Sequence record: MH445381.1
Source: Escherichia phage P1
Length of the DNA stretch: 64,000 bases
Direction: 5' to 3' (one strand)
Below the pieces are notes generated by a model. That model was not told where the DNA came from. It did not search any database and saw nothing but the letters and a program-made list of their open reading frames with translations. Numbering within the stretch: the stretch's first letter is position 1; every line of letters starts with the position of its first letter. Positions 1-64,000 of the stretch are shown in pieces. The position numbers were made by a program, and so were the translations under genes.

Positions 1-11242: not shown

Positions 11243-11764
11243 TTATTTCTTTTCTGGACAAGTAGCATTTGGCTGAATTCGAGTTTCATTATCTTTAGTT
11301 GAAATAAGCACAGCAAGCCCCGTTGTAAACTGGCATGCTTTACCAACTTGAGTTGAAGTGAACACCTTAGTTCCTTCTTTATAAGTCAGTGAAACACCTT
11401 CAACAATTGTTTTATCACTAACCAAAGAACCAGCCGCTGCACCAAGAGCCGCACCACCAGTACCGCCAGCTACAGCACCCAGTGTCGATGTGCCTTTAAC
11501 ATTATAACCGGCAACGCCCCCAGCAACAGCTCCCAGTACCGCACCAAATGTCTGTGCCGCTTCTTTATTAGCTTTATTATCAACTTTCACTTTAGCTGGA
11601 AGCACAGAGATAATATTGACTGTCTTTGTTTCCTGCTTCGAATTCAATTGAGCGGTATCATAAACATCGGCAGCATAATCAGCACCGCTAGATTGACACC
11701 CAGAAAGAAGAATTGCAGATACAACAAGAGCGCATAAAGTATACTTTTTAGACATAAGAATCAT
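11243..11764 (-). CDS. glycine-zipper lipoprotein
   Basis: Lipobox LLSGC; glycine zipper GAVLGAVAGGVAGYN / GAVAGGTGGAALGAAAG; 3 nt upstream of the coiled-coil gene. Confidence 0.6.
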   Translation of the reverse strand: MILMSKKYTLCALVVSAILLSGCQSSGADYAADVYDTAQLNSKQETKTVNIISVLPAKVKVDNKANKEAAQTFGAVLGAVAGGVAGYNVKGTSTLGAVAGGTGGAALGAAAGSLVSDKTIVEGVSLTYKEGTKVFTSTQVGKACQFTTGLAVLISTKDNETRIQPNATCPEKK

Positions 11765-12031
11765 CCCAGAAAAACAAAAACCGGCGAGAAGTTACCACGA
11801 GAACGGAAAGTAAACAAGAATACTCCCATTGACTTATATCAATTAATCAACTTTTTATAAGCTATCCCTAACTTATTGTGTATAGCTGAAAAGTCAGAGA
11901 CAAGTTCACCATCTGCATTATTTCTTAAGTTAATAGTTTATTGCTAACTTAATTTATGTATCGACTATTGATATCCATCTTAAAGTTACAATATCCCTCT
12001 GCATTATTTTTCATCACAAATAATATATCTA

Positions 12032-12062
12032 TTGCACGACACTAATCTGCTCTAATAAATTT
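12032..12062 (+). promoter_or_regulatory. promoter with overlapping C1 operator-like 17-mer (P1 P51/Op51-like) driving c4-icd-ant
   Basis: TTGCAC -35-like element followed by TCTGCTCTAATAAATTT (15/17 to the P1 C1 operator consensus ATTGCTCTAATAAATTT). Confidence 0.5.
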
Positions 12063-12109
12063 GTATTTTTAAGTCGCGAATGCTATCTTTTCACATCATA
12101 TTGACCTTT

Positions 12110-12360
12110 TAATCGTTCAGGCTTATAGTGCCGCCGTCGTAGCAAATTCTGCGACCGGGTTTAGCAGCCTGAATACTTACGCGGACAACCGCAGATTTCC
12201 GATATTGCGGTATTTTTGTGTCCGTAAACCACGTTACGCCCGAATTATGGTGGGGCGTGATGGGGAGGCTTCGGCCTGCTGGTTTCGTAAGTGCCAGTCT
12301 GCTAACCCCGTCACGTCCTGCCACCTGTTTAGCAGCGGGTCGCAGGTTGTTTATCAACTT
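12110..12360 (+). ncRNA. c4: c4-like antisense immunity RNA region (boundaries not resolved)
   Basis: GC-rich structured non-coding stretch between the operator and icd, as in P1 immI. Confidence 0.35.
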
Positions 12361-12374
12361 ACGAGGCCGTAACT

Positions 12375-12596
12375 ATGGTTAATGCCAATCCTTGCGCACG
12401 CCAAGAATTCATCTGGCGTTTCTATTCCTGTAAAAAACACCACTATCACTTCGTTATCGCAGCAACAGAAGACGAAGCACGCTCTCAATTGCCTGACGGC
12501 CCCTGCATTTTTACTGCCCGTTTTTCAACTAACTCGCGCAATCCACTTAGTTACTGGAGCCTCCCCTTCTCTGCCGACGTTCAGGGGGGTTTATGA
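12375..12596 (+). CDS. icd: cell-division inhibitor Icd-like
   Basis: 73 aa, overlaps the start of the antirepressor gene as P1 icd does. Confidence 0.6.
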   Translation: MVNANPCARQEFIWRFYSCKKHHYHFVIAATEDEARSQLPDGPCIFTARFSTNSRNPLSYWSLPFSADVQGGL

Positions 12597-13636
12597 AAAA
12601 ACCTCTCGTCACCCGTAATGACATAGCCGAAGCGATCGCCCTGCATACTGCCTGTATGCCGACACGGGAGATCCCCGGCGCAATTGCCAACTATTTCATG
12701 ATAACCAGACGTTTTTATACCCGAACAGATAAGGCTGTGATCAACAAGCTACTGATAGCCGAGATCAGGGATTATTTGATTGAACAAGGACGTCTACGTT
12801 ACGCAACAGTGGCAGCAGAAATGAGAAAGGAGGCACATAGAATGACCGGTAATAATTTGAATGTTGAAAAAACAGCACCTGTTACGTCAGCTACGCCAGC
12901 ACCAGCCGTGAATATCATCCCCAACACCGGAGACACAATCGACAGCCTGACACTGTTAAAGATGGTCAATGAAGCGCGTAAGTTATGTGGGGAACCAGAG
13001 GTTCGGAACAACAAATTCATCGAAAAAATACTCGACGAATTAGAAGGTGAGGACGGTTACACAAAAAGTGCAACCGTGCCGCCAGGTGGCGGTACGCCTA
13101 TGGTTGTCATAACCATGACCTACAAACAAGCCCTGCGAGTCGCCGCACGCGAATCAAAAGCCGTCCGCCGTTCGCTGATCGACAAACTGGAAGAATTGCA
13201 GCAGGCAAACTCCCCTACCCCATCGATCCCCCAAACATTACCAGAAGCTCTACGCCTGGCTGCCGAGTTAGCAGAACAGAAAATGCAGCTGGAACAACAG
13301 CTGGTGGCCGCTGCCCCTAAAGTCGATTTTGCCGACCGGGTATCAGTGGCTAATGGAATCCTGATCGGGAACTTTGCAAAGGTCGTTGGACTTAAGCAAA
13401 ACGCCCTTTTCTCATGGTTGCGCCAGAACGGCATTCTCATGGCTTTTGGTGCGCGCAAAAACGTACCGCGCCAGCAGTATATTAACGCCGGGTATTTCAC
13501 AGTGAAAGAAGTGGTGCTGGATGATGAAAATGGCTACCAGATACGGCTGACGCCCCAATTAACGGGTAAAGGCCAGCAGTGGTTAACTCGCAAGCTACTT
13601 GATGCTGGTTTGTTAAAACCAGTAGCAATAGGTTAA
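12593..13636 (+). CDS. ant1: antirepressor (Ant1-like, KilA-C-type C-terminal domain)
   Basis: 347 aa; C-terminal LPEALRLAAELAEQK...ILIGNFAKVVGL...YFTVKE repeated in the next gene. Confidence 0.75.
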   Translation: MKKPLVTRNDIAEAIALHTACMPTREIPGAIANYFMITRRFYTRTDKAVINKLLIAEIRDYLIEQGRLRYATVAAEMRKEAHRMTGNNLNVEKTAPVTSATPAPAVNIIPNTGDTIDSLTLLKMVNEARKLCGEPEVRNNKFIEKILDELEGEDGYTKSATVPPGGGTPMVVITMTYKQALRVAARESKAVRRSLIDKLEELQQANSPTPSIPQTLPEALRLAAELAEQKMQLEQQLVAAAPKVDFADRVSVANGILIGNFAKVVGLKQNALFSWLRQNGILMAFGARKNVPRQQYINAGYFTVKEVVLDDENGYQIRLTPQLTGKGQQWLTRKLLDAGLLKPVAIG

Positions 13637-13647
13637 CAAAAGAAAAA

Positions 13648-13673
13648 AACCTGCCAGCAAACTGGCAGGTTTC
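13648..13673 (+). terminator. rho-independent terminator after ant
   Basis: Hairpin ACCTGCCAG-CAAA-CTGGCAGGT followed by TT. Confidence 0.6.
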
Positions 13674-13714
13674 TGAGCAGATCGTCCAACCCGATCTGGA
13701 TCGAGTCAGAAAAA

Positions 13715-13731
13715 TTTGCTCTAATAAATTT
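13715..13731 (+). promoter_or_regulatory. C1 operator-like site upstream of kilA (Op53-like)
   Basis: TTTGCTCTAATAAATTT, 16/17 to consensus. Confidence 0.65.
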
Positions 13732-13800
13732 CGTTTTCTAAGTGCAAAGAATCACCATTTCGAGCTGGTGATTGAAGGTTGATGCAAATTTGGAGAAAAA

Positions 13801-14601
13801 ATGCAACAAACATTCAATGCGGATATGAATATATCAAACCTTCATCAAAATGTCGATCCTTCAACCACTCTGCCTGTTATTTGTGGTGTTGAAATTACGA
13901 CCGACCGCGCTGGCCGTTACAACCTTAATGCTCTACACAGAGCGAGCGGACTCGGTGCCCATAAAGCGCCAGCTCAATGGCTAAGAACGCTGTCAGCCAA
14001 ACAGCTCATCGAAGAGCTTGAAAAAGAAACTATGCAGAATTGCATAGTTTCGTTCGAAGGCCGTGGCGGCGGCACTTTTGCCCATGAATTGCTCGCAGTG
14101 GAGTACGCAGGCTGGATTTCTCCCGCGTTTCGGCTGAAGGTAAACCAGACATTTATCGACTATCGAGCCGGAAGATTACAACCTGCTATTCCGAAGAGCC
14201 TCCCAGAAGCTCTCCGTTTGGCTGCTGACCTGGCAGAGCAAAAGCAACGGCTGGAGCAAAAAATGCTGATGGATGCACCTAAAGTCGAATTCGCCGAACG
14301 CGTTGCTACCGCCAGCGGGGTTCTAATCGGCAACTATGCCAAAGTGCTCGGCCTGGGCCAAAACTATCTCTTCACCTGGTTGCGTGATAACGGAATTCTG
14401 ATCGCAACCGGTGAACGCAGGAACGTCCCCAAACAAGAATACATATCCCGTGGGTATTTCACCCTTAAAGAAACCGTGATCGATACAAGCAATGGAAGCA
14501 GGATTTCTTTCACGACTCGTATAACCGGCAAAGGTCAGCAGTGGCTGATGAAGCGATTGCTTGATGCTGGTGTGCTGGTACCTGTCGCGGCAACGCGCTA
14601 A
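13801..14601 (+). CDS. kilA: KilA (KilA-N domain plus antirepressor-type C-terminal domain)
   Basis: 266 aa as P1 KilA; C-terminal half paralogous to Ant. Confidence 0.8.
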   Translation: MQQTFNADMNISNLHQNVDPSTTLPVICGVEITTDRAGRYNLNALHRASGLGAHKAPAQWLRTLSAKQLIEELEKETMQNCIVSFEGRGGGTFAHELLAVEYAGWISPAFRLKVNQTFIDYRAGRLQPAIPKSLPEALRLAADLAEQKQRLEQKMLMDAPKVEFAERVATASGVLIGNYAKVLGLGQNYLFTWLRDNGILIATGERRNVPKQEYISRGYFTLKETVIDTSNGSRISFTTRITGKGQQWLMKRLLDAGVLVPVAATR

Positions 14602-14630
14602 CAGACGTAGTAAGAACCACCAGCATTGTA

Positions 14631-15476
14631 ATGCTGGCTAAAGTCACTTTCCTGAGCTGTATAACGATGAGCGATTTTACTTTTTCTGGCTATGAATTGG
14701 CCTGCTTTGTAACACACTCCGGTCTATCCCGTAGCGCCGGGCATATCCTGTCGCAATGTGCAAATCTCGCGGCAACAACCAGTGAATACTTCATTCACAA
14801 GCCTCACCGCCTGATCGCGGCAGAAACTGGTTATAGCCAATCAACCGTCGTTCGTGCATTCCGTGAAGCTGTAAACAAAGGAATTCTGTCTGTAGAGATT
14901 GTTATCGGCGATCACCGTGAACGTCGCGCTAACCTGTACCGGTTTACACCATCCTTTTTGGCCTTCGCACAACAAGCCAAAAATGCGCTGATTGAAAGCA
15001 AATTAAAGATCTCTTCAGCGGCAACCAAGGTTAAAGCTGTTCTCGCTAAGACATTGGCTTTATTTAATTTTTTATCCACACCCCCATGTCAAAATGATAC
15101 CCCCTCCCCCTGTCAGGATGACGTGGCAATAAAGAATAAGAAGTCACAAGTTAAAAAAACAAAAAGATCAGTTTCCGGCGGTGCCGGAACGACCAGACTC
15201 AAAAAATTGACTTCATGGATCGCTGAGGCAAAAGCAAAGGCTGACAATCTGCGGTTATCCAAAAAACGCGCTCAAAAACATGAGTTCAAGCAGAAGGTAG
15301 AGGCGGCAGCGCGGAAATATGCTTACCTGAAGAACAAGCGTTCTCCTGATATTGGCGGGGTATCAAACTTCGATAATCTGCCGCATTGCATGACGGTAAA
15401 CGAAGCTCTTAATGCGGTTTTAGCCAAAAATAAAGATAACGAACAATGGGGTATACCGGCAGGATTCAGAGGGTGA
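14631..15476 (+). CDS. repL: lytic replicon initiator RepL
   Basis: 281 aa, directly downstream of kilA as in P1. Confidence 0.7.
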   Translation: MLAKVTFLSCITMSDFTFSGYELACFVTHSGLSRSAGHILSQCANLAATTSEYFIHKPHRLIAAETGYSQSTVVRAFREAVNKGILSVEIVIGDHRERRANLYRFTPSFLAFAQQAKNALIESKLKISSAATKVKAVLAKTLALFNFLSTPPCQNDTPSPCQDDVAIKNKKSQVKKTKRSVSGGAGTTRLKKLTSWIAEAKAKADNLRLSKKRAQKHEFKQKVEAAARKYAYLKNKRSPDIGGVSNFDNLPHCMTVNEALNAVLAKNKDNEQWGIPAGFRG

Positions 15477-15772
15477 TAGATTGCTCTAATCTGGAGTCAC
15501 CTGGCGTTTTCAGTTTGAGGTCGGAGATGCAATCTGATTTTTTACAGTTAGCGATCGCTTTTGCAGGATATGTTTGTATTGGCTTCTGTGTATACATGTT
15601 CAGCCGAAAAATGCTTGTCGATATCGACCGCAAAGAACAAGCAGAGGAGATCTTAGTATGGATTTTCTTTGGCGCGGTCTGGCCATTAGGGATCATGTTT
15701 GCTGCAACATTTCTTCTGATGTGGATATTCACCCTTCCAGGTGATTTCTATAGAAAAAAAGCCAGACATTGA
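15446..15772 (+). CDS. small membrane protein (possible start at MQSDF)
   Basis: Two hydrophobic segments; ORF-track coordinates. Confidence 0.3.
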   Translation: MGYTGRIQRVIDCSNLESPGVFSLRSEMQSDFLQLAIAFAGYVCIGFCVYMFSRKMLVDIDRKEQAEEILVWIFFGAVWPLGIMFAATFLLMWIFTLPGDFYRKKARH

Positions 15773-15895
15773 TACAATCGTTGCGGGTGCTTGAGGCTAT
15801 CTGCTTCAGGCATTACCCGAAAAGCAGATAGAAGAAAGCCCCAGATAACATTACGCGTCCTGCAAGACGCTTAACATTAATCTGAGGCCATATCT

Positions 15896-16102
15896 ATGCT
15901 TAGCATACGTAGATTAGCCTCTTACCGACCAAAAGGTCAAGGAGAAGCAGGCTATGAAGCAGCAAAAAGCGATGTTAATCGCTCTGATCGTCATCTGTTT
16001 AACCGTCATTGTGACGGCACTGGTAACGAGGAAAGACCTCTGCGAGGTACGAATCCGAACCGGCCAGACGGAGGTCACTGTCTTCACAGCCTACGAATCT
16101 GA
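15896..16102 (+). CDS. mok-like overlapping reading frame of the hok/gef locus
   Basis: 68-aa frame overlapping the hok ORF in another frame, as mok does in hok/sok loci. Confidence 0.5.
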   Translation: MLSIRRLASYRPKGQGEAGYEAAKSDVNRSDRHLFNRHCDGTGNEERPLRGTNPNRPDGGHCLHSLRI

Positions 16103-16109
16103 AAGGTAA
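15954..16109 (+). CDS. Hok/Gef-family type I toxin (51 aa)
   Basis: Manual translation MKQQKAMLIALIVICLTVIVTALVTRKDLCEVRIRTGQTEVTVFTAYESER; not in the ORF track (<60 aa). Confidence 0.85.
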   Translation: MKQQKAMLIALIVICLTVIVTALVTRKDLCEVRIRTGQTEVTVFTAYESER

Positions 16110-16187
16110 GAGACCTGGTGGGGAGAGATCCCCGCCACTCTTAGTGTGTCAGGTATCCTCAATGCACCCTTTCATCTCCAAATAAAA

Positions 16188-16205
16188 AAGCTCCCGAAGG
16201 AGCTT
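16188..16205 (-). terminator. terminator hairpin between hok and the convergent structural gene
   Basis: AAGCTCC-CGAA-GGAGCTT with T-run on the minus strand. Confidence 0.55.
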
Positions 16206-16225
16206 TAAAATACAAGGGATGACTC

Positions 16226-16735
16226 TTAATCCCACTCAATCCAGTTGTAGACGATACGAAGTGACGGGCGCACAGCGGCAGTCACATCTTCGGTACTAAA
16301 GTCGATTGCATCACTGTAGATTTTGCAGTCCAACATTTCAATTGTTGTAGCAGCTTTTGTCACAGCGTTAACCCCGGAAGATTTGGATTCAGGGGTAGCA
16401 GCCATCGTGATATCAACATAGTCCTTCGCCGCAATGCGATCCTTGATGAACTGAAGAATATCGCCTTCGATAGTCTCCACGCACTGGACCTGGATTTCCC
16501 CAGAGTTTCGAATTGGTCCGTGCTGGTTGAACTTCACACCATTCGGACCATAGTCCTCCACATCCTCGCGGGTCATTTCAGGAATTTGCGACGTGCGAAC
16601 CAGTACGCTGATATCTTCATGGCCTGCAAAAGTGAGCTGGAATTCAGAAGATACCAGTCGTTCGCCTTTGGCCGCGTTGGCAGTATAGCGGCCCTTAATA
16701 AATTTACGGTTTCCCTTAGTGTTATTGTGCCCCAT
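16226..16735 (-). CDS. virion structural protein (tail/baseplate block)
   Basis: 169-aa ORF co-oriented with the sheath gene. Confidence 0.4.
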   Translation of the reverse strand: MGHNNTKGNRKFIKGRYTANAAKGERLVSSEFQLTFAGHEDISVLVRTSQIPEMTREDVEDYGPNGVKFNQHGPIRNSGEIQVQCVETIEGDILQFIKDRIAAKDYVDITMAATPESKSSGVNAVTKAATTIEMLDCKIYSDAIDFSTEDVTAAVRPSLRIVYNWIEWD

Positions 16736-16746
16736 ATAAAATCCTT

Positions 16747-17328
16747 TTACTGGAACGCCCGAACAATATCGGAGCTGTTATATATCGAAGAACCGGTCAA
16801 CTGGAGGTTGACGGTGTTTTTCAGGAAATGCCCATTGCTGTCCCTGGGCGCATCGAGATCGAAACTTATGTCCTGGATAGCGACATCAATGATGTTGATC
16901 CGGCGACCAATGTTTAGCGTCACGCGCTCCGGGATTCGACCACCAATACTGGCATCTTTAAGTTCCGGGCTAATCATCGCTGACAATGCGGCGATAGCTC
17001 CTGAAACCTCCGTGAATGGGTCAAACAAAGCGATGAAAGTTACTGGCAGCGTGAAAGTCGGCGGTGTTCCCCCTTCCCAAACCATTAAGCTGTTCCAACG
17101 GGCAACCGACGTTGTTTCAGTACCAACCTGCGCAAAACCACTGAAGGCACCAGCAACAGATCCCATGGACATACCGGTAAACGGCGCTTCCCAATTCTGG
17201 GCCATGTTCATTGCCGCCCCCTGGCTGATATATCCGGTAACCTGGTACTGAGAGTTCGTTAAAGTAACTTTCAGAAATGGCGATACACCGTCAGCCTGGC
17301 TGTAAACCCCATAAGGAATAGGTGCCAT
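16747..17328 (-). CDS. virion structural protein (tail/baseplate block)
   Basis: 193-aa ORF. Confidence 0.4.
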   Translation of the reverse strand: MAPIPYGVYSQADGVSPFLKVTLTNSQYQVTGYISQGAAMNMAQNWEAPFTGMSMGSVAGAFSGFAQVGTETTSVARWNSLMVWEGGTPPTFTLPVTFIALFDPFTEVSGAIAALSAMISPELKDASIGGRIPERVTLNIGRRINIIDVAIQDISFDLDAPRDSNGHFLKNTVNLQLTGSSIYNSSDIVRAFQ

Positions 17329-17363
17329 TCAAGTTAAAGGCCGGAGTTCTCCGGCCTCCTCCT

Positions 17364-18179
17364 TTAGCCAAGGCGCTTACGGCGCAGTTTCATTGACTTT
17401 TTGCGGGCAAGTTTTGCCGCGCCGGTCTGGGCTTTTCGACGCGCTTTTTTCAGCGCCGATTTTTGAGCCGCAGTCAGACGTTTTTTACGCAGGCGTTTAC
17501 GGATGAGTTTGATCTCACCGTTACGAACAACCTTCTTAAATGCTTCAGTCAGCATTTCATCAGAAGTGCCAGCAACAACAAACGCCGCTTCCAGTTCGTC
17601 GCGGTCGTCGCTATCTAAACCAGCGATAGAGGCACCAACATCAGCAGCTGCGTCGTCGTCTTCATCGTCAGCCAGTGCTTCGATCAGGTCATCATCTACA
17701 CCGCATGCTGCGAGGAAGTCAGCAACATTTGCCCATGCTTCGTTATAGGCATCGTCCTGTTCTTCTGTAACTTCGGAGTCGTCGTCATCAGAGATACCAG
17801 CGATAGCCTGAACGAAACCATCAAGGGAGTCGAAAGTCAGATCACCGCTATCAGCCCAGGCGAAAACGGCGTCGGCCGCATCACTCAACGCATTTTGCAT
17901 AGCACTTCGATTTGCAGCTTCCAGAATCATCTGGTGCGCCTGTTCGACGGTCCATTCTTTACCGTCTTTCCCTTCCAGGATTTGCTCAGGAGCCGGGGCA
18001 GATGGAACGTTATCGTTAGTCTGTGCCGCCGGTTCCGGATTATTATTAATAACCGGATCTGTTGGCGGTTCGGCGCTTGCTCGGGCAGACTCCATCAGCT
18101 GCACAGGATCAGAGTTCAAAGCGAAACGAGACAGTCCATTCCCCAAAAATGCCCCGGATTGAAAAAAGTTTTTGCTCAT
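17364..18179 (-). CDS. highly acidic protein with basic C-terminal tail
   Basis: D/E-rich core (DDDSEVTEEQDD, ADDEDDDAAAD) and K/R-rich C-terminus. Confidence 0.45.
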   Translation of the reverse strand: MSKNFFQSGAFLGNGLSRFALNSDPVQLMESARASAEPPTDPVINNNPEPAAQTNDNVPSAPAPEQILEGKDGKEWTVEQAHQMILEAANRSAMQNALSDAADAVFAWADSGDLTFDSLDGFVQAIAGISDDDDSEVTEEQDDAYNEAWANVADFLAACGVDDDLIEALADDEDDDAAADVGASIAGLDSDDRDELEAAFVVAGTSDEMLTEAFKKVVRNGEIKLIRKRLRKKRLTAAQKSALKKARRKAQTGAAKLARKKSMKLRRKRLG

Positions 18180-18188
18180 TGTATTCCC

Positions 18189-19778
18189 TTACTTAATAAG
18201 CAGCGGTACGCCCTGGATACGACGGGCTACGCCAGTCGGGCAGCAGGCCCAGACTACTTCCCATTTATCGAATTCCGCCTGCGTAACTTTCAGCACATAC
18301 GGTTCTGTACCGTCAGCATCAGGATCACGAGGAGCCACCAGAGCGCCGGAGGCGACAAAGCGATCTAAAAGTTTGGTCATCCCTTTAGTCAGGCCAGCCG
18401 CAGTAATACCGTCCGGGCTATGCTTCATCTGTCGGGCTAACTGGACAAAGAAACGGCTGATTGCATTCATCAGGGATGGGACGTGCTGGAAGTGCAGATA
18501 GTTATCCTGCGTGCAGCAAGTTAAAGCATCGTCGATGATCATCTGGCCAGAGGTGCCAACAGATACTTTATTGAGACGGCCCTTGACCATTGCTTCTTCG
18601 TCCGGGGTATCTTCCGGATACAGCGGTTGAATTGACGCACGAGCAATGACGGCACGTTCTTCACCAGCCGGTGAGTAATGCCAACCGCCGACATCAGAGT
18701 TTTTCTTGACGCCACGAGCTTTCGCCGCATACGCCACGCCAGACAGACCAAAGACCACACGGGATTGGGTCCATTTGTCTTTGCAGGAGAACGGGTAGTG
18801 ATAGACAGCACAGCTTACATAATCGGTACCAAGTAAACCGGTATCTTCAACAGCAGAGATCGCTTCCGTGTACGTCAATGTCGGTTTGACATCAAAGAAG
18901 CCATCAATCAGGCGATCTGCACAGATTTTACCTAATGCGGTGATAGCCGCATTGTCATAGCAGCCCAAGCCAAGAACAGCGGTGTACATGTACGGCGCAT
19001 TATTCAGCACTTTAACCGCACGCAGGTACGCAGCGGTTGAGATTTTCGACTGATCGCCGTTGGTACCGCCAGTGAACGCCAACGATTTTTTGTTTGTTAC
19101 TTTCGCTGTCGAAATCAGCTCTTCATTAACAACCGCGCGCAGATATTTAGAACGGGCTTCCAGAGCCGTAGGCAGATAACACAAGCGGCCCATGTCATCT
19201 TTCGCTTCTTCCGCCAAAGACACAGTGTGTGTCTCCAGGGTCGTTACCACGCCGAGCGAAGTCGTCTGGGTCAGTTTTAAGAGGAAGCGTTCATTACCCG
19301 CGCTGTCCGCTGTTGCCGTTTCGATGGTTAACTCACGGGTAGGTGAAATACACGGATCACCATCATCAACGTAGATAGCAAAGGCTTCGCCACTATCAAG
19401 TTCAATTTCAGAACCGTATGGCAACGCACTGTAAGCCGGTTCGCCTGATTCATCGAACATAATAATCGGGAACTTCGCATCATCCGGAACAGCGCGAACA
19501 ACATAACCAGACGTTTGCTGAATAGCTTCGTATACATGGCGAATTGGTTCGAACTGTGAGCCGGAAGACGGCTTCAGCGGTTCGCCGAGAACATCTTCGT
19601 AATTGGACTCAGTAACCGCAAGAACAGTAAACGGCTTGCCACGCGCAAATACGCCAATACCAGCCCACAAGCTGCTATTTAATGCAACACCGGTAGATAA
19701 CGTCGCATCGGCATTGATCGGGCTAACCGCGACGCCGGATGCATTACCTAATGACTGTTGAATTGAATATTGAGACAT
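18189..19778 (-). CDS. tail sheath protein (P1 gene 22-like)
   Basis: 529 aa; sheath-type motif VGGWHYSPAGEERA. Confidence 0.7.
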   Translation of the reverse strand: MSQYSIQQSLGNASGVAVSPINADATLSTGVALNSSLWAGIGVFARGKPFTVLAVTESNYEDVLGEPLKPSSGSQFEPIRHVYEAIQQTSGYVVRAVPDDAKFPIIMFDESGEPAYSALPYGSEIELDSGEAFAIYVDDGDPCISPTRELTIETATADSAGNERFLLKLTQTTSLGVVTTLETHTVSLAEEAKDDMGRLCYLPTALEARSKYLRAVVNEELISTAKVTNKKSLAFTGGTNGDQSKISTAAYLRAVKVLNNAPYMYTAVLGLGCYDNAAITALGKICADRLIDGFFDVKPTLTYTEAISAVEDTGLLGTDYVSCAVYHYPFSCKDKWTQSRVVFGLSGVAYAAKARGVKKNSDVGGWHYSPAGEERAVIARASIQPLYPEDTPDEEAMVKGRLNKVSVGTSGQMIIDDALTCCTQDNYLHFQHVPSLMNAISRFFVQLARQMKHSPDGITAAGLTKGMTKLLDRFVASGALVAPRDPDADGTEPYVLKVTQAEFDKWEVVWACCPTGVARRIQGVPLLIK

Positions 19779-19838
19779 AACTTTCCCTGTTATGCGCCCC
19801 GCACGGGGGCGCTATGTTAAACGGAGAACTTCCCCTGA

Positions 19839-43081: not shown

Positions 43082-43244
43082 AATAATAAATTAATTAGTG
43101 CATATGTGTTCTTTGATACAGCGCACATTAACATCGGGAGAATAATCGTGTCATCCAAGGCTAATTATGAATCGCTGGCATCGATCATGCCGCGTAATGA
43201 ACAGGAAGCAGATGCTGTAGTGGACCCGGTAATCGCTGAAATGA

Positions 43245-43907
43245 ATGCTCGCCTGGAGGCTGAATTTGCAGCTGAGAATGAACATACCACCCAGGGCGAC
43301 TAGGACTGTTTTTTGTGTCGGTAGCGGTCCGTCACTCACTCGTGAGGACTGTGCTGCTATAGAAAAAACTGGCTGTTCAATCATCGCGGTTAACAATTCC
43401 TGGCAGATGTTCGATGACATTTATGCCTTATACGCCGGTGATTTGTCATGGTGGAAGCAATACGGATCCACCATACCGGGAGGGAAATTCCGCAAAGTGA
43501 CAGCCAACCTGGCGGCGGCGAAATCATTTTCGTTGGAGTACAGGCGATATTGTGGACCGGCGGAAGGGGTAAATAGCGGCGCGCAGGCTATCAGTCTGGC
43601 TGCTGAATCAGGGGCTGAAGTAGTTGTATTAGTCGGCTATGACTGTTCTCTGCAAAACGGCCTTCATTGGCATGGCGCGCACCCTCAAGCCCTACGGAAT
43701 CCAACGCAGGTGTCTATTTCAAAATGGCAACAGCAGTTCCTGGATACCCGCAAAAAACACGCAGATTTACATATTTTGAATGCAAGTAGGAGCAGTGCAA
43801 TTCAATGTTTCCCAAGAATAAATTTAGAGGCAGTGATCGCGTTATTATCGTCGGCAGTGGCCCAAGCGCCGCAAACTTTGTTGCGCCGCGCGGAGTGCCG
43901 ATTATAG
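43245..43907 (+). CDS. Rossmann-like protein, paralogue A (DUF115/MAF-like?)
   Basis: VFCVGSGPS...IIAVNN...SGAQAISLA...VVLVGYD; start uncertain. Confidence 0.4.
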   Translation: MLAWRLNLQLRMNIPPRATRTVFCVGSGPSLTREDCAAIEKTGCSIIAVNNSWQMFDDIYALYAGDLSWWKQYGSTIPGGKFRKVTANLAAAKSFSLEYRRYCGPAEGVNSGAQAISLAAESGAEVVVLVGYDCSLQNGLHWHGAHPQALRNPTQVSISKWQQQFLDTRKKHADLHILNASRSSAIQCFPRINLEAVIALLSSAVAQAPQTLLRRAECRL

Positions 43908-44431
43908 CGGTCAATGGGGCCATCGACTGGCTGAACCGCGCTTCTTATTTTTTCACACTTGATCCATCGGCAGACAATATGCGGCGCGTTGGTCGTGGCC
44001 GCCGTCGCCGTGGTGTTTGTTATTGCATGGCACTACCCGATGTTAAAGAACGTGAAGTCAGAGACGGCGTTCTGTGCTTCCGTCGTGTGGCTGAACGTGG
44101 CATGGAGCCAAAAAATATGAATTCTCCCGAGTGGTGGGCGTGGCGCTGGTCCGCACATTTCGGACTTTGCGAAGATGAGAATGAAATTGCCAGCGGCAAT
44201 AGTGCATATGGCGCTCTGAACCTGGCTTTCCATATCGGATTCAAACATGTCGCCCTGGTGGGCGTTGACGCTACACAAGAACCACGCGTTCACTCCGGCG
44301 GCACGCCAAAAAATCTAAGTCACCTGCCTTTGTTATTCCAGTCTGCGCGTGAACAGATTGACGTTGTTTCATGCGGGAAAATGGGAGGTATTCCGCAGAT
44401 GACTCTTAAAGAATGGCTGAAGAATACATGA
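43805..44431 (+). CDS. Rossmann-like protein, paralogue B
   Basis: VIIVGSGPS...IIAVNG...SAYGALNLA...VALVGVD; overlaps paralogue A out of frame. Confidence 0.4.
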
Positions 44432-45105
44432 TGGCACCCACAATTTATCACCGTATCGACGGTACCAAATACAGGAATGTCTGGGTTGTTGGTGATCTGC
44501 ATGGTTGCTACACCAGACTGATGTCCGAACTCCATCGTGTGGATTTTGACCCGGCGCAGGATTTACTGATATCGGTCGGCGACCTTATTGATCGCGGTAC
44601 TGAAAATGTCGAATGTCTGGAACTATTGCAGATGCCCTGGTTCAGGGCAGTGATGGGGAACCATGAGCGGCTGATGATTGATGCGTTAAGTCCAGATGGC
44701 AACGTGAATAACTGGCTAATGAATGGCGGACAATGGTTCTTCATGCTGGACACTGATCAGGAAATATTAGCCTGGGCGCTGGTGGAGCTGGTAAAGCGTC
44801 TGCCCTATATCATTGAGTTGAACACCGGGCAAGAAACTATCGTTATAGCCCATGCCGACTATCCGGATAATGAATACCAATTCGGTAAGGAGGTGCCGCT
44901 TTTCAACGTTGTCTGGGCGCGCGAGCGTATCAGTGATTCGATGGATGATATTGGTGGCGAAATTTCGGGCGCAGATCGTTTTATCTTTGGTCACACTCCG
45001 GTGAAAAGCCCGAAGACATTCTGGAATCAGCAGTATATCGACACTGGTGCCGTATTTTGCGGAAACCTGACATTGATGAAAGTGAAAGGTGATGGTGCAG
45101 CATGA
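44413..45105 (+). CDS. ppp: serine/threonine protein phosphatase (lambda-PPase type)
   Basis: GDLHG, GDLIDRG and GNHE metallophosphatase motifs. Confidence 0.85.
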
Positions 45106-45803
45106 AGATTGCTTTAGTTTTTCGCTCTGGTGGTGACTATAACGCTTCCGATGTGCAGTGGCTGGTTAATCAACTGCCAAAAGGCTATGAAATTATTTGC
45201 CTGACAGACCTGAAGCGTTTACATGTACCTGGCGTCAAAGTTGTCCCATTGATCAACCAGTGGCAAAAGTGCCGTGGCTGGTGGGCGAAAATCGAGTTGT
45301 TCCGACCGGATATAACAGATGATCTGTTCTATCTGGATTTGGACACAGTTATTGCCGGTGATATACGCCCAATCCTTGAGAATCCACCAACCAGCTTCAC
45401 CATGCTTAGGGATTTTTACCATCCACAATATCGTGGTAGCGGTGCCCTGTGGATACCAAATAGTGTAAAAGCGCATATCTGGAGTTCATTCTGGCAAGAT
45501 CCGGAAGGTTGGATTTCTCGTTGTGTCACTACTGAGTGCTGGGGTGATCAGGGGTTCTTACGGAAGGTTATGGGCGATGATACACCAGCATTTCAGGATC
45601 TGTATCCAGGATGGTTTGTAAGTTACAAGGCCGATGTTGTGGAACCTGGTTCAAAATATGCGAGCGCGCGTTACTCCAGGGGGAATGGGGCATTACCAAA
45701 GGACTGCCGAATAATCTTTTTCCACGGCAAACCGCGACCTCGCGAAGTGTCAGAGGATTGGCTTCCCCTTATCAGCTCATTTTTTGAGCGAGAATCAGAA
45801 TAA
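45102..45803 (+). CDS. putative GT-A-like nucleotide-sugar transferase (DxD motif)
   Basis: FYLDLDTVI motif; coupled to ppp. Confidence 0.35.
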
Positions 45804-45804
45804 T

Positions 45805-45871
45805 ATTGCTCTAATAATTCCATATTTTTAAAACGTGATGTACACTCATCACGTTTTTTATTAGAGCAATC
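45805..45871 (+). terminator. terminator hairpin flanked by divergent C1 operator-like 17-mers
   Basis: ATTGCTCTAATAATTCC (45805-45821), hairpin AAAACGTGATG-TACACT-CATCACGTTTT (45830-45857), inverted 14/17 operator copy (45854-45870). Confidence 0.6.
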
Positions 45872-45884
45872 TACAAGGTGCACT

Positions 45885-46103
45885 ATGTGGCCATTCCGAC
45901 GGAAATATCACTACTGGCTGATCGCCTTTGTTACGCCGACCGGCGGTATCAGGCATGTCATCACCAGGTATCGCAACAAGAGACTCACCTTAGCCAGAAT
46001 TTTACAGGCTGCCATAGGTGAGGGACTGGATACAAATTGCGTAGTCCTTCCTCCTTCATACTTAGGAAAAATGACCGAAGCACAAGCTAATACGGAACTT
46101 TGA
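45885..46103 (+). CDS. hypothetical protein
   Basis: 72-aa ORF. Confidence 0.3.
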   Translation: MWPFRRKYHYWLIAFVTPTGGIRHVITRYRNKRLTLARILQAAIGEGLDTNCVVLPPSYLGKMTEAQANTEL

Positions 46104-46104
46104 A

Positions 46105-47367
46105 ATGATCACTTCAGCACAAAACCAATCAATCGAAAATGTATCTATCCCTGACGTCCTGAATGCCGGTATCCCGGCCGTTATCCAGAACATCCGGGCC
46201 GCGCAACGCCGCGTTAGTTGTGATGACCTCACAGCGCGTTTTTTTGATAATGCGGTTCAGTCAGCGGAGATGCTTCACGCACAGCTTATTGATGTTTATA
46301 ACGCAGAAGCTGATAGCCATAACTCCCTGGTAGATGCAGCTGAAAATATGCAGTTGGATCTTGGTCTGAAGGGTAAAGAAATTGAAGAGCTTCAGCTGCA
46401 AATTGAACATTTGAAACGCCAGCAACAGGACGCGATCGACGATGCGACGCATGACGCCAACCAGCGTGCTGATAATGCCGAACGTATAAGCATTGAGCTG
46501 GAAACAAAACTCAATGAAATGACCGCGATGGTTGAACTGCGGAACTCACAGATTTCAACGCTAAAATCTCAATATAAAGAGATCATGAAACTTGATCCTT
46601 TTAACCTTGAGAAACGCTATAACAAAGCTAAAAGCGAGCGACAGGAACTTCGTAAGCAGGTCGCCGACCTTAACCAACAGCTCAAAAAAACTATTAAAGA
46701 TGCAAGCGAGGCGCGCGTGGCATTTGCTAATAAAAAAGCAGAGGTTACCGCGCTGGTTAATGAGAATGCCAAATTTGCGACGCTCAAGAAGGAAATGTAT
46801 GGCATTACTGAGCGCCGTTTCCCTGCAAGCAAACTTCATCCGACGTTAGGGCAAATCTCCTTCTTCCCGCGCCTCCTGGCTTATGGGATCTCATCGCCTA
46901 AAGAGTTCAATAACGAGCGTCCTTATATCGTTTCTAAGCTGGACTTTGCTTATCAGTTCTGCTGCGACATGGGCTATGCCATTGATATCCGAATCAACGA
47001 ATGGTTGATGCCAAACTTCCAGCCGTTGGCAATTTTCCGCGAGTTCCAGCCGGAAGGTTGGGTAGAGTTCTTCCATGAATTGATCTGTAAAGAGATGGAA
47101 AGCCGCCGCCCGGAACTGGTCCGTCGAGTTGAGTGGGCGCAAGAGGTTATGTTGGCAGATGCAGAGCTGCCGTTCGAACCGGAATTCATTGATGATCTGG
47201 CAACTAAAGGGCTGCATACCCTGTTTGATGTGGTTACCCGCCGTCATGAGCAGTTGGTTGTCGAATTGGGTTTAGAGGAAACTGCGGCAAGAAGACTTCT
47301 CGATGTTTGCTATGCACGTAGCGATGCATGGGAAAAAGAGAACGGCGGCACTATTTACGTTCGCTGA
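46105..47367 (+). CDS. coiled-coil protein
   Basis: 420 aa, helical charged N-terminal half. Confidence 0.4.
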   Translation: MITSAQNQSIENVSIPDVLNAGIPAVIQNIRAAQRRVSCDDLTARFFDNAVQSAEMLHAQLIDVYNAEADSHNSLVDAAENMQLDLGLKGKEIEELQLQIEHLKRQQQDAIDDATHDANQRADNAERISIELETKLNEMTAMVELRNSQISTLKSQYKEIMKLDPFNLEKRYNKAKSERQELRKQVADLNQQLKKTIKDASEARVAFANKKAEVTALVNENAKFATLKKEMYGITERRFPASKLHPTLGQISFFPRLLAYGISSPKEFNNERPYIVSKLDFAYQFCCDMGYAIDIRINEWLMPNFQPLAIFREFQPEGWVEFFHELICKEMESRRPELVRRVEWAQEVMLADAELPFEPEFIDDLATKGLHTLFDVVTRRHEQLVVELGLEETAARRLLDVCYARSDAWEKENGGTIYVR

Positions 47368-47439
47368 TAGTTACAGTGTCACTTTTAATGCTGGTGGAGT
47401 GCGCCCACCAGCATTTTTTTCGTCCAATGAGGAGGGCAT

Positions 47440-47946
47440 TTGAGTATTTTCAATAAACACGCACACCAGGAACGTCCGTACATCGTCATAGTAGATATTG
47501 ATGGAACGATATCAGAGGCAACGGAAGACAGGCTGCATTTACTTCCACCACCTGGCAAAGGTGCATTAACAGAGCACTGGAACGAGTTTAACCTTGCCTG
47601 TGACACTGATGCTCCCATCACTCCAGTTATTGATATGGTGCGCCAGTTGTCCAGCATTTACACGCTCTGGTTTGTAACCGGGCGCTGTGAGATAGCCAGG
47701 GATAAAACACGAGCTTGGTTGCGTAAGCACGTAACAAATGGGGCTGAGCCTTTGCTATCTATGCGTCCTGCCACCGATGACAGAAATGACGGCCCTGCAA
47801 AGATTGATATCCTGAAGAAAATTGGTCTAAGTAAAATTGCGTTCGCGCTGGAAGATAAGATTGAAGTGGCGCGTGTTTTCAGGAGTCACGGCGTACTTAC
47901 GTTAATGGTCAGGGAATATGAAAATGCGCTTCTTTATCAACGATAA
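47440..47946 (+). CDS. HAD-superfamily phosphatase
   Basis: DIDGTI motif. Confidence 0.6.
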   Translation: MSIFNKHAHQERPYIVIVDIDGTISEATEDRLHLLPPPGKGALTEHWNEFNLACDTDAPITPVIDMVRQLSSIYTLWFVTGRCEIARDKTRAWLRKHVTNGAEPLLSMRPATDDRNDGPAKIDILKKIGLSKIAFALEDKIEVARVFRSHGVLTLMVREYENALLYQR

Positions 47947-47962
47947 TTGCTCTAATAAATCT
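47946..47962 (+). promoter_or_regulatory. C1 operator-like site
   Basis: ATTGCTCTAATAAATCT, 16/17. Confidence 0.6.
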
Positions 47963-48140
47963 TGATTTTTAAAACAGAGAAAGTGAAAATAAAAACATGC
48001 CGCAAGGCGCGGCATGTATCCAATCAATCACAGGAGCTGAAAATATGAACACGGCATTCAAAATCATTATGGCCGCGATCTATTTCTGGCTGTTCTCTAT
48101 CACTTTTGGCGGCATCGTCGCGCATGGGTAAGGGGGATGC

Positions 48141-48866
48141 ATGAAAGGCGAAGTGAAAGAGCGCGGCATGATTTTCAACGATGAGATGGTCCGGGCCATC
48201 CTCGAAGGAAGGAAAACGCAGACGCGGCGGATAATGAAAAATCAGCCTGCGGAAGTTGGTCCAGAAGCACCAGTGATGGTTAGAAAAATTGGTGCAGGTT
48301 TTCAGTGGTACGGGGCTGATGGTGTAAGCAGTGTTTTCAATTGCCCCTTTGGTATCGTCGGCGATCGAATTTGGGTTCGTGAAACATGGGCGATATTAGG
48401 CAATGAAGATGGTTGCAGTGTGGACTGGAACGACAACCTTTGTCGTGGCGATGAGAAGAACGCAGCAAGGATTTATCGGGCCAGTTGTGAGCAAAAGCCT
48501 GGTGATTACGGTTTATGGTCGATACCAGATGATGCCGACTGGAAACCTCACACAGTGAATGAAAAGTTTGATGGTGGGTGGCGTCCATCAATTCACATGC
48601 CGCGATGGGCATCACGCATCCTGTTGGAAATTACCAACGTGCGCGTTGAGCGGTTGAACGATATCAGCGAATGCGATGCAAGGGATGAGGGCGTTCCGCC
48701 TGCTGGAAGTTTGCTTCCTGATCACCCGGGAACATTCCTTACTCCCAAGGGGGATTTCGCAATGGCCAAGGTTGCGTTCCAGCGCCTGTGGGAATCCATC
48801 TACGGCGAAGAAAGCTGGAGTGCTAATCCCTGGGTTTGGGTAATCGAGTTTGAGCGTATTCAGTAG
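48141..48866 (+). CDS. ASCH-domain protein
   Basis: MIFNDEMVRAILEGRKTQTRR...WVRETW. Confidence 0.55.
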   Translation: MKGEVKERGMIFNDEMVRAILEGRKTQTRRIMKNQPAEVGPEAPVMVRKIGAGFQWYGADGVSSVFNCPFGIVGDRIWVRETWAILGNEDGCSVDWNDNLCRGDEKNAARIYRASCEQKPGDYGLWSIPDDADWKPHTVNEKFDGGWRPSIHMPRWASRILLEITNVRVERLNDISECDARDEGVPPAGSLLPDHPGTFLTPKGDFAMAKVAFQRLWESIYGEESWSANPWVWVIEFERIQ

Positions 48867-48875
48867 GGCGAGCGT

Positions 48876-49097
48876 ATGCAATCAGTTATTTGTGAGGAAG
48901 TCGGCCTGAATAAAGCATCCCCAGCAGAGTTAAGAGCAAGTCTCGAAATGGCGCATAGCCTTGCTCAAATTGGTGTCAGGTTTGTACCAATTCCAGTTGA
49001 AACAGATGAAGAATTTCACAGGTTAGCGGCATCGGCAGCACAAAAGCTGGAAATCATGGCAGCGAAAGTAGAGAAAGCTGAAGGAGCGACAAAATGA
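48876..49097 (+). CDS. hypothetical protein
   Basis: 73-aa ORF. Confidence 0.3.
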   Translation: MQSVICEEVGLNKASPAELRASLEMAHSLAQIGVRFVPIPVETDEEFHRLAASAAQKLEIMAAKVEKAEGATK

Positions 49098-49309
49098 GCA
49101 AGCCAACCGACGAAGAAATAGTTCGGGTGTTGGAAGAACACGGGCGCTGTATGACTTACGTCGTGACCAACTGGCTTAGGGATAAATATCGCACACTCAA
49201 AACGGCATACGTTTTGCGTCGTCTAAAGAAACTGGAGTTCGACGGGAAAGTAAAGCGCGTTAACAGTTCTTATATAAGACAAATTTGCTGGGAGGCATCC
49301 AGTGAGTAA
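49094..49309 (+). CDS. small winged-helix-like protein
   Basis: 71-aa basic ORF. Confidence 0.3.
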   Translation: MSKPTDEEIVRVLEEHGRCMTYVVTNWLRDKYRTLKTAYVLRRLKKLEFDGKVKRVNSSYIRQICWEASSE

Positions 49310-49946
49310 CCGTTTTTACATGATGTGCTTGCGTGAAACTGTGGGTAATAACGCCTCATTCCATTGCCATAACGGCAATGGTTACAGTTCTGATATCGAT
49401 CGCGCTCATGTTTACACGCTGGAAGAAGCCCAAAAAGCCTGGAATTGTGGTCGAGATATCGATCAGCCTGTTTGCGCTGATAGCGTGGATGCAATGGCTG
49501 TGTGGCACGTTGATTGCCAGTACATCCCTACAGAAAGCCTGATTGAGTCAGATTGCACTGCGTATGTGGCCTACAAAAAAGGTAGCTGGAACGGCAACGA
49601 TGTTTACTGGCTTCAACACGGTGGATTGCCAACAGATGACTTCAGTAAAGCGACCATCTTTAGCGTCGCCAACAAAAACGAACCAGGAATAGTTTGGTTG
49701 CCATTTTCCATTGCTGATGCAGCAAAGCGCCGGACGTTCAATATCAATAACTTTAACCGCAGAACAATGGTTCAGGGCGCAGGTTTGGTCATGCCTGACT
49801 GGTTGAAAAAGCAAAACAGAAGAAAGAAGTCGCGAAGCGGGAAGGTGCGTTGGAATTGTCCGCATTGCGGAAAAATAACCTGGCAGTACAGCCCATATGA
49901 TTTTGAAGGCTGTAGTGATTACAACTGTGAAGGATGGCGAGAATGA
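49302..49946 (+). CDS. hypothetical Cys-rich protein
   Basis: 214 aa; CPHCG...C...C near C-terminus. Confidence 0.35.
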   Translation: MSNRFYMMCLRETVGNNASFHCHNGNGYSSDIDRAHVYTLEEAQKAWNCGRDIDQPVCADSVDAMAVWHVDCQYIPTESLIESDCTAYVAYKKGSWNGNDVYWLQHGGLPTDDFSKATIFSVANKNEPGIVWLPFSIADAAKRRTFNINNFNRRTMVQGAGLVMPDWLKKQNRRKKSRSGKVRWNCPHCGKITWQYSPYDFEGCSDYNCEGWRE

Positions 49947-50527
49947 CAATTGACTATCAGGTACTGCGTGAGGCGGCGGAACAGGCAACGCAAGATGAAT
50001 GGGTAGCATATATTTTGCCGGGTCATAACGGCATTTATCCTGCGCGCACGTCTGAGGGTAGGCATTGCGGATACTTTATTGACTGGCCTGGCGTCTGTCA
50101 GGGGCGGGAGAGCATCAGCATCAGAACCTACGCAGTGAATTGCAATGACGCATGGCTAAACACCGAAGGTGATGACATCTCCGGCTCATACGTTAAGTAC
50201 AAAGACCATCAGGAAGTGGTTGCCGCTCTTGAGGCCAAGTGCGCGGCGCTGGCAGTGGAGAATGCGGCGCTTAAACAGTCGGAGAAGGAATTTAATAACT
50301 TCTGTCGTCAGGAGTACTACGGTTGGGAGGACAACTTCACGGAAACCCCAGCTACCGACGCTCTCCTGGCTGAAGTACGTGCGCAGGGGGTGGATATGGC
50401 TCGTAACGCGATGATTGATTTTGTTGATGGTGAAGTTGGGCCAAACAAGAACGTTCCGGGGCTGATTAGAGGCGCAGAGATATGCGTAAGTATTGCTGAA
50501 CAGCTTCGCAAAGGAGGCAACCAGTGA
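49934..50527 (+). CDS. Ead/Ea22-like protein
   Basis: N-terminal IDYQVLREAAEQA, paralogous to next ORF. Confidence 0.4.
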   Translation: MARMTIDYQVLREAAEQATQDEWVAYILPGHNGIYPARTSEGRHCGYFIDWPGVCQGRESISIRTYAVNCNDAWLNTEGDDISGSYVKYKDHQEVVAALEAKCAALAVENAALKQSEKEFNNFCRQEYYGWEDNFTETPATDALLAEVRAQGVDMARNAMIDFVDGEVGPNKNVPGLIRGAEICVSIAEQLRKGGNQ

Positions 50528-50970
50528 GCAAGATTGATTATCAAAAGCTTCGTGAAATCGCTGAAAAAACAAAAATTGCTGGTGAAGCACCTGTAATGCC
50601 CTTCGATCAGCGAATTAATGCGCTTAACGATTTTATGAAGCACTTTTCGCCAGATATCGCGCTGGCACTGCTGGATGAACTGGAAAGAAACCAGCAATAC
50701 ATCAAATCCCGCGACCAGGAGAACGAGGATATTGCGCTAACGGTAGGGAAGTTGCGCGTTGAGCTTGAGGCAGAAAAACAGCGGGCAAAGGATCTGTTTA
50801 TGGAAAATGCTCGGCTTAAGTCAGGTATAGCCGGTCTGATACACCTCGGTATTCGATATGCAGATGTTGATGTCATGAAAATTGCTGGAGATGCCCAGCT
50901 TTCTACCCCATGCACTGACAGCATCATAAACAGCATTGCAACAGGCATTCGCATCAACGGAGGTGAGTAG
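50524..50970 (+). CDS. Ead/Ea22-like protein
   Basis: N-terminal IDYQKLREIAEKT. Confidence 0.4.
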   Translation: MSKIDYQKLREIAEKTKIAGEAPVMPFDQRINALNDFMKHFSPDIALALLDELERNQQYIKSRDQENEDIALTVGKLRVELEAEKQRAKDLFMENARLKSGIAGLIHLGIRYADVDVMKIAGDAQLSTPCTDSIINSIATGIRINGGE

Positions 50971-51433
50971 TGCGTGTGGCATGTATTGGCTTGTTACCGT
51001 ACCCGACTCGTTTTTGGGCTTCTGCGCTAATTGCAAAGCCACAGGTCCTGATGGCTGACAACATCACCCCAGCACCAAAGCGCCGCCATACCGGTATTGC
51101 AGCGGCACGACGAGCAGCAAAGAGACGCAGGAGAGCAAAGCGATGAAAAACCGTAAGGCAAAACGACTTTTTTTACAGCGACCTGTGCGTGTGGTGGAGC
51201 TGGTTATTAGCAACCATAAGATAGCGGTACTCCATCCATTTGGTCAGGTGGCTTTTGCCGCAAAGCGTAAGCCTACTGCGTCACAGAACAGGCGGAAGAA
51301 AGGGTACGCAGTAAGATGAAAAACCGTAAAGCAAAGATTCTGTTAGTTCGTAGAAACGCTCCTGGCGTCTGGCAGTGGGTGAGACTCAGCAACCGACGGA
51401 TGGGGTTGATGAAATATTACGGGATGATGGATT

Positions 51434-52021
51434 GTGGTTTTTGCAAAAAGCCCAGCGCGGCGCAAAACCGCTGGAAAAACCATTTGCGCACTAAAGGAGA
51501 GTGATATGGCGTTAACACACCGCGAACTCTGTCAGATTGCGTACAAGTTCCTTAAGCGCAACGGGTTCAAGGTTTGTTTTCATGACCGCTTTATAGCTGT
51601 AACCAGTACCGGAGAACAGCCAGATGCTATGGGGTTCAGAAATTCAGCATCATGCCTGATAGAGGCGAAGTGTTCTCGTGCTGATTTGTTGGCAGATAGA
51701 AAAAAGCGTTTTCGTAAAAATCCGTCTCTTGGAATGGGCGACTGGCGATTCTTTATTAGTGAGCCGGGAATTATTTCAATTGAGGATTTACCACCTGGCT
51801 GGGGATTACTTCACGTTGTTAACGGAAGAGTACGGAAAGTACATGGGTGGCCCAAGGGTAATTGCTGTTGGGGTAACCCTGAAGATAAACCTTTTATTGG
51901 GAATAAGCAGGTTGAATGCGATTACATGTTATCTGCATTAAGGCGCATGGAGTTGAGAGGGCACCTTAATGAAATATATGACGGTGTAATTGTTAATAAG
52001 AAAGAAGGAAACGCGGCATGA
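51434..52021 (+). CDS. putative PD-(D/E)xK-type nuclease (probable start MALTHREL)
   Basis: GEQPDAMGF...CLIEAKCSRADL. Confidence 0.35.
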   Translation: MVFAKSPARRKTAGKTICALKESDMALTHRELCQIAYKFLKRNGFKVCFHDRFIAVTSTGEQPDAMGFRNSASCLIEAKCSRADLLADRKKRFRKNPSLGMGDWRFFISEPGIISIEDLPPGWGLLHVVNGRVRKVHGWPKGNCCWGNPEDKPFIGNKQVECDYMLSALRRMELRGHLNEIYDGVIVNKKEGNAA

Positions 52022-52875
52022 TCACTATTACCAAAGAGCGACTGCTGACAATCAAGCAGTGGCGCGAAACATACGGACCTGATAGCAACGTTGTACTGCC
52101 AGCAGAAGAAGCGGAAGAACTGGCGCGTATCGTGCTGGCATCGCTGGAAGCAGAGCCTGTTCTGTATCAGTCCTGCACTCGCCCCACCTGGAATAGCGGT
52201 GTTCCGTGGACGGAATGGAAAGAACGTAGTCGTGAGTGCTACGAAGACGATTTGCGTTTTACAGACACGCCTGACCATGCCGGTTGGATATACAAATGTC
52301 GAAAACTATATACCACTCCGCCAGCGCCGATAGCGTTAGAGGCCATTGAAAACGCAATTGAATACATTCGTAGTATCGCTTTTCACATCGATGAAGACGA
52401 TTACCACGGCAAACATATTGCGTATTTCATGCGACAAGCATTGGCCTGGCTGGAAGGGCATTCATGCAGCGACGACAGACTGGGTAAAGCCGACAATCAA
52501 CCAGTACGCGGCAACCAGGCTGCCGAATCCAATCGCGGTAATGAGTGGACCGGCAATCCTGATATTGATAACGCAATCATCATGCTCGACCGCATAGATA
52601 CGGCGGAAAGTTACGATGATGACCGTATTGAGGCTGTTAAGGCTGTTTTGCGTAGACTGGCAGGCAACTCTCCGGTAACTCCGGATGGTTGGATAAGCTG
52701 TAGTGAGCGAATGCCCCCTCAAGATGATTGGATTTTAATTTATTCAAAGCACGGCGAGTATATGGCAGGACAGGTACAAGGGGAATACGTGGAGTTGAGC
52801 GACGGCACTTTATCGTGGTTAGGGAACGCCTTGTTCTGGATGCCGCTACCAGAACCGCCGCAGGAGGCGAAATGA
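52018..52875 (+). CDS. prophage protein with DUF551-like C-terminus
   Basis: C-terminal W...LPEPP pattern. Confidence 0.4.
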   Translation: MITITKERLLTIKQWRETYGPDSNVVLPAEEAEELARIVLASLEAEPVLYQSCTRPTWNSGVPWTEWKERSRECYEDDLRFTDTPDHAGWIYKCRKLYTTPPAPIALEAIENAIEYIRSIAFHIDEDDYHGKHIAYFMRQALAWLEGHSCSDDRLGKADNQPVRGNQAAESNRGNEWTGNPDIDNAIIMLDRIDTAESYDDDRIEAVKAVLRRLAGNSPVTPDGWISCSERMPPQDDWILIYSKHGEYMAGQVQGEYVELSDGTLSWLGNALFWMPLPEPPQEAK

Positions 52876-53132
52876 TGGATGTAAAAGAGAAGGTTTTGCA
52901 GGTGATGCGTTCCCGGGCTGCCCTGCAAGATAAAGCTCTCGGCGGGGAATATCCATTCAGGATGGCAACCTGGAATCTGCGGTTGGCAATGGAGAAGGAA
53001 TTTCCTGATGAAGAATGGCGTTCGGCAGATTTGCGCAAAATTCTTATGGAGCTGGCTAAAGACGGAACAGTATCCAAAGATACCCATGCCAGCCGGATTG
53101 GTCAGGCGGTATGGAGACTGGAGGTGAGGTAA
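52728..53132 (+). CDS. hypothetical protein (probable start MMDVKEK, ~52872)
   Basis: ORF-track frame. Confidence 0.3.
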   Translation: MDFNLFKARRVYGRTGTRGIRGVERRHFIVVRERLVLDAATRTAAGGEMMDVKEKVLQVMRSRAALQDKALGGEYPFRMATWNLRLAMEKEFPDEEWRSADLRKILMELAKDGTVSKDTHASRIGQAVWRLEVR

Positions 53133-53413
53133 TGGCTAACCTGCAACTTGCCGTTAAAGGTGAATACTTCGATGCCATGATTCGCGGGGAGAAAACGGAA
53201 GAGTATCGCCTGTGTAATGACTACTGGAATAAGCGCCTCGTTAACCGTAAGTATTACCGCCTGATTATCACAAAGGGATATCCGAAGCGCGAAGACTTCA
53301 GTCGCAGAATTGACGTCCCGTATAACGGATATGAAATAAAAACAATCACACATCCACACTTCGGTGATAAACCGGTAAAGGTGTTCGCGATAAAAGTGAA
53401 GATTAATAGCTAA
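53111..53413 (+). CDS. small ASCH/PUA-like protein
   Basis: LAVKGEYFDAMIRGEKTEEYR. Confidence 0.4.
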   Translation: METGGEVMANLQLAVKGEYFDAMIRGEKTEEYRLCNDYWNKRLVNRKYYRLIITKGYPKREDFSRRIDVPYNGYEIKTITHPHFGDKPVKVFAIKVKINS

Positions 53414-53436
53414 ATTTCAATTAACACGGAGTAATT

Positions 53437-53730
53437 ATGTGGCGCGGTAATAATCATGGCGGAAGTCAGATGATACTTACCGAATATACGTTCGACCACA
53501 AAACCAATAAATCACGTTCAGTATATTTGCTTCGGCACAATAGCCGCGTAAGAAATACCGTTCTGGAGCAAAATCTGACCGTTGAAATGGATAATTTGGG
53601 AAACTTCAAGCCAACAATATCGCTTGATGATTTTCCGTGTGGTTTAAGCGAAAGAGAAGCAATGCTGAAATTAGCAGAATGGCTACAAAGATTAAGCATT
53701 GCTATTGAAGATAACTGGTCTGAACCTTAA
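53437..53730 (+). CDS. hypothetical protein
   Basis: 97-aa ORF. Confidence 0.3.
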   Translation: MWRGNNHGGSQMILTEYTFDHKTNKSRSVYLLRHNSRVRNTVLEQNLTVEMDNLGNFKPTISLDDFPCGLSEREAMLKLAEWLQRLSIAIEDNWSEP

Positions 53731-53736
53731 ATTAAT

Positions 53737-54111
53737 ATGATGACACTAAAACATTTTCTTGACCGCCCATTATGGGCGGCAGCCGCAGGCTATGACTTTA
53801 ATTATATGGATTGCATGTCTTATACTGCCAATGCATACGACCATTCGTTCAGCCTGCTGTTTAATTCTTTAAGAATATTGCCGGAAACAGAAGTTGGAGA
53901 GCTTCATTTATGGATATTGGGCTTTATCGCGGCTGGAGTTGGTATTGCCGTATGGCCTTTTATTTTCTGGCTGGTGGCTGTTGTAGTGTGGTTTAAGTGC
54001 AAGACGTACCGGAAAAAGTATTTCTTAGGTGATGGAATGACTGATATTGCCAAAATGAACATTGAAAAATGGACTAAGGAATGTGAAAAGAAATGGCGCA
54101 AAAAGAAATGA
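53737..54111 (+). CDS. membrane protein
   Basis: Hydrophobic core segment. Confidence 0.35.
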   Translation: MMTLKHFLDRPLWAAAAGYDFNYMDCMSYTANAYDHSFSLLFNSLRILPETEVGELHLWILGFIAAGVGIAVWPFIFWLVAVVVWFKCKTYRKKYFLGDGMTDIAKMNIEKWTKECEKKWRKKK

Positions 54112-54767
54112 CTACTCTAACGACAGCATACTTACAGCAATTGGTATTTTTTGCAGGCGAGGCTACTTGTCATCCTGACGCAAACTATTTATTGGAATTT
54201 GAGAGGTTAGCGTCACCCGGTATCGTTCTGGAACTGGCCCAACAGGTGCTGGCCTTGAGACAAAAAGAGCAACATGAAAGTAATACGTGTAGATTGAATT
54301 TTGAGCAGTGGCTGGAACAGCAACGCGGGAAAATCGATGTGGACTGTGGTTGTGTGTCCACTGAAACATTCATGCACTGGCTGCGGGTAGCTTACGAGGC
54401 TGGCAACTATCCGGATATTCCGGATAGTTCGGTGCCAGCGCCAGGAAAGGGCGTCACCGGTGAACGTATCCGCATTAAGCCGCATGTTTATCGCGAACTG
54501 GTTAACCGTCTCCACGATACAGCGATCAAGTGTGCTGGCACTCAGCAATTACGAGAAAGAATTAGCCGTGTTTTGGGCGACGTTATTACGCCATATCATC
54601 ATAAACAAGCCGAGAAAAGCGGTCTGGAAAGGTGTCATCTTGAGGCAGCATTAAACATTAAGCCGGGGCATACGCTAGGCATTATTGATGCACTGTTGGT
54701 TCATAAGATGGCCAGGGCTTTATTGTCGTTGGTGGACGCTGGTGATACAAGCGAGGGTGAAGTATGA
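54093..54767 (+). CDS. hypothetical protein
   Basis: 224-aa ORF. Confidence 0.35.
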   Translation: MAQKEMTTLTTAYLQQLVFFAGEATCHPDANYLLEFERLASPGIVLELAQQVLALRQKEQHESNTCRLNFEQWLEQQRGKIDVDCGCVSTETFMHWLRVAYEAGNYPDIPDSSVPAPGKGVTGERIRIKPHVYRELVNRLHDTAIKCAGTQQLRERISRVLGDVITPYHHKQAEKSGLERCHLEAALNIKPGHTLGIIDALLVHKMARALLSLVDAGDTSEGEV

Positions 54768-55126
54768 GAGTTGCAGATCACATCAAACACCTTGAAAGAA
54801 TTATCGAAAACGGTGAACTCTTAAGAGATCAGATGAGACGCACGGCAGAAGCCAGGGAGGCGATAATCCGCAGTCAGGCTGGTAAATTAAAGCAATTGTC
54901 AGAGATTAACACGCTATACAAGAACAGACGTAACCGGGCGGTGATGCGGCTTCAGAAAGCACGTAATGAAATTAAATTGGTGGAGGCAAAACTGAAAAAA
55001 CAGATCCAGCGTTACGATCAGCAAGATGCTTTTTATGCCGCCATCAAGGCGGCTGCTAATGAAATAGGCATCTGGAAGTTGCTGGTGGAGAAAGCAAAGA
55101 CGAAGTTAAATGCCAACGAAAGCTGA
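54764..55126 (+). CDS. coiled-coil protein
   Basis: 120-aa ORF, last gene of the rightward operon. Confidence 0.35.
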   Translation: MRVADHIKHLERIIENGELLRDQMRRTAEAREAIIRSQAGKLKQLSEINTLYKNRRNRAVMRLQKARNEIKLVEAKLKKQIQRYDQQDAFYAAIKAAANEIGIWKLLVEKAKTKLNANES

Positions 55127-55201
55127 ACTACAGGTGCCCACCAGCACATACAGAAAATGATTGTTTCCACATCAAGGAGATTTTAATGTTTCACTGAAAC
55201 A

Positions 55202-55339
55202 TTAAGTAAGCCAGTGCATAATTCCATTTTTTACTGACCTTAAAAGCAAAATCAAAACGATGATGAGGATAATAGCCAGAATCTGGCTAATAATAGGCGC
55301 ATCTAAAAATGCACTCAGGAACTGAAAAAAAGCGTTCAT
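55202..55339 (-). CDS. 45-aa hydrophobic peptide (candidate small membrane protein or type I toxin)
   Basis: Manual translation MNAFFQFLSAFLDAPIISQILAIILIIVLILLLRSVKNGIMHWLT; AGGA upstream; below ORF-track cutoff. Confidence 0.3.
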   Translation of the reverse strand: MNAFFQFLSAFLDAPIISQILAIILIIVLILLLRSVKNGIMHWLT

Positions 55340-55381
55340 TCAGGTGGTTCCTTGTCAAATGTAAAGGTGCACTTGCTCACG

Positions 55382-55410
55382 TTGACGTAGAAACCCAACC
55401 CCTATATAGT
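55382..55410 (+). promoter_or_regulatory. sigma70-like promoter in a non-coding region
   Basis: TTGACG-N17-TATAGT. Confidence 0.4.
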
Positions 55411-56201
55411 TGGATTCGGTGAATGAAAGTCGTTAACGTGAGCTTACGGCACATGTTTTCGGAAAAACATCAGGGAACGGCTAATTCCTTGATGCGGGTG
55501 GGGTCTGTAATGCAGACCCTATCTATTAACGTCATGATTGCATCTCAAATTTTCTCCTTATCTTCAATTAATCTACATTCATTTCATCTGTTAGCCACCA
55601 CAATATGTAGAAAATGGCCCTCTTGCAAGTGCATAACTTTGTGGATAACTCAGGAAGGAAAAAGTGGCTTTCGCGCACCTTCGGTCAGACAAGGTGTCCG
55701 GGAAAGTCAACGCAAAGAAAAAAATTGTTAAAAATAACGTTTGTTGGAATTGTATATTTTTATCCCCTTCAATGGTTAGCATTCTATTAACATCTTTTTT
55801 TAGAGACAGAAAAACATATCGTAACAACATATATACAGTGTTAAGCGGCGAGTATTATCCTGCGGTGGGAATTCTGGGCGCTGTTAGATTCGACTTTCTC
55901 AGCAGGATTACATCGTCAACTTGCGACGTTGCCGTATGACTTTCGTGTAATAGGTGACAATGATGCGGCTAGTGAGTTACTTGTGAAGTTTTTCGGAAAA
56001 GGTTTTGTGGCCTCGGATCTTGATGAGCTACAGCAACATGAAGTGTCTAATTTGATTTTTAGCCATAGCCAATAAGCCTCCCTCCTCCATCAAGGCCACA
56101 ATTTGTGACCTTAAACAATTTGTTTTCTGCTTTTTCTTATTTGAGAAAATAACGTTGTTGACAGCTAATAGGCTCGTTGTTGTTATACATGCCTGTATAG
56201 A

Positions 56202-56558
56202 TTATGACCGTAAATTATTAGCGGATTTTAAGCCATATTCACCGTTGTAGAAATTACTCATGTTCCATTCATTAGGAAGTTCTTTTCTGTCCAATGTATA
56301 GTGGCGCACGATATAACGATCTTCATCTTCTTCGATGGACAGGCGGACATAGCCAATGTGAATCACCGATACGGGCGGTGTTCGTATTGCATAGATGTCG
56401 CGGAGATATACCGGCAGCTCGACAAATGCATCAGGTGCATCTGTGATGCTCGTTTTTTCACAGTATTCATATAACGCATCGTTGATATCGTTAAGAGATT
56501 CATGATCGTATATTTCCAGGTAATTACCGCGATCGCGATGGTACTCGATTTTAGCCAT
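56202..56558 (-). CDS. hypothetical protein
   Basis: 118-aa ORF. Confidence 0.4.
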   Translation of the reverse strand: MAKIEYHRDRGNYLEIYDHESLNDINDALYEYCEKTSITDAPDAFVELPVYLRDIYAIRTPPVSVIHIGYVRLSIEEDEDRYIVRHYTLDRKELPNEWNMSNFYNGEYGLKSANNLRS

Positions 56559-57143
56559 TCAAAATCCCCTGTTATCGTTTTGCATTTCTCTAATCCGGTT
56601 CAGAACTACTTCATGCTGGACTTGGATAGCGGCTTTTTCGTTTTCAAGCCGGGCAATAGACATCTCTAATTCTTTGCTGTACCAGGCGAGCTGGGCCAGG
56701 TTCATCCGGTTGTGGTCGAGAGTTGGAGACACTTCGACGCGATCCCTTTCTTCCTGCTTTAATGAGAAGAGATTTATCTCATCCCTTGAGGAAAATTCAG
56801 CAACAATTTCTTGTTGATGATCCGGTCGCTGCGGCATCCTCGCCAGTATAAATGGCGGTTCTTTTGAAAACATGAATGTCGGTTCAGACCGTGTTTTTAC
56901 CCAGCTTGCCTGCTGTCTTTCGGCAAGTTCACAGGCTTCATCATAGTTATCTGCCAAACAAAGCACGGATGGACGGTCCCACGCCCCACCATTCAGACAA
57001 TAAACTACAATTTTCCCGTCAGGTTGTGTAACCCCATATGGATGGTCCCACCAGGCGTCCAGCTGAGCTTTAGAGCGTTTCTCGTTAGGAGTGCAGTCAA
57101 AATTTTTGGGCAATACAGGATCGAGAGGAATGCGGGCAGGCAT
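56559..57143 (-). CDS. hypothetical protein, divergent from humD
   Basis: 194-aa ORF. Confidence 0.4.
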   Translation of the reverse strand: MPARIPLDPVLPKNFDCTPNEKRSKAQLDAWWDHPYGVTQPDGKIVVYCLNGGAWDRPSVLCLADNYDEACELAERQQASWVKTRSEPTFMFSKEPPFILARMPQRPDHQQEIVAEFSSRDEINLFSLKQEERDRVEVSPTLDHNRMNLAQLAWYSKELEMSIARLENEKAAIQVQHEVVLNRIREMQNDNRGF

Positions 57144-57280
57144 AGCTAATTCCTTATTAACTGATTGGCAACGAGGTTACGCTGATCCGTTGGTGATGAA
57201 TAGTAGCAAAGAGCACAAAATCATCAGCGGTGGTTGATGTACGTAACGCGTTTGCACCAAAGGTGTCTCTTTAATGTATA

Positions 57281-57296
57281 CTGTATAAATGAACAG
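57281..57296 (+). promoter_or_regulatory. LexA box
   Basis: CTGTATAAATGAACAG (CTGT-N8-ACAG), 22 nt upstream of humD. Confidence 0.75.
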
Positions 57297-57317
57297 TATT
57301 ATTGAGGTGAAAACGCT

Positions 57318-57707
57318 ATGGGCTTCCCTTCTCCTGCGGCGGATTATGTTGAAAGCCGAATTTCTCTTGATCAGCAACTAATCAGGCATCCATCAGCAAC
57401 CTACTTCATGCGGGCAGCTGATAGCCATCACCGTGAGGGAATATTGCAGGGTGCTTTGCTGGTGGTTGATTCCTCGCTTACTCCGGTTGATGGTTCTCTG
57501 CTTGTGTGCGCTATGGAGGGTGAATATCGCATAAAGAGATACAGGAAGTATCCGCGCCAGCACCTGGAGGATTTAAGCACCGGGAAGAAAGAGGCGTTAC
57601 CAGTAGATGACGATGGATACACGGGCAGTAATGCTGTTTTTGGTGTGATCACTCATGTCATCAATGATGCCAGAAGTGGGGAGTTTGATGATTGTCCGGT
57701 TATTTAA
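57318..57707 (+). CDS. humD: UmuD'-like protein
   Basis: 129 aa; LexA/UmuD peptidase-type C-terminal domain. Confidence 0.8.
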   Translation: MGFPSPAADYVESRISLDQQLIRHPSATYFMRAADSHHREGILQGALLVVDSSLTPVDGSLLVCAMEGEYRIKRYRKYPRQHLEDLSTGKKEALPVDDDGYTGSNAVFGVITHVINDARSGEFDDCPVI

Positions 57708-57773
57708 GCTGCAAAGGGCTGGTGCTTTATGCCTGTGAAGTTTATAATTGTGTACACATAACGAGTACACGAG

Positions 57774-58001
57774 GTGTTTATGCAATCCATTAACTTCCGT
57801 ACCGCGCGTGGCAACCTTTCTGAAGTGCTCAACAATGTTGAAGCCGGGGAAGAGGTTGAAATCACCCGCAGAGGCCGTGAGCCAGCAGTAATTGTCAGCA
57901 AGGCTACTTTCGAAGCCTACAAAAAAGCGGCGCTGGATGCTGAATTTGCATCCCTGTTTGACACCCTGGACTCCACCAACAAGGAACTGGTTAACCGATA
58001 A
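57774..58001 (+). CDS. phd: Phd antitoxin
   Basis: 73 aa, [39 protein letters not shown]. Confidence 0.9.
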
Positions 58002-58381
58002 TGAGGCATATATCACCGGAAGAACTTATTGCGCTTCATGATGCGAATATAAGCCGCTACGGCGGCCTGCCGGGAATGTCTGATCCGGGTAGGGCAGAGG
58101 CCATTATCGGGAGAGTTCAGGCCAGAGTTGCCTACGAAGAGATCACCGACCTTTTCGAAGTCTCTGCCACCTACCTGGTGGCTACAGCGAGAGGGCATAT
58201 ATTCAATGATGCCAATAAGCGTACCGCGCTAAACAGTGCGCTGCTATTTCTACGCCGTAACGGGGTGCAGGTATTTGATTCACCTGAACTGGCAGACCTT
58301 ACCGTAGGCGCTGCGACTGGCGAGATATCTGTATCTTCTGTCGCCGACACGTTACGTAGATTGTATGGTTCTGCGGAGTAG
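58001..58381 (+). CDS. doc: Doc toxin (Fic-fold kinase)
   Basis: 126 aa; overlaps phd stop; [11 protein letters not shown] motif. Confidence 0.9.
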
Positions 58382-58565
58382 ATTAATGGCACGCAAATAC
58401 AACAAGTTGTCCCGTGAAGCGTTAAAGATGCTTCTTGATGGCGTGAGTCGCCGCAAGGTAAAGCAATACCTGGTTGGTAAGCAAATTGGTGCCAGGACAG
58501 CTATTGCTGTGTTATGCCGTCAGGAAATGGTTGTGCTTAAACAGAGAATGCCGGGCAGCAGATAA
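58365..58565 (+). CDS. small protein downstream of doc
   Basis: 66-aa ORF. Confidence 0.35.
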
Positions 58566-58592
58566 AGCCCAATCAGTGATTAAAGGTGTGAT

Positions 58593-59636
58593 GTGAAAGC
58601 CGTAATTACTCCATTTGTACAGAAAGAGCTTGGCCTCGCCACGTTCAAAGTGGATCAGGAGGTCAGAAAGCTGGTGGAGGCTGGCCGTAAATTTATTATG
58701 GAGCCGGTGCCGCGTGAGTTAATCGAGCACATGGAAGACGGCCTCGTTGTTACCGAGCAAACCATGGCAACAAATGAGGCGTTGCAGCCGTTTTTTAACA
58801 GCGATGAACTGTTTCGCCGTATTGGTGGAATTGACGCGCTGGTGGCGTGGTTGCGTAGGAAAGAGGGTCAATGCCAGGCCGCAGATCGTAGTTGGTGTGA
58901 CAACCATATTGTCCACGCTGAACGAGACAATAGCGCGGTGTTGTTGTGCTGGCATCACGATAACCATTACCGGATGCGTGGTTTTAATGAGCTGAAAGAA
59001 ACGCTGCACAATAATCGCGTTAACTGGATACTGGATGTCGCCCGTCAGGAAATGGGCCTTTCAAATAGCCATGATTTAAGTATTCAGGAGCTGTGCTGGT
59101 GGGCTTTCATGCGCAACATGATGCACCTGATGCCGGAAGAAGTCTGCCGCATATCAATAAATAAGATGAAGGCTACTCCGCAGGATAGCGGACCTCTGAA
59201 AGAGGCGGATATTCGCCCGTATGACGATCGCGCTACAGCATATGTTCAGATGATGGAAGAACGCGCCGCGCCGATGCGTGCAAAAGTATGCCCTGTGGAT
59301 GTTGACTCCGACCCTGGCATGGCGCATTTCAAAATACCAAAACTGCAATCGCTAAAATTACCTGAGTACATGGACTTTGTTGCTTCCCGTCCATGCTGTG
59401 GGTGTGGAGCTGCGGGAGCTGGCGCTCACATTACGCCTTATATCGTTCGTCATAGTCGATTATGCGCGCATGACATTTACGCAATTCCTCTGTGCCAGTC
59501 ATGCCAGCGTGATATTGAGCGTGACCGCGATAATTGGGAGAAGACGCACGGTAGGTTGGCGATGCATCAACGATTGTTCTTTGATTACGCGCTTGGAGTG
59601 GGCGTTATCACAAGTCATTCGTCGAGTGTTAGATAA
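58593..59636 (+). CDS. hypothetical protein downstream of doc
   Basis: 347-aa Cys/His-containing ORF. Confidence 0.4.
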
Positions 59637-59637
59637 A

Positions 59638-59654
59638 ATTGCTCTAATGTATTG
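59638..59654 (+). promoter_or_regulatory. C1 operator-like site upstream of lpa (Op68-like)
   Basis: ATTGCTCTAATGTATTG, 14/17. Confidence 0.5.
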
Positions 59655-59724
59655 CTATTTCTTTAATCGAGGGTATTATATTCCACGTTGATTAGTTGAC
59701 ATGGGCTAATCAGTAGGTGACAGG

Positions 59725-60177
59725 ATGTTACTTAACTGGCAGGGACGCCACTTCATGGAAATAAATCACTCACGAATAACATCGTACGAGATTGCGGATT
59801 ACATGATCCGCACTAAATCTCTTCTATCAGCGAAAGAACTCGCAGCAATTCTTGAAAAGGAATACCCGCATCTGGATGTCGATAAGCGCGATGTTTATCT
59901 GCGCTTAAAGGCTATCGCTGTGTCTAAGTATTCGTCTGTTTTGATAGATGACAGTACACGCCCACGTAGATTTCAGATCCACTCTCTGAATCCTGAATTC
60001 TTTCGCCGTAGCCGCGCTCCGCGCCGGTTTGATGAAAAACTCCAGAACGAACTCTATATGACGCAGGACGAAAAGGAACGCCGGGAGCACCAGCCTTGGG
60101 TAATGGCGCGTCAACTTTTCAATAAGGTGGCCCGTCAGCACCGTCATTACGGTAATGCCACATCCGCACGTATCTGA
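59725..60177 (+). CDS. lpa: late promoter activator (Lpa-like by position and size)
   Basis: 150-aa ORF immediately upstream of pacA. Confidence 0.5.
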   Translation: MLLNWQGRHFMEINHSRITSYEIADYMIRTKSLLSAKELAAILEKEYPHLDVDKRDVYLRLKAIAVSKYSSVLIDDSTRPRRFQIHSLNPEFFRRSRAPRRFDEKLQNELYMTQDEKERREHQPWVMARQLFNKVARQHRHYGNATSARI

Positions 60178-60262
60178 TTGATTGCTTGCCCGTTCCGGGC
60201 CTTTTGACATGTGACTTTCGTTACCCTCGCGTCAAAAAGAGTTTTTACGAAAGGAAGCATAA

Positions 60263-61456
60263 GTGACCTGGGACGATCACAAGAAGAATTTTGCTCGCCT
60301 GGCGCGAGATGGTGGTTACACCATCGCACAGTATGCCGCCGAGTTTAATCTTAACCCTAATACCGCACGTCGTTATCTCCGTGCCTTCAAAGAAGACACC
60401 AGGACTACGGACAGCCGCAAGCCAAATAAGCCAGTCAGGAAGCCACTAAAAAGCATGATCATTGATCACTCTAATGATCAACATGCAGGTGATCACATTT
60501 CGGCTGAAATAGCGGAAAAACAAAGAGTTAATGCCGTTGTCAGTGCCGCAGTCGAGAATGCGAAGCGCCAAAATAAGCGCATAAATGATCGTTCAGATGA
60601 TCATGACGTGATCACCCGCGCCCACCGGACCTTACGTGATCGCCTGGAACGCGACACCCTGGATGATGATGGTGAACGCTTTGAATTCGAAGCTGGCGAT
60701 TACCTGATAGATAACGTTGAAGCGCGGAAGGCCGCGCGCGCTATGTTGCGTCGGTCCGGGGCCGATGTTCTGGAAACCACTCTTCTGGAAAAGTCTCTTT
60801 CTCATCTCCTTATGCTGGAGAACGCCAGGGATACGTGTATTCGCCTAGTGCAGGAAATGCGCGATCAGCAAAAAGACGATGATGAAGGTACTCCGCCTGA
60901 ATACCGTATCGCGAGCATGCTAAACAGCTGTTCCGCGCAGATAAGCAGCCTGATCAACACCATTTACAGCATCCGGAATAACTATCGAAAAGAAAGCCGG
61001 GAGGCGGAAAAGCACGCTTTATCTATGGGGCAAGCTGGCATTGTTAAGCTGGCATACGAACGAAAGCGTGAAAATAACTGGTCAGTGCTGGAAGCGGCTG
61101 AATTCATCGAGGCGCATGGAGGAAAAGTGCCTCCCCTGATGCTGGAGCAAATCAAAGCCGATCTGCGTGCTCCTAAGACCAATACCGATGATGAGGAAAA
61201 CCAAACAGCATCTGGCGCTCCATCACTTGAAGATCTGGATAAAATCGCGCGAGAACGGGCCGCCAGCCGCCGCGCTGATGCCGCATTGTGGATTGAGCAT
61301 CGTAGAGAAGAAATTGCCGATATCGTCGATACAGGTGGTTATGGTGATGTCGATGCGGAAGGCATATCAAACGAAGCATGGCTTGAACAGGATCTGGACG
61401 AAGACGAGGAGGAAGACGAAGAAGTTACCCGCAAACTGTACGGGGATGATGATTAA
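60263..61456 (+). CDS. pacA: terminase small (pac-recognition) subunit
   Basis: 397 aa; contains the pac hexamer cluster. Confidence 0.8.
60465..60616 (+). other. pac packaging site
   Basis: Four TGATCA/G-type elements (60466-60520) and three more (60589-60615), the 4+3 pattern of P1 pac. Confidence 0.75.
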
Positions 61457-62940
61457 TGGCCAGAAGTTGCGTAACGGACCCACGTTGGCGCGAGCTTGTG
61501 GCGCTATATCGTTATGACTGGATTGCGGCCGCTGATGTGTTGTTTGGGAAGACACCAACCTGGCAGCAGGATGAGATCATTGAGTCCACGCAGCAGGACG
61601 GCAGTTGGACAAGTGTGACCTCCGGCCATGGTACTGGTAAATCGGATATGACGAGTATCATTGCAATACTCTTCATCATGTTTTTCCCCGGCGCTCGCGT
61701 CATTCTGGTCGCTAACAAAAGACAGCAAGTCCTTGATGGTATTTTCAAATACATAAAGAGCAATTGGGCTACTGCTGTTAGCAGATTCCCGTGGTTGTCA
61801 AAGTATTTCATTCTTACAGAAACGTCTTTTTTTGAGGTGACTGGCAAGGGTGTTTGGACAATATTGATAAAGTCCTGTCGCCCCGGGAATGAGGAGGCGT
61901 TGGCTGGTGAACACGCCGATCATCTCTTGTATATCATCGACGAAGCGTCGGGTGTGAGTGATAAAGCATTCAGTGTGATAACAGGTGCGCTGACCGGTAA
62001 GGATAACCGTATTCTGCTTCTTTCCCAGCCTACGCGACCTTCAGGCTATTTCTACGATTCACACCACAGACTAGCTATTCGCCCGGGAAATCCTGATGGA
62101 TTGTTTACTGCGATAATACTGAATAGTGAAGAATCTCCGCTTGTAGATGCAAAATTTATACGAGCAAAACTTGCGGAGTATGGCGGTCGTGATAACCCCA
62201 TGTACATGATCAAAGTACGTGGTGAATTTCCCAAATCTCAAGATGGCTTTCTTCTTGGTCGTGATGAGGTTGAGCGGGCGACGCGGCGAAAGGTCAAGAT
62301 TGCCAAAGGATGGGGCTGGGTTGCATGTGTTGACGTTGCTGGTGGCACAGGACGAGATAAGTCCGTTATTAATATCATGATGGTGTCCGGCCAGCGAAAT
62401 AAACGCCGTGTAATCAACTATCGTATGCTGGAATACACAGACGTTACAGAAACGCAGTTAGCCGCCAAGATTTTCGCAGAATGTAACCCAGAACGGTTCC
62501 CGAACATAACCATAGCTATTGATGGCGATGGCTTGGGGAAATCGACGGCTGATCTAATGTACGAACGCTATGGCATTACCGTCCAGCGTATCCGCTGGGG
62601 TAAAAAGATGCACAGCCGTGAAGATAAAAGCCTTTATTTCGATATGCGCGCTTTCGCGAATATTCAGGCGGCAGAAGCTGTAAAATCAGGGCGTATGAGG
62701 CTTGATAAGGGGGCTGCGACTATAGAGGAAGCATCAAAGATACCGGTAGGGATAAATTCCGCAGGTCAATGGAAGGTGATGTCAAAGGAAGATATGAAGA
62801 AAAAACTCAACCTGCACTCACCGGACCATTGGGATACATATTGTTTCGCTATGTTGGCGAACTATGTTCCCCAGGATGAAGTGCTTAGCGTCGAAGACGA
62901 AGCGCAGGTTGATGAAGCTCTGGCATGGCTTAATGAATAA
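61456..62940 (+). CDS. pacB: terminase large subunit
   Basis: 494 aa; Walker A-like GHGTGKS. Confidence 0.85.
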
Positions 62941-62964
62941 CTCATTAACCATGCCGGATAGAAA

Positions 62965-63816
62965 CTATTGCGCGCTTTCGGGGTTGTCGTTTACTGGCTG
63001 CCCCTTCTTAGTTTTACGGCTGCGCGTAACTGATGCGGCTGATTTGACCTTTTTCTCTTCGCGAGTGATGGCAATTTGTTTTTTTACATTTTCAATATCT
63101 GCCAGGCGATATATTTTTGCCTGCGGCCAGCGGTCGCAGATGATCGGTTCTATAGAGTCATAAAGGCTAAATTTTGCTTTCTCGAATTCACCGTTGATGA
63201 TGATTCCATCACGGAGAGTTTCATCGCAGATAAACACACCACACAGCGGCACATGGTAACTAACTGATTTACCATCATTGTAGTTAGGGCTACTGGAAAT
63301 GTAATGGACGCGCAGCATTGTTTCGCTAAAGCCGTGTACACGCATACGGAATTTTTCATCCTCCGGGTACTGCTTCATTAGCTCTTTTGTTGCTTCCAGG
63401 TTCTCTATGTATTTCGCACTGTGCTCATTGATCCCCGCGCTTTTCTGGATGCGAATGTCCTTATCAATCAGATGAATAATGCGGCCAGCGGTCATGTTGA
63501 CGCTGTTCACAGCTTCTGTCTGATAAGTTGTAACCTTACGCACACCGCGAAGGATGTTAGGCACTGGATATAAAATAGTCTTTGGGATATTGAGGTCTGG
63601 GTACTGTTCCAGTTCTCGCGCCATTAAAGTCCATTTATCAATTTCAGCCTGAATGCTGTCCGTTTCTTTGAACGGCAGAACGACAACCGGGCGTACAGGA
63701 CGACCGTCGCTGGCGGCATCAACGTGTTGGGCGCGTGCAACAGCTTTTTTTAGAAAGAGATCCCTGAAGCTGACGAACTCCTGGTACAGTTGTTCGCCGT
63801 AGACATAATTTATCAT
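62965..63816 (-). CDS. c1: C1 immunity repressor
   Basis: 283 aa, MINYVYGEQLYQEFVSFRDLF; operator-like site upstream. Confidence 0.8.
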   Translation of the reverse strand: MINYVYGEQLYQEFVSFRDLFLKKAVARAQHVDAASDGRPVRPVVVLPFKETDSIQAEIDKWTLMARELEQYPDLNIPKTILYPVPNILRGVRKVTTYQTEAVNSVNMTAGRIIHLIDKDIRIQKSAGINEHSAKYIENLEATKELMKQYPEDEKFRMRVHGFSETMLRVHYISSSPNYNDGKSVSYHVPLCGVFICDETLRDGIIINGEFEKAKFSLYDSIEPIICDRWPQAKIYRLADIENVKKQIAITREEKKVKSAASVTRSRKTKKGQPVNDNPESAQ

Positions 63817-63910
63817 TGATCCTCCTCCAGAATTGACATGGCCAACAACTCACAGCGGATTACACTGGGAGTTGTTGGCCACCATTATAGAAGGATCCAA
63901 CGAAAATAAT

Positions 63911-63927
63911 AGATTTATTAGTGCATT
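63911..63927 (-). promoter_or_regulatory. C1 operator-like site upstream of c1 (Op99-like)
   Basis: Reverse complement AATGCACTAATAAATCT, 14/17. Confidence 0.55.
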
Positions 63928-64000
63928 TATTGTGAGTCTGGCTGGTTAGTGGCCATGAGATATTCGATTGTGTCAGTGAGATCATCCAGGTCGTCTTGGG

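Follow-up and report, generated by a model that had tools for sequence, protein, structure and literature searches.

The 64,000-nt stretch of Escherichia phage P1 DNA analysed here (the window; record MH445381.1) very probably carries an intact hok/mok/sok type I toxin-antitoxin (TA) system of the prophage-type hokD/hokW lineage, borne by a P1-like phage-plasmid as cargo of its variable region 5 and most likely helping to maintain the low-copy plasmid prophage alongside phd-doc. The locus is an ordinary, complete hok/sok copy in a spot already known to be prone to swapping, and an Rfam search of the 64 kb detected only this one, the other matches being the P1 C4 RNA and three tRNAs.

The near-canonical Hok/Gef toxin that an earlier note on this DNA had proposed was borne out, each of the three checks suggested there giving a supporting result. 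The 51-aa product (MKQQKAMLIALIVICLTVIVTALVTRKDLCEVRIRTGQTEVTVFTAYESER) matched all 42 profile positions of the Pfam family HOK_GEF (PF01848; 78.7 bits, E 2.4e-22, against a cut-off of 22 bits) as well as PHROG 251, 'MokW-like host killing' (E 4.9e-32), and aligned end-to-end and without gaps to HokC/Gef of K-12 (41/50 identities, 82%). Its sequence displays a single N-terminal hydrophobic helix (stretch LIALIVICLTVIVTALV) and two cysteines, Cys15 and Cys30. The first-stage ORF track had missed this gene because it has only 51 codons. Its reading as a chance small ORF with no underlying gene was refuted by the Pfam match, the full-length HokC alignment and an Rfam match of 114.9 bits, and with conserved copies numbering in the hundreds we regard its likelihood as practically nil. 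Length-filtered ORF tracks overlook short type I toxin genes of this kind.

The gene is not newly spotted, since hundreds of public records already list it as hokD or MokW. Two GenBank 'P1' records (MH422554 labels the gene 'MokW') match the 901 bp surrounding the locus at 100% identity, as do many plasmids of E. coli, E. fergusonii and Salmonella, in which PGAP names the identical protein (WP_001313475.1) 'type I toxin-antitoxin system toxin HokD'. Matches of the peptide to the Hok-family models of NCBIfam were all below threshold (49.5 bits vs a cut-off of 73), so the PGAP name 'HokD' seems to derive from a naming route other than these models. Likewise known are the family and the way it works, that it is enriched in phages and prophages (bioRxiv 10.1101/2025.08.07.668861) and that it is present at the same spot in P1-like plasmids. 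A literature search for hok named as such in P1-like elements found no such paper. Beyond correct annotation, the finding is of little importance.

A viral contig scan returned at least 576 close relatives of the cassette; the structure alignment comprised 67 distinct 430-nt regions, and RNAalifold was run on the 64 non-identical relatives. The hok coding region was the most conserved part of the cassette in this alignment (mean column entropy of 0.06 vs 0.19 for the whole mRNA). The Tyr47 codon of hok lies within CCUACGAAU, a TadA editing context in which recoding of Tyr to Cys has been reported for hokC, hokD and hokE (PMC12214031).

A 68-aa mok-like frame overlapping hok, also put forward in the earlier note, was present in the ORF listing (Table 1). 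Its ATG lies 58 nt 5' of the hok ATG in a different frame, is preceded at a distance of 8 nt by the Shine-Dalgarno (SD) sequence GAGG (15884-15887), aligns with the annotated starts of mokW and mokC and is kept in 66 of the 67 relatives. Translational coupling of mok and hok is predicted from this SD and from the passage of the mok ORF through the hok start; in plasmid R1, mok translation is required only as far as that start (PMC9841398). The lambdoid type, K-12 hokC and an IncFII R1-type allele have an in-frame mok at 57 nt (70-71 aa), whereas the P1-type allele carries one more base in a small hairpin that is located between the two starts and whose stem is still paired (GACC-AAAA-GGTC vs TGCC-GAAA-GGCA), and this 58-nt allele was restricted to loci with P1 flanks. 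We rejected the out-of-frame mok as an oddity, since R1 itself shows the 58-nt offset (mok start at 116-118, hok start at 174-176, 70-aa Mok; PMC9841398), and the frame difference therefore falls inside the known range of the family.

Predicted structure of the hok mRNA and its antisense RNA

Table 1. Positions in the window of the genes, RNA elements and segment discussed in the text
Feature	Position	Strand	Basis
Segment replacing P1 rlfA-rlfB-pmgF	15491-16183		blastn vs NC_005856; 693 bp
hok/mok mRNA promoter	15751-15778	+	Consensus scan; -35 TAGAAA (15751-15756), 16 nt, -10 TACAAT (15773-15778), TG at 15770-15771
tac element GGGTGCTTGAGG	15785-15796	+	5' end of hok mRNA; MFE and RNAalifold pairing
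Leader stem-loop CTATCTGCTT ... AAGCAGATAG	15797-15831	+	Sequence, MFE fold, RF01794 stem
ucb / anti-SD box GCCCCAGAT	15838-15846	+	Pairs with 15880-15888 (MFE, RNAalifold, RF01794)
mok SD and alternative SD/dcb hairpin GAGGC ... GCCTC (15917-15921)	15884-15921	+	Sequence, RF01794 stem
mok leader ORF	15896-16102	+	ORF listing; 68 codons, overlaps hok
Sok antisense RNA (predicted)	about 15904-15830	-	sokC/SokW end mapping and fold; about 71-77 nt
Sok promoter (predicted)	15940-15911	-	-35 TTGACC (15940-15935), 18-nt spacer, -10 TAATCT (15916-15911)
hok toxin ORF	15954-16109	+	ORF listing; 51 aa
GC-rich 3' hairpin GGTGGGGAGAGATCCCCGCC	about 16117-16137	+	Stem in full-length, truncated and consensus folds
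fbi element CCTCAATGCACCC	16157-16169	+	Complementary to tac; MFE and RNAalifold pairing
Hairpin AAAGCTCC-CGAA-GGAGCTTT	16187-16206	both	P1 backbone; minus-strand bplB terminator (terminator scan)

All 67 relatives have a -10-like hexamer (TAGAAT, TACAAT, TAAGAT and others) at the site of the hok promoter, and we infer that the transcript starts at G15785, where the Rfam model RF01794 begins as well. This model matched the 5' leader of the mRNA over its full length in both sequence and structure (114.9 bits; gathering score of 59); it is oriented as the sense hok leader, its consensus ends at the hok AUG and it holds the inverted-repeat stem, the ucb/SD stem and the SD/dcb hairpin.

In the full-length MFE fold (-165.7 kcal/mol, z = -8.3) the tac sequence GGGUGCUUGAGG pairs with the fbi sequence CCUCAAUGCACCC over 11-12 bp, a stem that also appears in the RNAalifold consensus and is retained in 64/64 relatives. 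The tac box is invariant in the 67 relatives, among which fbi reads CCTCAA(C/T)GCACCC. Covariation between tac and fbi was looked for and none was found, since neither box varies among the 64 relatives, all of them close. When the RNA was truncated at its 3' side the 5' end refolded locally, matching the forms known from R1 as metastable and open (PMC9841398).

The 10-bp inverted repeat of the earlier note is exact and paired in the fold (CTATCTGCTT at 15797-15806 with AAGCAGATAG at 15822-15831), but rather than lying upstream, as the note had it, it spans +13 to +47 of the leader, where it forms a stem conserved in the family. Compensatory changes are seen at two of its pairs (AU to GC in 8 and CG to UA in 11 relatives). 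Similar changes were found in the ucb/SD stem (three sequences), in a hairpin of the coding region (GC to AU in 11 sequences) and in the GC-rich 3' hairpin (GC to AU in 12 relatives). Compensatory double changes affected 7 of the 102 consensus pairs, several of them separating the P1 type from the lambdoid type, and provide evidence that the hok mRNA structure is under selection. With roles assigned from R1 (PMC9841398), ucb would sequester the ribosome-binding site of mok in the full-length RNA, and the SD/dcb hairpin would be the hairpin that Sok targets in the processed mRNA. The 3' hairpin probably stabilises or protects the 3' end of the processed mRNA; its equivalent in R1 guards against 3' exonucleases (PMC9841398).

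The 3' end of the hok transcript can be placed only tentatively, as the hairpin that follows (16187-16206) is part of the P1 backbone and convincing as a terminator on the minus strand only; on the plus strand, with its weak U-tract, it probably acts as the end of the hok transcript. Another terminator-like hairpin was found at 15729-15744.

A Sok-like RNA was expected on the opposite strand over the mok start, and the curated ends of K-12 sokC indeed map there, to 15904 (5') and 15828 (3'), as does the SokW annotation of phage 933W (about 15904-15834). The predicted RNA folds into a single-stranded 5' tail of 15 nt, the complement of the region around the mok start, and a long hairpin that would serve as terminator, followed by UUUCUUCU (-30.4 kcal/mol, z = -4.56). 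Its promoter hexamers are positionally homologous to those of sokW (TTGCCT-17-TAACCT in 933W), of which the -10 has been inactivated experimentally (PMC8621323), and to their counterparts in an R1-type locus (TTGCGC-17-TATCCT). A strict sigma-70 scan did not flag this promoter, the -10 of which agrees with the consensus at 3/6 positions and follows an 18-nt spacer, nor did a strict terminator scan flag the Sok terminator, so both are predicted from homology to sokC/sokW and from folding. An Rfam 'sok' match was not accepted on its own as proof of the antisense gene, since the model represents the plus-strand hok leader; on the minus strand RF01794 scored 21 bits, under its threshold. Positions 15899-15908 are the most variable 10 nt of the mRNA among the relatives and coincide with the Sok 5' tail and its target.

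A replaced segment in variable region 5

As the earlier note had placed it between repL and the sheath block, the cassette is flanked on its 5' side by repL (14631-15476) and on its 3' side by bplB (16226-16735, minus strand), after which come pmgG, gp21 and the sheath gene. A blastn comparison with reference P1 (NC_005856) aligned window positions 12048-15490 with P1 48142-51585 and 16184-19500 with P1 53412-56728, these common flanks (repL to P1 51585 and bplB from 53412) being 96.5-97.4% identical. Reference P1 lacks hok and carries rlfA, rlfB and pmgF between them (51586-53411, 1826 bp); these genes are absent from the window, where they are replaced by a 693-bp segment in which the hok cassette (about 15773-16169) follows a small ORF for a membrane protein (15527-15772). 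The C1 operator Op55 is truncated at the left junction, with 11 of its 17 bases left (ATTGCTCTAAT), and the window differs from the reference arrangement of rlfA-rlfB-pmgF with an intact Op55. The membrane-protein ORF encodes 81 aa and matches PHROG 3772.

The rlfA-rlfB-pmgF interval has been defined as variable region 5 of P1-like phage-plasmids (PMC9603915), and the same substitution was noted by Venturini et al. (2019), whose sole description of it reads '2 orfs including antibacterial toxin' (PMC6906374). At least 80% of the 693-bp segment is present in 255 plasmids of PLSDB, as against 99 with the reference-P1 allele, which makes the hok allele the commoner one in this collection and that of the laboratory reference P1 a minority allele at this spot. 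A further group of about 350 related P1-like plasmids has only part of the segment; two sampled matches of this group stop at the 3' hairpin, where the one examined has an insertion of the IS421 family (IS186-like). While many relatives are interrupted, the locus in the window contains neither an IS element nor a stop codon. The loop of the 3' hairpin (GGAGAGATCC) is a recurrent IS186/IS421 target, with insertions in K-12 hokC, in two P1-like contigs (L012 and L021) and in one plasmid (L087), and this loop sequence also makes up the 10-bp direct repeat that was reported to accompany IS186B in pSvP1 (PMC6906374).

The partial segments bear on whether the module, even with its sequence intact, might be inert hitch-hiking cargo with no killing competence in its native context, given that so many plasmids evidently tolerate the loss of an intact locus; chromosomal hok genes, too, have been found not to kill after plasmid loss or rifampicin treatment (bioRxiv 10.1101/2025.08.07.668861). 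Recurrent IS knock-outs would, however, fit just as well with a locus that imposes a cost through being active, and the full segment is kept by the 255 plasmids mentioned above. Every regulatory element is present in the window, the RNA structure shows compensatory changes, the toxin coding region is conserved more than any other part of the cassette (entropy 0.06 vs 0.19), and the close relative hokW-sokW is active (PMC8621323). We therefore consider inert cargo very unlikely.

The second addiction module anticipated in the earlier note, phd-doc, was located at about 57780-58381 on the plus strand, with a Phd ORF and a Doc ORF containing the Fic motif HIFNDANKR, so that the element is predicted from its genes to carry two such modules. 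Natural P1-like phage-plasmids, many of which bear resistance genes, mostly have hok/sok at this spot in addition to phd-doc, a combination that could aid their stable carriage.

Comparison with characterized hok/sok systems

The nearest known systems, hokW-mokW-sokW of the Stx phages 933W and Sp5 (VT2-Sakai) and hokD (relF) of the K-12 Qin prophage, share the cassette length and the order of elements with the window, have Sok at the same place and identical or nearly identical tac, ucb, SD, dcb and fbi boxes, and encode a Hok that differs from ours by a few residues. Lambdoid cassettes (933W, Sp5/VT2-Sakai, Rac and others) display 87.8-91.3% nucleotide identity over window positions 15773-16169 (about 88% for hokW-sokW), the homology stopping at fbi. 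Experimentally, hokW-sokW is an established type I TA system, the antitoxin of which requires the promoter of sokW as well as RNase III and Hfq (PMC8621323). These systems reside in integrated lambdoid phages, whereas the host of the window cassette is a plasmid prophage, and the flanks are unrelated. The small hairpin reads GACCAAAAGGTC in the window against TGCCGAAAGGCA, giving a mok of 58 nt/68 aa out of frame instead of 57 nt/70 aa in frame, and the same extra-base change results in the -35 TTGACC and 18-nt spacer of the window Sok promoter. The Sok 5' tail and its target also differ between them, so cross-neutralisation between the window Sok and the hokW/hokD systems would not be assured.

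Plasmid R1 hok/mok/sok (parB), the paradigm of the family, has the same architecture and logic, including the tac/fbi pairing predicted here. Both share the 5' end GG(G/C)(U/G)CUUGAGGCU, the anti-SD box GCCCC, the mok SD GAGG, the dcb box GCCUCUUACC, the hok SD and start AAGGAGAAG..GGC.AUG and the 58-nt offset between mok and hok, although R1 Hok shows only 44% identity to HokW (PMC8621323), which is nearly identical to the window Hok. Compared with R1, the window has a longer Sok hairpin and a shorter leader loop; the R1 transcript has its own strong terminator, whereas the nearest hairpin in the window is part of the P1 backbone. For R1, there is proof of killing after plasmid loss.

K-12 hokC (gef)-mokC-sokC encodes a Hok that is 82% identical over its full length, and the sokC ends map cleanly on the window. 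Its Sok hairpin is 18 nt shorter and mokC is in frame with hokC. An IS186 element just 3' of the 3' hairpin has removed fbi from K-12 hokC, in contrast to the uninterrupted copy of the window.

Proposed mechanism and biological role

In R1, a stable mRNA is inert until slow 3' trimming, unstable Sok blocks translation of mok and hence of hok, and the duplex decays (PMC9841398). The genes, sequence elements and conserved pairings described above suggest a similar scheme for the window, for which RNA half-lives, processing, killing and biological role are extrapolated by homology with R1 hok/sok and Sp5 hokW-sokW. A weak constitutive promoter would produce a stable hok mRNA of about 390-425 nt, in the closed form of which tac (5') and fbi (3') would be paired and the mok ribosome-binding site buried by the anti-SD box, so that the full-length RNA would neither be translated nor bound by Sok. 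Slow trimming of the 3' end would then remove fbi, and the 5' end would refold, exposing the mok SD and start codon in a hairpin. As long as the element is present, the predicted short-lived antisense Sok, transcribed from within mok, would pair with the exposed region and switch off translation of mok and, through coupling, of hok, after which the duplex would be destroyed. Once the supply of Sok stops, mok and hok would be translated and the 51-aa Hok would enter the inner membrane, killing or arresting the cell.

Killing upon loss of Sok has been shown for R1 (PMC9841398) and toxicity for hokW (PMC8621323), and the likely roles of the window cassette are post-segregational killing, assistance with lysis upon induction, or both. 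Chromosomal hokA, hokB and hokC reportedly gave neither post-segregational nor rifampicin killing (Pedersen and Gerdes, 1999, summarised in bioRxiv 10.1101/2025.08.07.668861); since they belong to the same broad clade, a plasmid-stabilising role of the window cassette cannot be assumed.

It is possible, although we lean against it, that the main job of the same intact module is lytic, in that induction would lower Sok, Hok would be made and membrane damage would aid lysis and phage release. The cassette is a member of the hokW/hokD lineage of prophages (see the 87.8-91.3% identity to lambdoid copies), in which mitomycin C lowered sokW RNA and raised HokW in the Stx2 prophage Sp5, and deletion of hokW-sokW halved the release of this phage (PMC8621323). 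It also lies directly 3' of the C1-repressed lytic operon kilA-repL, in the same orientation. However, the effect in Sp5 was just two-fold, and the terminator-like hairpin at 15729-15744 together with the cassette's own promoter suggests autonomous expression. P1 moreover encodes a holin, an antiholin and an endolysin of its own. Such a role is compatible with plasmid maintenance, which we retain as the preferred explanation.

A primary function of the same module in abortive-infection defence, by which an invader that stops host transcription would let Sok decay and Hok kill the cell early, appears unlikely, no feature of the locus being specific to defence. The R1 hok/sok system is said, from work by Pecota and Wood in 1996, to exclude T4. 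Phage defence is among the functions of TA systems and prophages often carry defence genes, but a survey of Hok loci found that hok is not enriched beside defence systems (bioRxiv 10.1101/2025.08.07.668861).

Beyond plasmid maintenance, the placement of the cassette might wire hok to P1 induction, with read-through from the derepressed kilA-repL operon freeing Hok as a helper of lysis or its timing, an idea that we regard as decidedly unlikely. The C1 operator usually found after repL is truncated; upon derepression, transcripts would run head-on into the Sok promoter, and this read-through would yield 5'-extended hok transcripts unable to form the tac/fbi lock. If true, such wiring would explain the loss of Sok on induction that has been seen, yet left unexplained, for hokW-sokW of Sp5.

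Variability of the Sok target and the mok-hok interval

Across 64 distinct relatives, variability along the hok mRNA as a whole peaks in a 10-nt stretch corresponding to mok codons 2-4, that is, the 5' tail of the antisense RNA Sok together with its target (mean column entropy 0.91, vs 0.19 overall). This peak of variability suggests, from sequence comparison, that antitoxin specificity has diversified between co-resident hok/sok loci.

In a comparison of the window with relatives L006-L023 and L040, the small hairpin that separates the mok start from the hok start has one base more in the P1-type allele. The resulting mok-hok spacing of 58 nt, as in R1, places mok out of frame; at the 57 nt of the lambdoid allele, K-12 hokC and one IncFII R1-type allele, it is in frame. 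The extra base also gives a better predicted Sok -35 (TTGACC) with a longer spacer (18 nt). The Rfam 'sok antitoxin' model, RF01794, represents the hok mRNA leader in the sense orientation, its consensus stopping at the hok AUG, so its matches lie on the other strand from the real Sok RNA, a reversal to be borne in mind for automated annotations.

Features of the replacement segment and its left junction (window positions)
Feature	Position	Strand	Remarks
C1 operator Op55/Orlf	15480-15496		interrupted
81-aa ORF	15527-15772	+	PHROG 3772 (function unknown), WP_001702262.1; two or three hydrophobic segments
Terminator-like hairpin	15729-15744		weak
RF01794 match	15785-15959	+	Rfam
Most variable stretch	15899-15908
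Small hairpin with extra base	15926-15938		P1-type allele
CCUACGAAU	16090-16098		includes CUACGAA
Tyr47 codon (TAC)	16092-16094		hok
IS186/IS421 site	16122-16131		GGAGAGATCC

The replacement segment in P1-like elements

In sequenced plasmids (PLSDB), the hok allele of P1 variable region 5 (query, window 15491-16183; n=255) outnumbered the reference-P1 allele, rlfA-rlfB-pmgF (query, P1 51594-53409; n=99), about 2.5-fold. The inserted segment's other half is the 81-aa ORF; it accompanies hok in P1-like elements only, and its 3' end contains the predicted hok -35. At the left junction, the replacement interrupts the P1 C1-repressor operator Op55/Orlf, of which ATTGCTCTAAT is retained. Because the operator is cut and its last six bases are exchanged, the C1 control that P1 exerts after repL, whatever its nature, has probably been lost in the window allele.

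The 3' part of the hok mRNA

The stem and loop of the hok 3' hairpin form a recurrent IS186/IS421 insertion site, occupied in K-12 hokC (L005) and several P1-like plasmids (loci L012, L021 and L087); insertion here cuts fbi, the 3' element predicted to pair with the 5' tac, off from the mRNA. The 10-bp direct repeat reported for IS186B in pSvP1, GGATCTCTCC, has the same sequence as this site. About 350 PLSDB plasmids matched the inserted segment partially, and the two such matches sampled both stop at the site (window 16132). The copy in the window is uninterrupted.

The hok Tyr47 codon sits inside CCUACGAAU, and the CUACGAA within it is the anticodon-loop sequence of tRNA-Arg(ACG) recognised by TadA. 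A-to-I editing that changes the corresponding Tyr to Cys has been reported for the mRNAs of hokC, hokD and hokE (PMC12214031). Such editing at Tyr47 would give Hok a second periplasmic cysteine.

Follow-up and report, generated by a model that had tools for sequence, protein, structure and literature searches.

The window, a 64-kb stretch of DNA, comes from a P1/P7-type phage-plasmid and matched P1-type records at 100% and P7 at 99.7%. A sequence-only reading had described positions 55130-56200 as a low-coding stretch of about 1 kb with a 45-aa hydrophobic ORF, a palindrome and a TTGACG-N17-TATAGT promoter. All three elements were found where that reading had placed them. Its low-coding description did not suit the right part, which carries the 3' remnant of a gene, and coding is not uniformly low. 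The claim that no ORF exceeds 100 aa was incorrect, as a 102-aa plus-strand ORF is present at 55423-55731 (Upf91.4 in P7).

Judged from its sequence, the stretch is a mosaic of a module (~55136-55740, ~600 bp) and a gene remnant. The remnant (55864-56075, plus strand) lies outside the module and retains 66 of the 174 codons of a TOPRIM/primase-like gene (phrog_17952), with 88% aa identity to residues 109-174 of a phage PhiR41_1 protein. IS903 of P7 is inserted within it, at 55939-55947. The module is restricted to P1-like plasmids and phages of E. coli, Salmonella and Shigella. It was counted in 229 plasmid records and in 216 of 5426 E. coli genomes, and it falls into three sequence classes, namely the window class, the P1 class and the diverged class. 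Its flanks vary by class: pmgV or hsdM adjoins it on the left, and its right neighbor is hot, Upf93.6 or humD. Imperfect 22-bp direct repeats lie on both sides. Neighbors of the module in the P1-like genome are phd/doc and the LexA-controlled humD region (LexA box, humD, lxr).

GenBank records of P1 and P7 annotate plus-strand proteins here: UpfM/Upf91.3, UpfN and UpfO in P1, and Upf91.4/91.6/91.7 in P7. That these are real genes is very improbable. UpfM does form a PHROG family (phrog_31823), but near-identical annotated copies can explain it, and none of the proteins had a Pfam match. As annotated, the UpfM, UpfN and UpfO (Upf91.x) frames were not conserved among relatives, which showed stops, frameshifts and a start-codon change. 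Two stop codons interrupt UpfM in the diverged class, and the Upf91.4/UpfN frame has a 1-nt indel and a stop, with a start codon that differs between P7 and P1. The 102-aa ORF was likewise unconserved; its start is missing in P1, and a 1-nt indel and stops break it in the diverged class.

The whole stretch may also be viewed as recombinational debris, consisting of a captured nrdA promoter piece, a gene remnant and spurious ORFs, in which apparent conservation would stem from recent shared descent or gene conversion and not from function. P1-like phage-plasmids have eight highly variable regions, and the locus belongs to one of them (PMC9603915), which suits this view, as do the 22-bp repeats around the module and the right half, which is clearly debris (the 3' gene remnant and IS903 target). 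In a CRISPRi screen, whose set did not include upfM, lytic growth did not depend on upfN or upfO (PMC10695390); an earlier deletion survey is cited there for upfM, upfN and upfO being non-essential. Both results fit debris as well. In a P1 RNA-seq table of gene-level values from lytic infection (PMC8201110), the upfN interval is at an intermediate level. Against the debris view, the module stays one unit in the three classes despite its different flanks. The distribution of divergence within the module, described below, also bears on it.

The hydrophobic reading frame and the palindrome

The 45-aa ORF (55202-55339, minus strand) translates as MNAFFQFLSAFLDAPIISQILAIILIIVLILLLRSVKNGIMHWLT. Its GRAVY value was +1.56, in agreement with the earlier description of a highly hydrophobic peptide, and that of the diverged-class version was +1.72. 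One transmembrane stretch was predicted at about residues 16-33, an uninterrupted hydrophobic run, and the C-terminal tail is basic. The ORF thus has the small size (<60 aa), the hydrophobicity and the predicted membrane helix by which type I toxins are recognized. A Shine-Dalgarno (SD) sequence, AAGGAA (55347-55353), lies 8 nt 5' of the AUG and reads GAGGA in the diverged class. At 24% DNA divergence (76% identity in the ORF), the diverged class has kept the 45 codons, the AUG and the SD without any indel. In some P1-type plasmids the ORF has been called automatically by PGAP (NCBI) as a hypothetical protein (WP_000123562.1). Protein-level selection on the ORF was weakly detectable: dN/dS was 0.41, the BLOSUM test gave p = 0.16, and an intact ORF was expected by chance with p ~0.08.

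Pfam and NCBIfam scans of the peptide, at E-value thresholds up to 10, matched no toxin family; Hok/Gef, Ldr, Fst, TisB, Ibs, ShoB, DinQ and ZorO were among the families without a profile match. The PHROG scan returned noise only (phrog_1184, E = 0.058). Searches for remote homologues, by exhaustive phmmer against 1.84 billion representatives, by word index, and with back-translated patterns in viral, metagenome and species-representative genome collections, all returned nothing beyond the three classes and truncated variants of the peptide.

The ORF half of the module was interrupted by IS1A in 3 of 229 plasmids, and the RNA block at 55376-55565 was intact in all 229. In the diverged class, the ORF was also broken independently, by IS1 and by a frameshift. 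The disruptions hit the C-terminal third of the ORF (IS1 twice, one frameshift and other altered tails).

These breaks bear on an alternative that shares the layout proposed below but makes the peptide a benign small membrane protein, not a toxin. The peptide would then be a stress-induced transporter or envelope modulator made in lysogeny, and the antisense RNA would merely tune its level. E. coli has many small hydrophobic proteins that are non-toxic, and one of them, MgtS, adjoins an sRNA gene. All anatomical arguments for a toxin-like module hold equally for a benign peptide, no toxin family was matched, and the addiction role in P1 is already filled by phd/doc. However, repeated independent breaks in the C-terminal third of the ORF beside an intact RNA block are the pattern of a costly gene, although a preference of IS1 for A+T-rich DNA could also have caused them. 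A strong constitutive antisense promoter combined with a predicted sequestered SD is, moreover, typical of toxin control. We consider a benign peptide unlikely.

The palindrome (55183-55205, minus strand) overlaps the stop codon of the ORF, and the earlier description of a perfect 23-bp palindrome at the ORF 3' end was accurate: arms TTAATGTTTCA and TGAAACATTAA match perfectly over 11 bp around one central C. As a measure of the chance level, close inverted repeats with 10 nt or more number only 12 in the 64-kb window, and perfect ones with 11 nt or more number 4. In the diverged class the sequence has changed, and a hairpin formed only in the minus-strand RNA (-5.6 kcal/mol, z = -2.35); no hairpin formed in the plus-strand RNA of the same region. 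One pair there changed from U-A to C-G as a compensatory pair and one from G-C to G.U. Its stem is rich in A+U (-7.8 to -9.6 kcal/mol). As a U-tract is absent on both strands, the palindrome is not a canonical intrinsic terminator, and it is better read as a stabilizing or processing stem-loop at the 3' end of the proposed peptide mRNA. By eye, the palindrome resembled a CRP site and 55537-55553 a C1 operator; both were rejected for misfits in spacing and core and for their loss in the diverged class.

The rightward promoter and the candidate antisense RNA

The sigma-70 promoter TTGACG-N17-TATAGT (55382-55410, plus strand) has 10 of 12 consensus bases and scored 15.4 bits, by far the best on both strands of 55130-55730. 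Its hexamers and spacing were invariant in 13 of 13 distinct sequences, and the variation consisted of two spacer bases. The number of promoter-like sites in the region was not above that of shuffles; the unusual features of this site are its score and its invariance across relatives. The P1 GenBank record already predicts three promoters here, PupfN, P1upfM and P2upfM, and PupfN is this promoter. No C1 operator is annotated at it in the P1 record. P1upfM and P2upfM were considered as promoters of an RNA antisense to the 45-aa ORF and rejected, since neither has intact hexamers in the diverged class.

The promoter points into structured sequence, as had been claimed. For 55417-55530, the plus-strand fold reached -43.2 kcal/mol (z = -5.5), compared with -27.9 kcal/mol (z = -3.0) for the minus strand. 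The fold, the promoter and a terminator-like end delimit a candidate sRNA of ~110 nt (55417-55528, plus strand). It has a 13-nt single-stranded 5' end followed by hairpins at 55430-55462, 55468-55494 and 55496-55524. A G+C-rich core stem precedes the tail UAUCUAUU, and only the plus orientation has such a U-rich tail; the tail is interrupted and was overlooked by a simple terminator scan. No conserved ORF runs along the sRNA, the plus-strand ORFs across it being frameshifted or stopped.

The diverged-class sRNA folded into the identical three hairpins, with one compensatory change from U-A to C-G in the terminator stem, three changes from G.U to A-U and four broken pairs. Covariation is thin because there are only three sequence classes. 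Differences between the classes were not significantly enriched in loops and unpaired positions (p = 0.39). The Rfam search that the sequence-only reading had recommended gave no matches on either strand of 54500-57000 at E-values up to 1, including Sok, Rdl, IstR and Sib. An exact-pattern scan of representative genomes for hairpin 2 also gave no matches.

The non-coding core at 55376-55565 (190 bp) was 91.6% identical between classes, compared with 76% in the ORF (Fisher p = 1.4e-4) and 71% in the flanking non-coding DNA (p = 6e-5). Recombination history could be a partial cause of this higher conservation. Such strongly uneven divergence, with a 190-bp island amid far less similar DNA, argues against debris, as does the joining of a near-consensus promoter and a stable RNA fold within the island. 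We regard debris as distinctly improbable.

The leftward promoter and the leader of the proposed mRNA

A leftward promoter, TTGCAA-N17-TATTGT (55600-55628, minus strand; expected start ~55592), is homologous to the nrdAB promoter of E. coli. It scored 10.2 bits; in the diverged class the -10 reads TACTGT or TACCGT and the score was 8.9 bits. The -10 is weak, and weaker in the diverged class. It was the best minus-strand site common to all three classes. Two DnaA boxes, TTATCCACA (55640-55648) and TTATGCACT (55628-55636), lie on the same strand immediately upstream of the -35 and were invariant in the three classes and in the region upstream of E. coli nrdA. All the parts of an nrdAB-type promoter were found: the two boxes, the TTGCAA -35, the 17-nt spacer, the -10 and an upstream inverted repeat.

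Homology to the E. coli nrdA upstream regulatory region extends over 130 bp (55610-55738, minus strand, 94.6%), taking in the inverted repeat upstream of the DnaA boxes and running through the boxes, -35, spacer and -10. A 71-bp core of it, at 97-100% identity, was present under ypaB in 5426 of 5426 complete E. coli genomes. The aligned E. coli hexamers are TTGCAA-17-TATCTT, ~107 nt before the nrdA AUG. GenBank M95666, the original P1 record, annotates a dnaA box and an "nrdA-like promoter" just upstream of the -10, which covers the boxes and the -35. Regulatory roles of the DnaA boxes and of the 45-bp inverted repeat have been described (PMC2500167). The DnaA-box segment also occurs without the module, beside umuD-like genes in other phages. 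Across the nrdA segment the window class was nearly identical to E. coli, which suggests recent exchange and is a further point in favor of debris.

The leftward promoter lies ~250 nt upstream of the 45-aa ORF, and no minus-strand terminator was found between them. It is likely the peptide's own promoter. Minus-strand candidates nearer the ORF (TACATT; TTGACA at 55358) were rejected as poor or as starting inside the ORF. The sequence-only reading had overlooked this nrdAB-type promoter. If the peptide promoter lies upstream of the sRNA, the sRNA would be a cis-antisense partner of the mRNA leader, not a divergent neighbor.

The proposed leader carries translation signals of its own (55470-55560, minus strand). 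A strong SD, TAAGGAG (55554-55560), is followed by an AUG and the mini-ORF MQS* (55532-55543); an AUGA restart overlapping the mini-ORF opens a 21-codon leader ORF (55470-55535). The SD/AUG block (55531-55565) was identical at 34 of 35 positions in the diverged class, though it lies beyond the sRNA. The AUG-stop-AUG layout was kept in the diverged class, as an AUG-UAA start-stop, and in L061, which has three substitutions there. The leader peptide sequence was unconserved, with six non-synonymous versus one synonymous changes.

Further downstream, a long interrupted hairpin (55375-55443, minus strand; RNAalifold helices 6-9) was predicted from the inverted repeat I5, whose 13-nt arms (55375-55387 and 55431-55443) are 92% complementary. 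It has an inner hairpin at 55390-55418 and encloses the sRNA promoter. The substitution G55442A of the diverged class turns a C-G pair into U.G on the minus strand and breaks a pair in the plus-strand fold. The SD of the peptide is predicted to be sequestered by an anti-SD, UUUCC (55461-55465, minus strand), within the sRNA-covered part; RNAalifold pairs it with GGAAC (55347-55351) as helix 5. This helix closes with G-C in the P1 class and with A-U in the diverged class; the window class is mismatched there. When the whole mRNA was folded from single sequences, the classes disagreed, also on the partner of the peptide SD. The consensus mRNA fold has four compensatory pairs, taken from the same alignment as was used for folding, and its shuffle control stood at 4-5 of 500, a value of a kind that, as the tool warns, can stem from relatedness.

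In the proposed 3' UTR, UCUCCUUG (55173-55180, minus strand) is complementary to UAAGGAGA of the leader SD (RNAalifold helix 1). In the diverged class this pairing has one mismatch and one wobble without compensation, and 8-bp matches of this sort are not uncommon by chance. A 5'-3' fold-back of the peptide mRNA through these elements is possible in the modeled fold, as a weak suggestion.

The minus-strand signals also bear on whether the plus-strand sRNA alone is functional, with the 45-aa ORF and the nrdA-like promoter as bystanders. The sRNA would then regulate host or phage mRNAs in trans, or serve as a leader or attenuator for downstream genes (hot in P1). The promoter and the RNA block are the most conserved parts, the evidence of protein-level selection on the ORF is weak, and the 13-nt single-stranded 5' end could act as a seed. 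However, exact complementarity of the sRNA to the rest of the 64-kb window reached at most 11 nt, which is the chance level, and its trans pairing with the short mRNA of the region 3' of the sRNA gene was no better than shuffles. The 35 bp past the terminator, with the minus-strand SD and AUG signals, were conserved like the RNA itself. The 3' hairpin and G55442A fit a minus-strand RNA better, and the RNA was kept although the window class lacks hot and the diverged class has a truncated copy. An sRNA acting alone is quite unlikely.

A proposed two-RNA module and known systems

The sequence-only reading had suggested a small toxin with sRNA control or a membrane peptide expressed in lysogeny. 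The conserved length, start and SD of the ORF, the stops in upfM and the invariant promoter directed into a stable RNA support this suggestion in part, on anatomical grounds. We propose that ~55136-55740 is a two-RNA module in which a small membrane peptide is controlled by a cis-antisense sRNA. It would be type I toxin-antitoxin-like, belong to no known family, and has in our estimate about an even chance of being correct. A membrane-peptide/antisense layout at this P1 locus is most likely new to the literature on P1; a literature search turned up no P1 sRNA and no type I system at this locus.

In the proposed module, we infer two transcripts. An mRNA of ~410 nt would start near 55592 at the nrdAB-type promoter, with its 45-bp inverted repeat and two DnaA boxes, and end at ~55180. 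Its leader would present a strong SD with a start-stop or mini-ORF, the 21-codon ORF and then the long hairpin, the base of which may sequester the ribosome-binding site (RBS) of the 45-aa ORF. The mRNA would encode the single-pass hydrophobic peptide and end in the palindromic stem-loop. From inside the leader, TTGACG-17-TATAGT on the opposite strand would produce the ~110-nt three-hairpin RNA with its terminator-like end. If the mRNA starts at the nrdA-like promoter, this RNA would be fully complementary to the leader from about +65 to +175, an overlap that would cover the leader ORF and the anti-SD.

Constitutive antisense RNA on the leader may block leader translation or form a long duplex for RNase III, and either outcome would keep the peptide off. 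One tension concerns the predicted mRNA fold, in which sRNA pairing would free the peptide SD, not mask it; any repression would thus depend on the leader ORF or on RNase III. The peptide would presumably be made once low DnaA-ATP or replication stress activates the nrdAB-type promoter, or once the shorter-lived RNA is lost.

A more specific version is that P1-type phage-plasmids hold a second, RNA-controlled killer module, with a membrane toxin of a new family on the captured nrdAB promoter. We put this forward tentatively, as possible but on balance improbable. The captured promoter would respond to DnaA-ATP, NrdR and the cell cycle, and the constitutive cis-antisense sRNA would restrain the toxin. 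The prophage might then sense host replication or nucleotide status, or its own loss, and damage the membrane, with post-segregational killing, abortive infection or persistence as the outcome.

The proposed module was compared with known systems. Like hok/sok, pnd and srnB, it would have a ~400-nt mRNA for a small hydrophobic peptide, an mRNA that in P1 is predicted. As in hok/sok, a strong constitutive promoter within the leader would produce a short antisense RNA over the leader frame rather than over the toxin start. Sequestration of the toxin RBS (predicted in P1), a possible 5'-3' fold-back and a low-copy plasmid replicon are further likenesses. In contrast to hok/sok, the P1 peptide had no Hok/Gef sequence match, and the P1 leader ORF stops ~130 nt before the peptide ORF, whereas mok overlaps its toxin gene. 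The P1 antisense RNA is ~110 nt with three hairpins, whereas Sok is ~64 nt. The P1 promoter is a copy of that of host nrdAB, and the fold-back is an 8-bp match without covariation.

In the ldr/rdl and Fst/par systems, too, a cis-antisense RNA faces the 5' leader of the mRNA, which encodes a small single-pass peptide. By eye, that peptide and the one of P1 have in common a D-x-A-P-[IV]-[IL] motif that opens the membrane helix. Membership of the peptide in Ldr/Fst was rejected: BLASTP against LdrD gave nothing at E-values up to 100, and no Pfam or NCBIfam toxin model matched. As neither BLASTP nor profiles confirmed the resemblance, the peptide was not filed as a member.

With tisB/istR-1 and dinQ/agrB, the P1 module would share a toxin promoter that responds to stress, a constitutive small RNA, a leader ORF that is either regulatory or without function, and a peptide of 30-45 aa active on the membrane (predicted in P1), as well as a DNA-damage neighborhood (LexA box, humD, lxr). 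However, the RNAs of those systems are divergent and pair by a short repeat, whereas the P1 RNA would overlap fully. Control in P1 would come through DnaA boxes at an nrdAB-type promoter and not through a LexA box, and there is no sequence similarity.

E. coli nrdAB itself (the ypaB-nrdA intergenic region) has the same inverted repeat, both DnaA boxes, TTGCAA, the 17-nt spacer and an aligned -10. The homology ends at about the transcription start, and the nrdA gene and its 5' UTR, which has an NrdR-box-like sequence, are replaced by the module leader. The P1-like -10 is TATTGT, TACTGT or TACCGT, whereas that of the host is TATCTT. MgtS (YneM)/MgrR resembles the module as a hydrophobic protein of <50 aa beside an sRNA gene under stress-responsive control. 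MgrR is not known to overlap or regulate the mgtS mRNA, whereas the P1 RNA sits within the predicted peptide leader.

Few phages have been studied as much as P1, and phage-plasmids of its type are now known to carry resistance genes commonly in Enterobacteriaceae. If the proposed module is real, a 20-year-old annotation (upfM, upfN, upfO and Upf91.x) would be wrong and would have masked an RNA-controlled membrane peptide. P1 would have a second maintenance or defense module besides phd/doc, and plasmid stability, curing and P1-derived vectors would be affected. A mobile element would have captured a host promoter for cell-cycle and replication stress (nrdAB with its DnaA boxes) for a toxin-like gene, and type I systems would be tied to DnaA status instead of LexA.

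Annotation, distribution and the 45-aa ORF

Phd, Doc and a HumD/UmuD-like protein are among the products encoded nearby. Positions 55100-56250 were 100% identical to two 'P1' records and 99.7% identical to phage P7, apart from the IS903 of P7 (at 55939-55947, with a 9-bp duplication). The left half (55100-55678) had ~96% identity to the reference P1 genome. The interval is part of one of the eight hyper-variable regions of P1-like phage-plasmids (PMC9603915). The P1 record lists upfM, upfN and upfO here, all small plus-strand ORFs without an assigned function, together with 'two predicted DnaA boxes' and three sigma-70 promoter predictions; the P7 record annotates ORFs Upf91.3 to Upf91.7. A CRISPRi screen, which left out upfM, found upfN and upfO non-essential for lytic growth (PMC10695390); as cited in that paper, an earlier deletion survey found all three non-essential. 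The only expression data located were a gene-level table of lytic P1vir infection that carries no strand or end information; in it, the upfN interval was intermediate, exceeding upfO ~10-fold and falling well short of pmgV.

The module (~55136-55740) was found in 229 plasmid records of Escherichia, Salmonella and Shigella, and in 216 of 5426 complete E. coli genomes, nearly always on P1-like plasmids. Its sequences form three classes: besides the window/P7 type there are a P1 type with 96-98% identity and a diverged type with ~81%. No further class came out of viral and metagenome scans, which recovered these three, and a scan of species-representative genomes gave no match. The diverged type is flanked by other genes: one plasmid has hsdM/hsdS to its left, and another has humD nearby to its right.

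The sequence-only reading held that no ORF over 100 aa lies here. A plus-strand ORF of 102 aa does exist (55423-55731), though it is not conserved. In the diverged class, the UpfM frame, which overlaps the peptide ORF, gains two stop codons, and the UpfN/Upf91.4 frame is disrupted by a 1-nt indel and a stop; its start codons also differ between P1 and P7. Because of these differences, the plus-strand ORFs are very probably spurious. The annotated genes upfM (Upf91.3), upfN, upfO and Upf91.4/91.6/91.7 (at 55309-55422, 55423-55731 and overlapping plus-strand frames), whose frames are lost in diverged P1-like plasmids, are probably annotation artefacts. The predicted promoters P1upfM and P2upfM were not conserved.

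The 45-aa minus-strand ORF lies at 55202-55339, exactly where it had been placed, and is called in some plasmids by the NCBI automatic annotation pipeline, PGAP (WP_000123562.1). The diverged class keeps its AUG, Shine-Dalgarno sequence (AAGGAA; GAGGA in the diverged class), length and hydrophobic character. Between the classes, 33 substitutions but no indels were counted in its 138 nt, whereas the non-coding flanks do have indels. Its dN/dS was 0.41, and it stayed intact in 8% of trials when the same substitutions were redistributed by simulation. BLOSUM similarity between the classes was not exceptional (p = 0.16). These values make a modest case for protein-level selection.

The peptide matched no known toxin family, and no more distant relative was found among 1.84 billion representative proteins. 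A likeness to Ldr/Fst, spotted by eye at the motif level, failed BLASTP. A non-toxic peptide within the same layout is unlikely in our judgement.

At 55183-55205, two perfect 11-bp arms enclose a single central base; this is the palindrome noted before. Since 12 close inverted repeats of 10 nt or more occur in the 64-kb window, the position of this one on the ORF stop codon is notable, not extraordinary. Its A+U-rich stem and missing U-tract ruled it out as an intrinsic terminator.

A conserved non-coding block and a candidate small RNA

The block at 55376-55565 was 91.6% identical between the window and the diverged class, compared with 76% for the ORF (Fisher p = 1.4e-4) and 71% for adjacent non-coding DNA (p = 6e-5). 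Judging from these alignments, the most conserved part of the module is non-coding. The block opens with the promoter TTGACG-N17-TATAGT (55382-55410), which the earlier reading had located and which is 'PupfN' predicted in the P1 record. It scored 15.4 bits, far exceeding any other site on either strand, and its hexamers and spacing were invariant in all 13 distinct sequences collected.

That this promoter points into structured sequence was borne out. From the expected start (~55417/8), the plus strand is predicted to form three hairpins (-43.2 kcal/mol, z = -5.5), compared with -27.9 (z = -3.0) for the complementary strand, and the same three hairpins were predicted for the diverged class. 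The last one has a G+C-rich core, GGGGUCUG/CAGACCC, with a compensatory U-A to C-G change. It is followed by UAUCUAUU in the plus orientation only, the minus strand having CACCCGCA. These features describe a candidate small RNA of ~110 nt. The Rfam search recommended earlier gave no family match on either strand.

Covariation was thin, with one compensatory pair, three one-sided neutral changes and four broken pairs, and class differences were not significantly concentrated at unpaired positions of the RNA (p = 0.39). The RNA showed no trans complementarity to the mRNA downstream of the overlap or to the remaining window. We consider it improbable that the module is non-functional debris.

A host-type promoter, the predicted leader and the mosaic surroundings

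The sole minus-strand promoter candidate common to all classes was TTGCAA-N17-TATTGT (55628->55600), whose -10 is TACTGT or TACCGT in the diverged class. Two invariant DnaA boxes, TTATCCACA and TTATGCACT, lie immediately 5' of it. The original P1 phd/doc record (M95666) marks an 'nrdA-like promoter' and 'dnaA box' at the same spot and strand. Positions 55610-55680 had 97-100% identity to a segment present in all 5426 E. coli genomes, annotated ypaB, directly 5' of nrdA and in the same orientation. The homology to the nrdA upstream region (55610-55738; 94.6% over 130 bp) includes the inverted repeat and, downstream of it, the DnaA boxes, the -35, the spacer and an aligned -10 that reads TATCTT in E. 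coli; it stops at about the transcription start. In E. coli the aligned hexamers are ~107 nt 5' of the nrdA start codon, in agreement with a 5' UTR of ~110 nt. This homology indicates that the phage site is a copy of a genuine host promoter, directed leftwards into the module. In E. coli, DnaA bound to these 9-mers governs the nrdAB promoter together with a 45-bp inverted repeat lying 5' of the 9-mers; DnaA-ATP is considered a repressor, and dnaA46 cells express the operon more strongly when held at the restrictive temperature (PMC2500167).

The DnaA-box segment with the A+T-rich DNA to its right (55624-55810) recurs without the peptide and small RNA in unrelated coliphages of ~108 kb, phage Cyrano among them, where it precedes umuD-like genes. 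This suggests a mosaic unit that shuttles in association with the SOS-gene neighbourhood. Mainly because the segment occurs without the module, and the region is mosaic, caution is needed in linking the boxes to the peptide. Imperfect 22-bp direct repeats (55138-55159 and 55595-55616; 17/22 identical, 457 bp apart) flank the peptide and small RNA. Of the two, the left one sits at the left limit of diverged-class homology, and the right one overlaps the nrdA-like promoter at its -10 and start. They could be a recombination scar, an insertion scar or chance.

The first ~30 nt of the predicted leftward transcript are variable, with a 17-nt indel in the diverged class. The next leader block is conserved at 34 of 35 positions, despite being outside the small RNA. 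It contains a strong Shine-Dalgarno sequence (TAAGGAG) and an AUG with the mini-ORF MQS*, whose stop overlaps a second AUG (AUGA) starting a 21-codon ORF. In the diverged class, a UAA directly after the first AUG makes a start-stop, and the second AUG is retained. One viral contig has three substitutions in the block, yet retains both AUGs and the stop. The 21-aa sequence is not conserved (six non-synonymous changes versus one synonymous); any constraint would therefore act on the signals and the RNA and not on the encoded residues.

The transcript would then cross the entire small-RNA gene in antisense and continue through the peptide Shine-Dalgarno sequence and ORF to the palindrome; no minus-strand terminator-like element was found between the leftward promoter and the palindrome. 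Its leader would form a long interrupted hairpin (55443->55375; 13-nt arms, 92% complementary). In an RNAalifold consensus of five sequences, UUUCC at 55461-55465 is the predicted partner of the peptide Shine-Dalgarno (GGAAC); the closing pair is G-C in P1-class sequences, becomes A-U in diverged ones and is mismatched in the window class. In the same prediction, pairing in the 3' hairpin, which in the diverged class forms in the minus-strand RNA only, survives U-A to C-G and G-C to G.U changes, and the leader Shine-Dalgarno can pair with UCUCCUUG immediately 3' of it. G55442A is neutral on the minus strand (C-G to U.G) and disrupts a pair of the plus-strand fold. Pair-count controls (4-5 of 500 shuffles) are suggestive only: this one alignment also supplied the structure, and by the tool's own warning, relatedness alone can yield such values without structure.

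Further right, the segment 55864-56075 (+) codes for the C-terminal 66 residues of a 174-residue TOPRIM/primase-like protein (88% aa identity), whose gene is intact in phage PhiR41_1. The GDNDAA motif is present, and because the 5' two-thirds are missing the segment is a 3' gene remnant. A hairpin, GGCCACAA/TTGTGACC, then T-rich DNA (~56094-56140) and a promoter-like TTGACA, 17 nt, TGTTAT (56159-56195, +) follow, the latter pointing rightwards into the antisense strand of Upf93.6 (118 aa; 56202-56558, -). At 56202-57143 (-), the P7-type pair Upf93.6 and Upf94.2 (194 aa) replaces hot of P1 (theta-subunit homologue). Upf94.2 is annotated as 'LexA regulated function' in MH422554; neither protein had an above-threshold Pfam match. 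Elsewhere in the window, an overlapping palindrome, ATATTGCTCTAATAAAT/ATTTATTAGTGTAATAT (31943-31974), looks like a bivalent C1 repressor operator (consensus ATTGCTCTAATAAATTT). Three tRNA genes at 32628-32781 and 34586-34661 (+; Asn-GTT, Thr-TGT and CAT-anticodon) are expected of a P1-type genome.

Disruptions of the ORF and the predicted regulatory layout

The RNA block was intact in all 229 plasmids and the ORF half was split in three, one of them by IS1A within codons 37-39 (55224-55231). Two diverged-class elements have an altered tail beyond the membrane helix, caused by an independent IS1 insertion in one and by a 1-nt frameshift in the other, and their RNA block is 99-100% intact. The C-terminal third was thus hit independently by IS1A (P1-class plasmids), IS1 (a diverged contig) and a 1-nt insertion (CP030285), with the adjoining RNA block intact each time. 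The protein collection held two more variants with altered tails. These disruptions are indirect hints of a cost of the peptide; they could also come from a preference of IS1 for A+T-rich DNA or from sequencing errors. A function in the RNA alone seems improbable.

In the reading we prefer, the small RNA gene would lie wholly within the peptide mRNA leader on the opposite strand. The two RNAs would be perfectly complementary over ~110 nt, a span that takes in the anti-Shine-Dalgarno and the leader ORF from roughly codon 3 onwards. The small RNA may keep the peptide off by blocking the leader translation start or by making an RNase III substrate, and the peptide would be made once the nrdAB-type promoter is strongly active or the small RNA is lost. 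This proposal is made because layout and logic resemble known type I systems: hok/sok and ldr/rdl share the cis-antisense layout, and tisB/istR-1 and dinQ/agrB combine a stress-responsive toxin promoter with a constitutive RNA. However, RNA pairing would free, not hide, the peptide Shine-Dalgarno in the predicted fold; simple occlusion of this site is therefore not the likely mechanism.

We thus predict, with moderate confidence, a type I toxin-antitoxin-like system. The toxin with sRNA control first proposed was broadly on target, and the observation behind it is real, but the anatomy is richer than noted. On the sequence evidence, the stretch comprises an nrdAB-type promoter of host origin, a predicted structured leader that bears translation signals, a candidate 45-aa membrane peptide and a conserved predicted cis-antisense small RNA. 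The module belongs to no known family, and the published annotation conceals these elements behind ORFs that are very probably spurious.
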